Assembly (NCBI GenBank): GCA_016928395.1
Contig: JAFGKV010000144.1
Span: forward strand, 1 to 48,437
Length of the DNA: 48,437 bases
Reading direction: 5' to 3'
Origin: Candidatus Fermentibacterota bacterium
Lineage (GTDB): Bacteria > JAFGKV01
Position numbers and translations under genes: made by a program. Of this stretch, positions 1-48,437 are shown one piece after another. A model generated the notes under the pieces. That model was given only the letters and a program-made list of their open reading frames with translations, was not told the origin of the DNA and ran no database searches. How positions within the stretch are numbered: position 1 is the first letter of the stretch; every line of letters starts with the position of its first letter.

Positions 1-15
1 CATCCGGCATCATGC

Positions 16-53
16 GCCCTCACCCCGCACCCGCGGATGCGGGGGATGAGGGT
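16..53. repeat. GC-rich hairpin (CCCTCA-CCCCGCA...TGCGGGG-GA-TGAGGG); member of a small hairpin family also at 10681-10701 and 47366-47387
   Basis: Imperfect inverted repeat read directly; lies downstream of the minus-strand gene ending at 223. Confidence 0.5.
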
Positions 54-222
54 GATGGGTGCCGCGTGGAGTGAAGTTACAGCTTAGCGGGGGCCCCGGG
101 CTCGCCCGGACGATACGTGGTGCAACTTCCGGTGCCGCGGCGGGAGGTTGCAGCGTGGGCGGCAGTTGGCACTAGACAGTCCGGGCTGATCGTCGAACCT
201 TCCAACCCTGACTCCTGTGCAG

Positions 223-1329
223 CTACAGATCCGGGAACCACTCCGCCAGGATTCGTGGCCGCGGTCCCATGGCCTTCCACGGTGAGAAGACCCCTGGCCT
301 GGTGGCGCCGATCCAGGAAGGCAAGAACGGGCCTGGCAGCCCAAACCACTCCTTTGACATGATTGGTTGCGGATAGCCGAAATCCCTTAGATCGTCGAGA
401 CCGATGTCGGGTAAGAAGAGCGGCATCGCAAGGGTGAGTTTGGGGAAGTATGCGCATGCCCCGAAGCGGGGGGTGAGGGGCGGTCTGGTTCCCTGGATCA
501 CGTTCCGCCACACCGCCAGCGCACCCAAAGCATGCACACCATACTTCTGCACATACATGCCCCGAAGATCATGAATCACATCGATGTCCAAGGAATCCCC
601 GCGATCCTCGACGCGCACTGTAGTCGCCCGGCCGCACACTCGCGATTCGAAGAGCAGGTCTATCGTGTCGCCATCGTCCAAGGGAAACTCCCTCAGCAGC
701 ACGGGAACGCGCCCCCTCCCGGGAATCTTGATGGCCCGTCGAATCATTCGAAGGCCTCCGTGGCTGGGCTCCACGTGCTCGTCGTGACGAGGCGGCATAT
801 CGTAGTGAAGACAGAGCACGCCCCGGCCGATGAATCCCCCTTGGACGAACCTCAGCGGATACACTGCGGCATTGGGGTAGCGGTCACGGAAGGGTGCCAG
901 GGCGTCGTCACCGCTCAAGGCGAAACCTTGAGCATCACGCGTCATGTCCACCACTAGTCTGAAGCCGTCCCAGGTTCGCAGTTGCACGAAGACCCGGGCC
1001 CGCTCCTCCGCATCCTTCACCCCGTCAGCGGGTCCTGCAAAGTGATGCGCATCGGCCGTGAGAACGATTGCGGCATTGTGCGCCGCGTACGCCGCTCCCA
1101 ATGATTCGATGCTGGCCGCCCGCAGTTGCCGGGCTCCTGCGGAAGAGGCCACATCGCAGGCTGCGCAGGGGTCTTCGGCCGGGTTGCCTCGCGGCAGGGA
1201 CGGGCCGGCAGCCGCATGGTAACCGACGAGAATGCATAGCGACCCAAGCAGATGAAACACAGGGCTTTTCACGACGAACCCCAAGCCCGCAAGAATCCTC
1301 ATGGGATGCCCGCGACGCAGATAGACCAT
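223..1329 (-). CDS. Hypothetical protein, probably exported
   Basis: 368-aa ORF, longest in the region; hydrophobic N-terminal stretch ending YHAAA; no family recognised; start could be 1302 or later. Confidence 0.65.
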   Translation of the reverse strand: MVYLRRGHPMRILAGLGFVVKSPVFHLLGSLCILVGYHAAAGPSLPRGNPAEDPCAACDVASSAGARQLRAASIESLGAAYAAHNAAIVLTADAHHFAGPADGVKDAEERARVFVQLRTWDGFRLVVDMTRDAQGFALSGDDALAPFRDRYPNAAVYPLRFVQGGFIGRGVLCLHYDMPPRHDEHVEPSHGGLRMIRRAIKIPGRGRVPVLLREFPLDDGDTIDLLFESRVCGRATTVRVEDRGDSLDIDVIHDLRGMYVQKYGVHALGALAVWRNVIQGTRPPLTPRFGACAYFPKLTLAMPLFLPDIGLDDLRDFGYPQPIMSKEWFGLPGPFLPSWIGATRPGVFSPWKAMGPRPRILAEWFPDL

Positions 1330-1798
1330 GGTTGACGGGAGACTGTTGGCAATGATCCCGCTCCTCGAACCCCCCCTCCAGACTTCCTCCCGTGACGCCG
1401 AGTTCTGAGCACACAGGGTCAGTCATCAGTTGCACGCTCCCCGATCGAGACGCTACCGACTCCTCCCACCCGTTCACCCATCCTCCCGCCATTCTATGCC
1501 CCGCACGCGTTCGTGCGAAGTGAAGCCTGCTTCCCGTTTGGTGAAACGACTGTCACCGAAACGGATCCTCACGGGGGATCGGAGGAAGGGGAAGAGGTGT
1601 TTCAAGAGGAGATGAAGCACGTAACAACCTTGTGCGACAACGGTGCCTGCGCAAGTCAAAGAGGCCGGCACGCATGTCGTGGAGTCCCTGGTCTGTGGCA
1701 TGCGTATTGCTTGACGATGCTGCAGCGCCGGCCAACTTCATCCCGGTACTCGATGAACCAGCCACCCGCCTGACCGCAGGCAGTTCGGAGGAATCCTC

Positions 1799-3178
1799 GT
1801 GACGCGATGTTTGGTTTCTGGATTACTCATCACCGCCATCGTGGCCGCCGCGCTCCTCGTGCCGGGAGATGGCAATGCCGGCCCGGGCAAGGGAGCTCTC
1901 ACCATCGTCTACACGGGAGACGTAGTCGGCACCATAGAACCCTGTGGGTGAGGCGGCGCCCAACAGGGCGGGCTGGCCCGGCGGGCCACCATACTCAGCA
2001 GATTCAGGGATGAGGGCGAGTATCTCCTTGTGGATTCAGGCGATTTCTCGGGGAAGAACAATGTGCAGGGCCGCTTTCAGGCGGAAGCGGTATTGGAGTC
2101 CATGGCCAGGGCCGGGTACCACGCCGCTGCCCTGGGCGAACGTGAGCTTGGCCTGGGCAGAGCATTCGTTGATTCCATCATCGAGGCCATGCCGTTCCCG
2201 CTGCTGGCAGCCAATCTGGTCGATCCCGTCACGGGCGCACGATTAACCAAGACCTATGAGATCGTCGATGTCGGCACGGTGCGGGTCGGCATTCTCGGCC
2301 TGGTCATGAAGACCGCACCGGGAAACGTTGACACCGCAGTCTTCAGGATCGAAGACCCCATGCAGTGGGCACAACAACTGGTACCGGAGATAGCGGCCAA
2401 GAGCGACGTCGTGGTGGTGCTCGCCCACTTAGGCTGGGGAGGGGCGTTCTCCCTGGCGCAACAGGTCCCCGGAATCGATGTCATCGTGTCCGGCCATGGG
2501 TCGTATGCCACGGAACAGCCTCAACGGGTAGGTGAGACTGTGCTCGTCCAGGCGGGGGATCAGGGCAAGCGGGTCGGGCGCCTGAGCATCACGGGCGAGA
2601 TAAAGAAGGGGAAATTCTCGGGAACACTGACTACTCTGGGCAGAGATGTACCCGATGATCCTGACATCAAAAATCTCGTTTCGCACTACAGCATTCGGGT
2701 CAGGGAGTACTACTCCAGCCTCAACCACGGTGCCCGTACATCCCCTGCACCCACGCAGGTCAGCCAGCGTTACGGCGGTGCACAGCAATGCCGCGCATGC
2801 CACGCCCCGGTGTATGAGCGATGGCTGGAGACCGGGCATTCCCATGCCATGGCAACGCTGGAGCACAGAGGCAAGCACTTCGACCCCGAGTGCGTCCGGT
2901 GCCATAGCACAGGCTACGGAAAGCCGACCGGTTTCATCAGCATGAAGGTGAACCCTGATCTCGCCAATGTCCAATGTGAGCAATGTCACGGCCAAGGCAG
3001 CCTGCATATCATGTACCGTACCAAGGGCGATGCGTCCCTGGAGGGGTTGAATCCCGTTATGGCAGAGAGGGCACGGAAGTTCCCGGTGGTTGGGCCAACG
3101 GTGTGCCTCCAGTGCCACACTCCCGATCGGGACCCCGATTTCACCTACCGGGAGGGAGACCTCACCGGTATCCACTAG
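1799..3178 (+). CDS. UshA/5'-nucleotidase-like (seleno)protein fused to a tetraheme cytochrome c domain; in-frame TGA 1949-1951 read as Sec (codon 51)
   Basis: RBS GGAGGA 1787-1792 and GTG 1799 in frame with the 2030..3178 ORF; MTRCLVSGLLITAIVAAALLV signal peptide, LTIVYTGDVVGTIEPCG-[TGA]-GGAQQGGLARRAT, VDSGD, LAH and SGH metallophosphoesterase-like motifs; CRACH, CVRCH, CEQCH, CLQCH heme motifs. Confidence 0.85.
1952..1990 (+). promoter_or_regulatory. Candidate bacterial SECIS element
   Basis: Hairpin TGGCCC-GGC-GGGCCA (1974-1988) with a G-starting loop 28 nt after the UGA; a second hairpin CGCCC-AACA-GGGCG at 1957-1970. Confidence 0.55.
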
Positions 3179-3475
3179 GCTCTCTGCGGATGCAGTCGCT
3201 CAGGTGACAGGGTTCTCCAGAGACATCGATGACAGAAAGGTGGCCTCGCCGAAGACTGGAAGCACCTAATGCGAGTCGGCAGCCCGGGCGCAAGGTGCCG
3301 CACTCTGAGGTCCGAAGCGGATGGCTCTGTCTAGACGGGGATGTGGACGTGGGCAAGACTGAACTTCCCGAACCCCGAACCCTTGCTCGTACCCGGGTAT
3401 ACGGTCCAAGGTCAGTCACCACAGAGATTGCTAGACCATTGACTATCGAACGCCGGTCGAGAAGAGGGGGCCGCC

Positions 3476-4864
3476 ATGCACCACCCAGATAGGACCCGCG
3501 GCATACCCCGTGCGGTGGCCTTGCACTATTCCGTTGCGCCGGCCGTGCCCGCGTCTGCCGAGGATGGTGTGGTGGAAGTGGTAGCTGCAGAGGCGCTTGT
3601 GCCTGCATCCGTAGCGGAGATCGAACAACTGACAGGTGTTCGGATTCGCGTGTCGGGCGTTTCCCGAGAGGGCTACCAGGCGAGGCTTGCGCAGGTCTAC
3701 GGCATCGGGGCTGCCGCCATTGAGGAAGACCGAGCGTCTCCTCCCCCAGGAGAGGCCATCCTGCCTCCCGAGGCAGGCGTCGTTCGCTTTGTTGACGAGA
3801 TTATCGCTGAGGCCGTGCGGCGAGGGGCCACCGATCTGCACCTTGAACCCTCCGTCGATGGCCTGCGTATCCGCCTCCGCGTCGACGGGTTGCTACAGGC
3901 CGTGCAGGCACCCCACGATCTGACCGCTCACGACCGGCGTATCGTAGCCCGAATCAAGGTCATGGCCGGCCTTGACTCGACTCCCTCGACAACGCCCCGG
4001 GACGGCGCGATCCGCCGAGACGGGCGAGACCTCAGGATTTCCGTACTGCCGACTGCGGCAGGCGAGGCCGTGCATGTGCGCATTCTGCCGCAGTGGGGCG
4101 ACTTCCCTACTGTGGAAGAACTGGGCGTTTCCCCTGACAGGGGCCGCATGTTGCGGAACCTCATGCGGATGCGCAGCGGGCTTGTGGTGGCGTGTGGACC
4201 AACAGGCTCGGGAAAGAGCACGACGCTCCACGTTCTGCTCCGCACTGGCGTTCCGTCTACGGAGAAGGTCATCACTGTGGAAGATCCGGTGGAGTTTCGA
4301 ATTCCGGAAGCGGTGCAGGTCGAGGTGAGCCCCGTGCTCACCTTCGCTGACGCCCTTCGGGCGGTTCTGCGCCATGATCCCGATGTGATACTGGTGGGTG
4401 AGATGCGCGACGCGGAGAGCGCACGGATCGCCCTGCAGGCTTCCCTCACGGGCCACCTCGTGCTCACCAGCCTTCATACCGACGATGAGGCGCAAGCCAT
4501 CACCCGCCTCTTGACGCTGGGCATGGATCGTCCCCTGCTGGCGGCCGCGCTGAGAGCGCTGATCTCTCAGCGGCTGGTCCGCAGAGGGTGCAGGGCATGC
4601 CAGGGAACCGGCTTCTCGCACAGCAGTCAGTGCGAAGTCTGCCGGGGCAGTGGTTACCGGGGACGGGTTGGACTGTTTCGCGTCACCATGGTCCGCGCTC
4701 TGGTTCGCCAGATGATCGAGGGCGGATCCCCAGAAGAGGAGATTCGGGAGCACATGGACAGCGCTGGTGAGCCATCGCTGCACGCACAGGCCCGGCGGAT
4801 GGCTGATGAAGGCATGACCACAGAGGCCGAGATCGCGCGGGTCATGGGATTGTCGATGCCATGA
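3476..4864 (+). CDS. gspE: GspE/PulE family type II secretion/pilus assembly ATPase
   Basis: ATDLHLEP, RLRVDGLL, Walker A GPTGSGKSTT, TVEDPVE, LRHDPDVILVGEMRD, TGHLVLTSLH, Zn-site CRAC...CEVC. Confidence 0.93.
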   Translation: MHHPDRTRGIPRAVALHYSVAPAVPASAEDGVVEVVAAEALVPASVAEIEQLTGVRIRVSGVSREGYQARLAQVYGIGAAAIEEDRASPPPGEAILPPEAGVVRFVDEIIAEAVRRGATDLHLEPSVDGLRIRLRVDGLLQAVQAPHDLTAHDRRIVARIKVMAGLDSTPSTTPRDGAIRRDGRDLRISVLPTAAGEAVHVRILPQWGDFPTVEELGVSPDRGRMLRNLMRMRSGLVVACGPTGSGKSTTLHVLLRTGVPSTEKVITVEDPVEFRIPEAVQVEVSPVLTFADALRAVLRHDPDVILVGEMRDAESARIALQASLTGHLVLTSLHTDDEAQAITRLLTLGMDRPLLAAALRALISQRLVRRGCRACQGTGFSHSSQCEVCRGSGYRGRVGLFRVTMVRALVRQMIEGGSPEEEIREHMDSAGEPSLHAQARRMADEGMTTEAEIARVMGLSMP

Positions 4865-5859
4865 ACCCAGACGCTCAGGCTGACTACTGCGCGGATTTGG
4901 CGCTGCTCTTGCAGCACGGAACCCCCATGGCCGAGGCGTGCGACCTCCTGGCCGGGGAGGCAGGTGTGGGGTCGATCGAGATGCAGATCGCATCCGGCGT
5001 GAAGAGCGGCGAATCACTCCGCCACGCCCTGGAGGCTACCCGTGTGCCCTCCTGGGCGCTGGCTGCAGTCGAGGCCACGGAGACCACGGGAAGGCCCGCC
5101 GATGGTCTCGACCTGGCCTCCCGGGTGCTCCGGGAGCATCGGGTCTGGCGCGACCGGATGATCCGAGTGACCACCTATCCGCTACTAGTGCTGGGTTCGT
5201 CGCTGCTGCTGGGCCTCATTCTGTTCCGCAGCATCCTCCCCACCATCTCTGTCTTGGCCGAGGAGTTGGGGGCAGATCTCCCGTTGGCCACGCGCACGGC
5301 GTTGGTTCTTGGCCACGCAGCGATGTCTCCGGTAGCCTGGGTGATTGCCCTCGTCGCGCTTGGTGGCACCTTGGCCCTGGCATCAGACCAGGGCCGGCTG
5401 CGTGCCGCGGCATCGAGGCTGCCCGTCATGGCAGAGGTCATCCGTATGGACGAATCCCGGCGGTACTTCGGCGTCCTCGGCGCACTACTGGCAGCCTCGG
5501 TGCCCTTGGATCGAGCCATGGAAAGGACGGCGCACTTGGTCGTCAACGCCTCGTGGCACGCGGAAGTACTCGAGCTGGCGCGCAGGGTGCGAGCGGGTGA
5601 CTCGCCGGCTGCAGCGGCCCGAGATGTGCGGTGGTTCCCCACACGGGTGGCCAGGGTCCTGGCGGTAGCCGAGACCGCCGGCACACTGCATCAAGCGTGC
5701 AGCTCATTGGCCGATTATGCCGAGCGTGTCCTGACCAGGCGGCTCGATGGGCTGGCCCGATGGGTGCCGCTGATTCTACTGGCCGCAGCGGCCGCGTTCA
5801 TCGCATTCCTCGCGCAGGCCTTACTCATGCCTGCCTTCCAGATCGACATAGCTCTGTGA
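4861..5859 (+). CDS. gspF: Type II secretion system F family inner-membrane protein
   Basis: ATGA overlap with gspE; GESLRHAL, TYPLLVL, LGADLPLATR, AETAGTL and C-terminal TM; position between gspE and gspG. Confidence 0.85.
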   Translation: MNPDAQADYCADLALLLQHGTPMAEACDLLAGEAGVGSIEMQIASGVKSGESLRHALEATRVPSWALAAVEATETTGRPADGLDLASRVLREHRVWRDRMIRVTTYPLLVLGSSLLLGLILFRSILPTISVLAEELGADLPLATRTALVLGHAAMSPVAWVIALVALGGTLALASDQGRLRAAASRLPVMAEVIRMDESRRYFGVLGALLAASVPLDRAMERTAHLVVNASWHAEVLELARRVRAGDSPAAAARDVRWFPTRVARVLAVAETAGTLHQACSSLADYAERVLTRRLDGLARWVPLILLAAAAAFIAFLAQALLMPAFQIDIAL

Positions 5860-5867
5860 GGTACATC

Positions 5868-6293
5868 ATGCGACGGTCTCGTTCTGGCTTTACTCTACTC
5901 GAGCTGATGCTCGTTCTGGCGATTCTCGCTGCGTTGGCCTATATGGCAGTGCCTCGCTTCGCCGGTCGTGCTCGCCGGGCCAAAGTGGCCACGGCCGGTA
6001 CCGACATCCGGCTTAATCTTCCCGCAGCTCTGGATATGTACGAATTGGACAGTGGGATATACCCCACGACGCAACAGGGTCTGGCAGCCCTCATCGAGAA
6101 GCCGGTCACCGAACCAGCGCCTGCAGGCTGGGATGGCCCCTACCTCAGGCGGCCCGTGCTTCCTCGCGATCCGTGGGGCAATCCCTATGTCTACCGCCAC
6201 CCTCCTACCAGGCCGGGTCTGGACTACGAGATCCTTTCCGCCGGCCCCGACGGCATCGAAGGCACGGCCGACGACATCACGAACTGGGAGTGA
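5868..6293 (+). CDS. gspG: Type II secretion major pseudopilin GspG
   Basis: RBS GAGG then ATG 5868; prepilin motif SG|FTLLELMLVLAIL; ALDMYELDSGIYPTTQQGLAAL, WDGPYL, DPWGNPYVY, SAGPDGIEGTADDITNW. Confidence 0.95.
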   Translation: MRRSRSGFTLLELMLVLAILAALAYMAVPRFAGRARRAKVATAGTDIRLNLPAALDMYELDSGIYPTTQQGLAALIEKPVTEPAPAGWDGPYLRRPVLPRDPWGNPYVYRHPPTRPGLDYEILSAGPDGIEGTADDITNWE

Positions 6294-7725
6294 GCCCAGG
6301 ACTCTGCGGCATCTCCACGACCATGATGCGCTGCTCGGTCATCTCACGGATGGCCGAGGCGACCCCCTCCCGGCCTAAGCCCGAATCCTTCACACCCCCG
6401 TACGGCATACTGTCAACCCTGAACATCGAGGAATCGTTCACGATGACGCCGCCGACGTGCAAGGCATCGAAGGCCGCCAGAGCACTATCGAGCCTTCCGG
6501 TAAAAATTCCCGCCTGGAGCCCGAACCGTGAGCCGTTCACCGCATCGAGGGCCTCGCCCAGGCTGCTGTAGGGCTGCACCACTGTGAGCGGTGCAAACGC
6601 CTCCTCAGCCACAACCCGGCACGACTCCGGCACATCAGCCAAGACTGTCGCTTCCACCAGCCTGCCCCGACGTTTCCCACCCATCAATAGCCTTCCCCCC
6701 GCGTCCACCGCCTCACGAACCCATTGCTCGATCCGCGATGCGGCCGCATCGTTGATCACCGGACCGATGTCGGTGGCAGGATCCATGGGATCGCCCAGCT
6801 TGAGGGCATTCACCTCGGGCAGATAGTGTTCGTGGAATGCATCCCACGCGCTGCGGTGCACAAAGACACGCTGCACCGAGATGCACACCTGCCCGGCATA
6901 TGCGTAGCCTCCCACCGCAATCCTCTTCGCCGCACGGGCAAGATCCGCATCTGGTTCAACGATTACCGCCGCGTTTCCCCCCAGTTCGAGGCATACGCGT
7001 TTCTTACCGCAGGCGCCCTTGACACCCCAACCCACCTCGGCGCTTCCCGTGAAGGTGACCATGGCGATCCGTTCATCGGCAACCAGGACCCCGGCGTCAG
7101 CGGCGCTGCACGGCACCACATTGCACGCTCCCGGAGGCAGTCCCGCCTCGCTGAGGATCTGGGCCAGACGCAGGGCGGATATCGGCGTCGCCGAGGCCGG
7201 CTTCACCACGATGGCATTGCCGGCGGCCAGGGCAGGCGCCACCTTGTGGGCTACCAGGTTCAAGGGGAAGTTGAACGGTGTGATCCCCGCGATGGCGCCG
7301 ATGGGCATCCGCCGGGTAATGCCGAGACGACGCGTGCCGTTGGGGCTCACATCCAACGGCAAGGCTTCACCCGCCAAGGCTGATACCTCCCCGGCCGCGA
7401 GGGAAAAGGTCACCGCCGCGCGGCGTACCTCGGCCCTGGCATGCCGGATGGGCTTGCCCGCTTCGCCCGCGATGATCTCCGCCAGCTCGTCTGCGCGCTC
7501 CGAGAGCAGGCCGGAAGTACGCCGGAGGATCTCCTGGCGCCGGTAGAGCGCCGTGTCCCGCATGATGCGCGCTCCGAGAATCGTTGCCTCGATGGCACGC
7601 TCCACCAAGGCGCCATCGCCCCAACTCACCTCGGCCACGAGCCCGTCATCATAGGGGCTGCGTATGCCTCGCGTGAGCGTGCCCTCGATAGGGCATCCGT
7701 CGACGAAAGGAAAGAATCTCTTCAC
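6277..7725 (-). CDS. Aldehyde dehydrogenase family protein
   Basis: ITPFNFPLNL, KPAS, FTGS, LELGGNAA, GQVCIS (catalytic Cys), EEAFAP, PYGGVKDSGLGREG; GTG 7725 with GGAGGT RBS; overlaps the gspG 3' end by 17 bp. Confidence 0.95.
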   Translation of the reverse strand: MKRFFPFVDGCPIEGTLTRGIRSPYDDGLVAEVSWGDGALVERAIEATILGARIMRDTALYRRQEILRRTSGLLSERADELAEIIAGEAGKPIRHARAEVRRAAVTFSLAAGEVSALAGEALPLDVSPNGTRRLGITRRMPIGAIAGITPFNFPLNLVAHKVAPALAAGNAIVVKPASATPISALRLAQILSEAGLPPGACNVVPCSAADAGVLVADERIAMVTFTGSAEVGWGVKGACGKKRVCLELGGNAAVIVEPDADLARAAKRIAVGGYAYAGQVCISVQRVFVHRSAWDAFHEHYLPEVNALKLGDPMDPATDIGPVINDAAASRIEQWVREAVDAGGRLLMGGKRRGRLVEATVLADVPESCRVVAEEAFAPLTVVQPYSSLGEALDAVNGSRFGLQAGIFTGRLDSALAAFDALHVGGVIVNDSSMFRVDSMPYGGVKDSGLGREGVASAIREMTEQRIMVVEMPQSPGLTPSS

Positions 7726-7857
7726 GGCGCACCTCCATATCCTCGCATGCATGGCGCTCTCCCGTGAAAACGGGCCGACACGCGTCCGCGGTTTCCTCGC
7801 AGGGGCTCTTCTGCTTTCTTGCCTCGTACAACTCGTACCCGATGGAAAGAGATGTCA

Positions 7858-9723
7858 ATGAAGCGCATGCTCTTGGTGGTGCTCGTCCTTTCCTGCACCC
7901 GCACGAATTCCCCTGAGATAGCCCATCCTTCCGCCAGCGACGGGCACGGTACCGCGTGGGTTCTGCCGTGTGACCCCGTGGTGGCTGGGTCCCGCGGCAC
8001 ATGGGATTTCGTGTTCAAGGCGGGCAAAGGCGGCCTGCCGCCCGGAGGCGGCATTGTGTTCCAAGTGACGCCCTTCTGGGGCTGGTCGCCACCTCAGATT
8101 TCCGATCCCGCCCGGCCCGGGTTCTGCAGCGTCAGCACCGCTGCCTCGTGCAGCCTTGTTCCCTATGCCGACTCGGGCAGAATGTACCTTCTGGCCCAGG
8201 TCCGCGGCAGAGCCTTGGCCGAAGGCGAGGAGGTGGCATTTCGGTATGGTGACACGGGCGAGGGTCGCCACCCCGGTGGCGCCGCTTCCGTCGAGCCCTA
8301 TGCGGAGCGCTATCAAGAGTTCCTGATCAAGACCGATGGCGATGGCGACGGCGTCTATGGCGAGATCCCTGTGCAGCCTGGATTGCAGGTGCGCGCGCGG
8401 CCCGCGTCAGACCTATGGGTGAACGCACCGAGCCTGGTGACTCCCGGCCAACCCTTTGCCGTGACGGTGGCGGCATTGGACGAGGCCGGCAACTGCGACG
8501 AAGACTATCGGGGGGAGATCGCTATTACCGTGAACGGCCATGCCTCCGCGCCGGCGGTTCTTTGCCTCAGCGAGCAGGATCGGGGTGCGGGCCGGTTCGA
8601 GGCAACGATGCCCGGCCCCGGCGTGGTGATGTTCGCCGTCGTAGACGAAGTTTGCGGACTGGCGGCGCGATCAAATCCGGTGCTGTGTGGATCCGCAGGA
8701 CGCTTCCATCGCGTGTTCTGGGGTGATATCCACGGCCACACCGGCCTCAGCGACGGTACCGGGACGCCCGGCGACTACTATCGCTATGCCCGGGATGTGG
8801 CGGGCCTGGATGTAGCCTCGGTCACCGATCATGATTCCTGGGGGTTCCGCCCCCTCAAGGGCGTGTCGTGGGACAGCGTGACCGCGGCGACGGCACGCTA
8901 CCATGAACCCGGGCGCTTCGTGACAATCCTGGCGTACGAATGGACCAGTTGGACCTATGGCCATAGAAACGTCTACTTCCCCCACGACTCGGGAGAGGTC
9001 TTCCCTTATGACGATGAGGCCACCGGGACGCCCCAGCAGCTGTGGAGGATGCTGAAGCCATGCAACGCCATGACCATTGCCCATCATTCCGGCGGCGGTC
9101 CCATCGGTACCGACTGGTCGGTTCGGCCCCCACCGGATCAGGAGATGCTGGTGGAAGTCTTCTCCGTGCACGGTAGCTCGGAGTTTTGGGGCTGCCCCGG
9201 CTCGATTTACTCGCCGGTGGAGGGCCGATTCGTGCAGGATGCGTTGGCACGGGGTTATCGCCTGGGCTTCTTGGCATCGGGAGACGGGCACATCGGCCAT
9301 CCGGGCCGGTGGAGCCCCGGCAACACCCAAGGCCTGGTGGCCTTCCAGGCCGACACGTTGACGCGGGAGGCCGTCTGGAGAGCCCTCATCACCCGTCGAG
9401 TCTACGGTACGTCGGGATCCCGCATTCTGCTCCAGTTCACCGTGAACGACATGCCCATGGGGTCGGAACTTCCCTCAACGGCTGGAAAGAACCCCCGGCG
9501 CATCGACGTCGTGGCATGTGGTACTGCGCCGGTCAGCTCCATCGATATTGTGAAGAACGGTGAGGTGTGGCGCAGCGTCGCCGCCGAAGGCGTCGTCGCC
9601 ACCTTCTCGGAGACAGACAGCAGTCGCGTCGACGTGGGCGACTACTATTATGCACGAATAGTGCAGCTGGATGGTCACATGGCCTGGTCGAGCCCCGTGT
9701 GGATCGGGCAAGGACAGGAGTGA
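7858..9723 (+). CDS. PHP-like metallohydrolase lipoprotein (DUF3604 / CehA-McbA-like)
   Basis: Lipobox LVLSC; WGDIHGHTGLSDG, VTDHD, AYEWT, GHRNVYF, IAHH, EVFSVHG, GFLASGDGHIGHPG, YYYARIVQ...AWSSPVW. Confidence 0.85.
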   Translation: MKRMLLVVLVLSCTRTNSPEIAHPSASDGHGTAWVLPCDPVVAGSRGTWDFVFKAGKGGLPPGGGIVFQVTPFWGWSPPQISDPARPGFCSVSTAASCSLVPYADSGRMYLLAQVRGRALAEGEEVAFRYGDTGEGRHPGGAASVEPYAERYQEFLIKTDGDGDGVYGEIPVQPGLQVRARPASDLWVNAPSLVTPGQPFAVTVAALDEAGNCDEDYRGEIAITVNGHASAPAVLCLSEQDRGAGRFEATMPGPGVVMFAVVDEVCGLAARSNPVLCGSAGRFHRVFWGDIHGHTGLSDGTGTPGDYYRYARDVAGLDVASVTDHDSWGFRPLKGVSWDSVTAATARYHEPGRFVTILAYEWTSWTYGHRNVYFPHDSGEVFPYDDEATGTPQQLWRMLKPCNAMTIAHHSGGGPIGTDWSVRPPPDQEMLVEVFSVHGSSEFWGCPGSIYSPVEGRFVQDALARGYRLGFLASGDGHIGHPGRWSPGNTQGLVAFQADTLTREAVWRALITRRVYGTSGSRILLQFTVNDMPMGSELPSTAGKNPRRIDVVACGTAPVSSIDIVKNGEVWRSVAAEGVVATFSETDSSRVDVGDYYYARIVQLDGHMAWSSPVWIGQGQE

Positions 9724-9732
9724 GGGAGCGAA

Positions 9733-9864
9733 ATGGTGGAAGACTGGATGGAAGATTGGAATGATGGAAGATTGGAATGATGGAAGACTGGAATGATGGA
9801 AGATTGGAATGATGGAAGACTGGAATGATGGAAGATTGGATGAATGAATGGATGGATGGATGGG
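9733..9864 (+). repeat. Tandem array of 16-bp unit ATGATGGAAGAYTGGA (5 full units 9761-9840 plus 2 variant/partial) followed by GAAT/GGAT microsatellite
   Basis: Units at 9761, 9777, 9793, 9809, 9825 with Y = T,C,T,C,T; variant at 9733 and partial at 9748. Confidence 0.95.
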
Positions 9865-9969
9865 AGAGAATGGCACCCGTCGAACCAAGGGGCCATCCGG
9901 CCCTGCCCCCCGTTCGGGGGAGCTGGATCCATGCCCTCGTGTGACGAAATGAAACAAGGAGGAAGACCC

Positions 9970-10503
9970 ATGTTGAGGAAAGAACAGGCTGCTCTCGTGG
10001 TCATCGATGTGCAGGGAAAACTGGCACGGTTGGTGGATCCGAGTGATCATACCATTTTGAACATCGCACGGATGATCCGCGGGGCGCAGGTGCTGGGCCT
10101 GCCCGTTGTGATCACCGAGCAGTACCCCGAAGGTATCGGGCCGACTGTGGAGGAAGTCGGGGCGCTTCTGCGTGATTGTACACCTCTCACGAAGACCTCA
10201 TTCAGTTGCTGCGGCACTCCTTCGTTTCTTGAACAGCTTCAGCCGCGGTCCCAAGTGCTCCTGACTGGCATCGAGACCCATGTCTGCGTCTACCAGACCT
10301 GCCGCGACCTTCTGGCCAAGCAATTCGAAGTACATGTGGTGGCCGATGCCGTGGCGTCTCGAAGTGCCGAGGCCCGTACCATCGCCCTGGAGCGCATGCG
10401 CACTGAAGGCGCCGTCATCACCACCGTAGAGATGGCGCTTTTCGAGATGGTAGGCATCGCTGAGGGAGATGCCTTCTGCAAGATCCTTCGCATTGTGAAG
10501 TAG
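9970..10503 (+). CDS. Isochorismatase family cysteine hydrolase (YcaC-like)
   Basis: RBS AGGAGG; LVVIDVQGKL, TEQYPEGIGPT, KTSFSC, GIETHVCVYQT, VADAVASR. Confidence 0.93.
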   Translation: MLRKEQAALVVIDVQGKLARLVDPSDHTILNIARMIRGAQVLGLPVVITEQYPEGIGPTVEEVGALLRDCTPLTKTSFSCCGTPSFLEQLQPRSQVLLTGIETHVCVYQTCRDLLAKQFEVHVVADAVASRSAEARTIALERMRTEGAVITTVEMALFEMVGIAEGDAFCKILRIVK

Positions 10504-10516
10504 AGGGGGAAGGGGG

Positions 10517-10579
10517 ATGGAATGATGGAAGATTGGAATGGTGGAACGATGGAATGATGGAAGATTGGATGAATGGATG
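10517..10579 (+). repeat. Second array of the same 16-bp unit (3 units) with the same TGAATG-type tail
   Basis: ATGATGGAAGATTGGA at 10522 and 10554, variant ATGGTGGAACGATGGA at 10538, then TGAATGGATG. Confidence 0.92.
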
Positions 10580-10975
10580 CCTCGCTTCGCTCGCAGTTGT
10601 CAGTCGGGCCTCTGAGGGCGCGGGGCGCACGGTGGCTTCTCAAGGGAGATAGCATGCGGCCCCGCGGGCGGGCAGTTGCTCCCGCACCGCCGGATGCGGG
10701 GCAGAGCCCCGGGCACAGCCCTGCGAGGAACCGTTGCCTCGGAGGGGCGACCGGCCCTGCTCTCCCGAACGGGATGCGGTTCGCTATCGTTGTCGTCATC
10801 GTAATCGACGAGCCGGGCATTCGCGCCCGTGCTTCCCCATGTTCTCTGGAACAAATGGGGGCCCCGGACTCGCCCGGATGATACATGGCGAGACTTCCAC
10901 CCCTCGTCCGGTCATTGCCCGACTCGATCGGGCAGTCCAGGCAGAAGCATCTCGACCGAGTTCTTGATCACCCCT
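10575..10975 (+). repeat. ~400-bp dispersed non-coding element, copy A
   Basis: Collinear blocks shared with the reverse complement of 46945-47352, e.g. TGCGAGGAACCGTTGCCTC (10722-10740 / 47198-47216) and GTTCTCTGGAACAA (10841-10854 / 47068-47081). Confidence 0.88.
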
Positions 10976-11047
10976 GCGCAACCCGATGGGTTCCTTCGGG
11001 TATGATAGGGGTCACACCTGTACCCCAAGCTCAGGGAATCAACCGCC

Positions 11048-11941
11048 GTGGAATCAAAACCCCGCTCTCGACGCTTCCTTCCGCCGCTGCGAAGCACACT
11101 CCTGTGGATGCTGGCCCTGGCTATCACGCTGGGATGCCTGCGGTATCAGGACAAGACCGGGCCGACCTACCCCCTGGAGGGCGTCTTGCCTACCGGCGCA
11201 GGCCCAGTACGCTACAAGTTCATGCGAAGCGAGACCATTGGCCGCGACCTGGCTATCGTGCTGCAAGATCCCGTTCCTGAAGGCATCCGCGGGACTGTCA
11301 CCTACCGGCGCTACCGATCCCATGATGCCTGGTCCACGAACCCTATGCAACGCGGAAGTTTTGAATCGGCAAGACGCGGACGAATCGAGACAATCCGTGG
11401 GGAAGGCGTTCTGCTGCCGAGCCTCCGGGAGCGGGCAGGAAAGTACGAGTATTATGTGCATGTCGACGATGGCGCAGGCAACCCCCGCTCCGTGACAGGG
11501 ACCCGCCCCATCATCGCCCGCTATAAGGGGCCGGTGCCCACGGGAGTGCTGGCCTTCCATATCTTGGCGGTGTTCGCCTCCATGTGGCTGGCGATTCGCA
11601 CCGTGCTGGAGGCCGCAGCTCGGGGGCGCTATCACGGGCTCCTGTGGGCAACCATCGCATCGCTCTTCGCCGGAGGATTCGTGCTGGGGCCGCTAGTGCA
11701 ATGGTACGCCTTTGGTGTCTTGTGGTCGGGCATACCCTTCGGCTTTGACTGGACCGACAACAAGGTGCTTGTTGGCTTGGGGGCGTGGATTGTCGCCCTC
11801 CTCAAGAACAGACGCGGGCCGAACCGGCGCTGGGTATACCTTGCAGGCGTCGTGACCCTGTGTGTCTACTTCATCCCCCACAGCATCTTCGGTTCCGAGT
11901 TCGACTACCGAACCGGGACTGGCCGCGGCACTACGGGTTAG
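11048..11941 (+). CDS. Hypothetical membrane protein (N-terminal anchor, soluble domain, about 4 C-terminal TM helices)
   Basis: 297-aa ORF; YQDKTGPTYP, GPLVQWYAFG..WSGIPFGFDWTDNK, IPHSIFGSEFDY look like conserved blocks of an uncharacterised family. Confidence 0.8.
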   Translation: MESKPRSRRFLPPLRSTLLWMLALAITLGCLRYQDKTGPTYPLEGVLPTGAGPVRYKFMRSETIGRDLAIVLQDPVPEGIRGTVTYRRYRSHDAWSTNPMQRGSFESARRGRIETIRGEGVLLPSLRERAGKYEYYVHVDDGAGNPRSVTGTRPIIARYKGPVPTGVLAFHILAVFASMWLAIRTVLEAAARGRYHGLLWATIASLFAGGFVLGPLVQWYAFGVLWSGIPFGFDWTDNKVLVGLGAWIVALLKNRRGPNRRWVYLAGVVTLCVYFIPHSIFGSEFDYRTGTGRGTTG

Positions 11942-12077
11942 TACGCGCGATAGGCGACTCATGGAAGGCACAAGCCCTGACATAACATTCTTTGAGCGTA
12001 CTACGCTGTAGGCAGTATTCTCGCGCGAGGGAATCATCCTCCGAGCCGGCGGCAGAACTGCGGCTGCCGGCGGCTGA

Positions 12078-12932
12078 CTACGCCCGCGGCCCCTCGCCCA
12101 GTACTACTCTCCCACCCCAACGTGTGACGAATCCCTCGATCTGCAGTTCATGCACCGCCCGGGCGACGGCGGTATCCTCCCCGGAAACCGCAGAGCCCAG
12201 GCACGCGGCATCCTCCGAGCCGTGGATGGCCAAATGCCGCAGGATACGGCCTCTGAGCTGCCGGTTCGAGCCTTCGAAGGGTGACTGGCGGCGATGACCC
12301 AGGCTGCGACGGGAAGGGTTGGGAACCATCGTCTTGAGGTAAGAGCCGTAGTCCATCAACGCCCAGTACCACTCCCGTGGATTGGTACGATCAAGGGTTG
12401 CCCCGACCAGCGGCAGGAGATCCTTGTCGGCGACGACATCCCGTTCCAGAGAGAAGTGGTGGATAAACACGCTCCGGATATTGGTCTCGATGAAAACCAC
12501 CGGACGGTTGAACGCGAATGCCGCGATTGCGCAGGCCGTGGCTCGCCCGATGCCCGGCAGCTTCTCCAGCAGGGTGGGATCATCAGGAATCACGCCACCA
12601 CGGTCAACCAACTCCCGGGCCAGGCGGTGGAGGGCCACAGCCCTCCGGTTGTAACCCAGACCCTGCCAGACCTTCAGCACCCGGGCCAGTGATGAAGCCG
12701 CCAAGGCGGTAACATCCGGAAATTCCGCCAGGAAATCGCCATACTTTCCCATCACCCGGGGCACCTGGGTCTGCTGGAGCATGACCTCGGAGATGAGAAT
12801 TCGGTAGGGATCATCGGTCTCCCGCCAGGGCATGGCCCGGCGGTGGCGACGGTAGTGCTCGTATACCGTCGCCCGAAAACACGCTATGGCGGCGGTGTCA
12901 AGCTTTGGTGTGCAGGTTACGGGCGGGGGCAT
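12078..12932 (-). CDS. mutY: A/G-specific adenine glycosylase, short HhH-GPD form lacking the Fe-S cysteines
   Basis: MPWRETDDPYRILISEVMLQQTQV, WQGLGYNRRA, LPGIGRATA, ETNIRSV, ALMDYG; ATG 12932 with GAGGAG RBS. Confidence 0.88.
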   Translation of the reverse strand: MPPPVTCTPKLDTAAIACFRATVYEHYRRHRRAMPWRETDDPYRILISEVMLQQTQVPRVMGKYGDFLAEFPDVTALAASSLARVLKVWQGLGYNRRAVALHRLARELVDRGGVIPDDPTLLEKLPGIGRATACAIAAFAFNRPVVFIETNIRSVFIHHFSLERDVVADKDLLPLVGATLDRTNPREWYWALMDYGSYLKTMVPNPSRRSLGHRRQSPFEGSNRQLRGRILRHLAIHGSEDAACLGSAVSGEDTAVARAVHELQIEGFVTRWGGRVVLGEGPRA

Positions 12933-13331
12933 GGAGGCTCCTCTGAGACGTTTCGGCATCCAGTGTGCCGGAGATTCGACTCTCCGTGTTCGCCAGATGG
13001 CTGGCGAGTCTGCAGCAGGTACGTTCCTTGCATGACGCTTACCTCTGCATACGCTTCCTGTCCGGGCCTGAGGGCAGCTGGCCCAGGTCGACCGGCTTGA
13101 CGCGGCGTAACGTGCGGCGATGGCACGCTCTCCAAACCGCCCAAAGCGTCACGCGGATCGGATCGGTCACTGCCCTCCGGCCCGGCCTCCGTTCTGGCAG
13201 TATTCATGGCCTGAGACCAGCGCCTGCTCCGAGTCCCTGCTGTTCGGATCCGATCGAGGATGTCCAGACGTGAACAGACCACCTGGTCAACGTCGCCCAC
13301 AGTGCGCGATCACCTTCCAGAGAGCGATCGG

Positions 13332-15212
13332 CTACTGAAGCGCCAGAATCGCGCCTTCCAGACCTTCCAAATGAATTACCAAGGCTTTGTCCTGCGCGGT
13401 GTAGACGCCGCCGTTCAGCAAATCGACCCACGCACCGTCGGCCGAGCACGGTACGGTCGCCGTTTGCGGGGAATCATTATTGTTGAGTGCCACGATCACG
13501 GTTTCGTTTCCCTCGGTTCGAGAGAACACGTAGATGGAGCGGGCATCGTCAGCCGTCATCGCCTGGAAATCGCCGATCCGCAGGGCGACGTGCCGATTTC
13601 TGATGGAGATAAGCATACGATAGTATTCGTGAAGACCGGCATCGAAGGATACTGAATCGCCTCTCTCCCTGCGCGAACCGTCAGGACGGACCACCTCGTC
13701 CTCATATGTCATGTCATCCCAGACCATGGGCTTACGGCAGCATGGATCATTCGCTCCCCACATGCCGGCTTCGCCACCGTAGTAGATCATGGGCGCACCC
13801 ACATAGGTCATCTGAAAGAGCGCGCAGAGCTTCTGGATGCGGCGTTCGTGCTCGGTTGGTTTCCGCGTGTCATACGCCGGGTTGGAGCCTTTGGAGCGAT
13901 CGAAGTACTCGCCCCAATTCCCGTAGCCGCCCGATCCCCGGTTGACTATGTGGGAAGCCAGTCGGTTGGAGTCATGGCTGTCGTAGAGGTTCTGCATGAT
14001 GTAGGCCATTTCCGGATGGAAGGCCGCCCGGAGTTCGGCAAGACGCCGGTCAAACTCCGAAGCGGTGATTCTGCCAGCCTTCTCGACGAAAAACTCTCCA
14101 CAGATGGCCGCGAAGTTGTAGTTCATGATGGCATCGAACTCGTCTCCCTCCAGATAGGGCTTCAGAGCTCGGATGCTGTCGATGACCTCGGCAGTGAGGT
14201 ATGCCTCCGGGTTGATCTCCTTCACCAGCAGACGCCAGTCTTTCCAGAACTGGTGATTCACACAGAATGCCACATCCAGCCGCCACCCGTCGATGCCGTC
14301 GGAGGGAACGCCGTCGCCATCGGGATCCATCCACCGCCTGGTCGCCGCATAGATATACTCCCGGGGGCCCTGAACGATACCGCGCCCATCCTCGCGCAAC
14401 TCAGGCAGCTCCCGCACGCCGAACCAGCCGTGGTAGTCGAACCGTGAACCGGTTCGCGGATTCTCCCAGGACGTGATCTCGAACCAGTCCTTGAACCGCG
14501 ATTTCTGTTGATTTCGGAGGACGTCCTGGAACGCAAAACTAGTGATGCCCATGTGGTTGAACACACCGTCGAAGATGATCCGCATACCCCGGGCATGCAC
14601 CTGGCGAATCAGCTCCAACATCAAGCGGTCGGCAGCAGTCCAGACCCAGGTTGATGCATCGTCGGGCACTTCGGAGGCGATGAGCCGCCTGTCGCCTGCC
14701 GGATCGGGCCCGAAAGTCGGGTCAATATGATGATAGGTTGCCCCGTCGTACTTGTGGAGCGAAGGTGCCTGGAACACCGGGTTGAGGTAGAGGGCGCCTA
14801 TCCCCAGCTCGTGGAGATAGTCGAGCTTGTCGATGATGCCCTGGAGGTCGCCGCCATAGCGCCTGCGCTGGAGATTGAACCAGATGTCCCGCCCGTTCTC
14901 CTGCTCATAGGGCTGGAGCGTATACCAATCCGAAGTCCAGGGGTGAATCTGCCACGGGGAAGTGTGGTCATGGGGCCATGATCCTTCTATGTCCTCAACT
15001 CGTGGGTCATTGCCAGGATCGCCATTGCGAAACCGCTCCGGGAAAACCTGGTACCAGACGACGTGCTTGGCCCACTCCGGCGCATGGTACGGCGGCTTCA
15101 GATTCCGCATCATCCTCCACACCGTCTCATCCGGCCCGGTCGTGGGAGTGGTGTGAGTACACCCGCTGAGAAACCCCGCGACAAAGCTCGTGACAAGTGC
15201 CGCACGATACAC
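13332..15212 (-). CDS. GH13 glycoside hydrolase (neopullulanase/cyclomaltodextrinase-like) lipoprotein
   Basis: GTG 15212 with GGAGGAG RBS; lipobox FLSGC; YQVFPERFRNGD, GGDLQGII, DGVFNH, DGWRLDVA, AEV, DSHD, YYGGEAGM. Confidence 0.93.
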   Translation of the reverse strand: MYRAALVTSFVAGFLSGCTHTTPTTGPDETVWRMMRNLKPPYHAPEWAKHVVWYQVFPERFRNGDPGNDPRVEDIEGSWPHDHTSPWQIHPWTSDWYTLQPYEQENGRDIWFNLQRRRYGGDLQGIIDKLDYLHELGIGALYLNPVFQAPSLHKYDGATYHHIDPTFGPDPAGDRRLIASEVPDDASTWVWTAADRLMLELIRQVHARGMRIIFDGVFNHMGITSFAFQDVLRNQQKSRFKDWFEITSWENPRTGSRFDYHGWFGVRELPELREDGRGIVQGPREYIYAATRRWMDPDGDGVPSDGIDGWRLDVAFCVNHQFWKDWRLLVKEINPEAYLTAEVIDSIRALKPYLEGDEFDAIMNYNFAAICGEFFVEKAGRITASEFDRRLAELRAAFHPEMAYIMQNLYDSHDSNRLASHIVNRGSGGYGNWGEYFDRSKGSNPAYDTRKPTEHERRIQKLCALFQMTYVGAPMIYYGGEAGMWGANDPCCRKPMVWDDMTYEDEVVRPDGSRRERGDSVSFDAGLHEYYRMLISIRNRHVALRIGDFQAMTADDARSIYVFSRTEGNETVIVALNNNDSPQTATVPCSADGAWVDLLNGGVYTAQDKALVIHLEGLEGAILALQ

Positions 15213-15519
15213 AGACTCCTCCAGTCTGATCCGGTCGAACACGATCGATGGGCCAAGCGATACCCATGCCGAGTTGCCTGCGGTGGGCCCCTGTGTCAAG
15301 ACTTGCGGCGGCTGTACCCGGAATGATGGGCAATCGAGGAGTGCGTACAAGGAAGTGAGTCGGCTCGCCGGTCAGTTTCCAGGGATCAGGGGATCCCACG
15401 GATTGTCGCGCGCAACCCGATCCCGCGAGGAAATCCACGTTCCCGCCCGCCGGATTCTCGTGGCCTCCCCAAGCCGTAGATCTCCACCTCCTGAGGAGTC
15501 ATGTCGCCACCCACCACGC

Positions 15520-15554
15520 AATCGCCGACAACGCTCAAGGCGTTGCCGGCGATT
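15520..15554 (-). terminator. 15-bp stem hairpin downstream of the tricorn-ferredoxin-HMA operon
   Basis: AATCGCCGGCAACGC-CTTGA-GCGTTGTCGGCGATT on the minus strand (one G.U pair), 16 nt after the stop; no U-tract. Confidence 0.55.
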
Positions 15555-15570
15555 CGATCAGGCTGCGCAG

Positions 15571-15960
15571 TTATTCCTTGGAGTTGGCGCAGGTCTTCCT
15601 GCTGGGGCACCCACCGCAGGGGCCCTGGGCCGCGGGGGGTGCGTCGCCGACTTCCTCCAGTGTCGCGCCGGGCGCGGCAGCGGCCACGGTCTCAGTCACC
15701 TTCTCGGCTGTTGTCTTCTTCGGATCAAAGGTAACTGAGAGCAGGCTATCCTCTACACTGGGTTTGGCGGCCATGATACCCGGTTGCCCGGCCAGGGCCT
15801 TCACGACCTCCTTGGCCAAGTCGGCAGTAAGCTCCGGAATCCAAAACTGCGCCATCTGAGGCGCAGTGGCCGCCGCCTTTGGGGCTTCGGCATGGCAATC
15901 GCCGGCCCACGCGGCGCCACCGACGGCAAGCATGACAAGGAATAGCGCGAATGATTTCAC
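15571..15960 (-). CDS. Exported HMA-like protein with C-terminal CGGCP-x4-C motif
   Basis: GTG 15960 with GGAGGA RBS; signal peptide ending AWA; KALAGQPGI...SVTFDPKKTT resembles the HMA fold; tail PCGGCPSRKTC. Confidence 0.75.
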   Translation of the reverse strand: MKSFALFLVMLAVGGAAWAGDCHAEAPKAAATAPQMAQFWIPELTADLAKEVVKALAGQPGIMAAKPSVEDSLLSVTFDPKKTTAEKVTETVAAAAPGATLEEVGDAPPAAQGPCGGCPSRKTCANSKE

Positions 15961-16011
15961 TCGATGGTCCTCCCACTTGGGTTCAAACACACAATACGCA
16001 CACGGGCGAGT

Positions 16012-17190
16012 TTACCGATCTACGGGCACTCCGTCAATCTCAGCGACGCGGTACACGCCGAAAGAGTACTCACCGCTCTCCTCGTCGAAGATAGGCCCTT
16101 CCAGGGCACGAATGATCTCTTGGATCGAGCATTTCGTCGCGTCGAACATCACCTCAACTCGATTCCGTGACGCGTATGCTTCGAAACGCACAACCCCCTC
16201 CACATCGGTTAGCGCCTTGCCGGCCTGCGCCGCCGTATCCACGCAGCGTACCCCGTCCACAAGTAGCCCCACCACGGTCAATGACGAAACCGACGATGCC
16301 TGATACTCCAGCGTGACGCTCGGTATGGCAAGTACACGAGCCCCGAGTAACGAGAGGGCAGTGACCAAGGCGATGAACGCGGGTATGACCCAAACAGGCA
16401 GTCTCATCCTCACACCGCCTCGACCCTGAAGATGCAACGCATCCGTGGGACACACGCCGATACACTCCGCGCACAGCGTGCATTCCGCCGATCTCACCTC
16501 CGTCACCGTGGCAACGGCCAAAGCGTGGGGACAGGCCCGGTCGCATACGCCGCAGTCGATGCAGGCCTCCCGGCGCCGGGCGATCCTCAAACGCCCAAGG
16601 GCAGAAGCCGGGAGGATCGCAGCACCCAGCGGACACAGATACCGACACCACAGCATGGGTACAGCCACAGTTGCGGCAATCACTCCACCGATGACGGCAT
16701 AGCTCCAGGGCTGCACATCGTGACCGTGGAAGCTGAACAACACGTAGTACGGGTCGAACCCCCGGAACACCAGTTCGCCAACGCGATAGGTGAACCAGAG
16801 GATCAGAATCAGCACGCACAGCCTCAGCCAGCGGAGGCCGGCGTCGAGGCCCGGAGAGAAGGGAGGCAAGAATGTGGGCCGGCGACCTTGCACTGCTGCC
16901 TTGAGTCGCGCAATCCACTCCGACACGGCGCCCACGGGGCATATCCATCCGCAGAAGGCTCGGCGAGACACCAAAGTGAGCACCACCAAGCCGATGAACA
17001 AGGCCAGGTTCCGTTCGCCTGCCGCGCAGGTGAATCTTTGGCTCGTGAAGAGCGACAGCGCTGATTCAAGCCCTCCAAAGGGACAGTAAGTCTCGACGCT
17101 GATCCGGCTGAACCCATGGGCAAATCGATACCCAGTGACCAGAGCCGCCAGCACCACGCTGGCCTGGACAACGGTGCGAAGTGTTCTCAT
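16012..17190 (-). CDS. Membrane polyferredoxin (NapH/MauN/YccM-like 4Fe-4S binding protein) with C-terminal HMA-like domain
   Basis: YCPFGGLE, RAFCGWICPVGA, WCRYLCPLGA, CIDCGVCDRACP, CTLCAECIGVCP; several TM helices; C-terminal VDGVRCVDT...VEGV...VMFD. Confidence 0.9.
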   Translation of the reverse strand: MRTLRTVVQASVVLAALVTGYRFAHGFSRISVETYCPFGGLESALSLFTSQRFTCAAGERNLALFIGLVVLTLVSRRAFCGWICPVGAVSEWIARLKAAVQGRRPTFLPPFSPGLDAGLRWLRLCVLILILWFTYRVGELVFRGFDPYYVLFSFHGHDVQPWSYAVIGGVIAATVAVPMLWCRYLCPLGAAILPASALGRLRIARRREACIDCGVCDRACPHALAVATVTEVRSAECTLCAECIGVCPTDALHLQGRGGVRMRLPVWVIPAFIALVTALSLLGARVLAIPSVTLEYQASSVSSLTVVGLLVDGVRCVDTAAQAGKALTDVEGVVRFEAYASRNRVEVMFDATKCSIQEIIRALEGPIFDEESGEYSFGVYRVAEIDGVPVDR

Positions 17191-17204
17191 CGCCCGGGGC
17201 ACAG

Positions 17205-20200
17205 TCAGGGGATCAACTCCTCCCCATAGGCCTCTCTGGTTCGATCAGGGGCAGGGCCGAACACAGGCGTGACCGGAGGGCGCTCCTGCCGCAGCCGCAT
17301 GACCTCGCTGATGCCCCGATCGAGTTGGGCATCCATGCCTCTCGCAATGTCCTGGGGCAGGTTATCGACCTCAATGTCCGGCTCCACGCCCCGATTCTCG
17401 AGCCCCCAGCCCCGGCGGCTGTCCCACCATGCAAACTCGGGCTGAGTCAACCCCCCTCCATCCACCATGGGCTTCCCTCCGCGGATGCCGATGACCCCTC
17501 CCCACGACCGCTTCCCGATGATCGGGGCAAGGCCCAGAAGCTGCACCGCTTCAGGGAAGATATCCCCATCGGAGCCGGCATTCTCGTTGGTCAACACCAC
17601 GAATGGCCCGTTCAGCACACGATGCGGATACGGCCAGACAGCGCCGGTCCGGCTGCGGTCCCAACTGATTATGTGCCGCTGCAGGCGAGCTAGAATGAGT
17701 TGTGACACAAATCCACCACCGTTGTAGCGCACATCAACTATCATGCCCTCTTTGTCCAGTTGCGGAAAAAACCAGGTATGGAACGCAGCGAGGCCCCTTC
17801 CTCCCATATCAGGAATATGAACGTAGCCAATGCGGCCTCCGGTCTTCTCGGCCACATACTCGCGATTGAGACGCACCCAGTCAGCATAAAGAAGCCGGTG
17901 TTCATTGCGAAGCGGGGTTACGACGACATCCCGGGCGCCTGCGGTGTCAGGCCGCGTGTTCACGGTGAGCACGACCGGTCGCTCTGCCAGATTCCCCAGG
18001 CTGGCCTCGAAGGAAGCACCGGGCCGAAAAGACTCGTGATTCACCATCAGGATGTACTCGCCCACTCGTACGCCGGCCCCGGGCTCTTCGAGAGGCGACC
18101 TAACCCGGTCGGGCGGATCGCCGCGGTAGATCCTCTCGACGCGGAACGCACCGGCCTCTGGCACTACACGGGCGCCGAGCAGGCCAGTGGAGTAACGGGG
18201 AACGGTGCGGCCCTGGTCGCCGCCCCACACATAGGTGTGAGAGGTCACAAGCTCACCGATGACCTCGGCGGTCAAATCCCGCAAGTCCTCCCGGGTGGCC
18301 ACACGGGGGAGCAGAGTCGCATACTGGTCGCGAACCGCCAGCCAATCCACCCCGTGCATGCTCTCGTCCCAGTAGAAATCGCGCATGTGGCGCCACCCCT
18401 CGAAGTAGATCTGGCGCCACTCCTCTCGGGGATCAAGTTCAACCACCATGCCGTCCAACGCCACCTTGGCCTTACCCAAATCGTCCTTGGGAGGTGAGCC
18501 GGTGGAGACGACGTAGATCTCTCCCTTGCTTTTCATGAACGCCAGCTTCTGCCCCGAGGCCGCCACATCGTACGCCGAGACGCCAGTCACGAACGGCTCG
18601 GCCTTCTTCTCCTTCACGTCGAAGACCATGAGAGTTGCCTCGGGGCCCCGGTCTTCGTCGTCTCCGGCGATGCCCCGCACGGGCCATGACAGGTAAAAGA
18701 CCTTCTCCTCCGTCGCAACCATCCCACCAGAGTTGCCAGCCTGAACCGGTAACTCCACGAGCCGGCTTGCCAGTCCCTCGAACTCGATTACCACCGGAGG
18801 GATCGACTCCCCGGGAGACTTCCTATCACTCGTGCCGTTTCCCTTCTTCGCCTTGTCAGCCCCCTCCTTCCCGGCTCCCGCCTCTGCACTGTCCTCCTCG
18901 TCGCCGCTGAAGCCGGGGATGCCTGCTGTTGCCGCCATGGGATTCTTTACGTCGGGCCTGAGAAGCAGAAGATAGGGTTTGGTGGGTTTCACCACCACGG
19001 TCTCGAAATCAAACTCACCGATGAGCGGGTCGATAGTGCGGTCACTCAGGAAGTACAGATAGCGACCTTTGGGATCCCATGCGGGAGCATAGTCGTTCGT
19101 ACTCCACTCCGTCACCTGCCGGGCGGTCTCTTCTTTCGTATCGTAGATGAAGATAGAACCCCAATCAAAGTCGTTCCGCTTGGCATAGGCAAGCCACCGT
19201 CCGTCCGGACTCCAGGCATAGTCACTGATTTCGCTCTGCCTGCTGTAGTCTACCTCTCTTCTCGTTGCACGCTCAACCTCTATCACATAGAGCCGGTGGG
19301 TATGGTCGCCGTAGGCCAGTCGCTTCCCGTCTGGCGACCACAAGGGTGGGAAATGCCACGATGCATCATCGATGGACGATACCCTGCGCGAAACCCCGCG
19401 GCCCCAGGCGTCAGCCACCACAATGGCCTCTTCGCCGCTCTCGTCGGTGACAAACACCACCTTCTCACCGCAGGCGCTGAAGCTGACCTTGTGTTCTCTG
19501 GCGCCACTGCCACGGGTAATCGGAAGTGTCACACCCTCCTTGACCGGCACGGAAAACACCTCGCCGCGGCTGACCACGGCTAGGCGGTCTCCCTTAGGCG
19601 ACAAGGCGAACTCGGTGACATACTGGCCAGCATCCGGGTAGCGGGTTCGGGTGAGAATCCGCTCACTGGGCAGATCGATGGGCACGGCTCGTTCGGCCTC
19701 GGTTGCGGCATCGAAAAGATGCACGTCACCCTCCAACACGAATGAAATGCGTCCCTCGGGACCCATAGATGGCCAGCGGGCGTCCCACCCAGTGAATCGG
19801 GTGTGCTGAGTCTGATCGGATCCATCGGGAAGCATAGACCAGATGTTCGCCGTGCCCCCGCGGTCAGAGAGAAAGTAGATGCGGCCCCCGTACCACATGG
19901 GGGAAGTGTCGAGGCCGTCGAAATCCGTCACACTGCGGTAGTCGGCGCTGTCGGGATGGCCGACCCAGATATCCGGCGCCGTGCCGCCCCGATACCGCTT
20001 CCATGTTCCTCCACCGCCGAGACGGGTGAAGGCCCATCGGCCTGAGCCGGGATCGATGTCCAGGGAAAGCACTGGGCCCATGGAGATCTTGCGGGGATCA
20101 CCCCCTTCCCGTGAGATCACGAACAGTTCACTCTCCCAATGGGGTGACTCCCTGCTGCTGGTGAAGAGTATCCACTCACCGTCCGGCGTCCATCCCACGG

Positions 20201-20525
20201 GTACATCCGCATCGGGATGCCAGGTGAGACGGCGCGGTTCGCCCCCGCTCGTGGGCATGATGAACACATCACGGTTGCCGTCATAGTCGCCCGAGAAGGC
20301 GATAAGGGTCCCGTCGGGAGAAAACTGCGGCTTCACCTCATCACCGGGATGCGACGTCATCCGGCGCACGCCCGTACCGTCAGTTTTGGTGAGCCAGAGA
20401 TCGCCCTCGGCAGTGAATACTATGGTATCCCCATGCACATCGGGATACCGCAGGTAGCCCGGGTCGGCCGAAGCCGTGCCCGTGACGGCAGCAAGGGTCA
20501 CCGCCACAAGGAGACGAAATGACAT
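17205..20525 (-). CDS. Tricorn protease homolog (S41 peptidase; beta-propellers, PDZ)
   Basis: ATG 20525 with GGAGG RBS and signal peptide; GYLRYPDVHGDTIVFTAEGDLW, WKRYRGGTA, SHTYV, GYVHIPDMG, DVRYNGGG, AGSDGD, RSWGGVIG, ENRGVEPDIEV. Confidence 0.96.
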   Translation of the reverse strand: MSFRLLVAVTLAAVTGTASADPGYLRYPDVHGDTIVFTAEGDLWLTKTDGTGVRRMTSHPGDEVKPQFSPDGTLIAFSGDYDGNRDVFIMPTSGGEPRRLTWHPDADVPVGWTPDGEWILFTSSRESPHWESELFVISREGGDPRKISMGPVLSLDIDPGSGRWAFTRLGGGGTWKRYRGGTAPDIWVGHPDSADYRSVTDFDGLDTSPMWYGGRIYFLSDRGGTANIWSMLPDGSDQTQHTRFTGWDARWPSMGPEGRISFVLEGDVHLFDAATEAERAVPIDLPSERILTRTRYPDAGQYVTEFALSPKGDRLAVVSRGEVFSVPVKEGVTLPITRGSGAREHKVSFSACGEKVVFVTDESGEEAIVVADAWGRGVSRRVSSIDDASWHFPPLWSPDGKRLAYGDHTHRLYVIEVERATRREVDYSRQSEISDYAWSPDGRWLAYAKRNDFDWGSIFIYDTKEETARQVTEWSTNDYAPAWDPKGRYLYFLSDRTIDPLIGEFDFETVVVKPTKPYLLLLRPDVKNPMAATAGIPGFSGDEEDSAEAGAGKEGADKAKKGNGTSDRKSPGESIPPVVIEFEGLASRLVELPVQAGNSGGMVATEEKVFYLSWPVRGIAGDDEDRGPEATLMVFDVKEKKAEPFVTGVSAYDVAASGQKLAFMKSKGEIYVVSTGSPPKDDLGKAKVALDGMVVELDPREEWRQIYFEGWRHMRDFYWDESMHGVDWLAVRDQYATLLPRVATREDLRDLTAEVIGELVTSHTYVWGGDQGRTVPRYSTGLLGARVVPEAGAFRVERIYRGDPPDRVRSPLEEPGAGVRVGEYILMVNHESFRPGASFEASLGNLAERPVVLTVNTRPDTAGARDVVVTPLRNEHRLLYADWVRLNREYVAEKTGGRIGYVHIPDMGGRGLAAFHTWFFPQLDKEGMIVDVRYNGGGFVSQLILARLQRHIISWDRSRTGAVWPYPHRVLNGPFVVLTNENAGSDGDIFPEAVQLLGLAPIIGKRSWGGVIGIRGGKPMVDGGGLTQPEFAWWDSRRGWGLENRGVEPDIEVDNLPQDIARGMDAQLDRGISEVMRLRQERPPVTPVFGPAPDRTREAYGEELIP

Positions 20526-20798
20526 GGCAATCCTCCCGAAAACGCGAGATAACGCAGAATGGCAGGGTCCGATCGGTGGCGAGGGAAGTTGGCAGGCCAC
20601 CGCCCCAAACGCAACGGCGCAGCACGGAGCAATTGGCCGTCGACGATTCACGGATCTGCCATAGCATGCACTCGCTCTCACGGTTGAGTCCACGGCTCAG
20701 TGCCTGCCCGGATATCAAGGGCGAAAGCGACCCCACCCTCCTTTCCCGCGGGCGACCGGGCACGATCGCTTCGACAACGGTCGGACTGCAGCGGCCCC

Positions 20799-20825
20799 GT
20801 AGGGGCAGCACCCTGTGCCTGTCCC
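20799..20825 (+). repeat. GTAG-type REP-like palindrome
   Basis: GTAGGGGCAGCACCCTGTGCCTGTCCC; same architecture as the units at 47417-47470. Confidence 0.55.
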
Positions 20826-20959
20826 TGAGACTGCCACCCGATGCACCCCACCGTGGGACTAACCCCACGACGCCTGACACCGCCTCTCACGTTCAGCGCG
20901 GAACAACACTCCAGAATCCGAACACGCCGTCTATGTGGCTCCCTTCGTACGCGTCAACC

Positions 20960-21021
20960 TTGACATCCCGGAGCGATGCCGCGACACTTTTCTGCCATGA
21001 TGGGGTCGTTCGACCCCATCA
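20960..21021 (+). promoter_or_regulatory. Possible sigma70 promoter (TTGACA-N17-GACACT) followed by a perfect 11-bp inverted repeat
   Basis: TTGACA 20960-20965, GACACT 20983-20988; TGATGGGGTCG-TT-CGACCCCATCA 20998-21021. Confidence 0.45.
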
Positions 21022-21063
21022 GACGACCATTTTCGCGTTGATGGGCCCTGTGGGGTTGTTCCC

Positions 21064-23979
21064 ATGCACTTCGTCTTCACCGACATCGTGGGATCCTCTC
21101 GCTTGTGGCACGAGCACGGCGATGCCATGGCCGAAGCTTTGCGGCGGCACGACGCCTTGGCCTCGGAAACGGTCGTCGCCCACGGCGGCCAGACGGTGAA
21201 ACACACGGGGGACGGGGTCTTCGCAGTCTTCGAAACGGGCGATCCTCTGGGCTTCGCTTTGGAGTTCCAGCGCCGGCTCAGAACCGAGCGATGGGATGCC
21301 ATTGGTGGACTGCAGGTCAGGATCGGCGTCGCTGCCGGTGAGGCCCGGTGCTGGGCCGGCGACTACTTTGGTCCCGCGGTGAATCGCGCCGCCCGGCTGG
21401 CCGAAGCGGCATGGGGCGGGCAGACCATCGTCACGGGAAAGGTCCTGACGGAAGGCACCCCACCACCGGACACCACGGTGGCGGATCTCGGTGTGTTCAC
21501 CTTCGGCGACCTGGGGGAACCCGAGCGCATCTACCAGCTCGTGGGACCGGGATCGTCTTGCGACACCTTCCCGCCGTTGAAGTCGTCGCTGGTGCGGCCC
21601 CACACCCTCCCTATCCCCGCCACCCAGTTCGTCGGTAGGGATGCAGAGATCGCGGAACTTGTCGCGCTCCTGCAGGAGCCTGAGCAGCGACTTGTCACCC
21701 TACTTGGCCCAGGAGGCATCGGCAAAACTCGCCTGGCGATCCAAGTGGCGTCTATCCTCGAAGACGACTATCCGTGGGGAGCCTACTTCGTGCCGCTGGC
21801 CACCATATCCGAGGCCAGGCACCTGGTCACCGTAACAGCTGACTCGCTACGCCTCCCGTTCCAGGGCGGCCTGCCTTTCGAACGTCAGCTGGTGGACTAC
21901 CTCAAGGACAAGCGCGTGCTGCTCGTCCTCGACAATCTTGAACACGTCATGGAGGCATCACCACTGCTGGCCCTGCTGCTTGTGGAATGCCCGGAGATCA
22001 GAGTTGTGGTGACCTCGCGAGAACGGCTCCTCCTGCAGGGAGAACGGGTCTATGAGGTCAAGGGTCTTCCGTACCCAGAACGGCCTGATGACCCGCTATT
22101 CGCCGACTACGGTGCCCCAACGCTTGTCCTCGATGCATGTCGCCGGCGGGGCGCCCTTCCTACTCTGGGGCCTGCGGAACGCGCTTTGCTTCTTCGCATC
22201 TGCTGCGCGACCGAGGGTTTGCCCCTGGCCTTGGAACTGGCGGCGTCCTGGTTTCCTACGCTTACGCTTGACGACATTGCCCGGCGCCTGGAGACTGCCC
22301 CGCTCGACCTTGCCCTTCGCTTCCGCGGTGTTCCGGATCGACATCAAAGCCTGGCTGCCGTGCTTGACTACTCCTACAGGCTCCTCTCCCCCACCGAACA
22401 GACGGCGCTGCGGCGCCTGTCGGTCTTTCAAGGCGGGTTCACTCTGGAGGCAGCCGATCAGGTGGCGGAGATCTCGCTGGAGAATCTGGCATCGCTGGTG
22501 GACAAGTCGCTGGTCAGGCAACCAGCCCCCGATCGGTTCGATCTTCACGAGATGACCCGGCACTATGGGAAGCGACTCCTCCACGAGGATGGCGATGAGA
22601 CTGCTCACCTCCTAGGACGCTTCGTCGGCTTCTACTCAAAATTCCTGGCACAGCGCTCCGCCGATCTCATGGGGCCCGAACTCCGGGCCGCCAGAGATGA
22701 CATCACCGTCGAATTGGGCAATATTCGTTCTGCCTGGGGGGCTGCCGTTGTCCGTAAGGACCAGGCGGCGATCTCGTGCTGTCTCGAACCGGTCTATGTC
22801 TTCTTTCGCGTTCCCGGCCACGATGAACAAGGTCACACGATGATGGCCGATGCGGAACGAGCCCTGCTATCGATGGTGGTCGCAACGCCCAGCGATGCGG
22901 CGGCCTCTGCGACGCTGGCCCGCGTGCGGATTCGGCTGGGGCACTTCCAGGCTCTTGCCTGCGCGTGGCCCGACGCACGAAAGACCCTCCGTCAGGGATT
23001 GCACGCGGCGCGACAACTCGGCCTTCACGGCGAGACGGCATTAGCGCTGCAGACTCTGGGACGGCTCTGGTTCATGCAAGGCCGGTTGAGGCGAAGCGAA
23101 CAAGCCTTCCGCATGAGTGCGGCATTGCACCGACTATCCGGCGACACACGATCTCTAGTTATCGTCTTGAGCAGCCTGGGCCATGTGGCCGATGCTCAGG
23201 GCGATTATGCATCGGCGCGATCATTTCACCTGGAGGCTGCCGCAGGTGCTCCGACGATGATTTCGCCTCGGCTCCGCGCCTACCTAGGCGGCAATCTCGG
23301 CAAAGTTGAACTGGAGATGGGCAACATCCGGGAGGCACGCCGCGTGCTCAGCCAGAGCTTCTTGGCCGCCACGGAAGACAGCGACCCCGTTCTCATCAGC
23401 CATGTAGGTAATATACTGGGCGAAGTCTGTATGCTGGATGGAGACTATGAGGGTGCGGCGATCCTTCTGGAAGAGAGCAGGCGTGCCCGCGCGAGACTCG
23501 GTGACGCGACATTGAGCATGTGTACGGCGGCGCTACAGGCAAGGCTCGCCAACCTTCAGGGGGACCACGAGAAGGCCCTGGAGTACGCCCGGTTCGGAGT
23601 CGATCGGGTCCGCGCCGATCGTTCGGGCGAGCCCGCAACGGAGTGCGTGGTAGAGGAGGCCTGGGCCGAACTCCGACTCAACGGCCCGGACGCAGCAACA
23701 GTCATGGTGCGGCGTGCGCTGGATGAGGCACGGGGCGCTCACGATTCTGTCTCTTTGGCGCGAGCCTTGGTCGTGAACGCCATGATCAAACGAGAGCGGG
23801 GAGAACATGACGGCGCCGTGGAGATCCTCGCAGCAATCAATGCCAGTCCTCCCGATGTCCCGGTGGGCCGATGGGCCGCGCAGGTGTTGGAGCAAGGGCT
23901 GCCTCTGATGCCACCACAGGCCGCAGCAGCAGCCCAGGGACGAGGTCGGCATCTGGACTGGCGAAGTCTTACCGGCTGA
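21064..23979 (+). CDS. Class III adenylate/guanylate cyclase + STAND (NB-ARC-like) ATPase + TPR protein
   Basis: FTDIVGS, KHTGDG, DYFGPAVNRAARL; FVGRDAEI, GPGGIGKT, LLVLDNLE, VTSRE, GLPLALELAA; C-terminal TPR-like helices. Confidence 0.93.
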   Translation: MHFVFTDIVGSSRLWHEHGDAMAEALRRHDALASETVVAHGGQTVKHTGDGVFAVFETGDPLGFALEFQRRLRTERWDAIGGLQVRIGVAAGEARCWAGDYFGPAVNRAARLAEAAWGGQTIVTGKVLTEGTPPPDTTVADLGVFTFGDLGEPERIYQLVGPGSSCDTFPPLKSSLVRPHTLPIPATQFVGRDAEIAELVALLQEPEQRLVTLLGPGGIGKTRLAIQVASILEDDYPWGAYFVPLATISEARHLVTVTADSLRLPFQGGLPFERQLVDYLKDKRVLLVLDNLEHVMEASPLLALLLVECPEIRVVVTSRERLLLQGERVYEVKGLPYPERPDDPLFADYGAPTLVLDACRRRGALPTLGPAERALLLRICCATEGLPLALELAASWFPTLTLDDIARRLETAPLDLALRFRGVPDRHQSLAAVLDYSYRLLSPTEQTALRRLSVFQGGFTLEAADQVAEISLENLASLVDKSLVRQPAPDRFDLHEMTRHYGKRLLHEDGDETAHLLGRFVGFYSKFLAQRSADLMGPELRAARDDITVELGNIRSAWGAAVVRKDQAAISCCLEPVYVFFRVPGHDEQGHTMMADAERALLSMVVATPSDAAASATLARVRIRLGHFQALACAWPDARKTLRQGLHAARQLGLHGETALALQTLGRLWFMQGRLRRSEQAFRMSAALHRLSGDTRSLVIVLSSLGHVADAQGDYASARSFHLEAAAGAPTMISPRLRAYLGGNLGKVELEMGNIREARRVLSQSFLAATEDSDPVLISHVGNILGEVCMLDGDYEGAAILLEESRRARARLGDATLSMCTAALQARLANLQGDHEKALEYARFGVDRVRADRSGEPATECVVEEAWAELRLNGPDAATVMVRRALDEARGAHDSVSLARALVVNAMIKRERGEHDGAVEILAAINASPPDVPVGRWAAQVLEQGLPLMPPQAAAAAQGRGRHLDWRSLTG

Positions 23980-24286
23980 TCTCGCCTTGGCAGGGGTTGA
24001 CATCGGGCGCGTGAGTGCAGATCATCCCCACCGTACCGAGGATGCAGCATACTGCGCCCTCTGCAGCGTGGCGGTCTGATCCGCGAGCATACGATGTCGC
24101 GCTCTGCCACCTTTCATCCCCAGTGCTTCGTCCTCTTGCCGTAATGCGGCCTGAATCGGCCAATTCTCCGGGCCAACCCGCAGGCCTGCCTCAGGCCCGT
24201 ACTAGGCGCGGTGGATGATTGTCCGGGACCCAAGCCCCGGTGGTCTGAACGCACCACCGAGAAATGGATTCTCCAGGAGGGTTGTC

Positions 24287-25219
24287 ATGAAACGATCAAC
24301 TGCTCTGCGAAAGGCCATCATGGAACGCCGGGCCGTCGCCGTTGTGGGCTGCCATGATGCCTTCTCGGCCACGATCATCGAGAAATGCGGTTTTGAGGCC
24401 ATCCAGATCTCCGGTTACGGCATCGCCGCATCGGTGCTGGGCAAACCCGACGTGGGGCTCATGCAGATGAAGGATGTGCTGGACATGACCTGGAACATCG
24501 CCTCTGCGGTCAGCATCCCCGTCATGGCCGATGTCGACACCGGCGGCGGCAATGCCGTGAATGCCATGTGGATAACCGAGCGACTCGTCGCCATGGGTGT
24601 GGCAGGCATGAACATCGAGGATCAGGTGTTCCCCAAGCGCTGCGGTCACATGGCCGGCAAGGAGGTCATCCCCGCGGAGGAGATGGCAGGCAAGGTCCGC
24701 GCCTGCGCCGCGGCCCGAAACAGGCTTGACCCTGACTTCATCATCAATGCCCGCACCGATGTGTTCGCCATCGGTGGGCTCGCTGAGGCCATCAGGAGGT
24801 GCAATATGTACCTGGAGGCCGGCGCCGATCTGGCCTTCATCGATGGAATTCGGACCAAAGCCGATGTGGAGAGGGCGGTCGCGGCCGTCAATGGTCCCCT
24901 CTCGGTGAACCTGATGGATGCCATTTCCGGTATGAAGACTGAGCTTATTCCCCTACCGGAACTGGCGCGCATGGGCGTCGGCCGCGTGTCCATACCGGTA
25001 GCCTCTATTCATGTGGTGCACAAGGCGCTACTGAACTTCTTCACGGCCCTGAAGAACTCCCCCACCGGCATCCTCCCCGGCCAGACCCAATGGGTGACGA
25101 GCTTTGAAGAGTACACCGATGCCGTGGGCCTGAAGGAGTATCGTGCGCTAGAGAATGAGTTTCTTCCCAAAACTCGCCTTGATGCCAAGTATCAAGGCAT
25201 CGACAAGATCGTCGGATAA
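24287..25219 (+). CDS. Isocitrate lyase/PEP mutase superfamily C-C lyase (PrpB / dimethylmalate lyase-like)
   Basis: RBS AGGAGG; PVMADVDTGGGN, IEDQVFPKRCGHMAGK, INARTD, AGADLAF. Confidence 0.93.
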   Translation: MKRSTALRKAIMERRAVAVVGCHDAFSATIIEKCGFEAIQISGYGIAASVLGKPDVGLMQMKDVLDMTWNIASAVSIPVMADVDTGGGNAVNAMWITERLVAMGVAGMNIEDQVFPKRCGHMAGKEVIPAEEMAGKVRACAAARNRLDPDFIINARTDVFAIGGLAEAIRRCNMYLEAGADLAFIDGIRTKADVERAVAAVNGPLSVNLMDAISGMKTELIPLPELARMGVGRVSIPVASIHVVHKALLNFFTALKNSPTGILPGQTQWVTSFEEYTDAVGLKEYRALENEFLPKTRLDAKYQGIDKIVG

Positions 25220-25231
25220 AGGAGTGTGTAC

Positions 25232-26521
25232 ATGGCAATGACAATGGTGCAGAAGATCTTGGCCAAGGCCACGGGGCTGCCGTCTGTCAAGGTCGGCGAC
25301 GTCGTCGAGCCCAGGGTCGATGTGGCGATGTCCCACGAGAACGGGGCATTGGTGATCTCCCAGTTCAACGAGGTGTACAGAGGCACTGGGCTGGAGGCCA
25401 AGGTCTGGGACCCACGCAGGATCGTACTCATCCTTGATCACCGGGTCCCGGCCGAGAGTTCCAAAACCGCCACAAATCAGAAGAAGATCCGCGAGTTCGT
25501 GGCGAAGCAGGGCATTCCCAACTTCCACGACATTCGCGGCGACCAGGGAGGCATCTGCCACCAAATCCTTCCCGAGAACGGCTACATCAGGCCGAGCTAT
25601 GTCGTCGTGGGTACCGACAGCCATACCACCAGCCACGGGGCATTGGGCTCGTTCGCCTTCGGCATCGGCGCCACGGAGATGGCCAGCGTGTGGACTCTGG
25701 GCTCGGTGCTGAACGTTGAAGTGCCGGCTACCATCAAGGTGGTGGTCAACGGAAAGTTCCCGAAGCATGTCGCTCCCAAGGATCTGATCCTGCACCTCAT
25801 CGGCAAGGTCTCGGCGGAGGGCGCCAACTTCAGGGTGATCGAGTTCCACGGGGAGACCATTCGGAAGATGTCGACGTCGGGCCGGCTGGTGATCTGCAAT
25901 ATGTCGGTGGAGGCGGGAGCCACATCGGGCATCGTGCCGGCAGACGAGGAAACGCTTCGCTACCTGCGCGAGGAGGCTCACGTCGCCGACGAGATCGACA
26001 TGATGACCCCGGATCCCGATGCTGAATACGACGATGTCATCGAGATCGATGCCTCAAGCCTCGTTCCCCAGGTCGCCTGCCCCCACACGGTGGACAATGT
26101 ACGACCAATCACCGAGGTGGAGGGTACCACGCTCAATCAGATCGTGATCGGTTCCTGTACGAATGGCCGGTTGGATGATCTCGAACACGCTGCCGACATC
26201 CTCAAGGGCAAGAAGGTCGCTCCCGGGCTACGCATGCTCGTGTTTCCGGCCACGTGGCGTATCTATAAGCAGGCCCTGAAGAAGGGATACCTCGAGCAGT
26301 TGGTGGATGCCGGCGCAGTGATCATGAACCCCGGCTGCGGCTGCTGCCTGGGCGTGCATCAGGGGGCTTTGGGCGACGGAGAAGTCGCACTGGCAACCAC
26401 GAACCGGAACTTCAAGGGTCGGATGGGCAATCCCAACGCTGAGGTCTATCTCTGCTCGCCCGCCACGGCCGCCGCATCCGCCATCACAGGCGTCATCACC
26501 GACCCCAGGAAGGAGGGCTAG
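25232..26521 (+). CDS. Aconitase-family hydro-lyase large subunit (LeuC/HacA/DmdA-like)
   Basis: RBS AAGGAG; LDHRVP, GICHQ, GTDSHTTSHGA, NMSVEAGA, GSCTNGR, PGCGCCLG, TTNRNFKGRMG. Confidence 0.95.
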   Translation: MAMTMVQKILAKATGLPSVKVGDVVEPRVDVAMSHENGALVISQFNEVYRGTGLEAKVWDPRRIVLILDHRVPAESSKTATNQKKIREFVAKQGIPNFHDIRGDQGGICHQILPENGYIRPSYVVVGTDSHTTSHGALGSFAFGIGATEMASVWTLGSVLNVEVPATIKVVVNGKFPKHVAPKDLILHLIGKVSAEGANFRVIEFHGETIRKMSTSGRLVICNMSVEAGATSGIVPADEETLRYLREEAHVADEIDMMTPDPDAEYDDVIEIDASSLVPQVACPHTVDNVRPITEVEGTTLNQIVIGSCTNGRLDDLEHAADILKGKKVAPGLRMLVFPATWRIYKQALKKGYLEQLVDAGAVIMNPGCGCCLGVHQGALGDGEVALATTNRNFKGRMGNPNAEVYLCSPATAAASAITGVITDPRKEG

Positions 26522-26524
26522 GTC

Positions 26525-27016
26525 ATGGCGAGAGTAGTCATGACGCTCGGCGACGATATCAGCACCGATACGATCTACCCGGGCCGATTCATGGCCACGG
26601 TGCTCCCCACAGAGACACCGATGTTTGCCTTCGCAGACTATGCGGAGTTCAACCAGAAAGTGAAGAACAAGGAGCTGGAACCCGGCAGTGTTATCGTGGC
26701 CGGCTGGAACTTCGGCTGCGGCTCATCCAGGGAGCAGGCCGCCTCCTGCCTCAACGGGCCTGGGCTGGTGATCGTTGCCCGGGCTTTTGCACGGATCTTC
26801 CTACAGAACTCCATAAACCTGGGCCTTCGCACGGTGATCTGTCCAGACATTGAGGCATCCGAAGGCGATGATCTCGAGATATCAGAGACCCAGGTGGTGA
26901 ACAAGACCACGGGCAAGACCTACGCGGTCGAGCCCCTCCCCAAGGCCCGCCAGGCCATCGTCGATGCCGGCGGCCTGATCCCGTATACTCGAAAGCGGCT
27001 GCTGGAGAGAGAGTAA
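26525..27016 (+). CDS. Aconitase-family hydro-lyase small subunit (LeuD/HacB/DmdB-like)
   Basis: DDISTDTIYPGR, NFGCGSSREQA, FARIFLQNSINLGL, AGGLIPY. Confidence 0.95.
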   Translation: MARVVMTLGDDISTDTIYPGRFMATVLPTETPMFAFADYAEFNQKVKNKELEPGSVIVAGWNFGCGSSREQAASCLNGPGLVIVARAFARIFLQNSINLGLRTVICPDIEASEGDDLEISETQVVNKTTGKTYAVEPLPKARQAIVDAGGLIPYTRKRLLERE

Positions 27017-27036
27017 CCCTCGGCTGATTTCCCCAC

Positions 27037-27068
27037 CGCCCGCGGCGCCGCTTTGGCCGCCGCGGGCG
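27037..27068 (+). terminator. GC-rich hairpin after the lyase/hydro-lyase operon
   Basis: CGCCCGCGGCG / CGCCGCGGGCG 11-bp stem, 10-nt loop, 20 nt after the stop; no U-tract. Confidence 0.5.
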
Positions 27069-27222
27069 CGCCTATGCTCGCTTCGCCCTGAGCCTGCGGC
27101 TTGAGGGTTGTGATGCCGATTCCCGGCTGTCCCGTGTCATCTGTTTTCTTTCCCGGTGACTCCCATTCTCTTCCCCATGCATCACGCGCCCACGTCATCC
27201 TTCCATGCGCCCACAAACGGGC

Positions 27223-27248
27223 GGCGGGCCGCCCGGAGGCGGCCCGCC
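27223..27248 (-). terminator. GC-rich hairpin after the minus-strand secreted-protein gene
   Basis: GGCGGGCCGCC-CGGA-GGCGGCCCGCC perfect 11-bp stem, 27 nt past the stop at 27276. Confidence 0.6.
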
Positions 27249-27275
27249 TTCACGCTGACAGAATAGGTGAGAGCG

Positions 27276-29192
27276 TTACTCCACAATCACCGGGGTGGTA
27301 ACCCACCCGCAGCCGGTGATGGCACGGGCGAAGTAGGCGCCCGATGCCAAGTGGCCGCGGCTCCACGAAACACTGTGAGACCCTGCAGGAAGCGTACCCT
27401 CGAATACATGCACGACCCGCCGGCCCGAGAGATCATAGATCCCCACCGACACGGGGCCTGCCTGTGGCACGGCAAGCCGTACCGTCCCGCCGTCCGTGGC
27501 GGGCACCGGCGCGACGGCCAGAGTCAGGCTGCCGGCACGCGTGCCCGGCACCGATACCGTCACTGGGCCGAACAGCTCGGTCGTCCCCGTGAAGTCGACC
27601 TGCTCCAGCCAGTAGCGGTAGGTCTCGCCGGCGATAACCCGCTCATCCACGAAGGAGTACCTCTGCGGATCCAGCGTGGTACCCGCGCCGGGGATGAGCT
27701 CCGCGTTCATCTGAACTCGATCCGCGTTACCTACGGAGCGGTAAACGTTGAAGCCCAAGTTCTCCGATTCGGTCGCGGTCTCCCAGGAGAGCGTCACTGC
27801 CTCGGGAGAGGCGCTGGCGCTGAACGACGCGAGTTCCACTGGAACAAGCATGTAGGCGAAATCAACACTGCAGTCATCAGTATCCTGTCCAGGCGGCGTC
27901 CGGTAGAGCATCTCATCCTGGCCGCAGTTGTAGGTCTGCGAGGTGACGCCCGCATAGCCTCCGCCTTCATACACGAGCACATCCACCACCGTGTCGCACC
28001 CATCCAGGACGATAACCTCGTCACCGGAGTTGCTGAGGTTGATGCTTCCGGTTGCCCAGGTGGGATAGGTAGTGAGGTTGACTACCCCGGGATCGTCGCT
28101 GCCATAGGCCTGTTCCAGATCCGCGGTGATCCCGTAGTTGGTCAGCAGGTCGGCTGCAGTACAGGCAATGGTCAGATAGCCGCCCGGTGGTACATTGCCG
28201 TACCCCGGAGGAATCGCTCTCATGCCTTCCCCGCCACCGATAGTCTCCTCATCGCCGATCTTGTACCCGGTGACGCCGTGATTCCCCATGCTGACGGCCC
28301 AGGGCGACCGGTTGTACAGCCTGTAGAACTCGTTGTTCGGCTCGGTCGTAGCGGGATCGTACAGCACCTGCGCCACCACAACGGGAGGCCCGGGCTCGCC
28401 ATTGAATTCGAAAAACACATCAAAGTAGTAGTTGACGACCTGATCGCTGACTTCGGCCCACGTATTGGAGGTCACATCGCCGGGATCGTTGTAGTTCGTC
28501 ACCGCATCCAGGGCGTTCGAGACGCTCGAGCCGCCCGTGTCCCAGGTATTGTCGGAGGTGTTGGTGCGGAATGCCGCTACCGTGAACCGGAGGGTCGCGG
28601 GGAGCATGACCCCGTCCAGCGAGGACCAGGGCACCGAGAACTCCATGACGTCCGTGCTGCCGGAGATGGCCTCGGCGCCGACATAGAAGGGGCCCAACCA
28701 GCCGGCGTACCACAGTATCACATCCGGGCTTCCGCTGCCGAACCGCGTGATGATGAGATACTGCCAATATGCATTGGGATCGACCCGCGTATCGCTGTTG
28801 CCGCCGAACCAATCCGTGCCGCCGATCGGGTTTGCATCGATGGCAACCTGGATCTGGGGTGCGCCGTCCCACTGCCCTGCAGGGGGATCGGGGATATCGG
28901 CCATCCGGGCCAGGAAGTAGAGGTTTTCCTGATCTGCGGTCACGCGGAACTCCACCAGATCCACCCGCGAATCGGGAGCGGCGAAGTCGGTTCGCTCGTC
29001 GGCCGCGACGTCGACCCAGATGTACTCACCGATCGGGCCGGCACTACGGCAGATATGGCCCAAGTTGCCCTGAGCCGCCGTGACCAGTGGCCAATCAACG
29101 GGATTGGCGTCGACGATGATGGGGTGCGCCCGGCATGGCAGAACGCCCACAGCCAGGCTGCAGCAGACGAAGACGAGAACGGTTCGGAGCAC
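27276..29192 (-). CDS. Secreted protein: DOMON/glucodextranase-like N-domain, lamin-tail domain, PVELASF module and T9SS/FlgD-like C-terminal domain
   Basis: GTG 29192 with AAGGAGG RBS and signal peptide; VAQVLYDP...NEFYRLYN and LSNSGDEV (LTD); PVELASFSA...LSWETATESENLGFNVYRS; YDLSGRRV...ASGAYFAR. Confidence 0.85.
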   Translation of the reverse strand: MLRTVLVFVCCSLAVGVLPCRAHPIIVDANPVDWPLVTAAQGNLGHICRSAGPIGEYIWVDVAADERTDFAAPDSRVDLVEFRVTADQENLYFLARMADIPDPPAGQWDGAPQIQVAIDANPIGGTDWFGGNSDTRVDPNAYWQYLIITRFGSGSPDVILWYAGWLGPFYVGAEAISGSTDVMEFSVPWSSLDGVMLPATLRFTVAAFRTNTSDNTWDTGGSSVSNALDAVTNYNDPGDVTSNTWAEVSDQVVNYYFDVFFEFNGEPGPPVVVAQVLYDPATTEPNNEFYRLYNRSPWAVSMGNHGVTGYKIGDEETIGGGEGMRAIPPGYGNVPPGGYLTIACTAADLLTNYGITADLEQAYGSDDPGVVNLTTYPTWATGSINLSNSGDEVIVLDGCDTVVDVLVYEGGGYAGVTSQTYNCGQDEMLYRTPPGQDTDDCSVDFAYMLVPVELASFSASASPEAVTLSWETATESENLGFNVYRSVGNADRVQMNAELIPGAGTTLDPQRYSFVDERVIAGETYRYWLEQVDFTGTTELFGPVTVSVPGTRAGSLTLAVAPVPATDGGTVRLAVPQAGPVSVGIYDLSGRRVVHVFEGTLPAGSHSVSWSRGHLASGAYFARAITGCGWVTTPVIVE

Positions 29193-29852
29193 TGTCTCCT
29201 CCTTGGTGAGTGACCACGTACCAGGATACACCATTGACCAGGCAATAAACTTGGCGAAGAAGGATGCATCGCGCAAGGGTTCTGAAAGGGGATGGGTTGC
29301 CCGTTGGCAGAGTACTCGCCTGTTCCGCGTTGTCGCACTGCCCCGCCGTGTCGCGTGCCCACTCCAGCGCTCGGGTGACAATCCGTTCCACGGTCAACTG
29401 ACCCTTCTCGGCGGTTGCCGCCGTGGGATAGCCTTGGCACCCAGGCGAGCCAAGGATGGGGGCACGCCGCAAGCGGCGCAGGTAGGGCTCAGACTCCTCT
29501 CACGGGATCTCGAAGTCTATCATCCGGTCATATCGCACCCGGTCGGAAGAGAGACGCAGCATGCCCGGCGTCTCCGCCTCGCTGGCGTGGCGGGCGCCGG
29601 ATGCATCCCATGCAGTGGAACCGTTCGACGGACGAGAAATCGCAATCGATACGATGCCGCGCGTATGGGCCAATGTACAGAGCGTGGGCGCAGAGCAGTC
29701 GTGGCCTGTACATTGCTCGAAGAATGCAGCCTATGCCGGGTGCATCCCCTGGTGCACGGCCGGCCGCCAACCCTTCTGCGGCGGTCATCGCCGCGGAGAG
29801 TCCGAGCGCCAGTTACTTTAAGAAAAAAAGTGAGCTCTCAGGAGTATACCCA

Positions 29853-30893
29853 ATGGATCTCGCATCAGTACAGGTAATCGTCCGGCTGCTAGACGGAGGC
29901 GAGCCCGTGGCACTGGTCTATCCGGTGCATCGCGAAGGATCGATCCCCACGCCGAAGGAGGCCCTTCTGGTCGTCCAACCGGATGGTGAATCAGGGACCG
30001 TGGGCGGGGGCATTCTGGAGGCGGACGCCATTGCACGCGCCAGGAATGCGCTCTCCGGAATGAGGCACCTCGTGCTCTCGCGCACGCTGGATGACGCCGG
30101 AGTCGATGACAATGACATGCTCTGCGGTGGTAGCGTGATCCTGCTGGTGGAGTACGTGGCGCCCGAAACAGTTGGGGTATGGGCTGATGTGGAGGATGCC
30201 GTGCTGCGGGGAGAATACTGGGGCTGGAGATGTCTCATCGCGATTACCGCCGACACTGTGCACGTCAGCCGAACAGCCGCACAGTTTCCCGCCATCTCCC
30301 GTTCTCGGTTCGCGCCGACCGGCCAGGGTACACGGGCTGCCTCGCTGAGCATTTGCCCTACAGCGGACGGGTTCGAGATATGGGACCCCATCGTAGTCCC
30401 CGATACGCTGCTCATCTTCGGCGCGGGCCATGTCGCCCGGGCCCTGGCGCCCATCGCCTCAGGGCTAGGGTTCCGCTGCGTCGTGGTGGATGACCGCGAA
30501 GACTACGCCTCAACCCGGCGATTCCCGACCGCGCACCGGCTGGTGGTGGACGATCCGGCGCATGCAGTGGCGACGCTTCCTTCAGGCCCCGGGGTGTGGG
30601 CGGCCATCATGACCAGGGGTCATAAGGACGATGCCCGAGTGCTTGCCAACCTTCTCCAGCGCTCCTACCGTTACGTCGGCTTGGTCGGATCTGCGCATAA
30701 AAAGGCGGCCATCTGGGCCCACCTTGAAGAGGGAGGGGCCTCTCGCGACGCGCTGGATGCTGTGCGCTGCCCCATCGGCGTGCCCATCGGAGGATCCACG
30801 CCACACGAGATCGCGGTTTCCATCGCCGCGCAATTGGTCGCCGTGCGCCACGGGAAATCCATCGCCCAAGGCATCGGAGGTCAGCGCGGGTAA
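29853..30893 (+). CDS. xdhC: XdhC/CoxI family molybdenum-hydroxylase maturation factor
   Basis: RBS AGGAG; GTVGGGILE, MLCGG, LLIFGAGHVA, VVDDR, MTRGHKDD, YVGLVGS, CPIGVPIGGSTPHEIAVSIAAQL. Confidence 0.9.
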   Translation: MDLASVQVIVRLLDGGEPVALVYPVHREGSIPTPKEALLVVQPDGESGTVGGGILEADAIARARNALSGMRHLVLSRTLDDAGVDDNDMLCGGSVILLVEYVAPETVGVWADVEDAVLRGEYWGWRCLIAITADTVHVSRTAAQFPAISRSRFAPTGQGTRAASLSICPTADGFEIWDPIVVPDTLLIFGAGHVARALAPIASGLGFRCVVVDDREDYASTRRFPTAHRLVVDDPAHAVATLPSGPGVWAAIMTRGHKDDARVLANLLQRSYRYVGLVGSAHKKAAIWAHLEEGGASRDALDAVRCPIGVPIGGSTPHEIAVSIAAQLVAVRHGKSIAQGIGGQRG

Positions 30894-31100
30894 GGCGGAG
30901 AGAGATACACCTGGAAGTGCCGGTGTCGTCTTCTCGGTCGGTATCGCCATCTTGGGCATCGATTGAACCATGATAGTGACGGTGAAACGCGGACGAGTTG
31001 ACCTATTCCCGCCCCGCGGAACTGCCGCACTGAACCTTGAATTCTCGGGAGAGGAGCGCGCTCCGGTCTTGACCGAAAGGCCCGAGAGAGGCTCATTGTC

Positions 31101-32045
31101 GTGGCGTTCTTCCGCGCTCATTCACTGTGCCTGAAAGCGAGCCTCACGGTGCCTTTTCACCCATCCCCTGCTCTCCGTGAGCGGCGAAGCCGGTTTATCG
31201 AGTTGTTTCGCACAACGCCGCCACATACCGTGTGCCCCAACTTTTACGTTCTAGCGCATGCCAACGGTTGCGCTTTTTCTCCCCAGTGCAGCTACTGCTA
31301 TCTCAAGTCGTCGTTCTGGTACCTTCCCCGTTCCGAAGCCTTCACCAATGTCGCTCGTGTCATCGATGAGACTCGTCGGTGGATTGCACGAGACGGCCTT
31401 GAGACTTATGTCTTGAACACGGGGAATCTCTGTGATAGCCTGGCCTTCGAAAGGGATCGGCCCCTGATGGCGATGCTGATCGACACCTTCAGAGAATTCG
31501 CGGCCGGCAGGCCACACACGCTTCTCCTGGTCACCAAGGGCGGTCGCACCGAATGCCGCCCACTCCTCGAAAGCTCCGCATGCCCCAATGTCGTGGTCTC
31601 GTTCTCGGTGACCAACCCCGAAGCAGCCCTCAGACAGGAGAAAGGCGCTGCCTCAGTGAACGATCGGCTGGCCGCCGCTCACGCACTGCTGGCTGCCGGG
31701 TGGCGCGTCCGTATGCGTATCGACCCCATGATCGCGGGCTACGATCATCGCGGGATAGCGGACCAGGTTGGTTCGCTGCCGCCGGAGCGGGTTACCTTGG
31801 GCTCTCTTCGGGCGGAGCCGAACCTGTTGCGAGTGATGCGCGACGGCCTATTCGTTGACCTCAAGCCTCCGGAGCATCCCAGAGGCCTGGCGCGGTATCC
31901 TCTCGAAGTGCGCCTGAACCTCTATCGCCCTGCAGTTGCCGCTCTCAGGGCAATCTGTCCCGTGGCGCTTTGTGAGGAGAGTGAAGAGGTGTGGAGGACC
32001 CTTGGGCTTGACGTGGAAGCAAGACCCTGTAACTGTGGCGAATGA
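31101..32045 (+). CDS. Radical SAM protein, spore photoproduct lyase (SplB)-like
   Basis: VCPNFYVLAHANGCAFSPQCSYCYL, NTGNLCDSLA, LLVTKG, VVVSFSV, RLAAA...GWRVRMRIDPM, ALCEE; start uncertain. Confidence 0.8.
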   Translation: MAFFRAHSLCLKASLTVPFHPSPALRERRSRFIELFRTTPPHTVCPNFYVLAHANGCAFSPQCSYCYLKSSFWYLPRSEAFTNVARVIDETRRWIARDGLETYVLNTGNLCDSLAFERDRPLMAMLIDTFREFAAGRPHTLLLVTKGGRTECRPLLESSACPNVVVSFSVTNPEAALRQEKGAASVNDRLAAAHALLAAGWRVRMRIDPMIAGYDHRGIADQVGSLPPERVTLGSLRAEPNLLRVMRDGLFVDLKPPEHPRGLARYPLEVRLNLYRPAVAALRAICPVALCEESEEVWRTLGLDVEARPCNCGE

Positions 32046-32200
32046 GAATCCCGTCTTCCGATGCACCCGCATTCGTGGGAGAAGAGCTCCGTTGCCCTTC
32101 CGCCGTGGGCCTCTCCATGGCGTGGACAGGGTTGTTTCAGTGGCTGTAGGGCCTCTGATGCGCCCCATCAGGCTCCGGTGAAAATGAGGCAGGTTCCGTC

Positions 32201-33790
32201 ATGATCACGACCACCGGTCAGGATGATCCCTCTGCCCGGGAAGTGGATGCCTTGGTAGACGCGGTCAAGGCTCTCAGGCCTTTGCCCCGCCTCAGTAGCC
32301 AGGAGCATAGAGCCGCGTCGGACCAGATCCAGGCGCTTCTGGATTCGGTTACTCATCGGCAGGTGAGCCGGCTGGGCGCCGATGGCCTGTGTGAGACCGC
32401 CAGCCATCTCCGGGAGATTGGGGATCCCTCCGCCGCTGAGACTCTGGCGCTCAGGGGCGTTGATCGCCTCCTCGAACAAGGGCATGTTACCGATGCCGTC
32501 ATGTTGTTGAATCAGGCCGGGTTGGCGTGTTTTGACCAGGGCGCTCTCGCTGACGCGGAGCATCACTTCACCAAAGCTCTCAGTCTCATCCCTTCGCCTG
32601 ATCTACGACTCCAAACTCCCGTCTTGCTGGTCAATCAGGCAACAGTGCTGACCGAGATGGGGAACTACGAGCAGGCGCTTCTGCTGTATGAACGAACGCT
32701 ACGTGAACTGGAGGGCGCCGCGACGGGAAGCTATGGCCAACGCGATGGCTTGCTTCCGCAACAGGCCAGGGGGCTGGTCACCAACAACATCGGGTGGGTA
32801 TTGCTCCGCTCGGCCCGGGCGGCGGGCAATGATCGTGACCTAATAGCCCGAGCCATGATGGTCTTTGACACGGCGCTGGCCCTCCCTTTGAACACACGAA
32901 CACGGCTCATCGCTGTGGGGAATCGTGCCGAAGCGAGTCTGATGAAGGGCGACATGGCGGCCGCGGAATCCTCATTGGAGAACGCTGAACAGGAATGCCT
33001 CAACGCTGGCTATCAGCGGCTGCTGCCCGAGATGTACCGCAGAAGAGCGCAGTTGTGTGCGGCTTTGGGCGATGGCGAGGCGGCCATCGACTGGGCAAGG
33101 ACGGCGATGGACGCCAGCATTGCTGAGGCCAATCCCCGCCAGGAACTTCGCATCGTGGAGGTATTTCTGGACATCCTCCGGGGTGTCACAGCATACAGCA
33201 CGGATCCGGTCGCGGCATTGGAGTCAACAGGTCTTTCCGTGGTGACACAGATTCTGGCTGTACTGGAAAGCAAGGATACGTACACGGGGGGGAGCCACTC
33301 CAGGAGGGTGGCCGACCTGGCCCACCGAATCTCGACCCGTTTGGTCGGTGATGGTCCGGGACAACAGCGATGGTGCAAGCGCGTGGAATTGGGCGGCCTG
33401 TTCCATGACGTAGGCAAACTCCGCCTCCCATGGAGCCTGCTCAACCGCGTGTCGGCCCTTTCCGCCAGGGACTGGCAGCTTCTGAAGGCGCATACGTCTC
33501 TGGGAGAGACCATGCTCAGGGACTGTGGGCTCTGGAGCCTCGCTTTGGTCGCAGGCGGTCACCACGAACGCCCCGACGGCAGGGGCTATCCGCGGGGAGA
33601 CACACGGGCAACCCTAGAATCGGCCGTTGTCGCGGCTGCGGATGCCTTCGATGCCATGACCTCCAGCTCCCGGGTTCACACCCGGCCCAAGACCCCGATG
33701 GACGCAATGGAGGTGGTGCGCGCCGGATCCGGTACGCAATTCAGGCCTGATGTGGTCGTCGCCTTGGAGGCTGCGCTGAGTCAAGCCTGA
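32201..33790 (+). CDS. TPR-repeat + HD-GYP domain protein (putative cyclic dinucleotide phosphodiesterase)
   Basis: TPR-like helices (LLNQAG, LVNQA, TNNIG, GNRAE); KDTYTGGSHSRRV, FHDVGK, HHERPDGRGYP, ADAFDAMTS, GTQFRPDVV. Confidence 0.9.
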   Translation: MITTTGQDDPSAREVDALVDAVKALRPLPRLSSQEHRAASDQIQALLDSVTHRQVSRLGADGLCETASHLREIGDPSAAETLALRGVDRLLEQGHVTDAVMLLNQAGLACFDQGALADAEHHFTKALSLIPSPDLRLQTPVLLVNQATVLTEMGNYEQALLLYERTLRELEGAATGSYGQRDGLLPQQARGLVTNNIGWVLLRSARAAGNDRDLIARAMMVFDTALALPLNTRTRLIAVGNRAEASLMKGDMAAAESSLENAEQECLNAGYQRLLPEMYRRRAQLCAALGDGEAAIDWARTAMDASIAEANPRQELRIVEVFLDILRGVTAYSTDPVAALESTGLSVVTQILAVLESKDTYTGGSHSRRVADLAHRISTRLVGDGPGQQRWCKRVELGGLFHDVGKLRLPWSLLNRVSALSARDWQLLKAHTSLGETMLRDCGLWSLALVAGGHHERPDGRGYPRGDTRATLESAVVAAADAFDAMTSSSRVHTRPKTPMDAMEVVRAGSGTQFRPDVVVALEAALSQA

Positions 33791-33880
33791 GTCCTTCCGG
33801 ACTCCGGAGCAATGGGAAAGCAAAACGGGCTGACGAGGGATGCGGATTCGGCCGCGCGCCGAGAAGAGATGCAGGGAGCT

Positions 33881-34306
33881 CTAGCTGGTACCCGGAACCT
33901 GAAGTTCGTAGGAGAACTGTGTGGGGCTCGGTACGGTGAGCTCGAAGGTCATGGTGGCCTGCTGGACTGGAGCGGCCACAGTGTCTATGGGCGGATTACT
34001 CACGGCCAGTTCGGAACGACCGAAGCCCAGAAACTGAGAGAACACTAACACCGCGGCAGCCGCAGCAGCAGCGCCTACGGGAAGCAACACCATATGCCGT
34101 TTCGCAGGGCGTGAACGCAAGACGCTGCCGGTTCGTATGCTGGATGCCAGTTCCTGGGCGCACGCCTGGCATGCCACGAGATGCTCCTCATACGCCTCTT
34201 CCTCGGGTGACGCCAGGAGCCCCCATTCATAGGCAGCCAGGAGTCGCCCCATTCCCGGGCTAGTGCATCCGATCGGCGCTGTTCCTATGTCGGTAATGGG
34301 TTTCAT
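33881..34306 (-). CDS. zf-HC2 anti-sigma factor
   Basis: EEHLVACQAC (HxxxCxxC), one hydrophobic segment, ATGA overlap with the upstream sigma gene. Confidence 0.82.
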   Translation of the reverse strand: MKPITDIGTAPIGCTSPGMGRLLAAYEWGLLASPEEEAYEEHLVACQACAQELASSIRTGSVLRSRPAKRHMVLLPVGAAAAAAAVLVFSQFLGFGRSELAVSNPPIDTVAAPVQQATMTFELTVPSPTQFSYELQVPGTS

Positions 34307-34857
34307 GGCATTCCTCGCTCCGATTCTCTCATCACTTTCAGTTCCTCACGGCAACGGTACAGCCTCATGTACAGGGCATTGCGGCTGGACAGATCAAGAA
34401 ACTGCTGCATCTCCTCTGCGGTGTATCCCTCAAGTACCCATTCCACCAGCTGCCTGCATCTCGACGACAGCCTGGGGACCATCCGTCGGATCTCGTCTCG
34501 CGCCTGCTCGGCATCGGAATCCACCCCTCCATGCCACCGTGTCGCAAAACCCCCCACGAGCGGCCCAAGGCGCTCCAATCGGCGTCTGGAGGAGTAGTAG
34601 TTCCCCACGATGTTCCGCAGAACTGTCAAACACCACGGGACAACTTCTGCATCGCCTGAAACCTCAGTGATTCTCTCCGCAACTATCGACAAGGCATCCT
34701 GAGTCAGGTCTTCGGCGACATCTATGTCCCACACTCTTCGTTTCGCGATCACCAGAAAACTAACGCGCAGCCGACGGCACAACTCCTCCAAGGCCCTGCC
34801 GTCTCCGGCCCGAGCCGCCGTGCCGACCTCCTCCGTGCTGGACCCGCTGAACTCCAT
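34303..34857 (-). CDS. ECF RNA polymerase sigma factor
   Basis: GDGRALEEL, AEDLTQD, WCLTVLRN, LSSRCRQLV...GYTAEEM...LYMRLYRCREEL. Confidence 0.88.
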   Translation of the reverse strand: MEFSGSSTEEVGTAARAGDGRALEELCRRLRVSFLVIAKRRVWDIDVAEDLTQDALSIVAERITEVSGDAEVVPWCLTVLRNIVGNYYSSRRRLERLGPLVGGFATRWHGGVDSDAEQARDEIRRMVPRLSSRCRQLVEWVLEGYTAEEMQQFLDLSSRNALYMRLYRCREELKVMRESERGMP

Positions 34858-35134
34858 CTCCGACTCCCATGCCGGTCTCGTAGTAGTACGCCGGCGCCTT
34901 CTGGTGTGTCGCCCAGGAAAACGCACTCAACATAGCGAGAGCGCTTCACCGGACAACCCCGAGGTGTCGCCATCATGCCCACTCGGGGCTCTACGCTCGC
35001 GCAGGCATGGGAAGATGGTCGCAGAACGGGCGGCGTAGCCACGGAGCGGGCCGCAGCGGATGAGAATCGTTCGCTGAGTACACTGGTACATACGTTCGAC
35101 AGCGTATCGAGGTGGGACTTGTGCGCTGGTGTAC

Positions 35135-36205
35135 TCAAGACAGGGCTGCTGCTATCTCCTCCCGAACTGCGGAATGCGGCTCGATCCCATGCCTTCGCTT
35201 CAAGAGAAGACGCGGTACGGCCGTGTCAAATCTGCCCAGAGCCCATGCGGCATGGGCGCGGACAAGAGGCGAAGGGTCAGTACAGAGGGCATCGGCAATG
35301 CAATCCACGAGGTCGTCACGTTGGCGATTGGCGGCAACGACAACCGCGGAGCGCACCACCGTCCTGCGTCCCACGTACGCCAGTGGCCCCCGCCCGGCCA
35401 AGGAGGAGAACTCATCCCGGTCCCTCGACGCAATCAGCCGCCCAAGGAATCCATCATCACTGACTCCCCCTTCCCCCGCGGCCTTGCCGTAGGGACATGC
35501 CCGGAGGCAGAGATCACACCCCAGTATGTGGTTGATCAGCCCTCGTAGCTCAATGGGAATAGTGCCGCGGTTCTGCGTGGTGTGGTACGCGAGACAACGG
35601 GCTGCATCGACGCCGTGGGGAGTCAATGCTCCTGTGGGGCATGCATCCATGCATGCGCCACAGTCTCCGCACGGCGCCTGTTGAATCTCGACTTCTACGG
35701 AACACAAAGGCTGATCCACCAGGAGTTCGGACAGACAGACATCACCGCCCAATTTGGGATGGGTGAGGAACCTGTTCTTCCCGATCCACCCCAGGCCCGC
35801 CCGCCGCGCAAGGGCCCGCTCGGGGAGCACAGTAGCGTCAACCTGAACCTGATGCCTGCTGAACCCAATCTCCGCCGCAATCGCCTGAAGCCTGTCTTGC
35901 ACTACGCGGTGATAGTCCAGGCCTCGGGCGTACGATGCCACATAGGCGTCCCAAGGCGTTTCACTTCCGTGATGCAACTCGTCCCACCGCACGAGAAATG
36001 AAACTCCTCCGCGGGCCCACGGCGTGTTCGTGTCGAGAGTCATGCCCGACGATGCCTGCCGCGTCAGATAGCCCATGGAGCCGGAAAACCCGCGATCAAG
36101 CCACTGTTGCAGGATTTCCAGCTCATCTCCCAGCGGCGAGATGGGCCAGAAGGCCACGGCCTGGAAGCCGTGACGGCTGGCGACCTCACGGATCCGATCG
36201 AGCAT
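35135..36205 (-). CDS. queG: Epoxyqueuosine reductase
   Basis: GSMGYL, ASYARGLDYH, VDATVLPERALARRAGLGWIGKN, CGDCGACMDACPT, ARCLAY, GCDLCLRACP, C-terminal HEAT. Confidence 0.92.
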   Translation of the reverse strand: MLDRIREVASRHGFQAVAFWPISPLGDELEILQQWLDRGFSGSMGYLTRQASSGMTLDTNTPWARGGVSFLVRWDELHHGSETPWDAYVASYARGLDYHRVVQDRLQAIAAEIGFSRHQVQVDATVLPERALARRAGLGWIGKNRFLTHPKLGGDVCLSELLVDQPLCSVEVEIQQAPCGDCGACMDACPTGALTPHGVDAARCLAYHTTQNRGTIPIELRGLINHILGCDLCLRACPYGKAAGEGGVSDDGFLGRLIASRDRDEFSSLAGRGPLAYVGRRTVVRSAVVVAANRQRDDLVDCIADALCTDPSPLVRAHAAWALGRFDTAVPRLLLKRRHGIEPHSAVREEIAAALS

Positions 36206-36214
36206 TGATGGGCG

Positions 36215-36898
36215 CTATGAGCCGGATACCAGCACTCCCAAGGCCTCCTCGGCTCGGTCGAGGAGCTGTTTGGTCGCCCTCACATCCTCCAGGCAGTACC
36301 GGGCTATGTCCTCCATCCGGCCGGCCCGGTACGCCTCAGCCACGTCCTTGCCCCGCATCTGGCCCTTAGGGGAGTCGATACCAAGGCGCCGACACAGGAA
36401 GTCCAAAGAGTAGCGGCGAATGCCGCCGTAGAGCGTCAGCACATCGAGAAGATCCAGGTGTTCGGAGAGCCTGTACCGATTCGGAACCAGATTCCTGGAG
36501 GCGACCACGCCCAGCACAAGACTGCGCAGCATGAGATACGGCCCGTCAAAGGATCTACCGTTGAACGTAATGATCTGCCCGTAGCGCTTCACGACATCCC
36601 AGAAACGCTCAAGAATCTCGGCCTCGTTGCCCGTCCAGAACTCAGTTCCCTCATCAAAGGCCCACGCGGCCCCCTCCCCCGGTATGCCTTCGGCCAATAC
36701 CAGTGCCTTACCGCTTTCCGGGTTCAACATGCCGATGGCGACGACTCTGCCGGTCAGAGGGAAGAGCCCAAGCTGGTCGCGGACCTTCTCCTGCTCCTCA
36801 TCGGTTCGAGCGTTCTGCAGCAAGTACGCCTGCTCCTCCGGCTCCAGCCCCTCCCAATCCACCGGTACTGTTTCAATGTCGATGACAACTCTGCTCAC
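36215..36898 (-). CDS. PolB-exonuclease-like 3'-5' exonuclease (RNase H fold)
   Basis: DIET, TFNGRSFDGPYL, HLDL, YCLEDV (DEDDy). Confidence 0.9.
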   Translation of the reverse strand: MSRVVIDIETVPVDWEGLEPEEQAYLLQNARTDEEQEKVRDQLGLFPLTGRVVAIGMLNPESGKALVLAEGIPGEGAAWAFDEGTEFWTGNEAEILERFWDVVKRYGQIITFNGRSFDGPYLMLRSLVLGVVASRNLVPNRYRLSEHLDLLDVLTLYGGIRRYSLDFLCRRLGIDSPKGQMRGKDVAEAYRAGRMEDIARYCLEDVRATKQLLDRAEEALGVLVSGS

Positions 36899-37431
36899 CT
36901 TCAGTCTCTCCTTGCATGAGGAATTCGCTTACGGCCATGACTCACTTCGGCTCGCACACGACCACAACTTACACAATCACGGCGCCAATGCACGGTCTTG
37001 GTCTGACGCCGGCAGCGAACCCGCGAAAGATGCGGAGAACCCGAGGCGCTTCACCCTAGTCCTTGCATTCGATGAAGTCCCCAAGATCGCAGGGAAGTAG
37101 CAGACGTGATGAGCAGGGCCGCCGCGGATGGGTCGAATTGGCGGGCATGCTCCTCTCATCTGGAGGGTAAGCGGTTCCCCCAGGACGGGCTTCAATTGCG
37201 TGCACCCTCGGATTCCTGCACTGAGCGTGATGGAAAGACCCATCAAGACCTATATTGGTGCCCGATACCCGTGGTCCGCCTGGAAGGCGCAGCGCCTCGG
37301 TCAGGGTTTGCTGTGCACGTATCGTAAACAGCCGCGTGCAATGGGCGTCTGTCTTGGGCGAGGAGCCGGGCGTATGACGGGCCGCTGACCCACCCGACAT
37401 TCTCCGGCATTGATCTGGAGGGAGACACACA

Positions 37432-39516
37432 ATGAGAATTCTGACGTGGTCGATTGGTGCATGCGTGGTGGTGTTCGCCACGGCGGGGACCGCCCAGCAG
37501 AACCTTCAGGCGTGGCACATCCACGGGCAATCCTTCTTGGTGTGGGAGCACACCACGCCGACGCCAGGCGATACCGCAACCTACATGATCTACTCGAGTC
37601 CCTCTCCCATCACGTCACTTCAGGGCCTGCCGACGGTCGAACGGGTGTTCGCCACAAGCGGAGCAAACATGCGTCTCCACGATCTGGTTGCGGATGCCCG
37701 ATGGCTCATACCGTCTGCCACAGGAGTTTTGGTGCCGGTAGCGGCGAACAGCGCCCTGGGAGTGCTCACCCCTTCCGAGGCCGGTGTTGCCTACTACGCG
37801 GTCAGCGCCCCGGGCAGCGAGGAATTCTGTGTTTTCGGGCCGGTGGCCGAAACCGTGGACAGCGTACGAGCCTACATCCAGTACGAAGATGAAGACGTCA
37901 CTGTCTACGGCCATTGGATCGATGGGCGGGCAGACTACTCAGGAGGACGCCCCGAGTATCCCGTGATGGGAACGCCTTCCGCCAATGGCCTTGGCTTCAA
38001 TTTCGCAATGTGGACCGTAGGCAACACCCCTCCCTCCGGCGACCTCCCGCTCGTGGTCGCCCTCCATGGCTACGGTGGTGGCCTGATGAGCTGCGCACCG
38101 ACCGAACCCTTTGGCTTCTACTCGGCGGCGGACAGCGCGTTGGTTGCTACATTGGATGACGCGCTTCCCGAGCGTCTGAGTAGCGCCGTGGCCGAGGTCG
38201 GCACGTTCTGGTTCGGCTGGAACAGCCAGTTCGACAGATTCGACCCCGCGCTGCCCGGCCCGGGGGCCGTGATCGTCGACTACACCGCGCGCCGCATGTG
38301 GTGGGAAATCGACTGGCTCACGGACCACTACCCCGTCAACCTGGATCGGGTCTCGTTCATGGGGGTGAGCATGGGGGGGTTCGGCACCCTCGTTCATTCA
38401 CAGATGAGAGCTGAGCAGATCAGTGCGGCACTGGCCTTCGTTCCGGTATTCGATATTGGCACATTGAGTGCAGCTCCTTTCTACCTCTTCGGCAACCAGG
38501 TTCAGAATCTTCCCACATCCTTGCCGGGATCACCCGGCTTCTACGATGTCTCGCGCCAGTCGTGGCGCCTCCAAAACCGAGCCAATGACTGGCCCTACAC
38601 CATGATCGTCTGCGGCAAGAACGATGAGGTTGTGGGCTGGGAAGACAAACCTGACGGGTATCGGCAACTCGATTCAGCGACTACGGGCTTCGGGCTCTAC
38701 TGGGATGAGCGGTTCCATGCAGACTGGGTGGGTTACCACTGGGATGCCTCGGCGCACCTTCACGCAAACTACCTGGCCGGCTTTTCCCGGGTACAATCAT
38801 TCCCGGCATTCTCAGGCGCCGATCTTGACTTTGGCGCACAGGGTCAACAGCCGGATCCAGGCGACGGGGATCCCCAGAATGGCGATCCCTGGGGCACGTG
38901 GGGAGGCTATCTCGAGTGGGACGCCGAATCTATAGTGGACATGCTTGACGAATGGGCAGTAAGCTTCTGGATCGTTACGGAGTCCCTCTACCCCAACGAC
39001 ATCCCCGCCGCGGACAGCCTGCGCACCTCCATCACCATTCGACGAGCGCAGGCGTTCGAGCCTGAGAGTGGTCTTCGTTGGTCACTGACACGGGAGAGTG
39101 ACGGAGCGATCATGCAGGATGGCATTGCAGTCCCGAATGACGGTGTGGTCACCGTCCCCGCCATCATCGCGCGGAAGTACCCACAGAGACTCACAATCCT
39201 CAACGGCGCGTGCATCGACTTCGACGTGGCAGTCCCAAGCCGATTGCCCAGGATCACGAGTCTTCACCCCATACCTGCAACGGAAGCCCTAACGGTGGCG
39301 TACGCACTGCCTGCATCGGGTCAGACGAAGCTCGTGGTGATGGATCTGCTGGGGCGCTCCGCAGGGGTCTTCAGTTCGGGAATACAGCCAGCAGGAGATC
39401 ACACGACGCATCTGTCGCTCTCGACGGTTGACTTTTCCCTGGCGCCCGGTGTCTACGCGCTGGCCTTAGTCCAAGAGGGTCATGGATCAGCGTCTCGACT
39501 GGTGGTCGTGCGGTAG
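37432..39516 (+). CDS. Secreted alpha/beta-hydrolase-fold protein with T9SS-like C-terminal domain
   Basis: RBS GGAGG; signal peptide; PLVVALHGYGG, GVSMGG nucleophile elbow, GKND, WDERFH; HPIPA...MDLLGR...PGVYAL C-terminus. Confidence 0.85.
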   Translation: MRILTWSIGACVVVFATAGTAQQNLQAWHIHGQSFLVWEHTTPTPGDTATYMIYSSPSPITSLQGLPTVERVFATSGANMRLHDLVADARWLIPSATGVLVPVAANSALGVLTPSEAGVAYYAVSAPGSEEFCVFGPVAETVDSVRAYIQYEDEDVTVYGHWIDGRADYSGGRPEYPVMGTPSANGLGFNFAMWTVGNTPPSGDLPLVVALHGYGGGLMSCAPTEPFGFYSAADSALVATLDDALPERLSSAVAEVGTFWFGWNSQFDRFDPALPGPGAVIVDYTARRMWWEIDWLTDHYPVNLDRVSFMGVSMGGFGTLVHSQMRAEQISAALAFVPVFDIGTLSAAPFYLFGNQVQNLPTSLPGSPGFYDVSRQSWRLQNRANDWPYTMIVCGKNDEVVGWEDKPDGYRQLDSATTGFGLYWDERFHADWVGYHWDASAHLHANYLAGFSRVQSFPAFSGADLDFGAQGQQPDPGDGDPQNGDPWGTWGGYLEWDAESIVDMLDEWAVSFWIVTESLYPNDIPAADSLRTSITIRRAQAFEPESGLRWSLTRESDGAIMQDGIAVPNDGVVTVPAIIARKYPQRLTILNGACIDFDVAVPSRLPRITSLHPIPATEALTVAYALPASGQTKLVVMDLLGRSAGVFSSGIQPAGDHTTHLSLSTVDFSLAPGVYALALVQEGHGSASRLVVVR

Positions 39517-39719
39517 AGACCGATGGCTGGTGAGACGGGCTGAGCAACCCACCGGCTGACCCCGCCTACCTCCCCAGAGCCGTCGCCTCCCCTTACAGGC
39601 GATGGTATTTGGCGCCATCACTGCGTGTCATTGTACGGACTGGCCAACCAGAGAACCTGGGTCAGCGCCGCCGGATTCGTGCAGGCGGAACGAGACGATA
39701 TGCCTCGCCCAAGCGCCGC

Positions 39720-40151
39720 CTACACCTCCACGCCGGAGGCCCAGCTCTTTAGGATTCGCTCGACTTCCTTGGGCAATCTCGGCCTGCCTCGCGCGTCCAG
39801 GGCCGTGCCGACGATTCGGGCCTTGAGGATGATGGCATGGTCGGGAAGTCTTCTGATCTCTTGCAGGAAGGCGATCCGAAGCCGCGACTCGCGCTCCACC
39901 CTGACCCCGACGAAAAACTCGTCTCCGGGCCGCAATGGCCTCTTGTAGTCAAGTTCCGCACGGACCACGACCATGTTGATGCCCTGTTCCGTGTATGCTG
40001 CGAAGTCCACGCCGATGCTCTTCAGGAATTCGTGGCGGGCATGCTCGAGGTAGTGCTGATACACCGCATTGTTCACGACTCCCTGGAGATCACACTCGTA
40101 GTCGCGAACAACCATGACCACGCTGAAGGCACTTGCACTGCTCTCGTTCAT
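39720..40151 (-). CDS. Acyl-CoA thioesterase (YbgC/FadM hot-dog fold)
   Basis: VRDYECDLQGVVNNAVYQHYLEHAR, ELDYKRPL. Confidence 0.92.
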   Translation of the reverse strand: MNESSASAFSVVMVVRDYECDLQGVVNNAVYQHYLEHARHEFLKSIGVDFAAYTEQGINMVVVRAELDYKRPLRPGDEFFVGVRVERESRLRIAFLQEIRRLPDHAIILKARIVGTALDARGRPRLPKEVERILKSWASGVEV

Positions 40152-40254
40152 GTCAGTCTCTCCCTCGTTCATGCCCTCCACGACACGAGCTGTTGCCGGC
40201 GGAGCAGAATCCTCTGCTCTGCACCCTTCGTGGGGACGCCACGCGGTCTCACGC

Positions 40255-40662
40255 TCATGTCGACGCGCCCAGGAAGTCGGTGATGTCCCACTCGCCCCAG
40301 CGGTCGGTGATGCGATTGTCATGAATCTCGATGATCTCGATGCCGGTCATGTGGACCACCTCGTGGGTCGGTCCCCTGCCCATGAACCGGACGCGATTAG
40401 TGCCCGTGGCCGACCACCGCACTGCCACGCGACCCGCTGTCTCATCGATCACCAGATCCTCGACCTGGGCCTGGAGATCGGGAAAAGCAGCGACGAGTTC
40501 TTCAAGACCCAGCCAGAAGGCTTCCCTTGTGGTACCGCGGCACGCGGAGGAGTGGTCCACGAACTCCTCGGCATGCAGCGCGTCGAACTCCCTTCTGTCG
40601 GGGTCGGCACACCAGAGAGAAATCCAACGGCTGGTAATCTGCGCAAGAGCTTCCCTGTCCAT
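40255..40662 (-). CDS. SnoaL-like ester cyclase (NTF2 fold)
   Basis: FVDH, AFPDLQAQVEDLV, VAVRWSATGT, FMGRGPT, GIEII...RITDRW. Confidence 0.88.
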   Translation of the reverse strand: MDREALAQITSRWISLWCADPDRREFDALHAEEFVDHSSACRGTTREAFWLGLEELVAAFPDLQAQVEDLVIDETAGRVAVRWSATGTNRVRFMGRGPTHEVVHMTGIEIIEIHDNRITDRWGEWDITDFLGAST

Positions 40663-40722
40663 CGCTGACCTCCCTTCGCGGCGTCGAAAGGCGCGCCATA
40701 CGTCTTGCTCCCGGGCGCAGGT

Positions 40723-40917
40723 TTAGTCTTTGAACACGTCCGAATGCAGCTCGCCGCCCGTGGCCCAGTTGTCCTTGGGCAACTCCTCGATCTGGATGGT
40801 GACCGCATGGGCCGGCACCTCCGCAACCCGCACCATGGTCTCGGTCAATGCCTTGGCCAAGGTGGCCTTCTGTTCCTTGGTCCGCCCCGACCAGAGGCTT
40901 ACTCGTATGATAGGCAT
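40723..40917 (-). CDS. 4-oxalocrotonate tautomerase family protein
   Basis: AAGGAGG RBS; (M)PIIRV..GRTKEQK catalytic Pro1, NWATGG; 64 aa. Confidence 0.93.
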   Translation of the reverse strand: MPIIRVSLWSGRTKEQKATLAKALTETMVRVAEVPAHAVTIQIEELPKDNWATGGELHSDVFKD

Positions 40918-41338
40918 GACTTCCTCCTTGTTGTTGAACGACCTCTCTGGAAGATACACACTCTGCCCCACGCCGGCACCCTGATCAGCCCCTCATTCCT
41001 TGGGATGAAACCTGTCACCCCGTCGCAGTAGACCACTTCTCTGGCCGCTCCGACAGGATCGCTTCACCGATCATGGCGTGTGAATGCCCCGCGAGGCGCG
41101 ACCTGTTGTCAGATAGACTATCGCGGCTTCGCTAGGTCACACAGCCCGGGTGTGCGTGCCCACGCAATAGCCACTCCAGCACTCGAGCTCACCCCGAATT
41201 CCCAACCCTGCCTCCTGAACCCTGAACCCTCAAGCTCCTCTGTGCACCTAACCTCCGCCGGGCTGCGCTGTAGCGCCAGGAGCAGGCTCCCGATTATCTT
41301 GGATGGCGTCTCGCACCAGACCGCCATGGGAGGACACA

Positions 41339-41983
41339 ATGAGTGTTGTCGATAGGTTGGCGTCGTCTCAGGGCCTCCGCACGCAGGAGGCCAACAGTGC
41401 CGTCGCGCTGGAGTGTACCGCCCGGCCCGAGTTGATTCCCGACATCGTTGGAGGTCTCACAGCCGGAAGCAACCTGCTGGCGGGGGATTGCGCGGAGGTG
41501 ATGACCAAGGTTGCGGAAACACGGCCTGATCTCGTGGCGCCCCATGCGGAGGCCCTCTGCGCCCTCCTCGGACACACGAACGGGAGGGTACGCTGGGAAT
41601 CGGCCCATGCGCTGGCACTCATTGCCCCCTTCGTGCCCGAGGTGATCGAGCGGGAACTCGACGCGTTCCGAAAGATCATATCCGCGGACAAGAGCGTCAT
41701 CATACGCGACTACATCATCGATGCGGTGGGAGCATACGGCAGGAGCGAGCGCGACGCGGCCGAGCGGGCCTTCCCAATCCTGCGCGAGACACTTGCCGCG
41801 TGGGAGGGCAAGCATGCGGCCAGAACACTGGTAGCCCTGGGGAGGCTCGCGGCGACGCATCCTGCGCTCGGCGGGGAGGTAGCCGGCCTGGCGCGGGACT
41901 TCCTCACCCATGCTCGTCCGGGCATACGCAAGGCCGCCAGGGCCGCTCTGAAGTCGGCCGAGAGTGCGAGGAAAACGACATGA
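41339..41983 (+). CDS. HEAT-repeat protein
   Basis: GGAGG RBS; helical repeats GRVRWESAHAL, SVIIRDYIIDAV, PGIRKAARAAL. Confidence 0.8.
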   Translation: MSVVDRLASSQGLRTQEANSAVALECTARPELIPDIVGGLTAGSNLLAGDCAEVMTKVAETRPDLVAPHAEALCALLGHTNGRVRWESAHALALIAPFVPEVIERELDAFRKIISADKSVIIRDYIIDAVGAYGRSERDAAERAFPILRETLAAWEGKHAARTLVALGRLAATHPALGGEVAGLARDFLTHARPGIRKAARAALKSAESARKTT

Positions 41984-43059
41984 CTACTACACCGCGCTCG
42001 CAGGATCGTAGGCGGGTGATGCACAGCGCAGCCTCATCCATCGCGATGCTGCTCTGCTTTGCGCTCTGTGCGTCTATCCTCGTCGGAGTATCATGGAGCG
42101 AGGGGGAATCGGTCGACATGAGCCTTCGCCTTGCGGTCGGCCCGACTGCCGCTCCCGTCACCTCTGGCACGGTCTGGCTCCTTCACTATGGCTGGGGGCG
42201 GCTCGATTCGGTGAGGCTGGCCGAGATCGGAACGGAGCCTATCCGAATCGCCCTCACACCCCAGAGGCGTGATTCTATGATTCCGCCGAAGCTTCATACG
42301 GAAGGCTGCGTCGCGGCCATCGAGCTTCCGGGCCCCACCTGGTATCGAACCGCGGACGTATCGCGGGCCGATCTGATCCGCGATTTCAAGACCGTCTTCT
42401 GGGCACTGGGTGAAAAGGTCGAAGATGAGTCAGGCCCTCCAACTCTCCTCCTTCGCGATCACCCCCTGCGCGTCCTGCGCCTTCTCGACCTGGAAGGCAA
42501 TCCGGTTGGCGGCAAGGAGGTCGAAGTCTCCGTCTATCTCACCGACAAGAACCACTGCGGGCATCATCACGGATTGAGGGTGGGCACGTTCCGCACCGAT
42601 GATCTGGGGGAGGTCAGCCTCCACGCACCTCTCGTAGATCTCTACCTAGACCGCGTACGCTACTTCGAGGACGAAGGTTCAGGTCCGTGGGGTCGCAGGT
42701 TCAGCGGTTGTGAGGGTCTCCGACTGGGGCCAGACCCGGTCGTAACCCTTCAGAGAGCCTGGGATCTGCCTTCGTTGGACGTGTCGGTACAGGTATGGGA
42801 TTCAGCCGGGGAGCCTGTGCGGGAGATACTGCTGGGACACTGTCTGCGTGCCTCAGAGTGCGGCTGCAACTGCGGAACCCTCTGGCAGACAGATCAGCAT
42901 GGGGTCATTCGTGCGTCATTGAGACCCGGAGACACTGAACAGATTTGGCTCAGCCGGGTCTCCCGAGGTGCCGAGAAAGACCGCCCCCTCACCGACGACG
43001 AGATCCGAAGGCTGTTCGACGAAGGCAGCCTGACGATTCGTCTCTCGGAGGAGGATTAG
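41980..43059 (+). CDS. Hypothetical exported protein with His/Cys clusters
   Basis: ATGA overlap with the upstream gene; hydrophobic signal; NHCGHHHG and CLRASECGCNCG; repeated DxxGxPV...TDxxG beta-sandwich-like segments. Confidence 0.72.
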   Translation: MTTTPRSQDRRRVMHSAASSIAMLLCFALCASILVGVSWSEGESVDMSLRLAVGPTAAPVTSGTVWLLHYGWGRLDSVRLAEIGTEPIRIALTPQRRDSMIPPKLHTEGCVAAIELPGPTWYRTADVSRADLIRDFKTVFWALGEKVEDESGPPTLLLRDHPLRVLRLLDLEGNPVGGKEVEVSVYLTDKNHCGHHHGLRVGTFRTDDLGEVSLHAPLVDLYLDRVRYFEDEGSGPWGRRFSGCEGLRLGPDPVVTLQRAWDLPSLDVSVQVWDSAGEPVREILLGHCLRASECGCNCGTLWQTDQHGVIRASLRPGDTEQIWLSRVSRGAEKDRPLTDDEIRRLFDEGSLTIRLSEED

Positions 43060-43154
43060 TCTATCTCCCTGCGGCACCGTCCGAGACGCGGTGTCGAGAC
43101 CTCCACCGCACAGGGGGAGTTCCGCGAACTGCGCGCCCATCACAGCCCCGGCGG

Positions 43155-43182
43155 TGCAACCTGAACACACCCTGAACCGTCA
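43155..43182 (+). promoter_or_regulatory. ECF-type promoter (TGCAAC-N17-CGTCA), probably autoregulatory
   Basis: AAC at 43158-43160 and CGT at 43178-43180 fit the general ECF AAC/CGT consensus, directly before an ECF gene. Confidence 0.65.
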
Positions 43183-43193
43183 TACTATGTGAA

Positions 43194-43733
43194 ATGAACA
43201 GAGAACAGGCCTTCACTACACTACTGGAACAAGAGAAGGACCGCGTGTACAGCTACGCGCTGCACGTGCTCCATCACCCGGAGGATGCCGAGGATGTCGT
43301 CCAACATGCCTTCATTCAGCTCTGGCGTGAATGGGATCACATTGGGCGCGACAAACGGAAGCGGTGGCTGATGCAGGTGCTCCACAATCGCTGCATGGAC
43401 AGCATTCGAAGCCGACGGGCAACCGGTGCGAGGTTTCTCCCCACAGGGCAAGGTCATTTGGAGACTGCAACCATGACCGTGGCATCGCCGTTGACGGCAG
43501 ACGCCCGGCTCGAAGGACACGATGTGCGCAAGGTCATCGAGGCGGGTATGGAAACCCTGCCCGACTCAACCAGGAGCATGATGGTGCTACACTATTTCCA
43601 GGATCAACCATTGGACGGGATCGCCGACCTGTTGAGAGTCCCGGTGGGAACGGTCAAGGCGGCCCTGCACCGTGGCAGGAAGAAGCTGCTTGAGTTTGTG
43701 CTCGCGACCTGCCCCGATGTGGTGGAATCATGA
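43194..43733 (+). CDS. ECF RNA polymerase sigma factor
   Basis: DAEDVVQHAFIQLW, WLMQVLHNRCMD, LHYFQD...IADLLRVPVGTVKAALHRGRKKL. Confidence 0.93.
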   Translation: MNREQAFTTLLEQEKDRVYSYALHVLHHPEDAEDVVQHAFIQLWREWDHIGRDKRKRWLMQVLHNRCMDSIRSRRATGARFLPTGQGHLETATMTVASPLTADARLEGHDVRKVIEAGMETLPDSTRSMMVLHYFQDQPLDGIADLLRVPVGTVKAALHRGRKKLLEFVLATCPDVVES

Positions 43734-44284
43734 AGAACATCACCTGCGACGAGCTAGACAGATTGCTGCAGGAGCGCTTCCTGGGGACGCTCAATGGAGA
43801 CGAAGCTCTGGCTTTGCAGGCCCACATCGAGGGGTGTGCGTCGTGCAGAGCGCGGGTCGGGGCCGACGATGCGATCGCCCGAACACTTGCCACCATGCCG
43901 GCCATCCCCTGTCCTCCCCATGTACTGCGCGCCATCAAAGCCGCCACGGTGGACCACCCCACGCCCGCGCGACGATCTCGCCGACTGCCGTCATGGCAGA
44001 TGTTCGGATGGAAGCCGGCATGGGCGGGGATGGCGGCCGCATGCGCGTGCCTTGCGCTGTTCCTCATGAGCAGGGCTTTGAGGCATGACACTGAGCCCTT
44101 TGACATAGACCCGGGTAGAGTGGAGGCCACGGCCGATGTGGTAAGATGGAGCATTGTATACGCGGCTCACACGCTCCATCACACACAGGCGCGGGTCCTC
44201 CACCAGACAGTCGCGGGAGACCTCCCGCGGAGCCTGCATTCCGCAGTGAGCCGTGTACCCATACTGAGAGGAGTAATCCTATGA
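43730..44284 (+). CDS. zf-HC2 anti-sigma factor
   Basis: CDE...AHIEGCASC, one TM helix; ATGA overlaps on both sides. Confidence 0.88.
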   Translation: MKNITCDELDRLLQERFLGTLNGDEALALQAHIEGCASCRARVGADDAIARTLATMPAIPCPPHVLRAIKAATVDHPTPARRSRRLPSWQMFGWKPAWAGMAAACACLALFLMSRALRHDTEPFDIDPGRVEATADVVRWSIVYAAHTLHHTQARVLHQTVAGDLPRSLHSAVSRVPILRGVIL

Positions 44285-44862
44285 AACGTTCTCCCCTGAT
44301 CGTCGTGCTGCTGTGTTCGGCGACTCTGGCCTTGGCGGCCGATCCCGTGCAGAAGGAGCTCAGAGACCACCCCGGCTTCGTGGATCTGTCACGAATCAAG
44401 ATCCCTTCGGATGCCTCCAGTGTGACGGAGGTCACCATCGGGCCTGATCTCCTAAAAGCGACCTTGGCGGCTCTCCCCGAGAGCGTCGGCGCGGGCCTGC
44501 CTCCGGACCTTCTGGATGGTCTCATCGGCCTGCAGGTTCGCTCATTCAAGCCTTCGTCCGGTGAAGCCAAGGCGGTGCAGCATACGGCCCAGCAAATAGC
44601 GAGTGATCTGCTGGGCAAAGGGTGGAGCCGGATCATCCGCGTGGCCGATGGCGATGACCTCGTCACTATCGACTTCAAGTATCAAGACGGGGGTATGGCA
44701 GGCTTGATGATCATGGCCATAGAGCCCGACGAAGTCGCCCTCGTGAACATCGTCGGCAGCCTCAACCTCCAGGCCATCCTCTCCCTGGCGAGCCAGGGCC
44801 TTGACCCCGCGGCATTGGACAGCCTGCAGAAAGCCGTACAACAGGCAACCGGCTCCAAGTAG
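44281..44862 (+). CDS. Exported DUF4252-like protein
   Basis: Signal peptide ending ALA; HPGFVDL, VTEVTI, LQVRSF, GWSRIIRV, GLMIM, LVNIVGSL; typical third gene of such ECF operons. Confidence 0.75.
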   Translation: MKRSPLIVVLLCSATLALAADPVQKELRDHPGFVDLSRIKIPSDASSVTEVTIGPDLLKATLAALPESVGAGLPPDLLDGLIGLQVRSFKPSSGEAKAVQHTAQQIASDLLGKGWSRIIRVADGDDLVTIDFKYQDGGMAGLMIMAIEPDEVALVNIVGSLNLQAILSLASQGLDPAALDSLQKAVQQATGSK

Positions 44863-45206
44863 CACTATCTCCCGTGCCGCGGCCTCCGGGCCGCGGCACG
44901 CCCATTCATCCTCTCTCTCACGCCTATCATACGGGCGAAGAGAGGCCCCGTGCAGCTCACCGCACTGCAGGAACACACTCTACGCACCATTCCCAAGAGC
45001 AGGAGCTCCGCATCCTTAGGTGCTGGGGCAACCGGCACGAGCCGCGAATGCAGCTTCTGTTCGCGCCGGACGGCGCTCCAACACTGAGCCTTCCCCACAA
45101 GCCCGACGGTTGCCCGCGGCGGGCCGCGCTTGCCTGAGAGGTGCCCGTGGTGTTCAATGAGGGCCTTGCGACGAATACCAAATACCACTCCTCGGGAGTC
45201 AGGCCC

Positions 45207-45980
45207 GTGATCGTGATTCCTCTCCAGTCAGGCAGCAGCGGAAACTGCATCTATGTCGAGTCCGGCGACACCGCCGTGCTCCTGGATGCGGGCGTCGCCG
45301 GCGTCCACGTCCAGAGGCGACTCGACGCCCGGGGATGCGACATCCGGGGTGTACGCGCCGTGGTGGTGTCCCATGATCACATGGATCACGCCAGTCATGC
45401 AGGAGTCCTCCACCGTAAGTGCGGAATTCCCGTCTACTGCACGATGGCGACCATCGCGCGGATGCGGGAAAAGATGGAGGTGGGCAGGATCGGCGATCTG
45501 CAGCTCTTCTCGGCGGGGACGACCCTCGCCATCGGCTCCCTGCTCATCGACACGATCCCGACCCCCCACGACGGTGCAGACGGCGTCGCCTTCATTGTCC
45601 GTGCCGAAGGGCTGCGCCTGGGCATCCTCACCGACCTGGGCCATGTCTTTCCCGGCCTTTCCGAGCGAATCGCGGCCCTGGATGCGGTGATCATCGAGAG
45701 CAACTATGACCCGGACTTGCTGGCCCGGGGTCCATACCCGCCATGGCTCCAGGCGCGCATCAAAGGCCCCGGTGGGCACCTCTCCAATGAGGAGAGCGCC
45801 GGCATCCTCAGCGCGGCAAATCGAACCCGCCTCCAATGGGCATGTCTTGCCCATCTCTCTGAGAACAACAACCGGCCGGATCTCGCCGAAACTGCGCACC
45901 GCGCACTGCTGGGGAGCGAACTCCGGCTCTTCATCGCAGATAGATACGGCGCATGCGGGCCGTTCGAGGTCGTAGCGTGA
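45207..45980 (+). CDS. MBL-fold metallohydrolase (YycJ/WalJ-like)
   Basis: QSGSSGNC, LDAG, SHDHMDH, PHDG, TDLG, IESNYD, GHLSN, LAHLSENNN; GTG 45207 with GGGAG RBS. Confidence 0.92.
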   Translation: MIVIPLQSGSSGNCIYVESGDTAVLLDAGVAGVHVQRRLDARGCDIRGVRAVVVSHDHMDHASHAGVLHRKCGIPVYCTMATIARMREKMEVGRIGDLQLFSAGTTLAIGSLLIDTIPTPHDGADGVAFIVRAEGLRLGILTDLGHVFPGLSERIAALDAVIIESNYDPDLLARGPYPPWLQARIKGPGGHLSNEESAGILSAANRTRLQWACLAHLSENNNRPDLAETAHRALLGSELRLFIADRYGACGPFEVVA

Positions 45981-46801
45981 GGCACGCCGCATCCACCCTG
46001 GCGGCAGCCGCTTTCGCCTGTTCCCTGTGCAGTTGTGTTTCTTCACGGTCAGATCCATCCTCGGGCACGCCCCACGCCCAGGTGCCAGCGCATTCGTCAT
46101 CGACGGTCCCGCTCTACGGCTACAGAGTGGTGCGGGCATTTCCCCATGACCGGGAGGCCTTCACCCAGGGTTTCACGTATGCCAATGGGTATTTCTACGA
46201 GGGTACCGGCCTCAACAAAGCGTCGAGTATTCGTCAGGTGGAAGTGGAGACCGGCGAAGTGCTGAGGTCTCGTCCGCTGCTGGAGCGCTATTTCGGCGAA
46301 GGGATTGCGGTCAGGGAGAATCGACTGGTGCAACTCACCTACACATCCCGCTGCGGGTTCATCTACCGCACCGACACCTTCGACTCCCTGGGAACGTTCG
46401 AGTATGATACCGAAGGCTGGGGCATCACCCATGATGGTCGCCGGTTCATCATGAGTGACGGCTCGCCTGTCCTTCGGATGCTGGATCCCGAGACCATGCA
46501 GGTGGTGGACAGCCTCCACGTGAAGAACGGGGATACGCCGGTTCCCGGGCTCAATGAGCTGGAGTTCGTACAGGGGGAGATCTATGCCAATGTCTGGCCG
46601 TCGTTCTTCATCGTCCGAATCGACCCGAGAACGGGCCGGGTGATCGGCCTGATCGATCTCCGCGGTATACTCCCTCCGGAAGAGCTCCACCGGGTTGACG
46701 TGCTGAATGGAATCGCCTACGACCCGCTGGAGGACAGGCTTTTTGTCACAGGTAAGTTCTGGCCGGTCATACTGGAGATCGAGCTGGTGTTACGGCGGTA
46801 G
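45977..46801 (+). CDS. Glutaminyl-peptide cyclotransferase (plant/bacterial beta-propeller type), probable lipoprotein
   Basis: PHDREAFTQG, YEGTG, FGEGI, EGWGIT, SDGS, LNELE, YANVW, VLNGIAYD, VTGKFWP; GTGA overlap. Confidence 0.93.
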   Translation: MRHAASTLAAAAFACSLCSCVSSRSDPSSGTPHAQVPAHSSSTVPLYGYRVVRAFPHDREAFTQGFTYANGYFYEGTGLNKASSIRQVEVETGEVLRSRPLLERYFGEGIAVRENRLVQLTYTSRCGFIYRTDTFDSLGTFEYDTEGWGITHDGRRFIMSDGSPVLRMLDPETMQVVDSLHVKNGDTPVPGLNELEFVQGEIYANVWPSFFIVRIDPRTGRVIGLIDLRGILPPEELHRVDVLNGIAYDPLEDRLFVTGKFWPVILEIELVLRR

Positions 46802-46944
46802 CCTCTCTGTTGGGTGATACCGCTCGCGAGCCCACCCTGCATCTCTGTGGACTACGCTGTAACTTCACAGGGGAGCAGAGGTTCCCACGCAGAGCATGAG
46901 ATCGAGCCGGAGGAATGAGGAGCACGGATCTCATCACCCGGCTT

Positions 46945-47352
46945 GACCGGGAGATCCAGAAGTCGGTCGATGTGCGTCGGCCTGGATTGCCCGAACGAGT
47001 CGGGCAATAACGGGGGGAAGTGTGGAAATTGCGCCATGTATCGTCCGCGCGAATCCGGGGCCCCCACTTGTTCCAGAGAACTGCAAAGTTCGTACTCGAG
47101 CTTGGATTCCCGGCTCGCCGATTGCGACTGCGATTACGATAACGATAGCGATACCGACCTGAGCCGCCGACGGGCGACCAGGGACGATCGCCCCTAAGAG
47201 GCAACGGTTCCTCGCACAGCTCTGCCCGGACTCTGTGCCCGCCCGTTGCGCCGCGTACCCTCAACCTCATGGACCTTTGTACACCCCGCGCCATCAGAGG
47301 CCCGATTGAACCCTGAATCCTGAACCCTGGGAACGCGAGCGAAGCAAAATCC
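46945..47352 (-). repeat. ~400-bp dispersed non-coding element, copy B
   Basis: Reverse complement aligns block by block with 10575-10975. Confidence 0.88.
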
Positions 47353-47416
47353 ACCACAGAGGGCACCCCGCATCCGCACGCGCGGGGCCACCCAGAGACC
47401 GCAGAGCAGATTCAGC

Positions 47417-47470
47417 GTAGGGGCGAGGCTATGACCTTGCCCGCGGGCGGAGTCAGAGCTCCGCCCCTAC
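47417..47470. repeat. Inverted doublet of GTAG-type REP palindromes (REPIN-like)
   Basis: GTAGGGGCGAGGCTATGACCTTGCCC (47417-47442) facing GTAGGGGCGGAGCTCTGACTCCGCCC (minus strand, 47445-47470). Confidence 0.75.
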
Positions 47471-47505
47471 AGGGCAACGGTGCGGTGCACGCCCATTCGA
47501 GGCAC

Positions 47506-48437
47506 CTAAGAGCTTCCCACCAGGCCAACCGCGTCCAGCAGCCGGCGCCTGAATTCATCTGAGTTGAAGTCGGCGGCGCGGCGGCGAGCCTCATGCCGAA
47601 GCGGTTCCAGCGCCCCCGGGCTCGTAATGAGGGCGTGGCTCTGCCGAACCAGGTCAGCAGGCGAGTCCCACAGGCAGCCTGACACATTGTCGGCCACGAT
47701 CTCGCGCAAACCGCCTCCGTTCACCACCAGGGGGACACACCAGTGACCCATAGCCTCCACCGTACTCATCCCGAAATGCTCCATCCTCTCGGGATCCGTT
47801 TCCTCGTTGGCGCCATACCCCGCAGCGTGCCAGAACAAGGCGGCTTTAGAGTAGAGACGCCCAAGCTCCTGGTGCGGGCAGTTAACGTGAAACCCGACCG
47901 GATAGCCAGCGGCCCGACGACGAAGATCCTCGAGATACGTGCGGGACACCACGTCGTCCGAAGAACCTCCCGCCAGGTGCAGCTCCCATCCCTTGTCTTC
48001 TAGGGAATCGTAGAGGTCCTTGAATGCGTCGACGAGCACGTCGTGGCGTTTGTCATTGTATGGCCCACGAAAAAAACGGCCGACACCCAGGATCGCCTTC
48101 TCCTTCGCCATGCTGCCCTCCACCGGAACCTCGACGCCGGGATAGATCACATGAGACTCAATGCCATGATGCCTCCTGAGCACCCCCTGCACGAACCGGG
48201 AGTACACGATCACGGCCTCGGCCCGTCGGGCATCACGAAGAAGCAGCCGGCGGCCCAATTGCTTGAGCGCCTCACGCGGGCCTTTGCTACAGGCCGTGCG
48301 GACGATGTCGCTGGGCCTGAGGGGACCATACGGAATCTGCACCACATACAGGGTGCGCCGCGCGGGGTTACCCAATGGCCACACATTGGCGGTAATGACG
48401 GCCATATCGGCCCGGGAGAGACGTCGGCGAATCCTGC
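47506..48437 (-). CDS. GT4 family glycosyltransferase, 5'-truncated by the window edge
   Basis: VIYPGV, ILGVGRF, KRHDVLVDAF, EHFGMSTVEAM, GGLREIV. Confidence 0.9.
   Translation of the reverse strand, partial: RIRRRLSRADMAVITANVWPLGNPARRTLYVVQIPYGPLRPSDIVRTACSKGPREALKQLGRRLLLRDARRAEAVIVYSRFVQGVLRRHHGIESHVIYPGVEVPVEGSMAKEKAILGVGRFFRGPYNDKRHDVLVDAFKDLYDSLEDKGWELHLAGGSSDDVVSRTYLEDLRRRAAGYPVGFHVNCPHQELGRLYSKAALFWHAAGYGANEETDPERMEHFGMSTVEAMGHWCVPLVVNGGGLREIVADNVSGCLWDSPADLVRQSHALITSPGALEPLRHEARRRAADFNSDEFRRRLLDAVGLVGSS

What the first reader, a model, noticed from the sequence alone, without database searches (positions are those of the whole stretch)
1799..3178. Hidden selenoprotein: CxU UshA-like domain fused to a tetraheme cytochrome c
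Seen: RBS + GTG 1799 gives a signal peptide and LTIVYTGDVVGTIEPCG, then TGA (1949-1951), then the frame continues uninterrupted into the 2030..3178 ORF and four CxxCH motifs. Without read-through the cytochrome part has no export signal (c-heme attachment is extracytoplasmic) and the metallophosphoesterase domain loses its first strand. Established: UshA-like proteins with CxU/CxC motifs are a recognised but functionally uncharacterised selenoprotein family. Inference: Sec51 coupled to a tetraheme wire in one exported polypeptide suggests a redox enzyme (for example acting on sulfur, selenium or metal compounds) rather than a nucleotidase. Standard gene callers would miss it.
Basis: partly seen in the sequence, partly recalled or inferred. 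Interest (0 to 1): 0.87.

Follow-up and report, generated by a model that had tools for sequence, protein, structure and literature searches.

The report
Known UshA-like four-heme selenoprotein gene
The in-frame TGA is almost certainly a real selenocysteine codon in one exported protein that joins a remodelled 5'-nucleotidase-type domain to a four-heme cytochrome, but this protein family is already catalogued and only its function remains unknown.

Summary
GTG 1799 to TAG 3179-3181 is one frame with a single in-frame TGA (1949-1951), giving 459 residues with U51 in the motif P-C-G-U.

Evidence that the TGA encodes selenocysteine:
- At its column, 131 related loci aligned well: 82 have TGT/TGC, 48 have TGA, 1 is cut, none has another residue.
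- A hairpin with a GGC loop lies 28 nt after the TGA (1974-1988). It recurs in 39 of 41 unique Sec-type sequences against 20 of 62 Cys-type, and its stem shows paired changes.
- The genome holds selA, selB, two selD and a tRNA-Sec with anticodon TCA.
- TGA is otherwise an ordinary stop.

It is not new. The protein scores 313.6 bits against NCBIfam NF041198 "UshA-like (seleno)protein" (cutoff 275), and that profile already spans both the phosphoesterase and heme parts. Reviews from 2008, 2022 and 2026 list the family. This scan has noted it before on other DNA, in at least 62 genomes.

A redox role rather than a nucleotidase role is plausible: the metal ligands are degenerate and the nucleotide-binding domain is replaced by hemes. 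It is untested.

The parts
1787..1792 (+). Shine-Dalgarno-like GGAGGA, 6 nt upstream of the GTG start
   Evidence: read directly
1799..3181 (+). full coding sequence of the UshA-like (seleno)protein, 459 residues plus the TAG stop, with TGA 1949-1951 read as Sec
   Evidence: (NF041198 313.6 bits, cutoff 275)
1799..1879 (+). predicted Sec-type signal peptide (about residues 1-27: MTR, hydrophobic core 4-21, then PGDGNA). The cleavage site is inferred.
   Evidence: hydropathy; N-terminal helix 3-19 and low-confidence linker 22-29 in the model; hydrophobic N-termini in most rows of A2. No signal-peptide predictor was available.
1943..1951 (+). C49-G50-U51 codons (TGT GGG TGA); the Sec codon is 1949-1951
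   Evidence: 82 Cys, 48 TGA at this column; C49 33/34, G50 32/34, C/U51 33/34 rows
1974..1988 (+). SECIS-type hairpin UGGCCC-GGC-GGGCCA: 6 bp, GGC loop at 1980-1982, loop starting 28 nt after the UGA
   Evidence: -9.5 kcal/mol; same kind of hairpin in 39 of 41 unique Sec-type sequences against 20 of 62 Cys-type; 91.6% of cells paired against 23-46% when slid
1957..1970 (+). first small hairpin (CGCCC-AACA-GGGCG) between the UGA and the SECIS-type hairpin; role unknown
   Evidence: MFE fold. Similar hairpins occur in many Sec-type relatives, but in a shifted register. Not formally tested.
1895..2716 (+). 5'-nucleotidase-type metallophosphoesterase-fold domain (residues 33-306) with degenerate metal ligands
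   Evidence: PF00149; alignment to 5h7w, 2z1a; Foldseek: CD73, UshA, about 310 columns
2762..3178 (+). cytochrome c554-like tetraheme domain (about residues 322-459)
   Evidence: PF13435, E 1.7e-16; profile positions 346-518; 1bvb cytochrome c554
2789..2803 (+). CxxCH heme-binding motif 1 (C331-H335)
   Evidence: 34/34, 34/34, 33/34
2891..2905 (+). CxxCH heme-binding motif 2 (C365-H369)
   Evidence: 33/34 each
2975..2989 (+). CxxCH heme-binding motif 3 (C393-H397)
   Evidence: 33/34 each
3104..3118 (+). CxxCH heme-binding motif 4 (C436-H440)
   Evidence: 33/34 each

Best explanation
Bases 1799-3181 encode one exported 459-residue protein of the catalogued UshA-like (seleno)protein family (NCBIfam NF041198, 'PCGU'). 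Shown or strongly supported by computation: UGA 1949-1951 is decoded as selenocysteine. An mRNA hairpin at 1974-1988 (GGC loop, 28 nt after the UGA) is of the kind that SelB-GTP-Sec-tRNA(Sec) binds, and the genome has selA, selB, selD and tRNA-Sec. Inferred: a signal peptide takes the protein across the membrane, where four c-type hemes are attached at its CxxCH motifs. The N-terminal domain keeps the 5'-nucleotidase metallophosphoesterase fold but has lost most of that enzyme's metal and catalytic residues. The nucleotide-binding C-terminal domain of 5'-nucleotidases is replaced by a cytochrome c554-like four-heme domain. Across the family, selection acts on the loop C49-G50-U51 just after the first strand (where the DxH metal ligands would sit), on G57, G58, R61, N139 and D227, and on the hemes. 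My preferred mechanism (about 55%) is a Cys/Sec redox pair that turns over a small periplasmic substrate, most plausibly an inorganic sulfur or selenium species or a thiol/disulfide, with electrons passing through the four hemes. The substrate is unknown.
For: One frame with a single TGA. NF041198 scores 313.6 bits against a cutoff of 275, and its 519-position profile matches both the N-domain (3-266) and the heme part (346-518). At the TGA column, of 131 loci with score >=60 (161 examined), 82 are Cys codons, 48 are TGA and 1 is cut; no other residue occurs. All 13 closest database proteins (56-100% identity) are called truncated at 355-402 aa and start after that column. All 18 Sec-type relatives read through give 448-593 aa proteins, each counted with 4-5 'CH' dipeptides, the script's proxy for CxxCH. 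The SECIS-type hairpin is present in 39 of 41 unique Sec-type sequences, mostly at the same 28-nt offset, against 20 of 62 unique Cys-type sequences at scattered offsets. In the named helix 91.6% of cells pair, against 75.0% in shuffles (0 of 500 reach it) and 23-46% when slid; 31 cells change on both sides (0 of 500). In the own genome, selB scores 342 bits, selA 527 bits, two selD copies 395 and 370 bits (one with its own in-frame TGA), and tRNA-Sec 76.8 bits with anticodon TCA. TGA ends 10 of 23 long ORFs in the window, so the code is not reassigned. The window sits in a 5-row all-Sec clade (support 100). For the non-nucleotidase reading: DxH becomes DVV and GNHE becomes GERE against solved 5'-nucleotidases. 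The motif III Asn column holds N in 0 of 34 rows and the His columns hold H in 6 of 34, while C-G-C/U, GG, R61, N139, D227 and the heme motifs are kept in 32-34 of 34. There is no PF02872 C-terminal domain. The model (pLDDT 88.9) matches only about 310 columns, the N-domain, of CD73/UshA.
Against: No experiment shows selenium or heme in this protein. The 71-nt stretch around the TGA does not fold better than shuffles (z -1.20; 28 of 200 shuffles fold as well). RNAalifold on all 41 aligned rows returned no consensus structure. Only one covariation measure, pairs with a change on both sides (4 of 7), was reached by 63 of 500 shuffles. The hairpin overlaps the conserved peptide GGLARRA, so coding constraint contributes, and the helix was named after looking at these same sequences. 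Rfam gave no hit in the window. The only DNA run holding the stretch may be the source sample, so it is not independent, and the RNA contigs stop at 1919, before the TGA. I had no model coordinates, so the proximity of the CxU loop to the hemes or to the residual metal site was not measured. Some possible metal ligands remain in this protein (D41, D82, H210, H233), so a metal-dependent hydrolytic role is not excluded.
Confidence: 0.9

Rival explanations
1. The protein is a genuine selenoprotein but works as a hydrolase on the old phosphoesterase scaffold, for example SoxB-like release of sulfate from a thiosulfonate or another ester hydrolysis. Residual metal ligands would do the chemistry, and the hemes would serve only as an electron sink or docking module.
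For: The second-best NCBIfam match is thiosulfohydrolase SoxB (TIGR04486, E 4.9e-27, 94.4 bits), and SoxB structures match at E 1.2e-11. This protein keeps D41, D82, H210 and H233.
Against: The SoxB score of 94.4 is far below its cutoff of 550. Across 34 family rows the metal-ligand columns are loose: D41 20, D82 23, H210 25, H233 21, motif III Asn 0, and both His columns 6 of 34. The strictly kept residues are the C-G-C/U loop and the hemes.
Confidence: 0.2
2. The TGA is a true stop. The locus would then hold two genes: a 50-residue exported peptide (1799-1951) and a separate 382-residue cytochrome starting at GTG 2030.
For: Table 11 gives exactly these two ORFs. The database holds a 371-aa call of the downstream part (P0001). 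The single-sequence fold is not significant.
Against: Protein conservation runs across the TGA, with Cys in 82 and TGA in 48 of 131 aligned loci. The NF041198 profile aligns from position 3 across the TGA. The downstream ORF alone would lack a signal peptide and the first strand of the fold. A conserved hairpin follows the TGA, and the Sec machinery is complete.
Confidence: 0.03
3. The TGA is a sequencing or assembly error, or a recent inactivating mutation of a TGT/TGC Cys codon (a pseudogene).
For: The genome is a draft of 343 contigs. Only one DNA run holds the stretch, and it may be the source sample.
Against: An independently built contig of that run has no differences over 1700-3300 at word depth 11.3. 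In the tree, the 4 other rows of the window's 5-row clade (L110, L108, L029, L109; support 100) all have TGA at the same codon, and TGA recurs there in 48 loci overall. The matching hairpin is present.
Confidence: 0.02
4. UGA is read here as another residue (Trp, Gly or Cys) through a genome-wide code change, not through Sec insertion.
For: None specific. Alternative codes that read UGA as a residue do exist in some uncultured bacteria (recalled, not from a call).
Against: TGA ends 10 of 23 long ORFs in the window. One is the T2SSE gene, whose Pfam match runs to residue 455 of 462. A tRNA-SeC (TCA), selA and selB are present.
Confidence: 0.01

Closest known systems
NCBIfam NF041198 'UshA_like_PCGU', UshA-like (seleno)protein. 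Listed as 'COG0737, UshA-like, CxU' in PMC2398784 (2008) and as 'UshA-like protein' in PMC9312934 (2022) and PMC13188914 (2026); I saw only the passages found by term search.
   Same: The score is above the curated cutoff (313.6 against 275). The profile covers both the phosphoesterase-like part and the four-heme part. The P-C-G-U motif, the exported architecture and the Sec/Cys alternation at one column all match.
   Different: Nothing architectural. This copy is a divergent member, at most 81% identical to any database protein other than its own truncated call. It comes from a lineage whose closest named relatives are MAGs labelled Candidatus Eisenbacteria and Fermentibacteria. It is unannotated as a selenoprotein: the database call is 371 aa.
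5'-nucleotidases of COG0737 (E. coli UshA, human CD73, Thermus 2z1a)
   Same: The N-terminal metallophosphoesterase fold matches: Foldseek E about 1e-22 over about 310 columns and sequence E 8e-20. The GD, H210 and GH233 positions are kept.
   Different: DxH becomes DVV and GNHE becomes GERE. The C-terminal nucleotide-binding domain PF02872 is absent and replaced by a tetraheme domain. A C-G-U loop has been added.
Thiosulfohydrolase SoxB (TIGR04486; PDB 2wdc)
   Same: It is the same superfamily and the second-best NCBIfam hit (94.4 bits). It is periplasmic and tied to sulfur chemistry, which makes a sulfur substrate a reasonable guess.
   Different: The score is far below the cutoff of 550. 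The dimanganese ligand set is not conserved. SoxB has no hemes and no CxU.
Cytochrome c554 of Nitrosomonas (PF13435; PDB 1bvb/1ft5)
   Same: The C-terminal domain matches PF13435 over the full profile (E 1.7e-16) and 1bvb at E 1.4e-6. It has four CxxCH motifs.
   Different: Here the heme domain is fused to a Sec-bearing catalytic-type domain and is not a free electron carrier. NF043010 scores 40.4 against a cutoff of 400.
NCBIfam NF049981 'UshA-like (seleno)protein family 2' (CxxU)
   Same: It is a related phosphoesterase-like selenoprotein family (76 bits).
   Different: The score is below the cutoff of 140. Its motif is CxxU, not CxU, and its profile of 262 positions has no heme part.

Membership tests
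NCBIfam NF041198 UshA-like (seleno)protein (PCGU) | whole-protein HMM score at or above the curated cutoff (275 bits) | tested here: met
   313.6 bits, E 2.2e-93; 305.7 bits when summed in the genome search
NCBIfam NF041198 UshA-like (seleno)protein (PCGU) | P-C-G-U/C motif in the loop after the first strand | tested here: met
   EPCGU at residues 47-51; the column holds Cys or TGA in 130 of 131 aligned loci, with 1 cut
NCBIfam NF041198 UshA-like (seleno)protein (PCGU) | C-terminal multiheme part covered by the profile (positions about 346-518) | tested here: met
   profile 346-518 matched at 2603-3148, 135 bits; four CxxCH motifs
Bacterial selenoprotein (SelB/SECIS-dependent) | in-frame UGA aligned with Cys in homologues, with conservation on both sides | tested here: met
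   82 Cys and 48 TGA; alignment A2
Bacterial selenoprotein (SelB/SECIS-dependent) | stem-loop shortly downstream of the UGA with G in the apical loop (the bSECIS criteria, recalled: loop 16-37 nt from the UGA) | tested here: met
   6-bp stem, GGC loop, 28 nt from the UGA; 39 of 41 Sec-type against 20 of 62 Cys-type; pair counts. Caveats: z -1.2 for the single fold, no RNAalifold consensus, and binding to SelB not testable here.
Bacterial selenoprotein (SelB/SECIS-dependent) | selA, selB, selC and selD in the same genome | tested here: met
   all above the curated cutoffs; tRNA-SeC, anticodon TCA
Bacterial selenoprotein (SelB/SECIS-dependent) | selenium actually incorporated at the UGA | not testable with these tools
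   needs 75Se labelling or mass spectrometry
5'-nucleotidase / UshA (COG0737) as an enzyme | complete dimetal and catalytic residue set (DxH, GD, GNH(E/D), H, GHxH) | tested here: not met
   DVV in place of DxH, GERE in place of GNHE, GHGS in place of GHxH
5'-nucleotidase / UshA (COG0737) as an enzyme | C-terminal substrate-binding domain (PF02872) | tested here: not met
   no PF02872 hit at E <= 0.1; NF007109 UshA scores 57.6 against a cutoff of 600
Thiosulfohydrolase SoxB (TIGR04486) | score at or above the curated cutoff (550 bits) | tested here: not met
   94.4 bits
c-type multiheme cytochrome | CxxCH motifs together with an export signal | tested here: met
   four CxxCH motifs conserved in 33-34 of 34 rows. 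The hydrophobic N-terminus exists only if the TGA is read through. Heme attachment itself is not testable here.

The most novel reading that the evidence does not exclude
The NF041198 family, this gene included, could be an uncharacterised class of periplasmic selenoenzyme. A Cys-Gly-Sec redox centre, built where the dimetal site of a dead 5'-nucleotidase scaffold used to be, would be wired directly to four c-type hemes. It would oxidise or reduce a small inorganic sulfur or selenium compound, or a thiol/disulfide. No known selenoenzyme combines these parts. This is a question about the whole family and is not specific to this window.
Probability: 0.45. Interest if true: 0.6.

Novelty: new member of a known kind. 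Interest (0 to 1): 0.25.

Why it matters
For this genome the result is an annotation fix. A gene now called as a 371-aa signal-less cytochrome is really a 459-aa exported selenoprotein, which adds one entry to the organism's selenoproteome. It also confirms Sec use in a poorly known lineage. More broadly, the family is widespread and, among the 108 sequences on the tree here, needs only a few Cys/Sec switches (at least 5). It is strictly conserved at the C-G-U loop and the hemes, yet no paper I could search assigns it a function. It is therefore a reasonable target for biochemistry. This window adds no new leverage on that question beyond another sequence and a good structural model.

Tried and rejected
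1. Rfam at gathering thresholds over the whole window gave no family. This says little, because a curated bacterial SECIS model for this family may not exist.
2. RNAalifold on all 41 aligned post-TGA sequences predicted no consensus pairs. I then tested a named helix instead, which carries the bias that I chose the helix from these same sequences.
3. The single-sequence fold of 1940-2010 is not more stable than shuffles (z -1.20).
4. The promoter/terminator scan of 1300-3600 found no terminator-like site and no useful promoter upstream of 1799.
5. Reads: the RNA runs X3 and X4 laid nothing. X2 gave two 151-nt contigs covering only 1700-1919, so neither transcription across the TGA nor the codon itself could be checked in RNA. 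X1 may be the source sample.
6. The neighbourhood gave no functional lead. A T2SSE/T2SSF pair follows the gene here and in 3 of 3 close orthologue loci with flank (L110, L109, L046). It does not follow in L048 (AhpC/TSA-like next) or L101 (response regulator next). I read this as lineage synteny.
7. The maximum-likelihood tree with the default treekit search did not finish in 300 s, so I used FastTree. Its deep branches are unreliable and it reported long-branch warnings.
8. I could not measure distances between the CxU loop, the residual metal ligands and the heme motifs, because model coordinates are not exposed by the tools.
9. The literature searches 'selenocysteine + multiheme + metallophosphoesterase', 'selenoprotein + tetraheme + nucleotidase' and 'SoxB-like + multiheme cytochrome' each found 0 papers. 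One search failed on a term format and was replaced.
10. Supplementary files of the selenoproteome papers are closed. They may hold family alignments that mention the heme domain.
Full report
**Observation.** GGAGGA (1787-1792) lies 6 nt before GTG 1799. Translating 1799-3181 gives one frame with a single internal TGA at 1949-1951, in the context LTIVYTGDVVGTIEPCG-U-GGAQQGGLARR. The frame holds four CxxCH motifs (residues 331-335, 365-369, 393-397, 436-440) and ends at TAG 3179-3181. Under table 11 the frame splits into ORFs 1799-1951 (50 aa) and 2030-3178 (382 aa). The N-terminus has a positive residue (R3) followed by a hydrophobic stretch at residues 4-21, as expected of a Sec-type signal peptide. 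No dedicated predictor was available, so the cleavage site is inferred.

**Family.** With U read as C, the protein matches NCBIfam NF041198 'UshA_like_PCGU, UshA-like (seleno)protein' at 313.6 bits, above the curated cutoff of 275.
- The 519-position profile matches the window in two pieces, positions 3-266 at 1835-2593 and positions 346-518 at 2603-3148. The curated family therefore already includes the heme part, and the fusion is not new.
- Pfam sees PF13435 (cytochrome c554-like, E 1.7e-16) and PF00149 (metallophosphoesterase, E 4.6e-5). It sees no PF02872, the C-terminal substrate-binding domain of 5'-nucleotidases.
- SoxB (94.4 bits, cutoff 550), UshA (57.6, cutoff 600) and UshA-like selenoprotein family 2 (76, cutoff 140) all fall below their cutoffs.

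**Is the TGA a Sec codon? Homologues.** I fetched loci encoding relatives from relatives' genomes, from genome contigs (62 loci) and from metagenome contigs (80 kept of 157). I aligned window residues 31-130 to each locus.
- Of 161 loci examined, 131 aligned with score >=60. At the column of U51, 82 have TGT/TGC, 48 have TGA and 1 (L047) is cut by the contig end. The partner Cys49 is present in all 130. The other 30 loci scored below 60 and were not counted.
- Many rows are near-copies, notably a large group labelled SAR324, so these are not 130 independent events.
- The 13 closest database proteins (56-100% identity) are all called at 355-402 aa and begin downstream of this column. More distant full-length proteins show ...EPCGC....
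- All 18 Sec-type loci that I read through give complete 448-593 aa proteins with hydrophobic N-termini; the script counted 4-5 'CH' dipeptides in each as a proxy for CxxCH.
- On a FastTree tree of 108 rows (11 dropped: 7 too short, cut, or with fewer than 3 'CH' dipeptides; 4 duplicates), the window lies in a 5-row clade that is entirely Sec-type (support 100). The Sec/Cys label needs at least 5 changes, 2 of them forced by well-supported branches, against about 35 in shuffles. Deep branches carry long-branch warnings.

**Is the TGA a Sec codon? RNA.** Downstream of the TGA the window folds into two small hairpins. The second is UGGCCC-GGC-GGGCCA at 1974-1988, with a 6-bp stem and a GGC loop starting 28 nt after the UGA.
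- I applied one explicit criterion: at least 6 contiguous pairs, a loop of 3-8 nt, G in the first two loop positions, and the loop 16-37 nt from the codon. These criteria are recalled from bacterial SECIS descriptions and come from no call.
- 39 of 41 unique Sec-type sequences have such a hairpin. I gave the script 47 of the 48 Sec loci, leaving out L046 because its context equals that of L029. Most of these hairpins sit at the same 28-nt offset; a Desulfobacteraceae-labelled group sits at 19 nt.
- 20 of 62 unique Cys-type sequences have one, at scattered offsets. I gave the script 71 of the 82 Cys loci, leaving out 11 whose context looked identical by eye.
- On an alignment of 41 of the 42 unique Sec-type sequences (L075 omitted by oversight), the named 7-pair helix has 91.6% of cells paired. 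Shuffles give 75.0 +/- 1.5% (0 of 500 reach the observed value) and slid controls give 23-46%. Both sides change in 31 cells (0 of 500), with pair types such as A-U, C-G and U-G at one position.
- Against this, the measure 'pairs with a change on both sides' (4 of 7) was reached by 63 of 500 shuffles. RNAalifold on the same alignment gave no consensus structure. The single-sequence fold is not better than shuffles (z -1.20). Rfam gave nothing. The helix also overlaps the conserved peptide GGLARRA and was chosen from these sequences. I take the Sec-versus-Cys contrast and the fixed offset as the strongest points.

**Is the TGA a Sec codon? Machinery and code.** The window's genome has 343 contigs and is 94% complete.
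- It encodes selB (342.4 bits, cutoff 242), selA (527.4, cutoff 268) and two selD copies (395.1 and 369.7, cutoff 125), the second with its own in-frame TGA.
- It also has a tRNA-Sec (76.8 bits, gathering score 47) that ARAGORN calls tRNA-SeC with anticodon TCA.
- TGA terminates 10 of 23 long non-overlapping ORFs in the window, so the code is not reassigned genome-wide.
- A Logan contig from the one DNA run that holds the stretch reproduces 1700-3300 with no differences at word depth 11.3. That run may be the source sample. The RNA contigs reach only 1919.

**What the protein is likely to do.** Alignment to solved 5'-nucleotidases (5h7w, 2z1a) shows DxH replaced by D41-V-V43, GNHE by G-E114-R115-E, and GHxH by G-H233-G-S. 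The GD Asp (D82) and H210 are kept.
- In a 34-row family alignment the former metal-ligand columns are loose: D41 in 20 rows, D82 in 23, H210 in 25, H233 in 21; the motif III Asn column holds N in 0 rows, and the two His columns hold H in 6 rows each.
- In the same alignment C49 (33), G50 (32), C/U51 (33), G57 and G58 (34), R61 (33), N139 (32), D227 (33), every CxxCH residue (33-34), H347 and H403 (33) and the C-terminal His (27) are kept.
- An AlphaFold2 model built on this alignment is confident (mean pLDDT 88.9, pTM 0.83). Foldseek matches it to CD73, E. coli UshA and the Thermus 5'-nucleotidase at E about 1e-22, but only over about 310 columns, which is the N-terminal domain.
- The scaffold is therefore a 5'-nucleotidase N-domain with a decayed dimetal site. 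A strictly conserved Cys-Gly-Sec/Cys loop follows the first strand, and the nucleotide-binding domain has been replaced by a c554-like four-heme module.
- I infer a periplasmic redox enzyme in which the Cys/Sec pair is the reactive centre and the hemes carry electrons (about 55%). A hydrolase on residual metal ligands is the main rival (about 20%).
- I could not measure distances in the model, because coordinates are not exposed.

**Context.** The gene is followed by a T2SSE ATPase (3476-4864) and a T2SSF protein (4861-5859). An aldehyde dehydrogenase (6277-7752, minus strand) and a DUF3604 protein (7819-9723) come next. The T2SSE/T2SSF pair also follows the orthologue in L110, L109 and L046, but not in L048 or L101. 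I read this as lineage synteny with no clear functional message.

**Comparison with what is known.** PMC2398784 (2008; passages seen) lists 'COG0737, UshA-like, CxU' among the major selenoprotein families of the GOS data. It notes that this family, unlike most, has no recognised Cys-based redox motif. PMC9312934 (2022; one passage seen) and PMC13188914 (2026; passages seen) list 'UshA-like protein', the latter citing NF041198 and a second family, NF049981 (CxxU). None of the passages I saw mentions the hemes or a function. Searches for a functional study found nothing (0 papers each; only the 2026 review). Supplements were closed.

This scan has also met the family before on other DNA. A word search returned 73 earlier notes in at least 62 genomes, and the eight shown all reached the verdict 'known NF041198 family, function untested'. 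My own calls reached the same conclusion before I read those notes.

**Verdict.** This is a genuine but unannotated selenocysteine gene, a new member of a known kind. The only open question, what the family does, belongs to the family as a whole and not to this window.

Noticed in passing
own genome G000:C22:4999-5931 (locus L020) and G000:C199:54349-55278 (L019): There are two selD genes. The one on C22 has an in-frame TGA and so is probably itself a selenoprotein. The one on C199 lies in a 783-aa open frame, which suggests SelD fused to another domain.
   Followed up: no
window 3476-5859; L110 4388-5761; L109 4297-5670; L046 5142-7526: A T2SSE ATPase (with an MshEN domain in two orthologue loci) and a T2SSF protein directly follow the selenoprotein gene. 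This holds here and in 3 of 3 close orthologue loci with enough flank. In L110 the gap is 7 nt. More distant relatives (L048, L101) lack it.
   Followed up: partly
window 1957-1970: A first small hairpin (CGCCC-AACA-GGGCG) lies between the UGA and the SECIS-type hairpin. Many Sec-type relatives have a C-rich/G-rich hairpin at about the same place (Pro-Pro codons pairing with Gly-Gly codons), but in a register shifted by one. Its role is unknown.
   Followed up: partly
L050, L052, L054, L055, L116, L121 (first 66 nt after their TGA): One Sec-type subgroup (context KPCGUHELQAGGLSRQ) has its hairpin (GGCGGGGG-GGCU-UUCUCGCC) at 19 nt, not 28 nt, from the UGA. The SECIS position therefore differs between clades of the same family.
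   Followed up: partly
own genome G000:C178:21007-21762 and G000:C53:2619-5123: The same genome holds paralogous UshA-like phosphoesterase domains without stops. One lies in a 538-aa frame (106.8 bits). Two lie in tandem in a 1210-aa frame (58.4 and 49.7 bits).
   Followed up: no
window 7819-9723: A 634-aa ORF has only a weak, partial DUF3604 match (E 5.2e-15, profile 135-210 of 591).
   Followed up: no
window 223-1329 (minus strand); L110 1647-2762 (minus strand): The divergently oriented upstream ORF (368 aa) has no Pfam family. An ORF of similar size (371 aa) with no Pfam hit sits upstream of the orthologue in L110. I did not compare the two.
   Followed up: no
window 1700-1919: Two 151-nt contigs from a sediment metatranscriptome run of another study (X2) lie on the 5' end of the gene and its upstream region, with 2-5 differences. 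This is a weak hint that a close relative is present or transcribed there. DNA carry-over is not excluded.
   Followed up: partly
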